The notes under the pieces: model-generated
Seen by the model: the letters and a program-made list of their open reading frames with translations, nothing else
What the model was told of the DNA's origin: nothing
Databases searched by the model: none
Position numbers and translations under genes: made by a program
NCBI GenBank assembly: GCA_024679065.1
Contig: JAGIQG010000013.1
Location: forward strand, 23,932,001-23,996,000
Direction of reading: 5' to 3'
DNA length: 64,000 nucleotides
DNA from: Sphyrna mokarran
Taxonomy: Eukaryota
Shown here: piece after piece, positions 1-64,000 of the stretch
Numbering within the stretch: the stretch's first letter is position 1
How the letters are laid out: each line of letters starts with the position of its first letter

Positions 1-451
1 AGCTTGATACTATCCAGGGCAAAGCAGCCCATTTGATTGGCACCATATCCACAAACATTCAATCCCTCTATCACTGATACTCAGTAGCAGTAATGTGTAT
101 TATTGACAAGATCATTGCAGCAATTCACCAAATATCCTTAGACAGCACCTTCCAAACCCATGACCACTTCCATCTACAAGGACAAGGGAAGCAGATAAAT
201 GGGAATACCACTGCCTGCAGGTTTCCCTCCAAGCCACTTACCCACCTGACTTGGAAATATATTACTATTGCTTTGCAGTCATTGGATCAAAATCCTGGAA
301 TTCCCTCCCGAATGGCATTGTGGGTCTATCCATGGCACATGGACTACAGCGATTCAAGAAGGCAGCTCACCACCATCTTCTCAAGGACAATTAGAGGTGG
401 GCAATAAGTGCTGGCCAGCCAGCCACGCCCACATCCCATGAATGAATAAAA
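1..451 (+). mobile_element. 3' end of a CR1/L2-group LINE (second shark family, 'gggcaataaatgctggcc...cccatgaatgaat' tail)
   Basis: Degenerate LD.IQ.KA..LIG and WNSLP motifs typical of LINE ORF2 C-termini. The same tail recurs reverse-complemented at ~17100, 23975 and 26470. Confidence 0.7.
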
Positions 452-1214
452 CAAATTTCAAAGTCTCTTACAATTGGAAGACTACCTTGTTCATGTCACT
501 CATTGGCAATCAGGTTCAAGGCTGACATAATTTCATGCTGGTGTGATGCAAGACTGGAAAGCATGACAGGATGCTGGTGGGCAACTGTTTCAACGGACAT
601 TCATGAGCTGCAAATGAATTCAATTGGCATTCACGCTACTTGTCAGCGGGAAGCCTGACCCATCATTAACCCACCATTGGAATTGCATTTTACACCAGCA
701 GGTTTTTGTCTCTTGCTAGATTGACCGCTAGCTAGATTCACTGCAACGGGACCAGAGAATGCCGTTGACGTGAACAGTTGGGAAATTCCGACCACAATTT
801 TTAATTCCATAGTCTTTCCTCTTTATCCAAGCTTGTGAATTCTGTGACATTTAGCGTTGCAGTAATTTGTGCAACATCTGCATTTCAGTAACTTCCCCAA
901 ACAGCCAGTCAACTTCTGAGCCTGAATGTTGGCAGAATTAAGACCATTTGAAAATGGTGTGAGATGGCAATAGGCATTGCACCTTGCCTTCCCTCATTGA
1001 CTACATATTCTACATTGTAGTAGATTCATGGGATAGTGACCAGAGGTCTTCTGCTTTCCAGATAGCGACTATTGCTTGTGGTGCTCTCCCCACCAGAGAA
1101 CAGTGAAATTTGATTTTTAATTCAGCTTTGCATGGTAGTTAGAATTACCTACTGTCTTCAAATTAGAACACAGATTAAAAAAAAATTCTCCCTGCTACAG
1201 GCACTTCGGGGGGG

Positions 1215-1532
1215 GGGGTGCGCACAGTGGTTAGTACTGCTGCCTCATAGAACCAGGGACCTGGGTTTGATTCCCAGCTTGGATCACTGTCTGTGTAGAG
1301 TTTGCACATTCTCCCAATGTCTGCATAGGTTTCCATCGGGTGCTCTAGTTTCAGTCCAAAAATGTGCAGGTTAGGTTGATTGACCGTGCTAAATTGTTGC
1401 TTGAGTGTTGGAAATGTCAGGGAGATTGGTAGGTAATATATGAGGTTACAGTGATAGGGCCTGGAAGGGATTGTTGTTAGTGCAGACTTGATGGGCCAAA
1501 TGGTCTCCTTCTGCACTGCAGGTGTTCTCTGT
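1215..1532 (+). mobile_element. HE1-type tRNA-derived V-SINE, HER1/CR1-type tail
   Basis: tRNA-like head (cagtggttag..ctgctgcctca; gggtttgattcc), V-domain core, tail gggccaaatgg..tccttctgcactg. Confidence 0.85.
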
Positions 1533-1751
1533 ATTCTAAGTGCTGTTTGTTCCAAGATCGTGTCCACTATTACTGTCTTACAGTTATATGTATTAACATA
1601 CTTCAGTTGTTTCCTGTTTGTTGTTCCAATTGGAACTTAAATGAAAGTGCAGCAAATGATACATAATGTGCCGTATAGCAAATGTCTATTTGGATTTGTT
1701 ACAGATGATAGCTGGCCAAAAAAGAATGAAGATTTTCTGCTATAAAGGTTA

Positions 1752-2045
1752 AAGCTTATTTATTAGCGTCACAAGTTGGCTTGCATGAACATTGCAATGA
1801 AATTACTATGAAAATCCCCTAGTTGCCCCCCACGTTCTGATGCCTGTTCGGGTACACAGAGGGAGAATTTAGCATGGCCAATGCACAATTTAGCATGTCT
1901 TTTTGGGCTGCGGAAGGAAACCGGAACACCCGGAAGAAACCCACACAGACACAGAGAACATGCTGTCTCCACAACAGACAGTGTCCCGAGTTGGGTATCA
2001 AATCTGACTCCCTAATGTTATGAGGCATCAGTGCTAACTACCAAG
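1752..2045 (-). mobile_element. HE1-type SINE, alternative tail
   Basis: Reverse complement of the SINE head/core with the 'ggggattttca..gtaa..tcattgca' tail. Confidence 0.8.
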
Positions 2046-2196
2046 CAAGGAGGCAGCAGGAAAATTGGTGGGTCATCCAACTGAGTCACGCGTGGTGAAT
2101 TGTTGAGCCATGCTTGGTTTGACTTCAGCAGTGAGACCGGGATGTTTACCTATCAGTGTTTTGGAGTTTGCTGTTTTGAATAGTGCTGACCGACAT

Positions 2197-2510
2197 TCAT
2201 AGAATCCTACAGTGCAGAAGGAGGCCATTCAGCCCATCAAATCGACACTGGTCACATTCTCACTCAGGTCTGATCCCCATAATCTCATGCACTTACTCTA
2301 GCTCATCTCTCTGACACTGAGAGACAATTTAGCACAGCCAATCAACCTAACCTGCACATCTTTGGACTGTGTGAAGAAACTGGCACCTGGAGGTAACCCA
2401 TGCAGACATGGGCAGAATGTGCAAACTCCACACAGACTGTGACCCAAGCCAGGAATCGAATCCGGCACTCTGGCACTGTGAGGCAGCAGTGCTAACCACT
2501 GTGCCACCCC
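2197..2510 (-). mobile_element. HE1-type SINE, HER1-type tail
   Basis: catagaatcc..cagtgcagaaggaggccattc ... gcagcagtgctaaccactgtgcc. Confidence 0.85.
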
Positions 2511-3449
2511 TTGAAAGATATGGTTTTCAAAATTCTGCTGCTGGCTTTCCGAGTTTTCTGCTGTTGATTGTGGGGGGGTGGGAAATAGCAATTTGAAAGA
2601 ATCCTTATTGCTCTGATGTCAGCAATGTGGGATTGGTGCCAAGATGCATGTGCTGAGCACATGCCTTAGCAAAGCCTTGATGAATCTCTGAATTCAGCAC
2701 TGCATTAAGTAATGGCCCACTCCTTATAGCTCCCTCATGGATGGCTGAAAAGATCCTGAGAAATAAATATTCAAAGCTGTGGTCACTTGCACCGTACTTG
2801 CCTCTTGCTTGGATCACACTTAAAGTTTTGTGTAAATAATTGGTTCTGAAGTGGTAGACAAATTCCTGTCGATACCAGAAAGCTATCAGGGTCTGGTTTA
2901 TTTTAAAAAAAAACACTTCTTTCTGTCAGTTTTTTTTAAATCAGTTTCTGTAAAGGGTAGTTAAGAAATAAGAGTCATGTAAAATCCTGTCAGGACTCTG
3001 AGGCAAAATTTTCTCTCCCAAAATTTGGATGGATTTGTGTCAGGATAATATAATATTAAAACCTCAAACTGGAACCCAATTTTCTTTGAACCCACTCACC
3101 TCCAGGACAGGGAGGCAGCTCACTCATTTATAAATTTTATAAATAAACAAGCCTCAGATAATTTTTGTATCTAGTTTAACACTAATTAGCCGAATTCTCT
3201 GAGCCTCAGAGAAACGTGACAAAATGTCCAGCAAGGGCTATGACATGGACCAGGTAAATACCTGTGAGAGTCAGATGGTCTCTCCTGGAACACCCAGCAA
3301 ACCTATTAGCCTCTCCAGTGACCCTGACGCCTTTCCATTCACTCGACCTCTCATAGTCCAATACTCTTTTAGTGTCCTTCAATCTGGCCAATGTTCCTCC
3401 TACCCTCAATCTCTTCAGCCACCCCATCGAAGCTCTACCACTCCGTGTC

Positions 3450-3925
3450 ATAAGAACGTAAGAACATAAGAAATATCTAGCCCTTCAAGCCTGCTCCACC
3501 ATTCAATAAGATTATGGCTGATTTGAATTGGATCAGTTTCACTTTCCTGCTTTCTCCCCACAACCTTAATTCCCTTGTCTATCAGAAATCTATCTACCCG
3601 TGACTTAAATATATTCAACGAGGTAGCCTCCACCATTTCAATGGGCAAAGAATTCCAGAGATTCACCACCCTGTGAGTGAAGAAATGTCTCCTCAATTCC
3701 GTTCTAAACTGCGCCCCCCCCCCCATTTTGAGGTTGTGCTCTCTAGTTATTTTTTCCTTTCTAAGTGGAAAAAATCTCTCTAACTCTACCCTATCTAGCC
3801 CCTTCATTATCTTGTAAGTCTCTATAAGATCCCCCCTTAGCCTTCTAAACTCTAACGAGTACAGACCGAGTCTATTTAATCTCTCCTCATAAGCTAACCC
3901 CCTCATCTCCAGTATCAGCCTGTTA
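3450..3925 (-). mobile_element. CR1/HER1 LINE 3' fragment
   Basis: ORF 3448-3963 has MRGLAYEERLNRLGLYSLEFRRLRGDLIETYKIMKG...VVNLWNSLP; microsatellite-like tail (aagaacat repeats). Confidence 0.9.
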
Positions 3926-4820
3926 TCCCCTTCCTCCCCCCCAATCTGTCCTCGTCTCATCACTGTTCCTGAGCTGCAGCTTGGTGCTGAAAGCCTGTCT
4001 GCTCGAGGGCCGAGTCAGCCAACTGGCTCCTCAACTTAGTCACTTGGGGCCAGAAAATAGATTCCTAAGAATGTAATCAGGTCCCACCATTAAATTCAGT
4101 TGAACAAGAGGGAAATCAGTTTCTCCTGATTGAAAAATTGCCATCGCACAATTCACTCCTTTTCTGCCTCCCTATTAACATTAGTGCCTCAGTTTTAAAA
4201 TTTTATTACATTACTTGCCACTCTGTTGGTACATTGAAGACTAACGTAGTCGGATGCCTGCAACATGCAACAGAGAATTTATTCATGGTGCCTATCATAT
4301 AGAAAGGAATCACAGTGCAGGTACGATTGATAGGAAATAGTTAAACAGCCACAGAGTATAGGATATGCCCAGTAAAATCAGGCAGCACATTGACCTTTTG
4401 GAGTAATATTTAAAAGAGCAGTCATAACTTTTTTGGATGTTCAGATCACTATTCAAAGAAGGGTAAAGGAGTTTTAAAACAATAATTCCAAAAAATACTC
4501 AAAATGTATGTTCATTTATCTCTTTGCTGGGGAACCATGCTACATACATGTAAATGTTTTCCAAGCTCATTTTGTTGGAATTCTCATACATTGCTTAGTC
4601 ACTGATTTACGATTTGTCATTGTACGTTTTCCAAGGGGCCATCCATCAGGCAGTGCCACTCCCAGCTTTGGATGTTTGGCAGTGCTGTTTCAATCTCAAA
4701 AGAGCTTGAATTCAATTTGGATCAATGTCACAAATCTTCTGTCTGATGGGTGCAAGGTCCAATATGAAGTCAGTTTGAGCAGCATGGTTTAATTGCTCAG
4801 TTAAAATGTTTTTGAAGAAA

Positions 4821-5390
4821 GATTTGATTTGATTTTGATTTATTATTGTTGCATGTACTAACATATAGTGAAAAGTATTGTTTCTTGCGCGCTATACAGA
4901 CAAAACGTATCGTTCATTGAGAAGGAAATGAGAGAGTGTGTTACAGTCATAGCAAGAGTGTAGAGTAAGATCAACTTAATGCAAGGTAAGTCCATTCAAA
5001 AGTCTGACAGCAGCAGGGAAGAAGCAGTTCTTGAGTCAGTTGTTACATGACTTCAGAATTTGGTATACTGTTCTCAAACGAAGAAAGTTGAAGAGAGAAT
5101 GTCTGGGGTGCAGGGGATCCTTAATTATGCTGGCTGCTTTGTCAAAGCAGTGGTAAGTGTAGACAGAGTCAATAGATGAGAGACTGGTTTGCGTGATGAA
5201 TTGGCCTACATTCACAACCTTTTATAGTTTCATACAGTCTTGGGCAGAGCAGGAGCTACACCAAGCTGTGACATAACCAGAAAGAATGCTTTCTATGGTG
5301 CATTTTTAAAAGTTAGTGAAAATCATAGCTGACATGTGAAATTTCCTTAGTCTTATGACAAAGCAGAAGCATTGGTGTAGTTGGTGGAGA
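4821..5390 (-). mobile_element. Rex1/Babar-type LINE 3' fragment
   Basis: (gattt)n tail and body shared with copies at 10375, 14708 and 34230; the 34230 copy encodes a Rex-type RT. Confidence 0.75.
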
Positions 5391-5974
5391 TGTTGAAAGA
5401 GCTATAAGCAATGCACATCAACAGAGGTGGTGGAATATCAGCAAATGACAACGGCTCGGGTTTGGTGGTAAAAGTAATGGCAGTGCTGTCAGCATCTTCT
5501 GTTGTCTGCCCGTGTGCAGGAAGTCCAGGTACTGCCATCACTGATTTCTACACTTGGGTACACTGCTATGATATGCCCCCTTCCCCCAAAAGCACAATTG
5601 ATGAGAAGTTTTATGAATCAAAGGGAACTTCCATTCTGACACTGCTAGTTTGTCTATACAAACTCTGGGAAAGGTTACATCTGTGACTGAAGTGTAACTT
5701 GGTTTTTAACAGCATGTTAACTTAATAATTACTACCAAATACCCTTACGGGCCTGAGAAACTAGTTTTATGGAATAACAGATGCTTTGATAATAAAAAGA
5801 AAGTACATATTTAAAACAATTAGACCTTTAATGTTTTACTAGTTTCTATCTTAATTAAATCAATTATTTTGCTGTCTACACATTTCAATGTTAATTAAAG
5901 GATTTTAAGTGCTTTTTAGCCTTTCTGGTTCACTGCTCGTGAATACTTCAGTGTGATTGGTTGCTTACATCCTT

Positions 5975-6330
5975 GCAGCATAGATAAAGTAGATAGTTAA
6001 CATCTTTTCCCAAAGGTAGGGGAATCTAAAAGTAGAGGGCATAGGGTTAAGGTGAGAAGAGAGAGATACAAAAGGATCCAGAGACAGATACAAAAGGATG
6101 CAAAAGATTCACGTAGAAAGCGGTGAGCATCTGGAACAAATTGCCAGAGGTAGTAGTAGAGACGGGTACAATTTTAACTTTTAAAAAGCATTTAGATAGT
6201 TACATGTGTAAGATCGGTGTAGCGGGATATATGTCAAATGCGGGCAATTGGGATTATCTTAATGGTCAAACTGGGCAGCATGGACAATTTGGGCCAAAGG
6301 GTATGTTTCCATGCTCTAAAGCTCTATACC
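5975..6330 (+). mobile_element. CR1 LINE 3' fragment
   Basis: IWNKLPEVVVETGTILTFKKHLD motif; internal 14-bp duplication agatacaaaaggat. Confidence 0.85.
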
Positions 6331-6474
6331 AAAGTATACGCTTGACTTGGAACCAGATTTAAAACTGTGGCGTGGAGAGAAGAAAACCATGTCATTAAGA
6401 CACCAGGCAGCTTTTTTCTGTTACTTTTCACTGACCACGAAATCTGGCTTGCAGCACTTTTTACAGCAACATGG

Positions 6475-6762
6475 GGGTGGCATGTGGCACAATGATTAGC
6501 ATTGCTGCCTCTCAGCGCCGAGAACCTGGGTTCCATTCCTGGCTGGGGTCACCCTCTGTGTGGATCTGCACATTCTCCCCATGTCTGCGTGGGTTTCCGC
6601 CAGGTGTTCACCTTCCTCCCATGGTCCAAAAAATGTGCTGGTTAGGTCATTGGCCGTGCTACATTCTCCCTCAATTTATCTGAACAGTCACTGGAGCTGT
6701 TTTCACAGAAACATCATTGCAGTGTTAATGTAAGCTACTTGTAAGTCATAAATAAACTTTAA
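6475..6762 (+). mobile_element. HE1-type SINE, alternative tail
   Basis: Head/core plus tail cattgcagtgttaatgtaag...aataaacttt. Confidence 0.8.
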
Positions 6763-8307
6763 TTTGTAAGCGTTAACATTGAAGCTTTAATTCTAAAGCT
6801 TAAGTAATGAGTAGCTTGCCTTCTCCGCAAGAAAAATCCAATTGAAGGTAGTAAAGTTATGTTGGGGAATAGGAGGAGGTCAAACTGCGCTCATAGTAAA
6901 TAAATAGAGATGGTAAAACTGTCAGTCAGAAAGAGGGGACCTGTGATTGTCTGAAATCGGCACCATTGCTGATGGGATTTCTGCAGAGCAACCTGTTGCA
7001 AAAGAAGTAAACTGTTATGCTGCTATCCAGCATCTTTAATATTTCACATCAACGGTGACGAATGGTAAAAATGCTGTGAATTTTGGCCTCTACTTTTGTT
7101 TAACTTTTTTCCTGAAAATAAACGTTGGGTTTTGACAGACTGCCACCACTGCGCACCAGAAAACAGTGATCTCATTGTGACTTCTGGAAGCACATGGCAG
7201 AACTACATTCAAATGATTGAGGGGCACGATGTGCTGAGCAGATGTAAAAACCTTGTGATTCATGATCTTCAGAAGTAAAGTTATGTTTTTTGCATGCAGT
7301 TGCATTGCCTCTAAAAGTGATGCACTATGCCTTATATTTTCTTATGAATAGGGAACTATTTGAGAAATGCAATGGCTGTTTCTATTTTAGTTATTTGGCC
7401 AAGAGTGGTGTTTTCATTACTCTTTATGTGAGTGCACACAGATCCTAAACTGTACCAGGAAAAGGGAGGGAGGGTAGGGAGGAATTATCAACATTATTCA
7501 CTATAATTAAAGCTTCATACTCCAATTTGACAAGGCCTTTGAGGGCTTGAAAATCAAATTAAATTAAAAATAAACAGTGTTATATATGTTATAAATAAAG
7601 CATTCGCATTGATAAAATACTTTTGATAGACTGAAACTCAGGGCAGTGTTTTTTTTCTGGCAAGAAATGCATTGCTTAATTGCTTTTAAAAGTGGCAAAG
7701 GCTTTGAAAATAACCATTTTAAAGTGAGCCTCAGGCTAGTGGTGTTATATGGCGCACATTGCCATTTGTGAGAACACACAAGGAGAGACTCTGCATGGCG
7801 AAAATGAGAGAAGTAGCAAATAAGTGTTACTTTACAGGAACACATGAAGTGCGTGGCACATGCAAAGTTTTCATGCATTTCTTGCTTAAGTTCTGTGGCT
7901 TGCAAGCATTGAGGCAGATCCTAAGAGTGGGAGGGTCCTCGGATGTTGCATCATTGGGAATACAATTTTAAGATTTTATTGAAACTGGGAGAGGATTTTT
8001 GCATTCTGGGAACAAAGGAAGGATTCTGTGCCAGCAGTCAGAAAGACCCAGACCCAATGGAGGGGCAGAATCCAGCAGCATTGGGGGTATTTCACGGCCT
8101 CAGTATATTGGATGCCTATCAAATGGGGGCAAGACTGAACATGGCTCTTTTTAGACCAACAGGAATCAACATCATCTTCTTATTGTCGGCCATCGAAGCA
8201 GTTTATGAGTTGATGAACTCTCTATCAGTATGCCTGCCGATGTAATGTCCTCAACAACATTTTGTGAATCAAATTATCACATTAAAATGCAAAGGAGTTT
8301 AATGTTC

Positions 8308-8610
8308 CTTCAGTGCAGAAGAAGGCCATTCGGCCCACTGAACCTGCACCAAAAATAATCCCACCCAGGCTCTATCCCCTTAACCCACGTATTTATTCTG
8401 CAAGAACCCCTGACACTAAGGGACAATTTAGCATGGCCAATCAACCTAACTTGGGCTTCTTGGGATGAGGGAGGAAACCAAAACATCCATAGGAAACCCA
8501 CATATATACAGGGAGAATGTGGAAACTCCAGACAGACAGTGACCCAAGGCCAGAATTGAACCGGTGCTATGAGACAGCAGTGCTAACCACTGTGTCACCA
8601 TGCTGCCCAG
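8308..8610 (-). mobile_element. HE1-type SINE
   Basis: Reverse-complement head, core and HER1-type tail. Confidence 0.85.
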
Positions 8611-8929
8611 ATCATACAATTGCTTCTCAAGAGATGTTTTTAACCAGTTGAAGTGCTTGTCGTGGTTGACATTGAATTCCTTCAATTAGTATATATCATT
8701 AAAACAGCTGAAATACCTTTTCACGTATTCTAGAAAAATGCATTCTCGGTGTAGAATCTTTGTCTTGCTTTCTAAACATTAACAGATAGATCACATGTTG
8801 TCTGTGCTCTAAAACTGAACAGTTACTAATAGAGAAAAGAGCAGGTCATATTTTGAATATGAAACCTTCCCGAAATAACCCATCCGACCACATACATGCG
8901 CGGTAACGATTCCGTGGTTCTATTTTAAA

Positions 8930-9790
8930 GCAGCTGACGACACCAAGTTATTTGGGAAAGTATATTGTGAGGAGGCTGCAAAAGGAGTTGGATAGGCTAA
9001 GTGAATGGACAAGAGTACAGATTGAACAAAATGTGGAGAAATGTTCAATTTATTGTATTCATTCATGGGCGTCACTGGCTGGGCCAGCATTTATTGCCTA
9101 TCCCTAGTTACCTGAAGGAAATTGAGAGTCATCCACATTGCTGTGGCTCTAGAGTCACTTGTGGGCCAGACCCAGTAAAGACAGCAGATCCCCTTCCCTA
9201 AAGGACATTAGTGAACCAGATGGGTTTTTCCAACAATCAATAATAATTTTGTGATCATCAGCAGAGTCTTAATTACAGATGTTTTTCTTATTGAATTCAA
9301 TTTCTACCATCTGTCGTGACAGGATTGGAACCTGGATCCCCAGAACATGAGCTGGGTTTCTGGAATAATGGTCTGGTGATAATGAGTTGCTCCCCCTTTA
9401 ATCCCATTTGGTATAAAAATGGAAAAGCAAAATATTTTTTAAGTTGGTGGAAGACTGGTAAGACTTGTTTCCCCCGGCAGAGGGGTCAATTACCAAGAGG
9501 CACAGATTTAAGGTGATTGGTGAAGGATTAGAGGGGACATAAGGAAAAATGTTTCCATCTAGAGGATGGGGGGTATCTGGATTTGCTGCCTGACTTGGTG
9601 GTTAAGGCTGAAACACTCAACTCATTTAAAAGGTACCTGGATCTGCATTGAAGCACTGGAATCTGTAAGGATATGGACCACGATCTGGAAAGTGGGATTA
9701 TCATGAGCAGTTAGTTTTATTTTTCTTATTGGCAGCACAGCCACAATGGGCTGAACGGTCTCTTACTGCACTGAAACTTTTCTATATATT
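8930..9790 (+). mobile_element. Degenerate CR1 fragment interrupted by a SINE
   Basis: gctgacgacaccaag (ADDTK) at 8931; the CR1 3' end resumes after 9390. Confidence 0.7.
9055..9385 (-). mobile_element. Second tRNA-derived SINE family (tail shared with the LINE at 1-451)
   Basis: Reverse complement of the copy at 47745-48090. Confidence 0.75.
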
Positions 9791-10374
9791 CCTTCCTTTA
9801 CTAATACTTCCTTTACTCCACCTCCCCCTTGTTTATTCTGTTCCTCATAAAATTGTTACAACTTGATATGCTTATTTTCACTCACTCTTGCATAGTTTGC
9901 AGCCAAGTTTATATTATTGCTATTAATTCTATACCTTCCTGTGACATAATTGCTTGTAATTGCCCAGTTTAATTCCCATACTCAAATAGTGCCATGTAAG
10001 CAGTTTCTTCTGCTCTGTTGAAAGGAGAATGAAGGGTCTTAAAGCTAATCTTTTTTATTTTGTTTTCTTCATCCCTATATTCCCTGCCAACTACCAATGG
10101 GATTTTATGACGTTTCTCGGGTGAGATCGTCAAATCCCACTCCGAGGCCAAGGGGAATTTCCATTCTGTGAGCTTTGCCCGCCCTGATTCTGGGACAGGT
10201 GATGTGGTAAAATTTGGACCTATTTCTCCATTGTTTTGTCCCCACGGTTCCTTTATTCTTGCTGCATACTATCCTTTTGGCCAAATACTTTTAAAATCTG
10301 TTTCTATCTTCTATTCTCCCCTTTGTTTTCTTGTTCATTTTTTCCTAGTTTCATTTGACACATGTCCTTATCCC

Positions 10375-10975
10375 TTGATTCAATTTGATTTATTATTATT
10401 ACATGTAGTAGGATATAGTGAGAAGTATTGTTTCTTGCACGCTATACGAATAAAACATACCATTTGTAAAGTACATTGGGGAGAGGGAAAGGATAGGGTG
10501 CAGGATGTACTGCTGCAGTTACAGATACAGTAAAGAGAAAGATCAGCTTACTTTATGATAGGACCATTCAAAAGTCTGATGGCAGCAGGGGAGAAGTTGC
10601 TTTTGAAGCTGTTAATGTGTTTTCAAACTGTTGTATCTTTTCCCAGTGGGAGAAGGTAGACGAGGGAAAGTCCAGAGTGTGTGGGATCATTGATTATGCT
10701 GGCTGCTTTCCTGAATCAGTAGAAAGTGTATTTGGAGTGAATAGATGGGAGGCTTGTATTTCCTTGTAGTTTTGGTCAGAGCAGGAACCATACCAACCAG
10801 AAGGTACAACCAGGAAGAATGCTTTCTATGATGCATCTGTAAGAAATGGTGAGAGTCATAGTGGACACATCAAATTTTCTTAGCTTCCTGAGAAAGTAGA
10901 GATGTTGGTGGGTTTTCTGAGTTACAGCAGCGATGTAGCGGTCCAGGCCAGATTATTGATGATCTCAACCATGAA
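10375..10975 (-). mobile_element. Rex1/Babar-type LINE 3' fragment
   Basis: Same tail and body as 4821-5390. Confidence 0.75.
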
Positions 10976-11366
10976 AGAGCATTCACTGTCCCCAGAACAA
11001 GTGCCCATTTTACCCATTAAAATGGTAGCATATCTTCCAACATCATCTCTCTCATAAAACATTGTTTCCTAATTTCCTTGTTGACAGTCTGGGAGTTGGT
11101 GAAATAATCCAGATATTGTCACATTTTGATCCCTTACTTCATGCCATTTTCCCAATTTCTGAATATATTTTTGAGGACTGATATCACTGGGTCTCACGTA
11201 GATCATGGTTATACTGATTGGTTTACCCCTCTACAATCAGATCTTTACAGAAACCTAAGTCTGTGAAAGTTTTAACACACTCACAAACAATCTATCCAGT
11301 GATCAAGAAGGAATTTTCCAACTCTGCCCCCATCACCAGGATCATCCAGTCCCACTCAAAGTCAGT

Positions 11367-12145
11367 GGTCAGCACGATGGCACAGTGGTTAGCACTGCTG
11401 CCCCAAAGTGCTAGGGACCCGGGTTTGATTCATGGTTTGGGTCACTGTGCGGAATCTGCACATTCTCCCCGTCTGTACGTTCTCCCCATTTTCTCAGGGT
11501 GCTCCAGTTTCCTCCTGCAGTCCGAAAGCTATATTGGTTAGGTGCATTGGCCATGCAAAATTCTCCCTCAGTATCCTTACCTGAGAAAGGATATACTGAC
11601 ACAGGAGCGGGTGCAGAGGAGATTCCAGAGTTGAGAGGATTGGCTTATGAGGAAAGACTGAATACTGGGGCTATACTCATTGGAATTCAGAAGAATGAGG
11701 GGCAATCTTGAAAAAAACATATAAGATTATGAAGATAATAGATTAGATTTAAACAGGGAAGTTGTTTCCACTGGAGGGTGAAACTAGAACTAGGGGGCAT
11801 AGCCTCAAAATAAGGGGAAACAGATTTAGGACTGAGTTGAGGAGGAACTTTTTCACACAAAGAGTTGTGAATCTGTGGAATTCCCTGCCCAGTGAAGTAG
11901 TGGAGACAACCTCATTGAACATTTTTAAGGCAAGGATCAATAAATTTTTGAACAGTAAAAGAATTAAGCGTTATAGTGAGCGGATGGATAAGTGGAACTA
12001 AGTTCTCAAAAAGATCAGTCATGATCTTACTGAATGGTAGAGTAGGCTCGAGGGGCCCAATGGCCAATCTTGCTCCTAGTTCTTATGTCCTTTTGTATCC
12101 GAACAGGCACCGGACTAAGGGATTTTCACAGTAACTTTGCTGCAC
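11367..12145 (+). mobile_element. HE1-type SINE (alternative tail) split by a CR1 insertion
   Basis: SINE runs to ...ctccctcagtatcc (11576) and resumes gtatccgaacagg (12095). Confidence 0.8.
11575..12094 (+). mobile_element. CR1 LINE 3' fragment nested in the SINE
   Basis: RGHSLKIRGNRFRTELRRNFFTQRVVNLWNSLP; gtatcc repeated on both flanks. Confidence 0.9.
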
Positions 12146-12874
12146 AACGTGGCTGGAAAATCCCGACTATAGCTAATACAAGGTGAGATGGATTGTCACT
12201 GTCAGGGCGAGGACTCCAGTAGAGATGTGAATGCAAAAGCAGCATTGGAAGAGGGAGTTGATTCTCAGCCATCACTAACTCACCACTAGCATCTGCATTC
12301 ACTCAAAAAAAGACAAAACATTTTTAAAGCATGCTGATCTATCCAGCTGCATGTGGAGGAACATCTGAGGCTGCAATACATGAAATTAGGTAGCCTGTGG
12401 AATTATAAACAGATCCTCGAGAGATCCCTATGGAATCCCCTGCATTTACTTCTAATGGAGCATCATTTAAAATAGGGCAGGAGAAAGAACAAAATGCAGT
12501 AATTGAAATTTTCTTGACGGCATGTTCTGTACGGTGTCCTCTGTAAATGCAGACTCTCATCTTTCATTTTAGGCAATAAAACATCTGGTCAAAAATAATG
12601 TGATGGTTAAAAAGAATAGTTCTGTCTACATTAAATCGCATTTATGCATGTAAGTGAACTCTATACAAACAGCTGTTTAAAGTGTAAATTTAAATGAATT
12701 GATCTGTGCTATTCAATTTTTTTTGTAGTAACCATTATCGGTCCTCCTGAAAACACCAAGCAGACTTGAGATGAACTAAATAAACTTGAGATAAACTCTG
12801 TGGAATGGTTAATTTTAAAATATGGAGCACAAATGAATTTTGTCTGTTTTGTTAATTCAATTTTATTGGCAATT

Positions 12875-13447
12875 TCATGGAATTTTGTCCTTCATTACTA
12901 AAGAGATGAAGTTTAAAAACAGCGAGATTATGTTGCAGCTGTATAAAGTGCTGGTGAGGCCACACCTGGAGTACTGTGTACAGTTTTGGTCTCCTTACTT
13001 GAGAAAGAATATACTTGGAGGGGGTGCGGAGGAGATTCACTAAGTCGATTCCAGAGTTGAGAAGATTGGCTTATGAGGAGAGACCTAGTAGACTGGGGCT
13101 ATACTCATTGGAATTCAGGAGAATGAGGGGAGACCGTATAGAAGTATAAAATTATGAAGGAATAGATAAGATAGAGGCAGCAAAGTTGTTTCCACTGACA
13201 GATGAAACTAGGGGGCATAGCCTTAAATTAAGGGGGAGCAGTTTCAGGACTGAGTTGTACATCTGTGGAATTCCCTGCCCAGTGAAGCATTTGAGACTGA
13301 ATGTTTTTAAGGCAATAATAGTTACATTTTTGAACAGTAAAAGAATTGAAGGTTATGATGAGCTGATGGGTAAGTGGAGCTGAGTCCACAAAAAGATCAG
13401 CCATGATCTTATTGACTGGCCTACCCCTGCTCCGAGTTCTTATGTTA
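12875..13447 (+). mobile_element. CR1 LINE 3' fragment
   Basis: [26 protein letters not shown] motif. Confidence 0.9.
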
Positions 13448-13784
13448 GCTGTTAACGAACATGCTACAAAAGTGCTCCTGAAGCTCTAAAAAAGTTAAAC
13501 TCGTAATTTATTTTGTTTCCTTGAACATTAAGTGAAATGCATTTGTGTATTTTTAACACCATTAATTTGTAAAAAAGACTTTCATTTATATAAGACCTTT
13601 CATAATGAAAGGACAATATAAAAGCATTTTTCAAGTGATGAAATCCTTTTGAATTGTGATCACTATTGCACTATATTAAATGCAGCAGCCAATTTGCGTA
13701 CAGTAAGCTGCCACGAGCGGGAATGCGATAACAACTTGATCATTTTTTTGATGTGACTGACAGATAAAGTAAAGAGTAAAGTTT

Positions 13785-14048
13785 ATTTATTAGTCACAAG
13801 TAAGGCTGACATTAACACTGCAATGAAGTTACTGTGAAATTCCCATCGTCGCCACAGTCCGGCTCCTATTCGGGCCAGTGCACCTAACCAGCACATCATT
13901 CAGAATGTGGGAGGAAATCAGAGCAGCCAAAAGAAACCCATGCAGACATAGGGAGAACACGCAAACTCCACACAGACAGTAACCCAAGCCAGGAAGTGAG
14001 CCCAGGTCCCTGGTGCTGTGAGGCAGCAGCGCTAACCATGTGCTACCA
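13785..14048 (-). mobile_element. HE1-type SINE, alternative tail
   Basis: aaagtttatttattagtcacaag...gcagcagcgctaacc. Confidence 0.85.
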
Positions 14049-14101
14049 TATTGGTTAAGGCAACTGGATCCTTGCACTTCTTTAAAATAGTGCCATGGAA
14101 C

Positions 14102-14440
14102 CATAAGACCTAGGAGCAGAAATAGGCTATTCAGCCCATTTAAGCTGCTTCACCATTGAATGAGATTGTAAATGATCAGATATAATAATCCTCATCTCCA
14201 CTTTCCCGTTTTATCCCCATATCCCTTGATTCCCTTACTAACTAAAATATGTCTATCTCAACCTTGAGCATGTTTAATGATTCCAGCCTCTTACAGCCCT
14301 CTATAGTAAAGAATTGCACAGATTCACTACCCTCTGTGAGAAGAAATTCCTCTTGTCTTTGTTTTAAATGGATGAGCCCTTAATCTGAGATTATGCTGTC
14401 TGGTCCTACACTCTTCCATGAAGGGAAACAAACTTTTAGT
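14102..14440 (-). mobile_element. CR1 LINE 3' fragment
   Basis: cataagac.taggagcagaa.taggc tail; similar to other CR1 copies. Confidence 0.8.
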
Positions 14441-14707
14441 CTCTAAATGTTGATATCACCCTGAAAGGGAAGATGGAGTCTCATTTTAAAGTCTCATATA
14501 AAAGGCAACACGTTTGCTGGTGCTGCACTAGAATGATAGCTTTGACTTTTGTGTTCAAATCCTGGAACCACAATGTTTGTACTGAGGTGAGAGTGCTACC
14601 AATGAGCTGTTACTGCCACCACTAACGTTCAATTCCAAAATCTCTTGAAGCTCTCAGTACTACTGCCAGAATTCACTTCTTCTGGAATGCTTGTGGATAG
14701 GAATTCC

Positions 14708-15395
14708 TTGATTTGATTTGATTACTGTCACATGTATTGGTATACAGTGAGAAGTATTGTTTCTTGTGTGCTATACAGACAAAGCATACCATTCCAAGAG
14801 ACAGAAAGGAGAGTGTGTAGAATGTTGTGTTGCAATCATAGCTAGGGTTTAGAGAACCATTAACTCAATGTGTGATAGGGGCCATTCAAAAGCCTGATGG
14901 CAGGAGGGAAGAAGCTGTTCTTGAGTCAGTTGGTAAGTAACCTCAGACTTTTGTATCTTTTTCCCGACGGAAGAAAGTGAAAGAGGGTATGTCTGAGGTG
15001 TATGGGGTCCTTGATTTTGCTAGCTGCTTTTCCAAGGCAGTGGGAAGTGTAGATATTGTCAATGGGTGGGAGGCTGGTTTCAGTGATGGATTGGGCTTCA
15101 GTCACGATTTTTGTAGTTCCTTGTGGTCTTGGACAGAACAGGAACCATATCAAGCTGTGATACAATCAGAAAAAATGCTTTTGCTGATGCATCTGCAAAG
15201 TTGGTGAGTGTCGTAGTGACATGCTAAATTTCCCAAGTCTCCTGAAAAAGTAAAGACGCTGATGGCCTTTTTTAACTATAGTATCAGCATGGGGGGATCA
15301 GGACAGGTTGTTGGTGAGCTGGACACCTAAAAACTTGAAGCTGTTAACCATTTGTACTTCATCCCCATTGATGTAGACAGGGAGATGTAGACAGA
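14708..15395 (-). mobile_element. Rex1/Babar-type LINE 3' fragment
   Basis: AQSITETSLPPIDNIYTSHCLGKAASKIKDP..LLPSG.RY-like motif; (gattt)n tail. Confidence 0.8.
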
Positions 15396-15719
15396 CTCAC
15401 CTCTTTGGCTCTATGGAGGCACAATTCACTCTATCCAAAGTATTCACAGTAAGGTTCAGATCAGCAAGAGAGAGTCTACTCCTCTGCCACTCTGGGCTGA
15501 TTGCCACTGTCTACATAAATCCAAGGAAAAAGTGTAGAGCAAGTAGAAGAAAAGGAAAGCATCTGAGGAACTTGAGCCCTACCTCCTGGGCTTGAGTAAT
15601 GCAACTCTGGATGAAGACATGGAATTTTCCTTCACTGTGCTGCAATCCCATTTCATTGTGTGATGAAAATTTCCCTGATCGATTGTAACAAAGAAAAAGA
15701 CAAGAAAAATTAGCATTTT

Positions 15720-17225
15720 TTAGTAACCAAGCTGTTGATTAAGTGGGAAATCAGTGGATGTGATGCATTTGGATTTTCCAAATGCATTACATTAGCTGCC
15801 GTCAATGGCTATTGGAATTGAGGATAACTGCATCCATTGAAAATTTGGTTAATGAACAAAAAGCAGGGAGTGGACCTCAGTTTTTTACAACCTGTATTAG
15901 TGATTTTGATGAGGGACAATGTAATGTAACCAGGTCTGGTGACAAGACAATGATAGGAAAATACGGAGAATGCAGTGAGGCTATTAAGGATATTAATAGG
16001 TTGCATGCATGAGCAATAACATGGTAGATTGTTACATTGTATTCTAAATATGAAGTTATCCATTTTGAGAGGAAAGTTTTGAAGAAAAAGAATATTTTTT
16101 GAATGGTGAGAGACTGGAAATATTTGTATTCTGAAGGATCTGGGTATTCTTATACACGAACCACAAAGTTGATAAACAATTAGGAAGGTAAATGATATGA
16201 TAGTTTTGTATTGGAAGGAATGAAGAATAAAAAGGTGGCATGGTGGTTAGCACTGCTGCCTCACAGCACCAGGGCCCAGGCTTGATCCCCACTTGGGTCA
16301 TTGTCTGTGTGAGTCTGCATGTTCTCCCTGTGTGTGTGAGAGTTTCCTCCAGGCGCTCAATTTTCACCCACAATCTAAAAGACCGTGCTGGTTAGGTGCC
16401 TTGGCCATGCTAAATTCTCCCTCAGCAAGAAACAATACTTTTCATTGTATGATTAATACATGTAACAATAATAAATCAAATTAACTCAAATCAAATCAAG
16501 TCCAAAAGTGTACCCAAGCCAAAGCGTGGCAACTAGGGGACTTTCAAAGTAACTTTGTTGCAGTGTTAGTAGCACAAGTAGGCATACATAATGAAATAAA
16601 CTAAACTACAGCTTATCTAAGAAAAAATAGTTGCCCTAGGGGAAGTCAATTGAAGTTTATTAGATTAGTTTCTGGGTGAGAGGATTGTCCCCATCAGGAA
16701 AGATTGAGTAGCTTTGGCCTTATTCGCTAGAGTTTAGAATAATGAGAGGTGATCTAATTGAAAACTATAAGAGGAAATGCTGAGAATATGTTTCCCCTGA
16801 CTGGGGAATCTAGAATGCAAGGTCATTTCTCAGATTGAGGGATTGATAATTTAAGACTGAGATGAGAAGTTTTGTTAAAATTTCTGTAAAGCGGTTTGAG
16901 ACTTCCAGTGGTCACGGAAAGTGCTATACAAATGTAAGCATTTGTCTCTTTATTCAAAGGGTTGTGAATCCTTGGAATTCTCTATTCTAGAGAGGTGTGG
17001 ATACTAAGTTGAGTATATTCAACACAAAGACTGATACATTTTTGGATACAAAGGCAATTAGGGAATAAAGGAATAGTGCAGGGAGATGGAGTTTTTTTTT
17101 AAATTCATTCATAGGACTTGGACTTTGCTGGCTAGCCAGCATTTATTGCCCACCCCCAGTTGCCCTTGAGGAGATGGTGATGGGCAAAGATCACTCATGA
17201 TCTTACTGAACAGTGGAGCAGGTTT
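15720..17225 (+). mobile_element. Old CR1 fragment with nested SINE and LINE-tail insertions
   Basis: VD..HLDF, ERLSSFGL..LEFR.MRGDLI and WNS remnants. Confidence 0.7.
16234..16605 (+). mobile_element. HE1-type SINE (alternative tail) with a Rex-type LINE tail inserted at 16426-16500
   Basis: ctccctcag|caagaaacaatactttt...aaatcaaatc|..gtgtaccc. Confidence 0.8.
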
Positions 17226-17540
17226 AGAATCATTGAATCATAGAATCCCTACAATGCAGAAAGAGGCCATTGAGCCTGCACTGACAACAATCCCACTCAG
17301 ACCTATCCCTGTAATTTAACACATTTACAATTATAAACCCCTTGACTTTAACAGCAATTTAACATGGCCAGCCAACCTAACCCGCATATCTTTGGACTGT
17401 GGGAAGAAATCAGAGCACCCAGGGGAAAGCCACACAAATCCAGCGAGAATGTGCAAACTGCACACAGTCGCCCGAGGCCAGAATTGAACTGGGATCCTGG
17501 CGCTGTGAGGAAGCAGTGCTAACCATTGTGCTACCATGCC
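17226..17540 (-). mobile_element. HE1-type SINE
   Basis: agaatcat..tagaatccctaca ... gcagtgctaacc. Confidence 0.85.
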
Positions 17541-17599
17541 TTCTGCCTACACCTACCATTATTTCTTATATTTGTATAGGGTCATGCACAATCTCAGGT

Positions 17600-17895
17600 C
17601 ATCTCAATGTGTTGTACGACGGATGAAATACTCCTTAAAATCAGAAACATGACACTCGTTTGTGCACAGCATTCTCCCACAAGTGACCAGGAAATCTGAA
17701 TTAGTGAGGTTGATATAGAGGTAAATATGTACCATTTATACTCACCTGAGACAGCAAATGGGATCTTGGTTTAACATCTCATCTGAAAGATGGAAACTCC
17801 AATTGAATCAGCATGAATTTTTGTCCCCTAGAGTGGGATTTGAACCCACAAGCTGCTGACTCACAGATTATAGTTCTACCAACTCAAGCCACAGT
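17600..17895 (-). mobile_element. Deu-domain SINE remnant
   Basis: ggtttaacatctcatctgaaag and gggatttgaaccc (B box, reverse complement). Confidence 0.6.
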
Positions 17896-18165
17896 TGTCA
17901 TGATACAAAAATGAACAAAAGTATGTATGACTGACCTCTATGAAGTAAAATAGGGGTCATTGGCTGAGTGTTGAATTTTAATATAGAAAAAGCAATGGAT
18001 TTGGGTCAATTAAGGGACTGGGGTGTGAGAAGGGGTTCAACCTCAAATCCATTTCCCGGTCCAAACTCACCTCTAGCCAAACCATTTGTGGCTTTAACTG
18101 ATGCTGAAATCAAGTATGTGACTAACCCAATCCAAGGAAGTGGTTTAAAAGTTAAATTACATAAT

Positions 18166-18272
18166 GGGTGGAATTTTTCAGTTCCCGCCCACCAGAGAAT
18201 TGTAGCAGACAGAACATGGACCATACAAAGGTCCATTGACCAAGGGGCAAGCGTGGCTGGAAAATCCCACCC
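18166..18272. mobile_element. Short MITE-like element
   Basis: Terminal inverted repeats gggtggaatttt / aaaatcccaccc. Confidence 0.55.
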
Positions 18273-19059
18273 AATGAGTTTATAGCCTTCATTGCCATTC
18301 AGATTGTAAATATTAACTGTTGAGAGCTGGGTTTGCAGAGCACCAGGGAATGAGACAGCCTTCTAGAAGCAGTAAGCCTTCACAGTTACCACCTGGACCT
18401 AGTGCTGCCATTGGGTTTCAGGCCCTCAGTCTACAACACTACCAGGCTTCCAATCCAATCTCCACCCCTTAGCTCCTTCCCAAAATTAGACCTCTGATCT
18501 TAACCATCTCTTCCCTCTCTCCGCACTGCCCACCCTCCTCATCCACCTTTAGTCAATCAGGTTTGGTCTCTGGATAATTAATGATCAGTGACATTGCTAA
18601 CATGCTGTGGAGTTACGGCTCCACTGTGTGGGGGGCAAATCCTGAACTGTAGATTCTCCGTGTCTTTTTGACTGATTCGCTCACTCTGCACTTTTTCCTA
18701 CTTCAGCGGCTGCTAAATGAACAGTGAAACATACAGCCCATGTCCACAGAAATGATGTCTGCCGTTAGAACTGTGAAACTGAGAAACTGGGTAACGTTGA
18801 AAAGGGAATACTGTATTGCAGACATGTTAAATCTCAGAGCTTGTCATAATATTGGGCCAGTCAAAGATCTGGTGTTTAATGCAATAAAGTTAAGAAGTGT
18901 GTTTAAAATGTGACTTAAAAGCAATAAATTTTTGTCAATAGGTTCTAGGCAAACTAAAGTCACTTTAATCACTCAGGGACAAGCACAAATATTCAACTCT
19001 GATTAATGCTCTTTCTCAAAGTAAAGGATCACATGAATACCAAAGTTAAACTCTGCAGA

Positions 19060-19365
19060 CCATATCTTGACTCTCACCAAATCCTGTTCACAGTTCACTC
19101 TTGTGATATCAACCTACACTGACTCCTAATTAAGCAGATCTTAAAATTATTATCCTTGTTTTCAAATAATGCTATGGTCTTGCTGCTCCCTATCTCTGTA
19201 ACCTCCTCTGGATTACAACCCTGAGATAATAGCACTTATGCATGCCCGATTTTAATTACTCTATCAGAGATGGCTGTGTCTTCAGCTGGTTCCTGAAAAT
19301 CTTTCTATCTCTCCTTCCAACTATAAGATGCTCCTTTTTAAATCTACCTTTTTGAGCAAGCTTTG
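19060..19365 (+). mobile_element. L2 LINE 3' fragment
   Basis: ctacactg.ctcc, atccttgttttcaaat, ccctatctctgtaacctcctc; resembles the copy at 51330. Confidence 0.65.
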
Positions 19366-19377
19366 TAACAAAAATCA

Positions 19378-20478
19378 TCGACGAAGTACGAGCCATGGAT
19401 GTTGTCTACATGGATTTCAGTAAGGCTTTTGACAAAGTCGATCATGGTAGGTTGGTAGAAAAGTTTAAGGCTCGTGGGATACAAGGACAGGTGTTAGATG
19501 GATTGAGAACTGGCTTGGTAATAGGAGACAGAGTAGTAGTGGAAGGGTCCTTTTCTAACTAGTGGTGTGCTGCAGGGCTCAGTACTGGGACCATTGTTAT
19601 TTGTAATATACATAAATGACTTGGAAGAGGGAGTAAGTGGGGTGATCTGCAAGTTTGCAGATGATACGAAGGTGGCTGGAATTGCTGACAGTGAGGAGCA
19701 GTGTCAGGCAATGCAGCGAGATATAGATAGGCTGGTATATTGGGCAGAGAAATGGCAGATGGAATTTAATCCAGATAAATGTGAGGTGATGCATTTTGGA
19801 AGAAATAATGTACGGGGAGTTCTACAATAAATGGTAGGCCTATTAAGAGTATAGAAACGCAGAAGGAGCTTGGGGTGCAAGTACACAAGTTCTTGAAGGT
19901 GGCAGTGCAGGTGGAGAGGGTGACGAAGAAGGCCTGTGGTATGCTTGCCTTTATAGGGAGGGTATAGAGTATAAAAGCTAGCATCTAATGTTGCAGTTGT
20001 ATAGAACGTTGGTTCGCCCGCATTTGGAATACTGTGTCCAGTTCTGGTTGCCTTACTACTGGAAGGACGTGGAGACCCTGGAAGAGTGCAGAGGAGGTTT
20101 ACCAGGATGTTGCCTGGTATGGAAGGGCTGAGCTACGAGGAAAGATTGGGCAAATTAGGGCTGTTCTCCTTAGAAAGGCGGAGAATGAGGAGAGATCTAA
20201 TAGAGGTGTATAAGATTATGAAGGGTAAAAATAAAGTGAAGAGTAGTAAGCTTTTTTCTACGTTGGATACAATAATTATGAGAGACCATGGGTTTAGGGT
20301 GAGGGGGGCAAGGTATAACTCAGATGTTAGAGAGAGATTTCTCACACAGAGGGTGGTGGGGGCCTGGGATGCACCGCCAAGTAACCTGGTGGAGGCAGAC
20401 ATGCTAGCATTGTTTAAGGCTTACTTAGACAGGCACATGAGCGGACTAGAGATGGAGGGATACAGGAGACTTTTCTAA
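19378..20478 (+). mobile_element. CR1 LINE, ~1.1-kb 5'-truncated copy with RT motifs
   Basis: [49 protein letters not shown]; frameshifted. Confidence 0.95.
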
Positions 20479-20771
20479 AAAAAAATTACGAGCCTTGGGA
20501 TGTCCCTGGGAATCAATTGATTCCTGTGGACCTTCCAATATTTCATGGCTAACTTGCTTTATTTCTGCGCTTCTGGGGATTCCATAAATGTTTAAGTTTT
20601 GGTATATCTATTGATGTCTTTTCTTTTACTTTGCAAATGATTTGGTCCATCTTTTTGACCAACAAGAGGCATACACGTGGTGGGTTGTGCAAGGGCTACT
20701 CTTGGATGTTGCTTTGAGAGTTGCCTAGTGCTTCACGTTATTAGTGTACGCTTAAACTGGACCATCTGAAT

Positions 20772-21085
20772 GGGCAACATGACAGCTCAGTGACTATCAC
20801 TGCTGTTTGCTGTGCAGATACGTGGATTTGGGCTGGTGTCTGCGGGAGTTTGCACATCCTCCCCATGATTGTGTGGGTTTTCTCCAGGTGCTCCGGTTTC
20901 TTCCCATATCTCAAAAACGTGCTGTTAGGCTGATTGGTGTAACAAATTGTCCCTAAATTAGATTTCCCTCAATTTTCCCCAATAGGTGTAGATAAAGGTC
21001 ATAGGTAGAGAAGGGCACTTGTAATGCTAAAATAGCGGCACAGGTTCGTTGGTCCGAAGGGCCTGTTTCCCGTGCTGTACTGTTT
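20772..21085 (+). mobile_element. Diverged HE1-type SINE
   Basis: V-domain core gtgggttttctccaggtgctccggtttc; CR1-type tail gaagggcctgttt. Confidence 0.75.
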
Positions 21086-21231
21086 GTTCTTTGTTCTTTA
21101 TCTGTTCTAATTTGGTTTAGTGTCAAAAGAATTATAACTGATTCTTTAGGGTTTTTTTCCCCTATCAAAACTGCCATGTATTTTGAGCAATTTCTAATTT
21201 CATGTCACATAAACTTTTTTTTGTGTTGTAG

Positions 21232-21824
21232 GAGAGGAGCAGGAAAAGCAGAAGAGTGATGATGACACTACTGCTGGTATAGCACTGACATCAATGGCCA
21301 GTGAAGAAGGAGATGGTCTTCATTATGTCATGTATCGTCACTCCCCTGATACCTGTTCAAAGGTTGATACACTTGAAATGAGACTGAGCATGTTGCAAGA
21401 TGGAGCAATCAACTACTCATACGTTACAAGTGCAGAAGATGAGAAATCTGTCTTGAGCACAACATGCTTAATTGGGCAGGGGGATAATGGCGTACAGCAA
21501 AATCTACCCCTGTACAGAAAATCAGTGAATGAAGACAGTAGACGGTACAGTTTGCATAGGACTTCTAAATGCTCGACATCCTTATCACAGCAAGTAGAAA
21601 ATAGATCCATTTCTATCACAGCTATACCTACAGAATCTCAGAATATCACCACTCAACTTAGTTTCAACAGTCCATCCCTGGTCTATAGCACAGTAGAGTG
21701 GGATTATGCACCATCTACGCCAATAAAGGAGAAGTACAATAGTGGCATCAATGATTTAGCAAGCTGTCAAGTCTCTGAGGTCAGTAACATGTCTAAATGT
21801 AGCAAAAACTCGGATGAAGGTTAG
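21232..21824 (+). CDS. Terminal coding exon of a plus-strand gene; probable ROS1-like receptor tyrosine kinase C-terminal tail
   Basis: Strong acceptor (ttttttttgtgttgtag|GA), phase 1, open for ~197 codons to TAG, not repeat-like. DDDTTAGIALTSMASEEGDGLHYVM resembles the ROS1 last-exon segment (…M..K.REGLNYMVL) and DGAINYSYV resembles EGLNYACL. The exon itself is well supported; the identity rests on recalled similarity and synteny only. Confidence 0.55.
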
Positions 21825-22552
21825 AGTCAAAAGGAATGGCTGAGGACAATACAAAGCATAGTCAGTAGCGATCTTTCAGAATAAGTCACAATAATCCAAA
21901 ATAATATCATGACAGCTGCTACTAACTTAGAGGAGCCAGTCTCCTTCTGATAAAGTTAGAATCTGTTTTATCCAAATGTTTTACACTCAAGTTTTTGACT
22001 ACTAAAAGGCCTAATCATTTTCCATATTTGTAATTTTTCTTTCAGATTTTAAAATTGATCAAGATATGTTACAACATGTCTTTTATTCTACAATTATGTT
22101 AGGTTTAGAATGCAGTCCTCACAGGACAGACTCCATGCTGATGGACAGTGTTATTATTTATTGTAGGGGATTGGGTAGGATTCCTGGTTCTCAGTGTAAA
22201 GCTAAAGCAAATCCTAGTGACCGCACATCTTAAACTTGTGAAATATTTAATTATAAACGAGATTGATTGAATGTGAGCTTGCTATAAGGCCCCTACTATC
22301 ACAACCTATTCCATCTCTCGCCTACTCCACTTTTATCAACTGTGCTTAAGAAGTTGATAGTGGCCCTGATGTGGGGATGCTGGCAATGGACCAGGGTGGG
22401 CATAATAAAAAGTCTGACAATACAAGTTTAACCTGGTGTTATCTTTTTGCTATGCTTAAGAAGAGGAAGGATTGCCAGTTCAATGACAATAACTTAGATA
22501 TGGTTTCGAAATTAACATTCACCCCAAATATTTTTGAGGCTCTGTTTGTGAT

Positions 22553-22870
22553 CATAGAATGATAGAAACTTACAGTTTAGAATGAGACCATTCAGCTTAT
22601 CGAGTCTGCACCGAACATAATCCCACCCAGGCCCTACCCCCATATTCGTACATAATTACCCAGTAATCCTTTTAATCTACACATCTCAGGACACGGAGCA
22701 ATTTTTTATTTAGTGTGGCCAATCAACCTAACCCACATATCTTAGGACTGTTTGGAGGAAACCGGAGTATCCGGAGGAAATCCATACAGACATGAAGAGA
22801 ATGTGCAGGGACCTAAGCTGGGAATCAAACCCGGGTCCCTGCACTGTGAAACAGCGGTGCTAACCACTAC
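22553..22870 (-). mobile_element. HE1-type SINE
   Basis: Reverse-complement head, core and tail. Confidence 0.8.
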
Positions 22871-23027
22871 CTTACTTTTATTCAATAAGATGTTTTGATA
22901 AGAAATATTTTGAATTTTGCACTCTTTATAAGGTGTAATTTTAAGAAGTAATTCACAGTGTTCTTTCGTATACTGATAAATCATGCTCTCTCCCAGTGGT
23001 GGAGTTAGAATTAGTTGGACCCTGTGT

Positions 23028-23325
23028 TAAGCTTATTTATTAGTCACAAGTAAGGCTGACCTTAACACTGCAATGAAGTTATTGTAAAAACCCTTGAGTT
23101 GCCACACTCCAATGTCTGCTCGGTTACACTGAGGAAGAATTTAGCTTGGTCAATTCACCTAACCAGCACGTCTTTCAAACTATGACAGAAAAGCAGAGCA
23201 CCTGGAAGAAATCAATGCAAATACAGGGAGAACGTGGAAACTCCACACAGACAGTGACCCAAGCTGGGGATTGATCCCAGGTCCCTGGCGCTGTGAGGCA
23301 GCAGTGCTAATCATTATGTTATAGT
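23028..23325 (-). mobile_element. HE1-type SINE, alternative tail
   Basis: ttatttattagtcacaagtaaggct...gcagcagtgcta. Confidence 0.85.
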
Positions 23326-23971
23326 GTGCTGCAATCCCCTCCCACCACTCCCATAGCTACTACACACTCTAGAGCATTTATTCCTTGTCCATCTCTCAGT
23401 ACGAAGGGAGCAGATTACTAACACATAAACAAATCCAAGACTGAGTAGAACAGCTGCCAAAAATATAGCTCCAGCTTTCTCACACTGATTCCTCTCTTCA
23501 TCCTCTACATTGCTGGCAGGTAGCGAGGTTACTGAAGATGATTTGTATAAACTTTACCACATTAATTAGATCCTCACAATGGACACAATAGTTGAACCCT
23601 GCCAAAATGAAAACATCTAGGACATAGTTTCAATTCTTCAAAAGCCAGATATTTTGCCCGTATCAAAAGTCCCTTGCATTTTTGTCTTAACCTCTGAACA
23701 ATTCAGAAACCCTGTATAGAACCCATCTACACATGGAGAAAAATGAAGGCTAAGTGATAATATAACTCATATTTAAGCCCTAGCCCAAAGTTACAGTGAT
23801 ATTTCAATGAAGAATGTAAAATATAAGATTGATCGAGATGTTTATTTAAATTAGCGCGTGTTGAATACATGAGAAAATTTACCAAGTGAAATAAAATCAA
23901 TGATTTGATTCTGGGCTTCAGTTATATTTAATTCCCCATCTGTTTCAACCTTTCAAATTTGTTGTCCTTTT

Positions 23972-24430
23972 ATTATTAACGTATGGGATATGGGCTTCAT
24001 TGGCTAGGCCAACATTTATTGCTCATTCCTAACTGCCCTTGAGAAGAACCATTAGAGTCCATGTGGTGCAGGTACATGCATAGTGCTGCTAGGGATCTTG
24101 ACCCAGTGGCGGTGAAGGAATGGTGATATGTTTTCAAGGACAGGATGGTTAGTGACTTGGAGAAGAACTTCCAAGTGGTTGTGTTTCCATATGTCTGCTG
24201 CCTTTGTCCTTCTTGTGTATTTGGAAATATTGGTTTAAGTACGTTAGTGAGTTCCTGCAGTAGATGATACAGACTGCTGCTACTTGCGTGTCAGTGGTGG
24301 AGGGAATGTATGTTTGTGGATGGGATGCCAATCAAGCAGGCTGTTTTGTACTTGATGGTATTGAGCTTCTTCGATGTTGTTGGAGCTACACTCGTTCAGG
24401 CAAGGGGAGAATATTCCATTACACTCATGA
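23972..24430 (-). mobile_element. LINE 3' fragment, same family as 1-451
   Basis: Reverse-complement match to 1-451. Confidence 0.75.
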
Positions 24431-24799
24431 CTCCAAAACACTGAAATAAATGGCTTAAAATTGGAAAACTTGACATAAGCCAACAAGGTAACAAGGCATA
24501 ATGACAAAAATGTTGGGGGGAATTCTGCAAAAAATGTTCTAAATGTCGAATTTACATAAAAACTGGAGTAAATCATACTAGTTTTTTCAATGGGAGTTTG
24601 AAAAGGAATCTCCCACACTCTGTGCACTGCAGAGTGTTTCAGCATAAATACCATTGAAAATCAAGGGGTGGGGCTTATTCCTGCTGGAGAGGCTGACAGC
24701 CTAGCACTGAGCGGATCACTGCATATATGCCAATCTATCAGCACCAAGATCAGTGCATTCACAGTGGCTCCTCTTTGCCAGCTTTGCAATTGCTAGCCA

Positions 24800-25122
24800 G
24801 TGGGCGACACATTGGCACAGTGGAAAATCCTGCTGCCTCACAGCGCCAGGGACCCGGGTGTGATTCCCAGCTTGGGTCACAGTCTGTATGGAGTTTGCAC
24901 ATTCTCCTGTGTTTGCGTGGATTTCCTCCAGGTGCTCTGGTTTCCTCCCACAGTCCAAAGATGTGCGGGTTAGTGGATTGGCCATGCTAAATTACCCCTT
25001 AGTGTCAGGGAGACAAGCTAGGGTTGATGCATGAGGTTATGGAGAGAGCACGTGTGGGATTGTGGTTGGTATAAACTCGATGGGCCGAATGGGTCTCCTT
25101 CTACACTGTAGAATTCTGTGAG
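24800..25122 (+). mobile_element. HE1-type SINE within a MITE-like repeat (from ~24515)
   Basis: Head, core and HER1-type tail. Confidence 0.85.
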
Positions 25123-26869
25123 TTTAATTGTCTACTGGAGGCTGATAATTGCAAGAAATTGATCAGAATTTTAATAAACGGAAACGTATTGAGGGCAATG
25201 AACACCTCTAAAAGCACCTTGAAAATTCTAACTCTCATACTGAATTTCACAGAAAGTTCATTGCAGTGTTAATGTAAGCCTTACTTGTGACTAATAAATA
25301 AACTTTAACTGGAATAATGAGTTCATAACATCATCTTGATAAAACAAAGCATCCCGAATGCAGTTACTAATTTTCCGGGAGCCAGATCTACCCAAATGCT
25401 AATCCTTGGCAACTTGGCGCCTCATTCAGAAATGCAAGGAGTGTGTTTTTAACTGACAGATCACTGACTACCAGGACTAGCAATCAATAAGTTCAAATAT
25501 GAGCCTGCATGGCAGTTATAGCTGCCAATAATCAGTATCATCCCTGATGGCGTTTGTGACTGAGATACACAGCACATGTTATTTGAAAACACAAAAGCAG
25601 GTCTTTAAACCACATAAAGGCCTCAGCTCAGTCAAAGCAGTGTATTAAGCAGGAAGAGTGGGTTTCCAGTTTTTTACCCGCAGAAGTGTGTTTTCAACAC
25701 CTTTGATTTCAAGACTGTGTTGTTAGGATATTCAGCAAATCGAAAGAGGTTTCACCTTAAACAAACTGGCCAATTTCAGATGAGTTAGGAACAGCACTGA
25801 CCTTTGACACCAGTGTCAGAATGAACTTCTCAAAATAATGATCTGGTCCATGAGATTAACTTCCAGAGTGGAGAAATGGATAAATTGCAGAAGATTACTG
25901 CATGGATTTAAAATGAGCTTATTTAAACTCTATAGCTGAGGTTTGTAGCATAATCACCCCCAGACAGTCAACTGTATCCAGGTCGTCTCTTGGGCAGGGT
26001 GCCACATTGACTCTACCTAAGGGGCATCCCCCCAATTTCCTGGGGTGATCTCAGCGGCCTCTCTTCCCTACAGTTGGGTTGAGCCACCTGCTCTTCATTA
26101 GCGGGGATCAGGAGTAAACGCACTGGTGGAAACCATTTCTGATGGGGCTGAGCTGATTATGTTAAAAAACTTTGTGCTGGAGATGTGTAGAAACCATGAT
26201 GCTCCCACTGGTGTCTTTTGGTTCATTGTGCTACTCAAGCAGCACAGCTGGCTGGGAGAATCCCCGCCCCACGCCCCCATAACTTTATAACGCTAAGTTC
26301 ATAAAAACAAATTGATGACAATTTGAGGATATTCAAGTATGGTAGGTGTCTAAATTAAATTTAAGTTTGTTTATTAGTGTAACAAATAGGTTTACATTGA
26401 CACTGCAAAGAAGTTACTGTGAAAATCCCCTAGGATTAGGAACAGTTCAATTACTTGGGAAGGATTTTTAAAATTAATTTATGGGAAGTGGGCAAGGCCA
26501 GCATTTATTGTCCATCTCTAGTTGCCCTTGACAGTGATAGCTGTCTTCTTGAAACACTGCAGTCATAGCATTGCCCAAGGGGCACTTGAGCACTGCTCAC
26601 CAGATTGGATAGTGCCAAGAGGACAGGATTAGAGTACACCCAAGGTGCTGTTAGGGAGGGAGCACTTTTGTCTGCCAAAGGGTGGAGCAGCCACCACATG
26701 TGTAATAATTGCTGCTCCTAGAACCTAATGAGCACTCAGAACTTCATTGCTCAAAGGTTGTTTATTCTGAAACAGTGCTGGAGCATGAATCGGGGCACTT
26801 GGAGAACCTTGGGCTACAAGTCTTATCGGATGTTCTTCCAATGGAGGGAAGGGGTGGTAACAGCATACC

Positions 26870-27340
26870 CATCCTGCAGAGGGTACAGAGGAGATTAACC
26901 AGGCTATTGCCTGGACTGGATTGCTTCAGAGGCTGGTTATGCTGTGGTTGTTGTCCTTCGAGCAGAGAAGGCTGAGGGGAGGAATGATCGAGGTGTACAA
27001 AAGCATGAGGGACAGAGATACGGTTAATCGGAAGAAATGTTTCTGTTTAGTAGACTGGTCAAAAACTGGAGGTATAGATTCAAGGTAGATTCAGAGGAAA
27101 ACCTTTTTCACTGACAGAGTGGTGGGAATCTGGAACCCACTGTCTGAAAGGACAATAAAGGTAGGAACCTTCACAACATTTGAAAAGCATTTTAGACGAG
27201 CACTTGAAATATCATAGCATACAAGGCAACATCCCAATTGCTGGAAAGTGAGGTTACAATAGGTAGGCAGGTGCTTTATGGACAGCACTAACATGATGGG
27301 CCAAAGCAACACTTCTTGTCCTGTAAGACACTATGACACT
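26870..27340 (+). mobile_element. CR1 LINE 3' fragment
   Basis: LQRVQRRLTRLLPGL; VVGIWNPL. Confidence 0.8.
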
Positions 27341-28123
27341 AACAGCTCGAATACAATTGAATGCATTGTTGGTTGGATCCCTTCCATCAAGTGTTCAGAT
27401 TGTAAATTATGAATGGCTTTATTTTGAGGGGCAATTAACTCGGCCAGTTTTGAGTGTGCATCCAAGACTTAAATTGCTGAATAACTTATTTGGTCAAGGC
27501 CCAATGATCGCCATGCTGAAAGACCAGAATGAGGGCCCTTCTGTTTTCACTTGCTTGACAAGATTTTTCACAGTTGGCTTCCCTCAGTGGGAATAAATAC
27601 CTGTATAGCTTAATAAAATGTAGTTGTTTCAACTATACCCAATTGATGCTAGCACTTGGCTACATATGCATAAGAGTGAGAGAGAGAAAGAGATGCATCT
27701 GTACCTATTTGTAAATGAAAACAGAAAACACAATACAAAATGTATGTGCAAAAGGTCAAGTACATATTTTCACTGACAGAGTGCAGGTAAGTTAATTATC
27801 AAACCCCAAATAAATATTTAGATTACAACTCCGGTGCAATGCAAAGATATATCTAATAGGATTCTTTTTTTCATTTTTAATATCAGCAGAACAGAAAATA
27901 AATATTTCTTGCCTGTGTTCTCCTAATATTAAAAGTTAGCCGTTCGGAAAATCAAGCATGTTGCTTTCATCCAGGCATGAAAATGCATAGCACCTTTGTG
28001 TTTGATTGCAATGCAACCTACAATTGGTGCAGAACACAAGTTGGCCAATTGTCAATTTTGTAATTTCAGTGTAATTGCAGCCTTTTGTTTTTAATACTTT
28101 TGGAATAATTTAGAGATTTCAGA

Positions 28124-28575
28124 GGGGGGATCCTCCGGGCCCATTAACTCCAATCGCAAATTGCGATGGTCCAGAGAATTGGGACTCGGCAGAAAAGCAG
28201 AGTCTTGTGTCGGGTGCCAAACTGGCTTTGATTCTCCCAGACCGTGCTGCTGGCCCCATTTGGATTCCCGGCCACTGATACATATTTAAAATAACATATT
28301 GAAATACAATTCACGGCCTTGCGGCTCAAATCAAATGACCCTCGCTCTTCACCTGCCTCCCCAGCGGAATGTTCAGTGGACATGCTTTGGCACAAGTCCT
28401 CACATCTGGCGTGTTGGATCCTGGCGATTGAGGAAGTACCTCTAGCCCCTCAGCAATGTGAGCCATCCTCCCCCCTCCCCCTCATGCAGACACAAGGTTT
28501 ATACAACTCAACTCTCCACTCAGGCCCCCTCCACATTTCGTACTGGCGTGGGCACTTTGTCCAAATTCAGGAGAA
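28124..28575. repeat. GC-richer shark MITE-like/DNA-transposon remnant
   Basis: Abrupt GC/CpG rise with GGG..TCTCC/GGAGAATC-type ends; similar remnants at ~520-800, 10095-10220, 24515-24800 and 31370-31735. Confidence 0.4.
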
Positions 28576-31104
28576 TCACAGCCTTCGTATAGCAAGTTTA
28601 ATATTAAACTTGACTACACTTTCCTCCAATTTCAATTTTTTACAGCATTTAACTTACTTTGAAGTGTACCACATGGTGTTTCCTAAATGTAGTTTGAATA
28701 CAGTGCAAAGCCCTGAAGATAAAAGACTCCCAATGGCATAGTTTTTAGCTGGATTCATTTTGACGGTTTGATAGCTTTCACATTATTAGTTCCTCAGCTC
28801 CTTATAACCATTGTCCCTTGCACTGCTACTAATTTGTCTATTGCAAACTTGAAATAAAAGGCATAAAGAAATACTCATTTAAAAGAAATTAAAATTCCTG
28901 TCTTTCATGTCAATATTCACTTATTCTCCTTTACTTGAAATTTCCACCAATAAAAGAGCTAAATTTCCCTATCACAGCAAAACAGAATAAATCATACAGT
29001 CCAGCAAAGACTGACCAAGCAGCCATGTTAAATAACATACTAGTAATAGTCTTTAGCTGCACCATTAGTTAATTTCTATCCAGGGAGCAGAACATTATTG
29101 GAGTTGATAAAGCTAAACCGAAATCAATAAAAGATTTTACCAATTTTCACACAATTTTTTTAAGTGCATTGATTATATTGCCCAGTTGGGGTATGTTTGT
29201 TGTGAACAATATATTGGACAATATTCCATAATCTTAGATCAGTCAACACTTCTTTAAAAAAAGAACAAATGTGGTCTATTATCTTTATTTCAAGTTTGCA
29301 ACGAACAAATTAGTAGCAGTGGAAGGGACAATGGTTATAAGGAGCTAAGGAACTGATAATGTGAAAGCTATCAAACCGGATGAGCTGAGTAAAAAGGTGG
29401 GGTTACAGGGATACGGCCTGGGTAGGATAGTTGCCAGTGCAAACTCGATGGGCCAATTGGCCTCCTTCTGCACTGTATGGATTCTATGATTTTATCAAGA
29501 TAGTGTGACATATTGAAGAAATGAAGTTATTCTTAAAATAAGACAACCTGCGCCAAAAATGAAACCTTGGTTTTTAATATAATTTGGCTTTAATTGTGAT
29601 TTATTGTCACTAATGAGAGCCTGACTCGGTCAAAGGCAAAATCCTACAGTATTATAATTCATCTGCAATTACTTATCTCTAAATATAACTAGTTCTTGCA
29701 TTTCACCCATCTTTAAATTAGCAGTTATATTTGCACTGTATGCAGTTACACAAACATTGACACATGCTTTGCAGGAGACACATGATGGATTCATTGGCGC
29801 GTTTCAAAAAGAAGAGAACAAATTGGCTGAAATTGTTCACTCTGAGTTAACAAGGTCTCTGCATGTGTATAAAAGGTATAGCTTAAGCAAAAAATGAAAA
29901 CTTCCTACCATTGCCATATGGTCTTGTACCTTGAAAGGATGGTAGTGCTTATGAAGCATTAAGCTTCAAACAGCTGGGATTGTGTATGTGATTGTTATCA
30001 TAGTCATCTGTCTAATTATACAGGAATGCAGCAAAGTCCATGTTATGTTTTGACAGCTCAGTTCACGGAGTTCCCTTAAGGCTCCCAATTAGACTATGGA
30101 AAGAGGAAATACTTGTAGAAATGATTTTGTGTCAAACAAATAAATTTTTGGAGTCATTACTGCACTTAGTCTCAGTCATATTTGAAATGCTGTTTTCTCG
30201 CACGGGCACCTTTTGAATTTGCAAATGCTATTCAGGATTTTCTGAGACTTGTTGGCAAATGTAGAGAAGGCATGAATGCGCTATTAAAATGCAAACAGCA
30301 GATCATATATAATGTAAGAGAACACCCACGTGAAAGTTGAAAAGATTATTTTGAGATGATTGGCATTGAGATAAAAATCATCTCATATGACATGGTCTTT
30401 TTTATGTTTTGACATTTAGACAAAGATATGCAAATAATTCCCGAATACAATAGTGGCATCTGTGTAATATTGCAACTTCAGACTGTGACAGGTTTTCAGA
30501 AGATACTTTAAGGTATAAATGCTTTTCAAATTTTCCTCAATATAAATCCTGTAATTACTTTGGATACACACTTTGTAAAGGGTGTAGAGATGGATTACAG
30601 ATTTTCAGTGAGAACAAGTGGTTTACAAGTTTAGGACCACTGTCTTTCTTTTAGTAAACCATCCATCCTTGTTTTGAAACCAAGATTCCGGCCGAGGTCG
30701 AAACAAAAATGTTTTAAAAGCCTTTTGCACTGGACAGGAGCGTAAAGAGACATCACTATTCTAGTGATGACTTGAAAACCCCATACTGTTACCATAGGGA
30801 TGATCTGAGCTAAACTTCATCCACAATAGTGCTGAATGCTTTTGATGATCTTTAGAATGGCAAGAATCCAGATGAGTTTCAACAGTGAGATTGCAGTAGA
30901 AAATCTGTTTGAAGATTGACCTTTCAAAATTCTTAAGTGGCGTTTTAATTGTCAAGATTGTGGTGAGTATAACTGAAACCTGTAGACTGGGTGTACAAAT
31001 TGGTTTGTTCACTAATCTGAATTTCTGTCCTGCGAGAAAAAGATAGCTCAAAATAGCCAATGCTGTTGCTACAATGTAAACACTTTAGATTCAAATATTA
31101 TCTC

Positions 31105-31360
31105 TTTATTTAAGTTGCAAGTAGGCTTACATTATCACTGCAATGAAGTTACTGTGAAAATCTCCTAATTGCCACACTCCAGTACCTGTTCGGGTACACT
31201 GAGGGAGAAGGTAGCATGGTCAATGGACCTAACCAACATGTCTTTCAGACTATAGGAGGATACTGGAGCACCCGGAGAAAACCCACGCAGATGCGGGGAG
31301 AATATGCAGACTTCGCACAGGTAGTGGCCCAAGCCGGGTTGGAATCAGGGTTCCTGGTAT
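31105..31360 (-). mobile_element. HE1-type SINE, alternative tail, 5'-truncated
   Basis: caagtaggcttacatt..cactgcaatgaagttactgtgaaaa. Confidence 0.8.
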
Positions 31361-33242
31361 CTTGATAGTGTTCACGGTGACACTGAGAACTGGTCTGCCG
31401 CTGGGGGCTTACGCCAGGGAAGAAGAGAGTGCCTGTGGGCAGTGGGGTGGGGTGAGGCATGGGTGGTGGCATGATGGGGAAAGGGCAGCTCTTAGGGATC
31501 TAAGTGTGGTAATGGTGACTTGCAGATCTTCCTGCACCCTGAACTCCTTAAGTGGTGATTAAGGGGCTTCAACTTGGGTGGGAGTGAGCAAGACTTGCCT
31601 ACCCTTCATAAAATTATGGCAAGATTGTGGGGTGTGGAGGAGAGCAGTGAGAAACATATCTGGAGAGATTTGTAGGCCTCCGCCACCCTGCTTGTAAATC
31701 TTCTGAGGGGAACTGTAAAATTCCATCCTGTTTCTATGTGTACCCTTCATCAGATCTTAAAAATAAGAGATCAGTATTGCTGATATAAAAAAACATGCTC
31801 ATTAAACTTTTTCTCTTGCACTTACCTGGGTAAATTCACAGGAATCCTGATGTTCTAATGGGGTCCTCATTAAATGTGTATCTAAAGCAGATTGATCTAA
31901 AATGAACAATGTGACATGCAATTTTGAGCCAGAAAATTTAAATTCAAAAAAATCCTCGAGCAATTTAACAAATTCTAATTAACTAATCACCAATGATGTC
32001 TGCATGCACGTTAAAAATCAAACACTTACTGAATAATTGATAAGAATGTGTAATCCACAATATTCCTTACTGATTAAAATATTGGTGGAGCATTTGAGAA
32101 TGGTAGTGTTGGCTCATTTTCATCTTTCTGCCTATTACTGTGAGATACCACAGTACACTTCAATTATTTGCCCTTGAGTATTTTTCGAGCATTTTGTAAA
32201 TGTTTTCCAACTTTGAACTGAAGTTCCTCAGACAGATGTTCAGTCATTAATACGGTGAAGCATCTGGAAGATCGGTTAGGAAGTCCACTATTGTGTTATT
32301 AAATCACTATAATTGGCCACATGCATCATGTTAGAGAAACAAGCTACCAATCCTGTATCACAAGATGGAAATTGAATCAATCCATGCGATTGTTTGGTGT
32401 CTTTATTGATCAGAACCTGTAACAAAATAATCATATGTAGTTGCACGCAGTACAATAGATTGGAATGTGGCAAATAAGTTATCAGATTTTAGAAAGATTA
32501 TTTCATTGTGTAAGGTTTATGATGTCGGGCTATCGTACATTGTCTAATATTTGATTACGGAGCAGAACTAATGGTAATTGAACCAGATTATAACCGATAT
32601 CATCTCATTCTCTGACTGAAGTAAGGAGGAAGTGTGACAGTGGGTGGCAGCAATAAGAATTTACATTTCCCCTCCATTCTTTTCCTGTTAAGTGTGAATA
32701 AGGTAAGTGAATAAGGTAAGTGATATTATTCATCAAAACACTGCATGGTTTTAATGCATGAAGAATTCATATTTAAATCTGTGTAATTTTACTTACCATT
32801 TGTCCATTGGTCTGTATTATTGTTGGCTCTTTTATTAAGCTAAAAACAAAGTACAAGTCTCTGCAGTGATCTGGATTCGTTCTTCCTTACAAAGTGATCA
32901 TTTTTCTTGAATGAGCAGTTTTTTTATTAATATCTTCAGTCTAGGACAAAGAGTTAAAGCAAGTTATTTGGGATGGAAGTGAAATGGTGCACTTGCACTA
33001 GAGTGAGACTGCTAGGCCTAGTTTGGAAATCATGTCAGGCTAAAGTTGATTCATACTGAACCTGCCTGGGTACAACCCTAAATTACCAGCCTAGGAAAGA
33101 ATACATGGATATCTGTATGTGTTTTCTCTGTGAGCAGTTATCATTATAAATGTGTATAGAATTGAAGAGGAGAGTCCCAATTTGCCAAATTTATACAGTT
33201 AGGAAGACCAAGCGCTTCTAAACTTCAATGTTAAACAAAAAT

Positions 33243-33536
33243 TAAAGTTTCTTTGTTCGTCACAAGTAGTCAATTGCAATGCAGTTACTGTGAAAATCCT
33301 CTAGTCAGCATACTCTGGCACCTGTTTGGGTACACTGAAGGAGAATTTAGAATGGCCAATCCACCTAACCTGCCCATCTTTGGACTATGGGAGAAAACCG
33401 GAGCACCTGGAGGAAGCCCACGTGGATGCGAGGAGAACGTGAAAACTCCACACAAACAGTAGCACAAGCCAGGAATCGAACCCAGGTCGCTGGTGCTGTG
33501 AGGCAGCAGTGCTAACCAATGTGCCACCGTGCCACC
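33243..33536 (-). mobile_element. HE1-type SINE
   Basis: Full head gcagcagtgctaacc..tgtgccaccgtgcc. Confidence 0.85.
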
Positions 33537-33729
33537 TAATGACATTGGATCAATAATAGAGATGATGCCAAATGGAAATGGTATATGACTTCTTGAAGGG
33601 AACCTCATTGTACTATGCTCAGAAATTGGTTGCTCTGCATGATTAATATTGTATGTCCACTATCAATGCAAGCAAACTGCTTTCCACTGATCTCAAATCC
33701 ATGCCTTATTGAATGCTACAGTGCATAGG

Positions 33730-34018
33730 GGCAGGGCACTGTTGCCTCACAGCACCAGGGACCCAGGTTTGATTCCCAACTTGGGTCACTGTCTGTGCAG
33801 AGTCTGCATATTGTCCCCGTGTCTGTGTGGGTTTTGTCTGGGTGCACCAGTTTCCTCCCACAGTCCAAAGGACATGTTGGTTAGGTGCATTGGCCATGCT
33901 AAGTTCTCCTTTGGTGTACCCAAACAGACGCCAGAGTGTGGTGACTAGGGGATTTTCACAGTAGCTGCATTGAAATGTTAATGTAAATCTACTTGTGACA
34001 CTAATAAACAAACTTTAA
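33730..34018 (+). mobile_element. HE1-type SINE, alternative tail
   Basis: Head-to-head with the previous copy. Confidence 0.85.
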
Positions 34019-34124
34019 ATTTTAAATATAGTGTAGGTACACCCACAATACTGTTAGAGAGGGAGATCCAGGAATTTTATTCAGTGGTACTGACAGTGAA
34101 GAAACAGTGATCTATATTTTCAAC

Positions 34125-34223
34125 CAAAGGAGAAGATGCTGGAAAATCTCAACAGGTCTGGCAGCATCTGTAAGGAGAGAAAAGAGCTGATGTTTTGAGT
34201 CCAAATGACCCTTTGTCAAAACT
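34125..34223 (-). mobile_element. Penelope-like element end with a degenerate hammerhead motif
   Basis: Reverse complement: ttgacaa-agggtcatttggactc-aaaa-catcagc...acagatgctgccagacctg. Confidence 0.65.
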
Positions 34224-34229
34224 CTTGGC

Positions 34230-35102
34230 CAAACCAAATATGCTACAACCAGAAAGAATGTTTTCTATGGTGCATCTGCAAAAGTTGGTGAGAGTTGTAG
34301 CTGACATGTCAAATTTCCTTAATCTTCTGAGAACGTAGAGGCGTGGTGGACTTTCTTAACTATAGTGTTAGGGACCAGGACAGATTGTTGGTGATCTGGA
34401 CACCAAAAAACTTGAAGCTCTCAACCCTTTCTACTTAGTTCCCATTGATGTAGAGAGAGGCATGTTCACTTTACGCTTCCTAAAATTGATGACAATCTCC
34501 TTCATTTTATTGACATTGAGAGAGAGATTATTGTTGCCACTCCAGTTTCCCAGATTTTCTATATCATTCCTGTATTTTGTCTCATCATTGTTTGAGATCC
34601 GACCCACCACGGTGATGTCATCAGCAAATTTGAAAATCAAATTGGAAGGGAATTTGGCCAAACAGTCATAGATGTATAAGGAGTAGAGTAGAGGCTGAAA
34701 ACACAACCTTGTGGGGCAGCAGTGTTGAGGATGAACATGAAGGAGGTGTTGTTGCCTATTCTTACTGATTGTGGTTTGTGAGTTAGCAAGTTCAGGATCC
34801 AGTCACAGATGCCAAGGCCTAGGCGATGGAGTTTTGGAGATGAGTTTTGTGGGAATAATGGTGTTAAAGGCTGAGCTATAATCAATAAATAGGAGTCTGA
34901 CATAGGTGTCAGACAATGATCTTCAATGTTACATCTATAAAAGTTGGGTGAGAGTCATAGCTGACATACTGAATTTCCTTAGCCACCTGAGAAAGTAGAG
35001 GTGTTGGTGGGTTTTCTTAACTATAGCATTGAGACAGGTTGTTGGTTTCTGGACATCTAGAAGCTTGAAGCTCTCAACCATTCCCATTTCATCTTCATTG
35101 CT
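34230..35102 (-). mobile_element. Rex1/Babar-type LINE RT fragment plus a second short copy
   Basis: APQGCV, YDC..KF.SN.IFKFADDITVVGRISNNDE..YR, NNLSLNVNK.KEIVINFRK. Confidence 0.85.
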
Positions 35103-35704
35103 GTCTTCCATCCACTCTGCATTTCTGTCTGAAGATGATTTTAAATGCTTCAGTCTTGCCCTTTGTACCTGCTGGGATCTGCCATCATCAAAGACGTGAA
35201 TGATTGTGAAGGTTTTTCCTCCCACTAATTGTTTAATTATTAGCATTGTTATGACTGAATATGACAGGGTTACAGAGTTTTGATTAAATCCATTGGTTGT
35301 GGGATCACTTTCCTCTGTCTATCATTTTCTGCTTTTGGTGCTTAGTATTTGTGTAGTCCTGTTTTGTAGCTTCACCACATTGGCACCTCATTTTTTTTAG
35401 GCATGCTGGTGTTAATGGCATGTTGATTATTTTGTTAGAATGCATAGGAGAAGAACATTATTTAATTAAGTACTTTGAGCATGTATACATAAAGGACACT
35501 GGACACTCTGTAGGGAGAAACAGCTATGAATCTAAATAAAATCAACAAACTATTTTGCTAGAGAAAAGCTCCATGTTTCATTTTTAACTTTATCAACTAG
35601 CTTGGATTCTATTATCACCTGATTCTGCAAATGGTGTGTTCTCTTACACTCTTCATTGAATCAGGATTTATCCTCTGTTTTCATGGTAATGGTTGTGTGC
35701 AGTT

Positions 35705-36020
35705 ATAGAATCATAGAATACTTGCAGTACAGAAGGAGTTCATTCAACCTATCAAGCCTATACCAAGCACAATTCCACCAGGCCCTAATCCTTAACCCCA
35801 CATATTTACCCTGCTAATCCACCTGACACTAGGGTCAATTTAACATGGCCAACCTAATCCGTACATCTTTGGACTATGGGAAGAAATCTGAACACCCAGA
35901 GGTAACTCATGCAGACAGGGAGAGAACATGCAAACTCTGCACAGGCAGGCCGGATTTGAACCTGGATCCCTGGAGCTGTGAGGCAGCAGTGCTAACCACT
36001 GTGCTACTGTACCACCCCCC
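35705..36020 (-). mobile_element. HE1-type SINE
   Basis: Reverse-complement head, core and tail. Confidence 0.85.
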
Positions 36021-36924
36021 ACCCCCCAGACCATTCCAGACCACGAGGGTACAAATTGTAATGGGATACAATTCTTCCTGTTCTGATTTCAAGATTGGTG
36101 CACAGATGACCAGTTTTAACTAAACACTATCCTTAATATATCCTGTTTATTATTGTGGTAGTACCAGACAATACGATGGAGGCTGACCTAATTGAAAAGA
36201 TGGAATTTTATTTCCAGAAGGACTGTCAGATAGATTTCCCTCTCATATTCCCTTGTACTGCAGACTCAACATGGCAGATACATCCTGCAGAAATTAGCCA
36301 ACTCAGTCAGTAGCAATATTACCAAGCCATTTTTCATGATGGATATTGAAGTTCTCAATTCAAAGAACATTCTGTGCTACTTTTAAGTTGTGTTGAATAT
36401 TGATGAGAATGATTAAATACCTAGGAATTTAGAAAAATGCGAAATAGAAGCAGAAGTAGGCCATTTGGCCTCATGGACCTTCACTGCCATTAAATAATGT
36501 CACGATTAATCTGTTTGTACGTTGCGTTCCACGTTCTTATCTATCTCTGATAACCTAAGTATAATCAACACATTTCTTTGCCTGAGCTTAATCAGTTGCA
36601 ATGTATCTTTAGTGCTGTGGAATTAATGTGAAGAAGTCTGAGGGCTAATCCAATTGTATGACATTGTGCCTTCACCTCTGGTGGATCGTTCCAAGAGTAA
36701 TGATAAAGGAGTCCAGAATATTGATTGAAAGGTATGATTTTGTCTGCATCACTATCAGGCTGTTCCTTAGCTAATTTGTGGGACAATTCTCCCAAATTTT
36801 GGTCCACATTCCCAGGCTTGGGAGAGATCTTTGCACAGTTGACTAGGCTTGGGTTTGCCTTCATCATACCTGATGTTGAGTTTCACTGAGGTTTATTCTG
36901 ATTTTAATTTTTCACTGTAGTTCG

Positions 36925-37225
36925 ATATAACTGAGTGGTTAGCAATGCAATTCCGGAAAAATTAATAGTCAATTATTTTGCTGTGTGTTTGTTGACACGT
37001 GTGACACACGTCAGACCAGGTAAGAATGGCAGATTTCTTTCCATGAAACATATTAACAGATTGGATTTTTAAAAATGAAAATCTAAAAATTTCATAGTCA
37101 TCATTACTGAGATTATCCTTTTACCCAACGTTTATTTAATTAATTTTATTACCACAGCTGCCATAGTGGGATTTAAACCCACATCTCCAGATTGTGAACT
37201 TAAATCTCTCTGTTACTAGTAACAT
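36925..37225 (-). mobile_element. Second SINE family, old copy
   Basis: ctgccatagtgggatttaaaccc B-box region; matches 47745-48090. Confidence 0.6.
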
Positions 37226-38369
37226 CAACCTGGATTTTCATCTTTGAGGTGGGTAGTGGGAATCAGCAAACTTCATGGTTTTTTGCGCACCTGCCTTTGA
37301 AGAAAATATCTATAAAGGTGGGTGGTTGTGGGGGAGGTCACCAGGAAGAGGAAGGGGGGTGGAGGAGGAGAGGAATGGCAGCTGTTTGGATTGCAGTTAG
37401 GCCAACCAATGCAGGAAAATGCTCGGAAACAGCCGTAGGGATTTCAGCCATCAATAAAGAATAAGGTTTACCTGGGAGTCCAAAAATGCATTAGCCCATT
37501 GAAACAGCTGAGCCTCAGGAAAACATTGGTTGGTTGACAACTGTCAATTGCACATTGTTTATTCCCACAAGATTAAGAGGCTTAGAAGTGCTTGCAGTTT
37601 CTGTTACTGATACTATTATTAGCCCTCTAGTAAATTGACTTTTTCTTAAAACAGTGGAAAATCATGAATGAACGATTTACTTGAAGTTATTTCTACACAT
37701 TCTACTGTCACCATAGATTCATTGGTTGACTTAATACGATGGGCCAATGGACACGGAATTGCAATAGCTTGCCATAAGGGGCATGAGAGGCCATGATGGT
37801 GCATAGCCTGGCATATTCGGGGCATGAGGAGAATCTTTTGAACTTACCTTCCAAAAGGTTCCCTCATGCAAACTATTGTATCCGACATATCTGAGATGCC
37901 ATGAACCATGACACTTCAAAAAGTTGGCCCTACCTCATGAAAATTGTGAATGAGTGTGACATATCTATCTCTGCAATTAAACCAGCTAGTTCGGGAGTGT
38001 TGGGTATCAGTCTTTGATCTGAACTAGCCTGCACCTTTAAAACACTCTCTTGAAAATGAGAAAACCCGTGAATGAGGTCAGAACCCTTACAATGGGGACC
38101 AGCCTGCCATTTTTGAAGTGTTCCTGAGACATCCTGACTCATGAAACTCTAGGCCACTTTAAAACATTGTGCCACCATTCCCAATTTGATCTAGGTATAA
38201 TAATTCTAAGCAAAAATATAAAATTATAATCTTGGGTAGATCAAATGTGTTTTTTTTTCATCTTTGGTGCTGACACATTTTTGAATTTCATTTGTGTGTC
38301 TGGCTATGATTTTTTTTCTAATATTGAATTAATTTTGGTAGCATCTGCAAAAATCTAGTTCTAATATAA

Positions 38370-38570
38370 TAGCACAGTGGTTAACACTGCTGCCTCACAG
38401 TGCCAGTGACCTGGCTTGGGTCACTGTGTAGAGTTTGCATATTGTGTGTGGGTTTCCTCTGGGTGCTCTGGTTTCTTCCCAAAATTTGAAAGACATGCTG
38501 GTTAGGGGAATTTCACAGTAACTTCATTGCAATGTTAATATAAGCCTTACTTGTGACTAATAAATAAACT
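38370..38570 (+). mobile_element. HE1-type SINE, internally deleted
   Basis: Head plus alternative tail. Confidence 0.8.
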
Positions 38571-39257
38571 CTCATCTAAATATACATGCATTTAATTCTT
38601 TAGCAGGTTTTAATGAATCTTTTATTATGTTTTGTGTCTGCCATTGTCACCCATTACACCATAGTTAAGGGTCAAGCATGATGTTTGCTCCCGGCCTCTA
38701 CCAACAAAAATAATACATAAAATAATAACACATTGGACCAGCTTGCCTTATTTTTCCACAGGAACTAATATGATCTACCTTGTTGATGAATTTTTAATAC
38801 ACATTCATATTTTCAGAGAAAGGTTCTACATAAATATGCATAGACTCCAAAATAGTAAACAAGCAAAGCTTAGGAATATTTATTTATTCACTTCAGGTTT
38901 GCTAACCCATACAAACTTCAGGCTCAGCCACACAGGAACTATTGTGTTCCCCAGATTTAATTAGTTTGGTGGAAACCTATCTCTATCAATTCGAACCCTG
39001 TCTCCAATGGAACAAACAGCCAGCTCTTGTCTACTGAGATAATAGCCTTGGTATTGATTGCTTTGTACCATGAATATACTACTATGAATGAAAACTCCTA
39101 ATTTCTTCCAGTGGCTAAATTTGTTTGTGGCTTTTAATCTTAGATTTGCATCATTTAATTCTGTAGCTCAAGTCAAATAAACTTATGCATGTTATCTGTT
39201 AGCATCTCCCATCCTCTCCATTATTTTTTCTCCAAGTTCAGTTCTGTAAAATTTCTA

Positions 39258-39552
39258 TTTTATTTATTAGTATCACAAGTAAGCTTACATTCACTCTGCA
39301 ATGATGTTACTATGAAAATCACCTACTCACCACACTCTGGTGCTATTCAAATACACTGAGGGAGAATTTAGCATGCCAATGCACCTACCTAACTAGCACA
39401 TCTCTCAGACTGTAGGGGGAAACTGGAGCACCTGGAGAAAACCCACACAGACATGGGGAGAACATGCAGACTCTTCACAGTGACACAAGCGGAGAATCGA
39501 ACCCGGGTCCCTGGCGCTGTGAGGCAGCAATGCTGACTACTGTGCCACCCCT
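39258..39552 (-). mobile_element. HE1-type SINE, alternative tail
   Basis: Reverse-complement head, core and tail. Confidence 0.85.
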
Positions 39553-40596
39553 TTAACTTAAAAGACCTAACTCCCAGAATTGTCTTGATTTTTTTGAAAC
39601 AACTCTCACAAAGCAGTGAACTTCTATTCGGCCATTGGAAGGGAGTCCTAGAATCCCTCCAAGAGCAGTGACTGCTCTTGGAGCCTTTGAAGGAACTGCC
39701 CGCAGGAAACACAGCATATGCTTTAGTCAGTCACAAACCAATGTGGCAAACAGGCCTGAAACCGGCGTCAGACAACTTTTGTTAAGCACTCTTTATTCTG
39801 GAGGAAGCACAATAGAGGATTAAACTGTCACATCTGTTAATGGAGAAATATTGCAGAACTAGGAAGGCTTGAACTATACTGCCTATTAGGAAGTTGATCC
39901 GCCTGAGATTGTCTCTGACGGAGAGTGAGGAATTTCACACTATTCGGCTTCAGACTGGGATCTGACTTGAGCCAAATTTCCACCTTCGTGGCAATGCACT
40001 CTTGAAACTGTGCATGTGGTTTTTAATGGCAGGTTTGTAAAGTGAACCTACCACTAAAAGCCGCAAGTACTAGCTGTACAACAAGATAAATACGCATCAC
40101 CCTCACCACATTCTTCACTGCATTGCACTGAAGATATAAGGATAATCGATTCTGAGGTACAATCACCATGCACCCATAGCTGTGTTGACATTTTTAATAT
40201 CATAGAAACGCCTTCAGTTGCAATCTTAACGCTGTTCTATTATAATTTTATTTGTTGCATGTCTTCATAGGCAAGAACCTATTGCTAATATATGTACAAA
40301 TACATATTCCAGTGGTAACCAAGCTTTCCAACATAAACGATACTTTAAAAATTTTTTAAAAAACCTTCCAGTTGGTCACTGTATCACCAATTACTGACTA
40401 TCCCATTTAGACTTGCCAATTTCTAAGGCTGCTCGTAAAGGGTCAGAGCGAGCAGAATATACGGCTCATATACACCTGCTCTGCCACTCCCAACAGTCAT
40501 GATGTAAAGATGCCGGCGTTGGATTGGGGTGGTAAGAACTCAGCAAGAATTTAGCAACACCAATTTTTAATCCAACCGATGTATTTGATAGTAAAA

Positions 40597-40634
40597 TTGC
40601 GAGCTTTCAACACTCTTGTGTCTTCCTCAGGCAA
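40597..40634 (-). ncRNA. Mirror copy of the minimal hammerhead motif
   Basis: Exact reverse complement of 40781-40818. Confidence 0.7.
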
Positions 40635-40780
40635 ATGCAGTGTTCTGGTCTGCAATAGCACACATCAGCACATTCAGTCAGAGATTGCTGATTAGATCGC
40701 ATTCTAATCAGATCGCATTCTAATCAGCAATCTCTGACTGTCTGTGCTGATGTGTGCTATTGCAGACCAGAACACTGCAT

Positions 40781-40818
40781 TTGCCTGAGGAAGACACAAG
40801 AGTGTTGAAAGCTCGCAA
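40781..40818 (+). ncRNA. Minimal type I hammerhead ribozyme motif (Penelope-type)
   Basis: ttgc-CTGAGGA-a-gacac(aaga)gtgtt-GAAA-gctc-gcaa: stem I ttgc/gcaa, catalytic boxes, stem II, palindromic AGCT stem III, UC cleavage site. Confidence 0.7.
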
Positions 40819-41885
40819 TTTTACTATCAAATAAATCGGTTGGATTAAAAATTGGTGTTGCTAAATTCTTACTGAGTTCTCCCAACAGTGGCCAGTGTAA
40901 AAATATATTCATTGCTGACACTGAGGTTTTGTTTACCGGATCACAGCTTGGATAATTATTGCGGTAGTTATCGAGGAGAAGTTGGACAAGGTATCAACTT
41001 CTCCTTGATACCTTGAGAATCAAGGAGCATTTTTAATAACTGCTGTGACTGCTCTTCTATTCACAACGCCCGTATTTATAAATATAGAAATTATTTATAC
41101 AGATCAACCATCCTGGATAACAGCCAGCGATGAATCAATCAGCAGTTTATTAATAAATGAAGTTTGATTATGCACGCGACAGATGGTTAAAATAGTTTGC
41201 AATAGGTTTTCAGATTTACACTTCAGTGAAGATACTGTATGCAAGATAATGGCTAGATTCTGGGGCATCTCGGCAGTATATGGCTTAAGGGCACATTTGT
41301 ACCATTTACACGTGTTTGAAATCCGTGACTTGCACTCAGACGGTCAGGAAGGAACATTGCTGCTTACTTGGGATTAAGAACGAGAATAGGCTGTTCACTC
41401 CACAAATCATGTCTAGCTTGTTCTATTATGGGCTTCACCAATTTATTTCATCTCTCAAGGGAAGATTCAGCTGCTCTGGGCCGCCAAAGATGATTTGGAC
41501 AAAATCTCTGAATTCCTCTCAGCATTTAAAAATATCAGAATCATGTCTGTTCAGCTTTCTGTTCGCTAAGGAAAATACACGGAATTTTCTGACTCCCACT
41601 TAAGGAGGTAGCACTGTATTTTCTGGAATGAGCGTTCAACCTCTTCTCACACGCCACAGTTTGAAAGACGTGCTGTTAGGTCTACAAGCGCCGGAGCATG
41701 GCGATTAGGGGAATTTCACTGTAACTTCATTGCAGTGTTACTTATGACTATAGTCTAACATTACAGCCTTATTTACGACTAATAAATAATCTTTACTTAT
41801 TGCTGTATCAAAAGTCATGTTGATGGTATAGTAGCTTAGGGTATGCAAAGTTAGACGTGTCTGATTTTGAACTAGTCCCAGCAAT

Positions 41886-42155
41886 GGAGCGGCACGGTGA
41901 CACAAGATTAGCACTGCTGTTCCAACAGCACCATGGACCTGAGTTCAATTCTTAGCTTGGGTCATTGTCAGTGCCGAGACTGCACGTTCGCCTCGTGTCT
42001 GTATGGATTTCCTTCGAGTGCTCCAGTTTCCTATCAGTCTGAAAAATGTGTTGGCCATGCTAAATTCTCCCTCAGTGTGCCTAAACAGGTGCTAGAGTAT
42101 GGGGACTAGGGGAAATTCATAGTAACTTCATTGCAGTGTTAATGTAAGCCTACTT
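41886..42155 (+). mobile_element. HE1-type SINE, alternative tail (a partial copy also lies at 41605-41795)
   Basis: Head, core and tail. Confidence 0.8.
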
Positions 42156-42984
42156 TAATGCTTAAAAATATACACTTGTGGAACACAGGAAATCAAATGC
42201 TGTAACCCCTCCAGAAAGTCATTAGAAGCTATTTCATAATAAGGATTTGTGCATATATACTGTGGATTTCTTTTCCAATTGCAACGTGTGAGTGAATTTG
42301 TTTGAAAGTCACCTTTGGCCCACAGGGATAAGCTATGGTTCATATTACACTCTTTTCAGACCACCTGAAGGTTTAACTGGTTTATACTGCACCAGAAGAA
42401 TTTTTACCCAATTCACTTTGATTTCAACCCTTCGTGAACCCAATCTTACTTCCTGGGTTTATATTTCATCACAATGTCTGCATGCTAACGTCACACTTGA
42501 GCCACTTTTATAATAAAGTTAATTGATAAAGGCAAGTAAGGCAAAGAATGACTAAAAGATTTCTCCTGAGAATCTGAATCAGCCACTCCACAGCTCCACA
42601 TTAAAACACGTCTGACCCTGACCTGCGACCCTAACACTGTGGTGGATAATATGAGTGTAATATCATCAGCATTTTTTAATGGAATATGCTGGGCCAACAT
42701 TTATTGTCCATCCCTGCGGGTTCTTAATATGATCTGAAATAATCTCTGACTGAATACAATCACAAAGTCAAAATGATGTGATTATGACTTTCTATGAATT
42801 GATAGCAACTTTATCGCCTCCAAACTTGTCACCACAGAGGTTATTTCTTTTTAAATGCTTTAAAGTGTTCAATTTTACAAGTAGGCCAAAGTAAAAATTA
42901 TAACAGAACAATAGAATAATTAAAGGCTTAAAATTAGGATGTCAAATGAGTTGAAAGTTCCATTGGCATCTAAAAATCCCTGAG

Positions 42985-43230
42985 GACATTTAAGAGTCAA
43001 CCACAATGCTGTGGATCTGGCGTCACATATACTGGCCAAACTAGTGTGGCGGATTTACTTCCCTAAGGAACCAGATTTTTTTTGACATTGATTTTTAATT
43101 CCAGATTTTTATTGAATTCAGTTTTCACCATTTGCCTTTGTGAAATTCAAACCCAAGTCCCCAGACCATTACCCCAGGTCTCTGGATTACTGATCCAGTG
43201 ACAATACTACAATGTCACTTCCTCCCTTGA
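42985..43230 (-). mobile_element. Second SINE family copy
   Basis: Matches 47745-48090 in reverse. Confidence 0.7.
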
Positions 43231-43313
43231 GTGTTCCAGTATGGTTATTGTTCCCAATCTCCATTTACACAGAAACTTCAACACCCACAGGTGGTGTATA
43301 AATACATTCTCAC

Positions 43314-44680
43314 ATAAGAACAAAAGAAAAAGGAGCAGGATGCAATTAAGCCCTTTGAGCCTGCTTCGCTATTCTTATCATGGCCTCAACTCCACTTACC
43401 TGCCCATAACCTTTCATAATTCTTCAACCTATTACTAATTTAAAACCAAAACCAAACTCCTCCTTAAATTTATTCAATATTCTGGCATCCACCGCACTCT
43501 GGGGAAGTGAATTGTACAGATTCATATCCCTTTCAGAGAATAATTTCTCCTCACTTCTGTTTTGAATTTGTTACCCCTTATGCAAAAACTATGGCCTCTC
43601 ATACTAGATTATCCCACAAGAGGAAACCTCCGCTCCATACCTACTTTGTTAATCCCCTATATTATCTTATATACTTCAATAAGATCTCTCATTTTTCCAA
43701 ACTCTACAGTATGGACCCAAATCTCTGCTTATATGACAAACTGCACATCTCTGGAATCAATCTGGTGAACCTTCTCTGAACTGTCTCCTATGCAATTATA
43801 TCACTCCCCAAGTAAGAGGAACTGTGCACAATACTCCAGGTGTGGTCTCACTAATGCACATTGCATTTGCAGCAACACCTCCCAACTTTTATGATCTATT
43901 CCTTTAACAACAGATGCCAAAATTCCATTTGCCTTCCATATTACTTGCTGTTCCTGCATTTTAACTTTTTGCCATTCACACATGAGAACACCCAGATCCC
44001 ACTACACCAAAGCACCACAATATTTTTCTCCATTTAGAAAGTAGGTTATCTTTCTAGTCTTAACAAAATGGATAACCTCACACTTATCCACATTTTTATT
44101 CACCTAACTTATCCATATCCATTTGTAAATTTTTTATTTCTTCATTGCAACTTTATCACCCAACTTTTTTAAGTGTCATCTGCAAATTTGGCTTCTACCC
44201 CTGCATTCCAAGTCATTCATATAGATTGCAAATTAAAGTTTATCATTTTTACTTACAAGCAAGGCTTACAGTAATACTGCAATGAAGTCGCCACAGTCTA
44301 GCCCTGTTCAGGTCAACGCATCTGACCAGCACATCTTTCAGACTGTGGGAAGAAATTGGGGTACCTGGAGAAAACCCACACAGACACAGGGTGAATACAC
44401 AAGCTCCAGAGAGAGTGGCCCAAGCTGGGAATCAAACCTAGGTCCCTGGTGCAGAGAAGCAGCAGTACTAATCAATGTGCCATTCTGCTGCCCAGTTGAG
44501 AACCAAGAACCAAACTCTGTGGCACCCTGTTAGTTATATCTTGCCAACCAGGAGAAGACCCACTAATTCCCTATCCTTTGCTTTCTGTTGGTTATAACCA
44601 ATCCTCGGTCCAAACTATTTCCCCAACCCTGTGTGATCTTACCTTGTGTGTTATTTGTGCGGCACTTCATCCAATGCTAT
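43314..44680 (-). mobile_element. CR1 LINE fragment with a nested HE1 SINE (44235-44492)
   Basis: KANGILA...[12 protein letters not shown]; KFADDT at ~44180; CR1 tail at 43314. Confidence 0.85.
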
Positions 44681-45008
44681 TTTCCTGAATCAAGTAGAAT
44701 CAGTGGATATTTGTAACAGGGCAGGCTTGTGAATTCCAATGGTATAAACACGTTTACCCTGGATATTAAAATCATTGACAAATGTTACTTGTCACCTGTT
44801 GTTTGGAATCGTTATGTTATTTCCAGAAAGAGTTCAGATGGTTAGGGATTGTCACTGGAAGAATGTTGAGTCGTGCTTTAAGTAATTCGTTTGGTATGTC
44901 GAAAATTTGATACCTAGCTTATGATCAAATTAATGCATTATTAGTCAGAAGTCCAGTGGAATATATCTATACGTGAAGTATGTGACGAGTAGGTTTAAAT
45001 GAAACTGA

Positions 45009-45100
45009 GTTTATCTGAATGAATAGAATGAAATTTATCTGCATATTTGAATTTATCTGATATTAAATTTATCTGAATATTAAATTTATCTGAATATTTG
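45009..45100. repeat. Degenerate AT-rich minisatellite (~16-17-bp unit aatttatctgaatatt)
   Basis: Five tttatctg cores, bracketed by the direct repeat aatgaaactga. Confidence 0.8.
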
Positions 45101-47744
45101 AATGAAACTGAACTCCAGATGCAAAGAACAAAACTCCGCAGGAGTTTAGTGCTGTCGTTTAATACTGTCAAGGACTGTGGACCTAAAGGAGTATTTGTTA
45201 CAGATGATTGCACTCGAAGGTTGGATCAATTCCCTTCTTACTCGGTAGCCGTTGCTGTGTATAAATAAGTCCGATTTTGGAGTTAACACTTTAATGTAAT
45301 TTTCACTGCGGTAGATACTCTTAACATCCCGCGTTTCTTTGCTATTGGAAATGGCCAAACTGTGTGTGAGAGAGAAAGAACATGTATTCAATCTAGATAT
45401 ACCTACTCATACTTACATTGAATCCTCTAGAAAGTTTAAAATCTTTTTATTGCAAGTATTATGCTTCTTTTTGATAACCGTTCAGTTTCGGCTCATTCTT
45501 CCTCTGTCTATCGTAGCAATAGTTTAATCCTGCCTGTCTGCAGTGTTTGAATGTAAAATAAAAGCCGCACGTTAACACAAAACATGACAGCTGCAAAAAA
45601 TTTTTTAACAGAGGACAAATTCATAATAAGCTTTTTTGTATATCCCTGCAGATGGTTTAAATCTGATCCCTAGCAATTTCACCACTGGGGGAATTACATT
45701 GATTGTTGGTTCTGAAAATGACTGGAGTTGTTATTCTTCTAGAATTAGCCTAATTGTGTGTATATAACATGCGATGTATGGAAACGAAGGCGGGGGTGGG
45801 GGCGGTGTTGCTTAACACTTGTTGCTGTCTATTAGAATGTAATTATTTGATTATATACTTTGCAATCGAAAGTACAACTTGTATGGTAAGAGATGTAACA
45901 GCGTCCCACCATTACTTGCAATTTTAAGTTGTCTCACAAAGCATGAAATTTTGAGTTAAAATAAAATTCTCCTTTAACAATCACTGCAAAAATATGCAGG
46001 TTTGAATTGTAAGCAATGTTTTCCGCAAGTATTCTTTTTATTAACATCAGCAATGAGTTTTACAGTTTGCTGTACAAATAATACTGAAACAAGTTCACTG
46101 AGAAAATCTTGCCACATGAATTTCCCTTGGCCTTTGCCTCACTTTACGCATTTTTATTATAAACAGAGAACAACATATGTAACATCTTGGAAAGAATATA
46201 TTCAACACAGAATCTTGATTGCCTCCATTCAAAAAAGAAACAACGTTTAATTTGAACCAAAAAAAACTTTGGGAATTGATAGTAGATGATAAAGTTACCA
46301 AGTCGTACACTGGTGGGAGATAAAACTGGATGCGAAATGTCATTCATTCCCTTCAGAGCTACTTTCAATTTGCTCCAGAGCAGATGAGTCGTGGGTGCAT
46401 TACTTTTTTTTCATCATACTCAATATGGTTTCTAATCTGATCTGATAGATGGATTTTGAAAATGATCTCTGACTTAATACAACGACAAATGGTGTGTCTT
46501 ATGCCTCTCCAGGAATTGAAAGCAACTTCTATCACCTTCCTTTCCATATTTGGTGTAGCTTTGAAACATGTCACCACAGAAGTTTTTTTTAAAAAAATGG
46601 CTTTAAAAGATTCAATTTTACAACGAGTCCAAAATAAAACTTACTATGATAGAACAATTAAAGGCTTAACATAAGGGCATGAAAATGGATTGAGAGTTCT
46701 CTTAGTGTCTAATTAAGTATTAAAAATGAATGCACAATTTATCAACCGTTTCATTTTACAATGATCAACCATTTAGCTTTTATAAAAATAAACCTTGTAG
46801 ATTCTGAATGGAGAGACTGAATGGAGGATACTTTTGGTATAAAATCTTGTCTCTTTTTTATTTTCTCTTTGGTTTTGTTAAAATGCTATCTTAATTTGCA
46901 AAGAAATATCTTTTTTTGTGATAATAATGTAGATAAACCTATATCCAAAATGCCAAGGAAATGTAGAACCACTGTGTATATTACTATAGTAGACTAAATG
47001 AAATGAAAGACCTTTCAATTTGGATTAAAGACATGATAAAAGTGCTACTGCAGTCCACAAATGGTTAACTATACTTAAATAAGTAAGAAATCAAGAAAAA
47101 AATGCAGATATCCCTGGTACAATCACATTACATTTTTAACTTGAACAGAGTAATAGACACTTATATAAAAAAATCCAATACTTCACATACTTTTTTAACC
47201 ACAAAAATAAAAGAATTTTTCTGTTGTGCCTCATACAATTTTCCACCCAGTGCTTCAACTTTATAAAATTTAATTGAAGCAGATATTCACCCAACAAGTT
47301 GTGCTAATTGTCCTCCAAAACCATCAAATTCTATACAAACTAGGCTATGAAACCCACTGCTAGATGTTGAAAATAGGTAGCCGTATTATCTTGCTGTAGC
47401 AATAATTATTGAATCACTTCCATCACTGAGATTTTGATAGGTTCTACAAATTTACTTTTCATTTTCTCTCAAACATTTTGCCAGCTTGCTCAGAGTAGAT
47501 GCTCACAGAATCCCCCTTGTTTTCCATCATAATATTTCTTGAAGATAGTTGGTCAAAAGCAAATGCTCTGGGTCATCATTTTCATTCCTTCAGGTTCCAG
47601 AGGCATATTTTATTCATCAACCCGTGAGAGATCCACCATACCAAAGAGCTGAAATCAAGATTAAACACAGACATTTAATTAACAAAATTATAGAACCAAT
47701 GATAAGCAAAGCTGATTTAGAATCAGACAGGTCCTTTGCTTTTA

Positions 47745-48090
47745 TGGGGAGGCAGTGGCATTGTGATATTGTCACTAGACTTGGAATCCAGTGACCCAAG
47801 ATAATACTCTGGGGACCTGGGTTTGAATTCCACCATGGCAGATGGTGAAATTTGAATTCAGTCAAAATCTGGAACTAAATACTGACGACAAGCATGAAAC
47901 CATTGTCAATTGTTGTAAAAACCCATCTGGTTCACTAATGTCCTTTAGGGAAGGATATTTACCATCTTTACATGGATTGGCCTATATATGTCTCTGGACT
48001 CACAGCGACATTGACTCTGATTGACTCTGAATTACATTTAGGGATGGGACAATAAATGCTGGCACAACAGTGAAGCCTGCATCCCATTAA
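47745..48090 (+). mobile_element. Second tRNA-derived SINE family, near full length
   Basis: A box (gcagtggc), B box (gggtttgaattcc), tail tagggatggg.caataaatgctggc shared with the LINE at 1-451. Confidence 0.8.
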
Positions 48091-48564
48091 CAACTTTTTT
48101 TTAAAAAAAGTCTTGATGTAGAAACCTTACAAGAATTGAAAACAAAGCTATGTCTTAAAAACTAGTCTTGAAATATAGTTTTACTATTTATCAGCAATGA
48201 TCTTAAAATGATCTTATCTCTTTTTTGACAAATAAAAAGGAGAAAAACATTTGAAACCTCATTCAACTTAATTCTAGGATACCTTAGGATTTTCGAAGGA
48301 TAGGAAAGGTTCAGTCAACAATGTACTCTACTGCAGCAAAAGAGGAAGATAATGTTGCATTAATGACATTCGAAGAGATCAAAACCAGAACTGGTATCAT
48401 TGGTATAGCTCAGACCTAATGATGTAAGAAGTTACTAGATGACAAACTCCAGCTTTACAGAAAAATTAGTGATTTTCTTCAACCTCCTTTCACCAGAATA
48501 TACCCACAGATAGTCAAATAGCAACAGGATAAATCTGTAACAAAAAATGATAAAAGGAGCTTAA

Positions 48565-48910
48565 GGCGGCATAATGGTGCTGCCTCACAACACAAGGGAC
48601 ATGCGTTCAATTGCCACTTGGGTGGTTGTCTGTATGGAGTTTGTACATTCTCCCTTTGTCTGAAGGGTTTCCTTCAGGTGCTCCAGTTTCCTCCCACACT
48701 TTAAAGATGTACAGGTTAGATGGATTGACCAGCATAAATTGCCTCATAGTGTCCCAAGAAGTGCAGGATAGATGGATTAGCCATGGTAAATGTGTGGGGT
48801 TACGGAGATAGGGTGGGGTGATGGACAGGTAAGATTCCCTGTCAGAGAGTCGGTGCAGCTGCAATTGGTCAAATGGCTTCCTTTTGCACTATCTGGATTC
48901 TACGATTCTA
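48565..48910 (+). mobile_element. HE1-type SINE
   Basis: Core plus HER1-type tail. Confidence 0.8.
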
Positions 48911-49687
48911 AGTTTATTAAAGAATGCAAAAAGTCAAGAACGTATGTTTGTTTTAAACTGTTGTTTCTTATTGCCTGGAAATCAAATGGATGCATTAGCA
49001 TGACATTGCTATACAATTGCATTATATTTTTGATTTGACGCTTTCAAAAGTTCAAAACAGAATTGAAACTTTAGCAAAGGAAAGGAATTGTGAAAAAATT
49101 GCAGGCATACTCTTAACACTGCTCAATAAAATATTTTATGTGATGGTAAGGCATAAGTTTTAAATATGCATGCTTGGCAACACAGATATGGTACTCTGAT
49201 ACAATATTGTCATAAAGTGATGGAATGTGGATTTTCCTAAAGAATTCTCTTTTGGGGAGTTTATCATTTTGTTTTTTCCAACAAGCTGGGACATCAGCTA
49301 AGGATTAACTATCACTTCAAAGGTTGATGGAGAACTCTTACAATGAGTTGGTCAAACTGGTCATCCACAACTCCTAAAGAGCTGCAGGGGCATAGACACC
49401 AGAACATATTATCCAGCTCTTCAATTCAATTAAAGAATATGCCGTTATGTGAACAAAAAGGATGGACTTTTATTCGAGTGGTTTCAATTTCTTAATTAAA
49501 TAAATAGGAATGTAGCAAAATGCTACATCACATATGTTATAGGCAACTTAATTGCTTTTATTGTTATTTTTCTAATATTTAATGAGCACAAATCATCATT
49601 ATAAACACTTGCATGCTAATTTTGAGAGGAAAACTTGATAAATTGGTTCACAAGCAATATTTATTTTCAGGTTTGAATCCTTATCAT

Positions 49688-49985
49688 GGGTGGCACAGTT
49701 GTCAGCACTGCTGCCTCATAGCGTCAGGGACTCAGGTTCAATTCTTGGCTGTGTCGCTGTCTGTGCAGAGTGTGCATGTCCTCCTCGTGTCTGCATGGGT
49801 TTCCTGCTTTGGTTTCCTCCCACACTCCAAAAAGATGTTCTGGTTAGGTGCATTGGCCACGCTAAATTTTCCTTCCCTCAATGTACCCAAAGAGGCATCA
49901 CAGTGTGACAACTAGGGGATTTTCACAGTAACTTCATTGCAGTGTTAATGTAAGCCTACTTGTGACACTAATAAATAAACTTTAT
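49688..49985 (+). mobile_element. HE1-type SINE, alternative tail
   Basis: Full head, core and tail. Confidence 0.85.
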
Positions 49986-50475
49986 TTTCAGACTTTGTTT
50001 TTCCTTTTTTGAATTCTCTTCCAAAAACCTTTGAGCCTCATTACCTTTCTTCCTGCCTCTAGAAACCTCCAACAAAAACTATATTTGTTCCTTCTCCTCG
50101 GAATTCCATTAGTTCCTACTCGATGTTCATTTATATTCTTTGGTAGTACTTTATTATCATTGTGAACATATATCTTGATGAAGATATTTTTCCAATTATT
50201 TTTGTATATATATCCTAGAATTTGAGTCAATAACTCCACTTGTTTGTGTAGTTTCATTTTTCATCCTCATTGGATGTTGTGCCAACCTGCATGCCTCTTT
50301 TTACATTGTAATCTACAACCATGGTAGCAGGGGTTGGAGCTTATGTGACTTTAGATTAAGTTTCCACAGCACCACTCATATCTTTGGCCCAAGTTGCTCA
50401 TGCTGCAATAGAACCTGAGGCATCTAGTCCACAGGCATGGTGATGGATGATGCTGCCACTTCATGCTGGAAAGGA

Positions 50476-50728
50476 TGTACATGAATTAGAAGATATTACA
50501 GAGGTGCATGGTAGCCTACCACCTCTCCAGCTTCCTAGCAGGCTTTCTAATGGACCAAGCACTTTATTGCACATACATTCCTTTATAGATTGCCCTATTG
50601 AGGTGCTCACTGAGGCATCAATGGCAGAATCCATGACTTTCCCTTCTGGTTAGCTGGCATCTATATTGTTCCTTGTCCCTGGTTGTAGGCTACCATGCAC
50701 CACTATAATATCTTCTAATTCATGTACA
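50476..50728. repeat. 48-bp inverted repeat with a ~157-bp spacer
   Basis: 50476-50523 versus 50681-50728, 3 mismatches. Confidence 0.85.
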
Positions 50729-51329
50729 GAGCCAGTATCTGAGCTAATGATTGTAATCGTGAAAACAAGTGATAATGCTGTGCTTTCATCATTACTAACT
50801 TCATGTACTTTCTTCACTGCCTGGTCAGTTTGCACTTCTTAGATCTCTGAAAGGATCAGTGCGTATAGATATGTTTGTGATGTGGGATGAGGGGAAAGTA
50901 AGAGATGCATGCTTATCCCGTCTGCAGATTGTAAATCAGAAAACGGTGCAGGATAAGGCTTGAAGTAGAATGTGAGAAAGAGTTTTTGGTGTGAGAACAC
51001 CTTGATTTTTAATACTTTCTGTCCTTCCACTGACTAGGCAATGGGTGTTGCAAAAATGGCCAGCACCATGCCCAGGGATTAGAACATGCAATATACAGGT
51101 CCCACTCCGTTTAGATCCTGCTCTCACCAGTTGTGTGCCAGAATTTCCTGCAAGAGAGAGTGAATTGTGTCACTCAGCATGGTGCAATGTGTTTGGATGA
51201 TGTGGCTGTCATGGTTGAATAGCTGATGGTGTGTGTCACTTGTGACATATGAGTGTCAGACATGTGGCGGTGCTAAGTATGTAGAGGTGCAATGGAGCAT
51301 TTGAATGCTAGGTATGAGTTCTGATCGCC

Positions 51330-52050
51330 TCAGCTCATCTGTTGATGAAACCCTCATTCATGCTTTTACAATCTCTATGCTACCCCAGTGCACTCCTGGC
51401 CAGCCTCTTACATCTTCTGTAAACTTGAAGTCTTTCAAAATTCTGCTCCCCTTTTCTTTACAGATCAAGTCCCTAATCATTCTGCTCAGTGACCTGTTCC
51501 TATTTAAATTCCTTATGCCTTCACACCTTCCTGTCTCTGCAGTTTCTTCCAGTCCCATAACTCTACAAGACAGTGGCCTCTTAATCATTTCTGATTTCAG
51601 CTGCTCCATTGTTTTTGGCTGCACTTTCAGCTACAATATACTTAGCTCTGAAATTTCATTCCTAAATTCTCCAACTCACTAGCTCTCTATAAGATGCTTC
51701 ATAAAGCCTGCCTTTGACCAAACTTTTGGTTAACTGCCCCATATGGCTCCACATCAAATTTTGTTTTATCCTCTTCCTGAGACCCTGAACTAAAGCTGGG
51801 GTCAAACTCAACTCTGCCAGAAACGTGATGATGACAAGATTGGGAGCCATTTTACCCATAGCCATCAAGATTTCCTTTAGTCTTGTGAAAGTCTTCATTG
51901 TGGTCATCCCCTTCCTCTACATGGCCACTCAGATCACAAGAGCTTTGCCTCATTACTGGTGGAACATGATGCAGGTTGATGATGATAATGAGGATGAATT
52001 GTAAAGTGCTTTGGGATGCTTCATGATGTTCAAGGTGAATTGTTGTTGAT
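51330..52050 (+). mobile_element. L2 LINE 3' fragment
   Basis: ETLIHAF motif; tail tgtaaagtgctttgggatg. Confidence 0.7.
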
Positions 52051-52197
52051 AGAGATTTTTGGTATGTGAGACGTTGGGCACCAAGCATCATTATCCTCCA
52101 CAGCTATCTACACTCGTTGCCTTCAGAGTGTGCGTCAGGAGGACTATGTGGCCCCATGTGGATACAGGACATCATTCCCAATTTAGCACCCCCCCCT

Positions 52198-52348
52198 NNN
52201 NNNNNNNNNNNNNNNNNNNNNNNNNNNNNNNNNNNNNNNNNNNNNNNNNNNNNNNNNNNNNNNNNNNNNNNNNNNNNNNNNNNNNNNNNNNNNNNNNNNN
52301 NNNNNNNNNNNNNNNNNNNNNNNNNNNNNNNNNNNNNNNNNNNNNNNN
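52198..52348. other. Assembly gap (151 N)
   Basis: Run of n directly after a poly-C tract. Confidence 1.
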
Positions 52349-53324
52349 AATTGTACCTTGACCAATATATCCCTGATCAGATTCAGTTCAGAAAGGATTC
52401 ACAGCACCTGCTCCAGCCACAGTGGATCCCTCTTTAAAAAGTGCAGACTTGCTTTAAATTATGTTAAATCAACAGCACGATAACAGCTGTCTGCATGCTA
52501 CATAGTTAGAACAGCAGGCAATATGAAGTTGCTGTGCTCCTTGTGTTGGGTGCATTAACTGTGCATTGGCATCTCCGCACCAGGTTTCATGACCTATTTG
52601 CTCATAGTTACTTGCTGAATTGTATCTTACAGAATAATTGATCTTTGAGCATGAAAGCCAGAAGGCCATTGGAGTGGGCCAATGATCCTGGTTCTGCTCT
52701 CACCTGACATAACCTGTCCACCTTTCAAAATAGGCAGTGAACAGTTATTGACCCAGATTCATTCCAATTTAGACAAGATCAATTTCATGAGAGGGAACCC
52801 AGATCATACTTACCGAGTGAGTACCCAAAGTGGATAGTGACTATTTACTCAGACACTGTGAAAGCTTCATTTGAAATTAGAAAACAAAACAGCATTTATT
52901 TTTTATTCACACCCTGTTCTGAACTAAAAAGGATGGCATAGAGTCAGTTATCAAAGAGAAAGGCTTTGATAAGCGTGTATAATGAAAGGAATAGTTAAAG
53001 CACAGATTAAACTGCTAAAGAATGAAGAGGGAATCTATTTGTTGAGGTTGATGGTATTGTGGAGATATTTGCTATGTTGGGAATGGTTGATGTTGACACT
53101 AAGCTGAGAGTGGATCATGAATCTATTGCAGAACATGCTTGATTTTCAATCCACTGATTTCAGCAATTGAGTGAGTGATCTGTTCTGCTAGGTTACAGTC
53201 CAAGAGCGAAGTTAAAAATTATCAGCATTGTCTGAGTTTCTACAAATATTCAAGTTTATTTATTAATCACAGATAGGCTCAACATTAACACTACAGTGAA
53301 AAATTACTGCATAAAGTTACTGCA

Positions 53325-53615
53325 TGATGGTGCAGTAGTTAACACTGCTGCCTCACAGTGCCAGGGGCATGAGTTTGATTCCAGCCTTGGATCACTGTCT
53401 GTGCAGACTCTGCACATTCTCCCTCTAACTGTGTGGTTTTCCTCCAGGTGCTCTAGTTTCCTCCCACAGTTCAGAAGACACACTGCTTAGATGCACTGAT
53501 CATTCTCCCTCAGTGTACCCGAACAGGCACCAGAGTGTGGCGACTTGGGGATTTTCACAGTAACTTATTGCAGTGTTAATGTAAGTCTACTTATGACACT
53601 AATAAATAACCTTTA
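53325..53615 (+). mobile_element. HE1-type SINE, alternative tail
   Basis: Head, core and tail. Confidence 0.85.
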
Positions 53616-54375
53616 AAGTAAGTAAAAGATGCAAGTAAGATTGCTGGCGCATTCAGACAAAGGTAGGGTATAATAATCATAAACTGTAGTAAAGAAACAC
53701 TTCTGAAAATATTAACAGAACAGTAGATGAACTACATGTATCCAAGTTAATTGAAGAAAATCAGAGAGAAGATTGAAGAGTGTTTAAGTACATTTTTTCT
53801 GCCATTCCTACCTATGAAAATTGGCGGTTAATTATACTGTTGAAGAATGGATAAAAGCCCTTTTCATCTAAAGTCATTAGAGAGAAAACTTTAAGAATCT
53901 TTAGTTTAATACAGAACTTATGGCTGTTTGGAATCTATCAAGACAGTGAGGATAGATTTGTTAAAGACATGCAATTCTTGACAAATGTAATAAAGTTTTA
54001 CAATAAATGATTTATTGGATAAGTCAAGAGAATGCAGTAGCTGTGGAGGGTATAGTTTTCTAGAAGGCAATCAGTGGTTTGTCTGACAGGAGATTTGTTG
54101 CAACAATGCAGATGTAAAAGGAAATGGGTCATCATTTTCACAAAGTAATGTGATATACGGAAAACAAAATTAGCATAGAATTGGAGAATGGAATCACGTG
54201 ATGTTTCTACAGTAGAGGCTCTCAAATGTGGGGCCTCCCAGGAATCTGTGAGAAAATTCCCGAGGGGACAGCTGATACCAGAAATTGGGAGCTCTCAATA
54301 GCAGAGGCAAAGAGGGCTGGGTCAGCCAGGGCTCTGGGTACCAGGGGCAGCCAAGGCTGCTTCTAAATACAACTC

Positions 54376-54578
54376 CCACTTATCTGATGAAGGAGCATAC
54401 TCCAAAAGCTGGTGGCATTTGCTATCAAATAAACCTGTTGGGCTTTAATCTGGTGTCGTGAGACTTCTTACTGTGCTTACCCTAGTCCAACACTGGCATC
54501 TTCACACCAGAAGATGGCTTTTGCTACCAAATAAACCTGTTGGACTTTAACATAGTGTTGTGAGACTTCTTGCTATGT
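54376..54578 (+). mobile_element. Penelope-like pLTR tandem fragment with an inactivated hammerhead
   Basis: CTGATGA-a-ggag(cata)ctcc-AAAA-gct; two tandem tttgcta.caaataaacctgttgg units. Confidence 0.75.
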
Positions 54579-54759
54579 TTTGTTGGTAGAAGCCGGGGCT
54601 CTGGGTACTGGGTTCTAGGTAATATTTTTATACACAAAAGAAAATAAAAAAAAAATTCATGATTTCTTTATAACACTGGAAGGAAGAAGAAGGTTGAGTT
54701 CCACTGATGTGGAGTCAATACTCGGTCTTATTTTTGCTCCTGGTTTACATACAGGTCAT

Positions 54760-55810
54760 TAGGATTTAAACCCAGGGACATTATATTGACATTTTCTGAA
54801 GATTCATCTATGATTTGGCAAGCAGCAAGAAGAATGGACAAAATACTTTAGGAAGATAGCAGGCAAATACAAGTTAATGCGGAAAAGTATGAAGTAATGT
54901 GTTTGATGTGGGAACACAATGACAATATAAAATCAGTGGAAATTTTGAAGAATGTGGAGGACTGAGCAAGTCAAGGAACTCAAGGGCATAATTTTTTTAA
55001 AATGGAAATACTGGTAGATAAAGTATTATTAAAGTCAGCAGCATTTTGTGATTTAGAAATATGATTGTAGAATACAAGAATAAAAAGGTAATGACAAATT
55101 TGTAGATGACCACATTTATGTCACTGTTAGAGTGATAATGTGTATGCAATTTTGAGTATCTTATTATGGAAAGGATATTAAAGCCAACAGATGAATTGGG
55201 CTGTTAAGATTGGGAAACATTATTAATAATGGGCTAATATATATTTATACACTTTATAATATTGTATTTGGTTAGGAAGCAAAGTGACACAGTGATTAGC
55301 ACTGCTGTCTCACAGTGCCAGGGGCCTGAGTTCAATTCCTGTTTTTGGGTCACTGCCTGCGTGGAGTTTGCACATTCTCTCTATATCAGCATGGGTTTCC
55401 TTCGGCTACTCAGGTTAGGTGCAAGTTAGGTGCATCAGCCATGCTAAATTCTCCCTTAGCATACCCGAACAGGTGCCAAAGTGTGGCGACCAGGGGACTT
55501 TTACAATAACTTCATGGCAGTGTTAGTGTAAGCCTACCTGTGACTAATAAATAAACTTTAACATTTTAATTTAATAGTGAGGCATTATCAGTTTAACAGA
55601 AAGGCAGAGACAAGTTAGGGAAATGTATTTTATTCAGGAATAGTTGAAGCAGAGATTAAGGCATCTTTTAAGGAAAACTTGAATTATAATTGGAAGAAAG
55701 GAGGAAAGACGATAAGGAGTGAGAAGGGGAATAGATTGGTTTGGGATTATTCTTGTGAAGAGCCAGATTAGAGGTAATGGGCTGAGTAATGGTTCACGTT
55801 GCTTCAAGCC
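54760..55810 (+). mobile_element. Very old CR1 remnant with a nested HE1 SINE (55275-55560)
   Basis: Degenerate CR1 3' motifs; the SINE core is clear. Confidence 0.55.
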
Positions 55811-56041
55811 TGAATTCTTTATTTTGCTAAAATGTGAAAGTATTTGGATAAATGCTATTGATGTAATTCAATTCAATACCTGCATTTTAATATATATTTT
55901 TAATTACACCAGAGCTTTGATAAAAATATTATCGTTATTTAAAATCACAAGATACGAAAGTCTTAACCAAATAAAAACATTGCCAAATCTTTTATTTGTT
56001 AAGATTTTCCAATAATTTCAAGGAAATGACTTCCTCCTTAC

Positions 56042-56530
56042 CTGTATCAAAGTTTACTGCTTGTGCCATTTCAAGCGCACCATGAAAAGCTCCAGTCCAT
56101 GACGAACCAGCAGCTGGAGTAGTAGGGTCCGTCTTTGTGATCTCACCTGGCGCTGTGGTAATCCTGGCTGCCCTCACTGATGGTACCAAGAATGAGCCAT
56201 AACACGGGTCGAGATGCGGGCTGTGATGGTGGGCGTGGGCATGTGGGTGGTGCATATGTGGGTAAACCTCATGCACAAGCGGATAGCTGGAACTCCCCTG
56301 GGACGCCAGTGTGTAGGGCCATGGCTCAGCAGCGGAGGGCGGGGCGCTGGCCTGGTGTAGTCCATGTCCAGGCCAAGCCATGGGATCTGGCGAGTGAAAC
56401 ACCGCACCGGACGCAGTAGAGATCTCGGGGTGATTTGCATTCAGAGGCGGTGGTGCTGGGGCTTGGTAGGTGCTGCTCCAGAAAGAAGCAGGGAAATTGT
56501 TCTTCTGACTTGGAGGGAATGGCGATCCTT
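56042..56530 (-). CDS. VGLL3: Vestigial-like protein 3, coding exon 3
   Basis: Acceptor tttttcag|AA, donor ACAG|gtaagg, phase 1/1. Encodes NFPASFWSSTYQ, DPMAWPGHGLHQ, a His-rich tract, LDPCYG..L.PSV.AARI, ITKTDPTT and W.GAFHG...FDT, all characteristic of VGLL3. Confidence 0.9.
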
Positions 56531-57752
56531 CTGAAAAAGGAGGAAAAAAATAAGGACATTAAAATTTGCCAGATCCTTTGAATGTAATGTGCAAAATACT
56601 ACTGTACAGATACAATAGTCGGATGGACAATAGAGTGACTGCAAACAACTGGGATCAATAGAGGCAACAGCAGGTTGTTTGCTGAAATATTATGCAACAA
56701 ATAGAAGCTACATCCAATATAAATCTTCCCAATCGCGGCTAACCACGATTGAGAAATGGGGCATTCGGTGTAATTGGATTCTTAAATCGAAGTTGACGTG
56801 AACTATAGTGAATCTCCGGATAGCCTGAAGCTTTTTACCGCTCAGCGTCTCTGCACAAGGTTCACTTCAACCGAGCCCCGGGGAAAACAACAGTGTTTGA
56901 CAGTGGAATAAATCTCCCACACTGCAAGTGAGCGCAGAGTGTAGGATTTTAGCCTGATCGGAAGTCTTCCCCAGCGATCAGTTAGTTAGCAGCCTGCCTC
57001 CGCTGCTAACTCCTTTTCCTAACTCGGATGCACCAGCCAGGTTTCCCCCACTTTGCCTCCACTGGCACCTTGTTACGCCACGCAAACATTAAAGGTGTAA
57101 AAAGGCAGGCTCTCCAAACTTAACGGCAGGCTCCGCTTATTAAGATTACATTAAGATGCAAGAAAATAAACTGAGAATTAGATTTAGTGGAAGGGCAGGG
57201 CAGTTGCGAGGTAGAAGGTGTCAGTGTGACGGGAGCAGGTAATTTATTATTATTATAATCACAGTGTGAGTAAAACTGGATGGATTCTGCACACCCTCTA
57301 TTACAGGAGAGTCAAGGCAAAAAAAGTGCGATCCCATTTCAAAGAGGAGTAGCCGACCTTTAAACTATCAAATAGAGAGTATTCAATAATCCCACTGGCA
57401 CCACAAATCTTTTATTGCTGTTTGCAAGATGTAATAATTTATCAATATGAGTATGATAAATAATACTGGATTGGGTCTATAATTCGGTCAAATATTGCCC
57501 CAGATGGCACACTTTAATTAAAACTAACATTCCCTTTTGAACCTGCTACAAATAAATATTCATAGGTGTAAGTCTTCCTCCGCTAACCATAAGTACTCCT
57601 TGGTCAAGTTTCTCATTTAGTCCAATTTCTTTACACACTCAGTAAATCCCTCAACATTTCTCCACACTAATTCTTTGCCAATAAGCTGCTAAATAAGCGA
57701 CCATCAGTTCATTAGAGTGGCAGTGTTTATTTGCAGAGATTGTTTGCCCCAC

Positions 57753-58005
57753 CTTTCCACACGGAGCTGGAGGAAGCCTGGGGCTTTGAGCTCGGGCTGT
57801 CGCTCCCGTGGAAGTTGCTGGGCTGACTGAGGGCTCTGCTGAAATGTTCGTCCACCACGGCGCCGATGTCCCCCTGGAAGTAGGTGAGCAGTACGCATCT
57901 GGAGCTGATGTACTCGGCCTCGGGAGGCTGCTCCTTCTCGCTTTCTTTGCTGGGCGGGTTGTTCTCCATCGACTCTTGCATCTTCCCGGGCCGGGCTAAC
58001 TTCTG
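57753..58005 (-). CDS. VGLL3: Vestigial-like protein 3, coding exon 2 (TONDU/TEAD-binding domain)
   Basis: SRCVLLTYFQGDIGAVVDEHFSRAL; acceptor ttgcag|CAGAAG, donor AAG|gtgggg, phase 0/1. Confidence 0.93.
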
Positions 58006-58299
58006 CTGCAAGTTGAACAAGGGAGCAAACGGCAACAAGAGTTAGGACACAAATCTCTCTCCCTCTCTCACTCCGCGAGCAAGTTGCACTTTTACTGCAC
58101 CCCACGGCGCTTACAAAAGGACTGTCCCGTTATTAGAAATACAAAATACAATATTCGCTTTCCTTATCAAAACTTCACAAATTGAACTTCCTATTGATTT
58201 TGTCCAAAGAGAGAATCAGAAAGTCATTTGAATGTGCAGTGGCACTTCAATTCCAATTCTAATTCTATCCTTTAATAATATATTTCTGCAACCTCCTTT

Positions 58300-58410
58300 C
58301 TTTCTCCCCTATGTGTTTTATGAATAGTATGTTTTGTCTGTACAGAGCGCAGGAAACAATGCTTTTCACTGTACACCAATAATGTGACAATAATAATAAA
58401 TCAAATAAAA
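58300..58410 (+). mobile_element. Rex-type LINE tail
   Basis: gcgca.gaaacaat.cttttcactgta...aataataaatcaaat. Confidence 0.7.
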
Positions 58411-58574
58411 AAATCCAATATATCAGTGAGATGATAAAACTTGCTGAACAAATTAATATTTAAATCCTATTTCTGTATAGTCGATATTAACTATGATTTG
58501 TATATTTAGTGATATAAATGTATTAGGGTCCAGTGTAGATTACAAAGCCGAGTTATGATAACAAAGGGCCATAA

Positions 58575-58845
58575 GCAGCGTTACGGCCTCGTATGCTCAT
58601 AGCGCCAAGGACCTGGATTCGAGTCCCGATTTAGATCTGTATATTCTCCCCGTGTCTGCGTGGGTTTCCTCCGGGTGTTCTGGTTTCTTCCCACAGTCTG
58701 AAAGACATGCTGGTTAGGTGCATTAGGCATTCTAAATTCTCCTCAGTGTACACGAATAGGCGCTGGAGTGTGGCAACTAGAGGATTTTCACAGACACTTT
58801 ACTGTAGTGTTAATGTAATCCCACTTGTGACACTGATATTTAAAC
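58575..58845 (+). mobile_element. HE1-type SINE in VGLL3 intron 1
   Basis: Core plus alternative tail. Confidence 0.85.
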
Positions 58846-59349
58846 TATAAAGGATTTATGTACCTCAGCATTGTGTACACAATGTAGGATGTCATGAAAA
58901 AATCCGATCCTTTAAATAACAGAAAAGGGCCCGACCTCCAAGATTCCAAAAACTTCTTCTGCTCCCTGCTGCTGGGATATCATTCTCCTTCATATCCAGA
59001 GTCAATCCCTTGAAAATGTCGCGTTCCCACGGCTTGTTACTGTGGTCTAGCCTGTCTGCTTGCAGAACTATTCACATCTTGAATGAGTTTAGCGTGGCAG
59101 CATTTACATTTCACCATTACACCTTATCCAAATCACTGCTGCAAATTGCAGCTCGATCCTAGCTCGGTCGCTTTATTCACGTGAGTTCTGCCACTTGGAT
59201 TAATGGTGGCTTATTGTTCACTGATTCACACTGGGTTATTCCAGTACCTACTGGAGGTACAGTTGTTGATTGATTTAATATCTGTCCCGGGTTGAGGGAG
59301 TGATTCAAGGACCATTTCCAAACAAAAAAAAAAGCAGATGCCAACATCA

Positions 59350-59432
59350 GTTCTGAAGAAGTCATACTGAATTCGAAAAGTTAATTCTGTTTCTCTCCAT
59401 CTCTTTTTGCCCAGATGCTGCCAGACCAGCTG
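59350..59432 (+). mobile_element. Penelope-like end with hammerhead boxes
   Basis: CTGAAGA-agtcatactgaattc-GAAA..tta...cagatgctgccagacc. Confidence 0.6.
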
Positions 59433-60181
59433 GGGGAGGGGTGGGGGTAGAAGCGGGTTTCTCCCTCAGCAATTGTTGTGTTGATTTCACTATTACTGCA
59501 AAATGGGCAGCAGCTGCATTTCCAATTGCATTCGGTTGTAACTTTTGCACCGCACAATTGTCAGACAGGCTCCAAGGATCTCTTTTTTTTTACACAGAAG
59601 GTGTTTTCCCAGAAGATAGAAATCGGAATGTATGTGTGTCACGAAGAAAAATAAAGTTAGATTCGTTTAATTTTTTTTAAGTGATCCTTTGATCAGGTGG
59701 GAAACTCGTTCGACATTAATCAAAACAGGGCTGTTTTATCCTGACAGTTGCACACGCGGGGAGTAAGTGAATGAAATATAATTCTTGGGGATAACACATG
59801 GACAAATGAGACGGGCCCCGGTTTTCCATTCCTGCGAGTGCTTTTGGGTTGAGGGCTGAAACACTGGGAGAGAAACACACCCACCCCTCCGACCCACGGG
59901 CTGCTATGCAGAGAATTTCAGAGCAATCTTGTCAGACATATCCGAGAGGTCGCGTCATGTGTTGTCAAACGGAATGAAGAAACCGCAGCGGAATTTGACA
60001 GCTGACTCACAGCCAGTTTACAAGGCAGCTGCTATTTCGCCTCTCTTTCTCACCCTCCCCTTGTCTCCCCCCCCCCCCAACCCTTTACACCTTCTCTCTC
60101 GCCCTCTCCTGCCTTCACCTCGTTTGTCTCAATCAGATGCCCGTCTGGTTGCTGGGTGGCTAAGGCTGGCACTGCCCTTAC

Positions 60182-60298
60182 CTGCTGTGACTGATGGTGA
60201 CGGTAACAGGCTGTAGTGTAGGCTGCGGCGGCGGCGGCTGCTGGAAAGTACTGGTGCGCTCCATAAGACTGATGATACATAACATCCAGACAACTCAT
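60182..60298 (-). CDS. VGLL3: Vestigial-like protein 3, coding exon 1
   Basis: MSCLDVMYHQSYGAHQYFPAAAAAAAYTTACYRHHQSQQ; 39 codons, donor CAG|gtaagg, phase 0. Confidence 0.92.
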
Positions 60299-60539
60299 GA
60301 CCGACCCCACTTTCCGACCACTCGCATTTGTGGTGGATGGGCAGAGGGGTGGCGGGGAGGGGTGGGGAGGGGGAAGAGAGACTGGAATGGAGGGGGTGGG
60401 AGATACTGCTTCACTCTTAGAAGGGACTCGTCCCTCGCATCCTCGCTTTGTAAGTCCTCGCTGGAAGGTGGGGTGGGGGGGGGGGGGGGAGAGGCAGAGG
60501 GGGAGAAGAGAGAGTTAAAAAGTTCTGAACATTAAGACA

Positions 60540-60780
60540 ATACAAGCCTCCTCCGCCTGTCCGGTGCCGGGGATTCTTTGTAGAAAATTTTGGGGTCTGA
60601 TTGATGGGAACATCAGCAACTCCGCCTGCCCCACTCCTGATTGGACAAAACCCTGCCCTTTACTATTGGCCAGCACAGCAGCAAGCCCTTCCCACCCGCA
60701 ATACTGAAGCATTTCTCAATATTTAGACAGTTGTTACTTTTTTTTCCCCAACTTTTGCGCACTAGCTATTTTTAAACGGA
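60540..60780 (-). promoter_or_regulatory. Putative VGLL3 proximal promoter
   Basis: CpG-rich; two CCAAT boxes (attgg on + at ~60640 and ~60665), GC-box-like ctccgcc (~60551, ~60620), MEF2-consensus CTATTTTTAA at 60766-60775. Confidence 0.6.
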
Positions 60781-61049
60781 TTTACAACCACACTGGATAA
60801 GCTGCTGGATCAGTTCAACTGATTCTATTCTGTGGGCAGGATTGTGATGTGTTGACTATCTAAAGGGCCAGTGCCTATTCAATAAAGGCCACCAGAACCG
60901 AGTTTCCAAACTGATGCAAGGTGGGCAATTTCCAATGCACGGGCATTAGGGCAATTGAAGCAGATTTTAACAGCCCAAGGTGGCGGTACTGCTCTGAAAG
61001 ACATCTTGCTCGCATAGGACCTCGGCGTCACAACCTTGAGGTTTTGAAT

Positions 61050-61148
61050 CGACAACAGAACATGCGGGAAAATCTCAGCAACTCTGACAGCTTCTGTGGA
61101 GAAAGAAAAGAGCCAACCCTTCCAGTCTGTACGACCTTTCGTCAGGGT
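61050..61148 (-). mobile_element. Penelope-like end with a degenerate hammerhead
   Basis: Reverse complement: CTGACGA-aaggtcgtacagact-ggaa...ctgagattttcc. Confidence 0.6.
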
Positions 61149-61279
61149 CTTTTAAAGTTTAAAACGCTTAAAGTATTATAAAAAAAACGCTTACAGAGTT
61201 CTTCTTCACAAACCGATTGAATAAATAGACACACTACCAATTGATGCCTCATCTTGTTTGAGTTCGTCTGCTTGCAAGT

Positions 61280-62100
61280 AAACAGCCAGGCGTTCAGCGG
61301 TAATATTCTCACTGAGTTCAGAGAATGTAACAGGCTGGCACTAGTTTAAATGCGTTACCGCAATATTGGAGGTGACATCTTTTGAATGAGATGTTAAATT
61401 CAAGCTTTCCCTTTTCTGGTATCCTACAAACATCTTATGATGCTACTCAAAGAGCAAAGAAGTACTCCTTGATGTTCTAACCCAGATATATATCCCTCAG
61501 GCCATATCAAACCCAGATAATCAGCTTATTGCTGTTGGTGCACACGTTGCCTCTTATTTTTCCTCCGCTACAACACTTCACTTTAAGGGCAGCACAAGTG
61601 GCGCAGTGGTTAACACTGATGCTTCACAGTGCCATATGGAATTTGCATGTTCTCCTTGTCTCTGCATGGGTTTCCTCAGGGTTCTCTGGATTTCTCCTAC
61701 AGTTCAAAGATATGCAGGTTAGGGGGAGTAGCAGGGCATAAACATAGGGCTATGGGTATAAGACCTTTGAAGGGGGATGGATGATCTATTGGAAAGTCGG
61801 TGTAGAATCGATGAAGCAAATGGCCTCCTTCCACATTCTATGATTCAAAGTACTTCATTGGCTCAAACAAGTTCACCAGGATGACCCTTCTTCAGACTGT
61901 CATCTAGACTCAAAACGTTAGCTCTATTTTTTTCTCCATAGTTGCTGGTAAACCTGCTGAGATTTTCCAGCATTTTCTGTTTTTGTTTCAGATTCTAGCA
62001 CCTGAAGTAATTTGCTTTTGTCACTGACTGTTAAGCTTTTGGAACGATTTGAGATCATGAAAGGGATTACAAAAAGGCAAATTCTTCCTCTTTTTTTCTA
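61280..62100 (+). mobile_element. Deu-domain SINE split by an HE1 SINE (61587-61845) and a Penelope fragment (61880-62020)
   Basis: gaatgagatgttaaa, tatatccctca, ttgctgttggtg, caaagtacttcattggct, L2-like tail. Confidence 0.6.
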
Positions 62101-62104
62101 TCAC

Positions 62105-62360
62105 TTTGTACACAGCAAGATCCCACTAGGAAATGGTGTAACAGAGCATTTTTTAAAAAGTCATTTTGATTGTTTTTATTTTGATCGTTATTTTTCACAT
62201 TATGATATAAAATCGTTTCTGTTGCACTTAGAGATCAAAGATGAACTTGGTGTAACATCTTACCAAGAGATGGCACTCCCAGCAATGCAGGAGATTATGT
62301 GCTCAATATCAAACCCATAATCTCTCATTCTGAGGCAAGATTGCTGCCACTAAACCAAGA
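62105..62360 (-). mobile_element. Deu-domain SINE remnant
   Basis: tacacagcaagatcccac..., taacatct.a.c.a.aga.ggcactcc, ctgaggca.ga.tgctgccact. Confidence 0.5.
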
Positions 62361-62877
62361 TTACATGCACTTCAAGATGCAATAACTGACTTGCACTGTC
62401 TATCAGACAGCTGCAAGCAGACCTCTTCAAGGAGGTTCTCACCTTAAGTAGGATCTGAGCCTCTTGCCAAATAATTCCTGTTGTCATGGAACTGCTTTGG
62501 CAATAAATTCAATCTGTCTGTATTTGCCATGCAGTTCTTCTCTACCACCACTAAAGGTTCCATTTGGAAAATACTTTGTACTAAAAATATAATCTGTCTA
62601 GCTTTCTGAGCACAGAGGGTGTAGGGACAGCACTTAACTCATGATTGTAGCATGGGACCAAGTGTGTTCTGTATAACTGGAGGTCTCTGCTCCTTAACAG
62701 TTGTCCCTTACCATGGAGCCAAGCAACATTGCACAGAGTGCCTTGTGCAGTCAACTCTCTGTTCTTAAAGGCAGGCTTCCCCTCCTAAAATGAAGTGGCA
62801 CTGAAGAATGAGGCTGGAATTTCTTTTAAAAATGGCAGAGAAATATTAGGACAGAAAGAGAGAGAATTTTTGAAAAT

Positions 62878-63222
62878 GGGGTAGCATAGTGGCACAGTGG
62901 TTAGCACTGCTGCCTCACACACCAGGGATCTGGATTCAATCCGTCTGTGTGAAGTTTGCACTTTCTCCTCGTGTCTATGTGGGTTTCCTCCTTGTGCTCT
63001 GCTTCCCTCCCACACCCCAAAGATATACAGATTAGATGGATTGGCCATGCAAAATTGCCCCTTAGTGCCCCAAGGTCTTTAGGTTAGATGGATTAGCCAT
63101 GGTAAATGTGTGAGATTATGGGAATAAAGCAGGGAAGTGAGCCTGGGAAGGATACTCTGTCAAAGAGTCAGCACAGATTCTATCAGCCAAATGACTTTTA
63201 TGCACTGTAAGGATTCTATGAT
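62878..63222 (+). mobile_element. HE1-type SINE
   Basis: Full head; tail tgcactgtaaggattctatgatt. Confidence 0.88.
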
Positions 63223-64000
63223 TCACATGGGGAAACATCCAGGCATGAAAGGGCTCAGCCAGGCCAGGGATAAAGGATGGCTCATTTGTTAGCTCACTGG
63301 ACTTCTGCTGCGATGATGCACTGAAAATGAAGCTGTATCCTTTATTCCTCATGGTGGTTTCTCTGATCTTGGTCCATTCATTCCATATATATCCTCTGAG
63401 TGGAAAATAGTTTCTATGAAACTACATCAGACAATTTTCCAAATGATTCTCCTCAATGCATGCCACTGTGTGTCTTTTCAATCCTAATAGATATCTATGC
63501 TATCTAGCAGGAGTTTCAGGAAGTTAGGATGGTGATTCCCTGTCTTAGTTGTGTCCCATTTTCCATTTTAAGACAATGTAGAGATAGTAAAATCACTCTG
63601 TGGCACAAGACTGGAATGTCACTCAGGTTTCAAAAAGTGGTTCAGAATGGGGTCGAGAACAGCTGCCAATGATATAGTTAGAATGTGAGTCTTCCACTAT
63701 TTCCTTGTCTGGTTGGCTGTAAATAAAGGAACATTTGCAAGAAAGGGAAATACATGTCAATTGAATTCTGATACTTCCTAATGTTGCTAGTAACGGTGAT
63801 GCTGATGGTATGTCACACGATGATGGCATGACAGATGTATTAGGAAACTTAAACATCTTAAACATTACTGTGAGATTACTTGGTAAAGGCACAAGTGTTA
63901 CCTTGGCATCAAAGCTTCTACGTGCAGTTTAAAATTTGCAAAACCATACACTTTCCCTTATTCTCAAAGTGGGACTCCATATAGAAAACATTAATAGCAC

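Follow-up and report, generated by a model that had tools for sequence, protein, structure and literature searches.

A palindromic Penelope-like insertion in Sphyrna mokarran: a 5'-truncated copy probably reverse-transcribed from both ends of one staggered cut

The window analysed here, 64,000 nucleotides of Sphyrna mokarran DNA (GenBank assembly GCA_024679065.1, contig JAGIQG010000013.1, positions 23,932,001 to 23,996,000 of the forward strand), holds a minus-strand vestigial-like gene whose exons lie near 60.2, 57.8 and 56.0-56.5 kb (window positions 55995-60300) and a Vg_Tdu domain at 57730-58041 (-; Pfam, E=2.4e-18). We take this gene to be VGLL2-like; its last exon was looked for and not located. 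On the plus strand, an exon resembling a kinase C-lobe precedes the window by 7 kb (L137:2871), and a 203-aa open frame at 21213-21821 (+), which had no Atlas match and found only itself in the genome, may be the last exon of the same gene. The two probably belong to the 3' end of a gene for a receptor tyrosine kinase, presumably ROS1-like. The insertion described below probably sits between these two genes, which converge on it, with recognised exons no nearer than about 19 and 15 kb; an intronic position is also possible. A Pfam scan of the 250 stop-free frames of at least 62 aa gave no match near it. Elsewhere in the window, a degenerate-looking EMRE/SMDT1-like frame at 51789-52001 (+; PF10161, E=1.4e-9) is possibly a processed pseudogene, and decayed LINE fragments with RVT_1 and related Pfam matches lie at 19356-19827 (+) and 34152-35318 (-). 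A 95-nt inverted repeat (28764-28858 / 29284-29378; 94% complementary, 425 nt apart) gave no match to the Penelope-like element (PLE) references used.

The insertion is a mirror-image sequence of 381 bases, accompanied by 11 duplicated target bases. Its parts, and a separate PLE copy in the same window, are as follows.

40487..40497 (+), left copy of the target-site duplication (TSD), 11 bp; repeat search and empty site
40498..40534 (-), 37-nt PLE tail without a pairing partner, closing the tail-bearing arm on its 3' side; stops at the ORF start codon, whose A is at 40500
40535..40696 (-), left, tail-bearing arm; 3' UTR/pLTR, positions -196 to -35 from the ORF start
40597..40634 (-), minimal type I hammerhead on the minus strand, mirroring the plus copy; cut predicted at 40601/40600
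40697..40718, centre and putative cDNA join site, 22 nt; parent sequence of the right arm starts at 40713 (position -202)
40719..40880 (+), right, tail-less arm; ends at position -35, its last 2 nt overlapping the right TSD copy
40781..40818 (+), minimal type I hammerhead, plus copy; motif scan and folding
40879..40889 (+), right copy of the TSD, 11 bp; repeat search and empty site
54384..54510 (+), separate insertion outside the palindrome: pLTR-tail stub of another PLE subfamily with a broken hammerhead core

The first-pass annotation had described arms of about 162 bp with some four mismatches inside an 11-bp direct repeat, and this description held: pairing of 40535-40696 with 40719-40880 gave 162 bp with exactly four mismatches (40544/40871, 40581/40834, 40673/40742 and 40674/40741), with the repeat at 40487-40497 and 40879-40889. 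By repeat search the arms could be extended to 171 nt at 95%, and the 22-nt centre contains a 16-nt tandem duplication. With the A of the ORF start codon set to 0, the left arm with its tail spans -196 to +2 (minus strand) and the right arm -202 to -35 (plus strand). The product is an inverted repeat of head-to-head arms that has two hammerheads and a single tail. No ORF is left, the RT domain being absent through truncation. All four arm differences, when compared with the family majority, sit in the left arm; a systematic arm difference at 40544/40871 was considered and rejected, the G there not being a common family allele. Alignment of the left side to the parent element extends to 40495, and the last 3 nt of the left TSD copy match the element just beyond the ORF start, as priming microhomology.

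Contigs from other sequencing runs contain the empty site. One contig of run X5 joins 40204-40484 to 40877-40959, skipping 392 bases with 95 letters on its shorter side, and one of run X4 shows the identical 392-base skip with 27 letters on the shorter side; in runs X6 and X7 no joint skipping the insert was seen. Since the skip equals the spacing of the direct repeats, the repeat is a true target-site duplication, and the empty site in two related genomes establishes a true insertion, so that the search for such a site proposed in the first-pass annotation was answered. Run X1, perhaps the assembly's own sample, provided contigs over both outer junctions (39900-40521 and 40855-41500) with 0 differences. 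In run X3, guessed to be RNA, the repeat-derived bases were covered and the flanks were not.

In a genome search, 40 scored candidates yielded 87 matches, of which many are palindromic. Other palindromes of about 300-410 bp with TSDs, the subject of a BLASTn check proposed earlier, are present. Whole units of 3,013-3,018 bp at two loci (L121 and L134) have a pLTR and tail that match the palindrome arms, in the order pLTR, tail, ORF start, RT, C-X4-C-X2-C linker, GIY-YIG and pLTR. The single ORF of L121 carries an RT domain (RVT_1, PF00078, E=1.7e-9) together with a GIY-YIG endonuclease at the C-terminus (PF01541, E=2.7e-5; both Pfam), and in longer copies the stop codon of the GIY-YIG frame lies just upstream of the arm sequence. 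These matches bear out the proposed Penelope origin, and the alignment to the parent confirmed that the pLTR is inverted, as head-to-head arms plus tail. The partial-tandem pLTR structure, the 37-nt tail, the inverted 5' copy and the TSD are all present. The C-X4-C-X2-C linker precedes the endonuclease in L121, L134 and L068; a CX2-5CxxC linker in this position is the Neptune/Nematis criterion given in PMC8557442, and by this criterion, which does not separate Neptune from Nematis, the family appears to be of Neptune/Nematis type. The palindrome is a heavily 5'-truncated copy of this Penelope element of about 3.0 kb, which is probably of Neptune type.

A 29-mer from the 3' side of the hammerhead had 2,966 exact matches genome-wide (1510+1456), with 0 for a control. 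Two samples of copies were drawn: all 76 clusters around the first 100 listed 29-mer matches on contig C1, and 38 new clusters from the first 100 matches of another pattern, placed downstream of the ribozyme cut site. Both come from one contig and are biased to well-conserved copies, a few single arms being near-duplicates of each other. Sample 1 contained 47 head-to-head pairs and 39 single arms, sample 2 20 pairs and 19 single arms; inversion is thus common in the family (67 pairs vs 58 single arms). Pair lengths form a continuum from about 120 bp to 5.2 kb. No junction was shared between any two of the 47 pairs of sample 1, and in sample 2 all 20 were distinct. TSDs of at least 7 nt, located with a finder run without a shuffled control, flanked 38 of 47 and 20 of 20 pairs; most measured 12-13 nt, microhomology included. 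Because junctions are distinct and lengths continuous, the palindrome is a short member of a size continuum, made afresh at each insertion. Boundaries and internal structure vary from copy to copy, where a mobile unit or retrozyme would keep them fixed, and the term 'non-autonomous hairpin retroelement' used in the first-pass annotation is not supported; the palindrome is one size class of the ordinary insertions of an autonomous element.

Further features of the family were noted in the samples. Of 131 arm 5' ends, 40 fall in a cluster between -132 and -150, a little upstream of the hammerhead (L061-L136 and L139-L176); from the end positions, this is probably the RNA 5' end. Near-identical copies with the same breakpoints occur close together on contig C1 (L062/L063 and L139) and are probably segmental or tandem duplications of one insertion. 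Six copies (L064, L099, L117, L129, L062 and L094) have extra internal inversions or short pieces of the ORF 5' end at the junction, which suggests further template switches.

Motif scanning of the whole window located complete minimal hammerheads at +40785 and -40630, and a third match at -9261 with weak stems. Each arm carries a 4-bp stem I, CUGAGGA, an unpaired A, a 5-bp stem II and GAAA-GC-UC. In the plus copy, stem I is formed by 40781-84/40815-18, the core by 40785-91, stem II by 40793-97/40802-06 and the GAAA box by 40807-10, with a predicted cut after 40814; the palindromic stem III/loop AGCU at 40810-40813 would allow a dimer. Core boxes, stems I and II and the unpaired base after A9 are all present, and the core is conserved across the sampled arms. 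A double change preserves stem II pairing in a subfamily copy (L149). At this locus the 10.1-11.1 pair is G-U, with U in 92 and C in 29 of 121 arms. The suggested Rfam hammerhead search gave no match at E<=1 anywhere in the window, and the presence of a minimal hammerhead on both strands is upheld by motif scan and folding. A contrast in stem II with the copy at 54384 had also been drawn. It is literally correct, but that copy belongs to another subfamily, is 75% alike over 97 nt, and has a broken core, with AAAA in place of GAAA and a G as the last base of the cleavage triplet. The 54384-54570 (+) stretch consists of this second-subfamily stub followed by a second partial copy in tandem.

Folding predicts a stem pairing probability of 0.7-1.0 for the isolated motif and of 0 for the full hairpin on either strand, and with plus-strand prefixes ending at 40820-40850 the predicted ribozyme-stem pairing is already 0. 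On each strand the antisense arm is transcribed first and there is one sense ribozyme only, so that no dimer can form within one molecule and no co-transcriptional switch is expected. Of the earlier suggestions, sequestration of the ribozyme in a read-through transcript is consistent with these predictions, whereas the co-transcriptional folding switch is not. A transcript across the insert is predicted to form a duplex of about 165 bp with the hammerheads held inactive; this copy is likely inert and at most a source of dsRNA if read through. No pile-up of 5' ends was found at the cut site (-100): one arm ended at -99 among the 27 ends inside -200 in sample 2, sample 1 being poorly able to show a pile-up because its pattern spans the site. 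According to PMC4209133, a single minimal motif gives no cleavage and dimers give low cleavage, and PMC11167929 describes the ribozyme of the lizard element PAc as protein-assisted and dispensable for insertion in vitro. The hammerheads are proposed to be passengers of the pLTR.

The ends of the sampled arms follow a strict rule. Two end points are used by single arms: in sample 1, 21 of 39 stop at the ORF start and 18 about 35 nt before it; in sample 2 the figures are 8 and 11 of 19. Among the pairs of sample 1, exactly one tail was present in 46 of 47, compared with 50% expected from the single arms (p=2.6e-13 vs independent choice), and the same was found in 19 of 20 pairs of sample 2. Over both samples, 65 of 67 pairs combined an arm reaching the ORF start with one that stopped about 35 nt short of it. 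The exceptions are L072, a false pair without a TSD, and L149, from a divergent subfamily, in which 30 nt still separate the two ends. Upstream reach followed no such rule: of the 66 pairs left after dropping L072, 26 had a tail-less arm that went beyond its partner by over 10 nt (at most about 2.2 kb), 23 had a tailed arm that exceeded the other by over 10 nt, and in 17 the two ends lay within 10 nt of each other.

Arms of one pair resemble each other. At non-CpG diagnostic sites they agreed in 290 of 324 comparisons in sample 1, against 170 expected, and in 73 of 83 in sample 2, and mismatch in sample 1 was 2.3% within pairs vs 4.4% between pairs. Both arms were short or both long in 44 of 46 pairs (sample 1) and 19 of 20 (sample 2), at a cut-off of -165 that was chosen after sample 1 and held in sample 2. 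The agreement indicates that the two arms of a pair have a common template lineage. The studied palindrome belongs to the long class, so its template was likely the internal pLTR-ORF junction of a tandem transcript.

One pair bears more directly on the template. In the long arm of L083 (G000:C1:20004657-20008685), 34 of 89 A's read G over -807..-543 (265 nt), and 5'-G neighbours are depleted (3 of 20), as is expected of ADAR. The short arm has 8 of the 11 edits of the overlap in common with the long arm and none of its own, and an edited 24-mer occurs genome-wide in those two arms only. Because the common edits are A-to-G on the sense strand, both arms appear to have been copied from a sense RNA that was hyper-edited before insertion. 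The three one-arm edits fit two RNA molecules or imperfect reading of inosine. Scoring of 59 arms in sample 2 brought up no further copy with clear hyper-editing; L173 was not counted, its nine A-to-G changes being scattered (vs one T-to-C). Across the family the A-to-G bias is weak, at 8.0 per kb compared with 6.0 for T-to-C, and L083 accounts for most of it. A literature search for ADAR-edited retrotransposons returned nothing related.

Taken together, the palindrome is probably a single 5'-truncated insertion that arose when the two ends of a staggered cut each served as primer for reverse transcription of one and the same sense RNA. The element's GIY-YIG endonuclease would cut both strands about 9-11 nt apart. 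One 3' end would then prime at the ORF start, taking the tail in, and the other about 35 nt upstream, leaving it out, each aided by 2-3 nt of microhomology. Both cDNAs would run upstream along the same stretch of RNA, stop at -196 and -202 and be joined end to end, with the 16-nt duplication arising by slippage.

Other origins of the palindrome were weighed against this one. An assembly or library fold-back artefact would fit a centre that is not spanned by any of the run contigs checked, but is scarcely credible in view of the four arm mismatches, the asymmetric tail and 11-bp TSD, the empty site differing by exactly 392 bases in two other runs, the outer junctions both present in X1 and the dozens of like structures elsewhere in the genome. 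Likewise very improbable is a non-autonomous hairpin element transposing as one unit and controlling its own ribozyme. Other palindromes of this size with TSDs do exist, and two of the top BLAST matches (L002 and L004) have one centre in common, joined at a 5-nt microhomology. The latter two, however, differ at four lineage-marking sites, which points to recurrence of the junction and not to descent, and no top BLAST match has the centre of the locus studied here. The lack of a common junction among the 47 and 20 sampled pairs and the continuous insert lengths also argue against a mobile hairpin, and the predicted folding leaves no window for ribozyme activity.

With insertion accepted, the source of the second arm has to be explained. 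Each nick might have copied a different RNA molecule from the same source locus, the two being held perhaps by a protein dimer or by dimer-forming hammerheads. Two templates would be the simplest way for both arms to copy the same stretch, 3 of the 11 L083 edits are in one arm only, minimal hammerheads are built to act as dimers (PMC4209133), and dual priming has been proposed for L1 (PMC2837659). Indeed, two RNAs from one source locus account for the common variants almost as well as one RNA. The proposal is possible but doubtful: alone, it leaves unaccounted for both the different start sites in 65 of 67 pairs and the arms that are both short or both long in 63 of 66, and the L083 edits divide into 8 common, 3 long-arm only and 0 short-arm only (Fisher p=0.003, uncorrected for site preference). 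Fold-back or self-priming, in which one cDNA, or the antisense template favoured by PMC3846280, snaps back and copies itself into the second arm, would also account for the common variants and is in keeping with the short self-complementary centre at this locus and with the L002/L004 microhomology. As a general rule it is excluded, since a second arm copied from the first cDNA cannot be longer than it, yet 26 of 66 pairs have the longer arm on the tail-less side. It also gives no reason for the second arm to end 35 nt short, where 18 of 39 single arms end too, and the L083 edits are sense-strand A-to-G in both arms and not fully common. We consider fold-back improbable, though it could serve for single near-symmetric copies such as the studied palindrome.

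Priming of both cut ends on one sense RNA may extend beyond this locus. On balance we lean towards inverted pLTRs of PLEs being a routine two-ended product, in which a dimeric RT-endonuclease on one sense RNA primes once at each of the two start sites that bracket the tail. Against the reading of one site per strand counts the in vitro work on a lizard PLE, in which the start sites showed no strand difference (PMC11167929). If the two-ended account is true, the tail is the offset between two active sites and antisense self-priming becomes unnecessary. ADAR-edited copies such as L083 would then be molecular barcodes of the one-RNA reaction, and germline Penelope dsRNA would have been edited and written back into the genome. 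The locus itself is a real but ordinary stub of a known kind. The value of the analysis lies in the family statistics on how PLEs make inverted ends and a one-sided tail. For this, PMC3846280 proposes antisense self-priming and asks for experiments, and PMC11167929 leaves later steps of PLE insertion unvalidated. The counts give a sharp prediction, namely one RNA, two primers and two different start sites, which the existing in vitro system could address. Copies of the family also place many long perfect hairpins across the genome, and these are a standing dsRNA source at any site that is transcribed.

The insertion resembles those of EN+ PLEs as described for Pen2a_Av (PMC3846280) and in PMC8557442, with a head-to-head inverted 5'-truncated pLTR, a tail of 30-40 bp at one end, a TSD of about 9-11 bp and a parent encoding RT, a CX2-5CxxC linker and, at the C-terminus, a GIY-YIG domain. 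It differs from the published EN+ insertions in that both arms are cut to about 200 nt and no ORF remains. Self-priming or endonuclease resolution is the origin that the two papers give for the inverted layout; the evidence for one template, the one-tail rule and the finding of longer tail-less arms come from the present work and are not part of those accounts as consulted. In the literature searched, from which subscription journals were mostly absent, no statement of a one-tail rule or of a two-nick, one-RNA account for PLEs was found.

The Anolis Poseidon element PAc (PMC11167929) offers a biochemical parallel. It has two RT start sites bracketing the tail, it cuts and extends both strands, as is proposed here, and it has a hammerhead adjoining the ORF start and a protein predicted to be a dimer. 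PAc nevertheless belongs to the Poseidon clade and its start sites lie 111-118 nt into the ORF, compared with the start codon here, and in the account available two-strand priming is not linked to inverted insertions. The ribozymes are like the minimal type I hammerheads of metazoan PLEs (PMC4209133) in their short stem I, the unpaired base after A9 and the palindromic stem III/loop, and unlike the usual ones in having G-U in place of G-C at 10.1-11.1. Opposite-strand hammerhead pairs 100-700 bp apart have already been noted in Schistosoma (PMC4209133).

Non-LTR retrozymes (10.64898/2026.07.22.740005) are similarly PLE-derived, non-coding and hammerhead-bearing. They are, however, tandem direct repeats of a fixed unit, whereas the present locus holds no tandem ribozyme unit but a single inverted pair with a unique junction. 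The closest mechanistic likeness outside PLEs is to twin or dual priming of L1 (PMC2837659), where a nick in the second strand primes a second cDNA and two inverted fragments come to lie within one TSD. The L1 fragments do not overlap, whereas the arms here duplicate one stretch, and inversion in L1 is a minority outcome with a variable internal priming site, whereas the second site here is fixed at about -35. The palindrome thus works like twin priming, but not in its L1 form.
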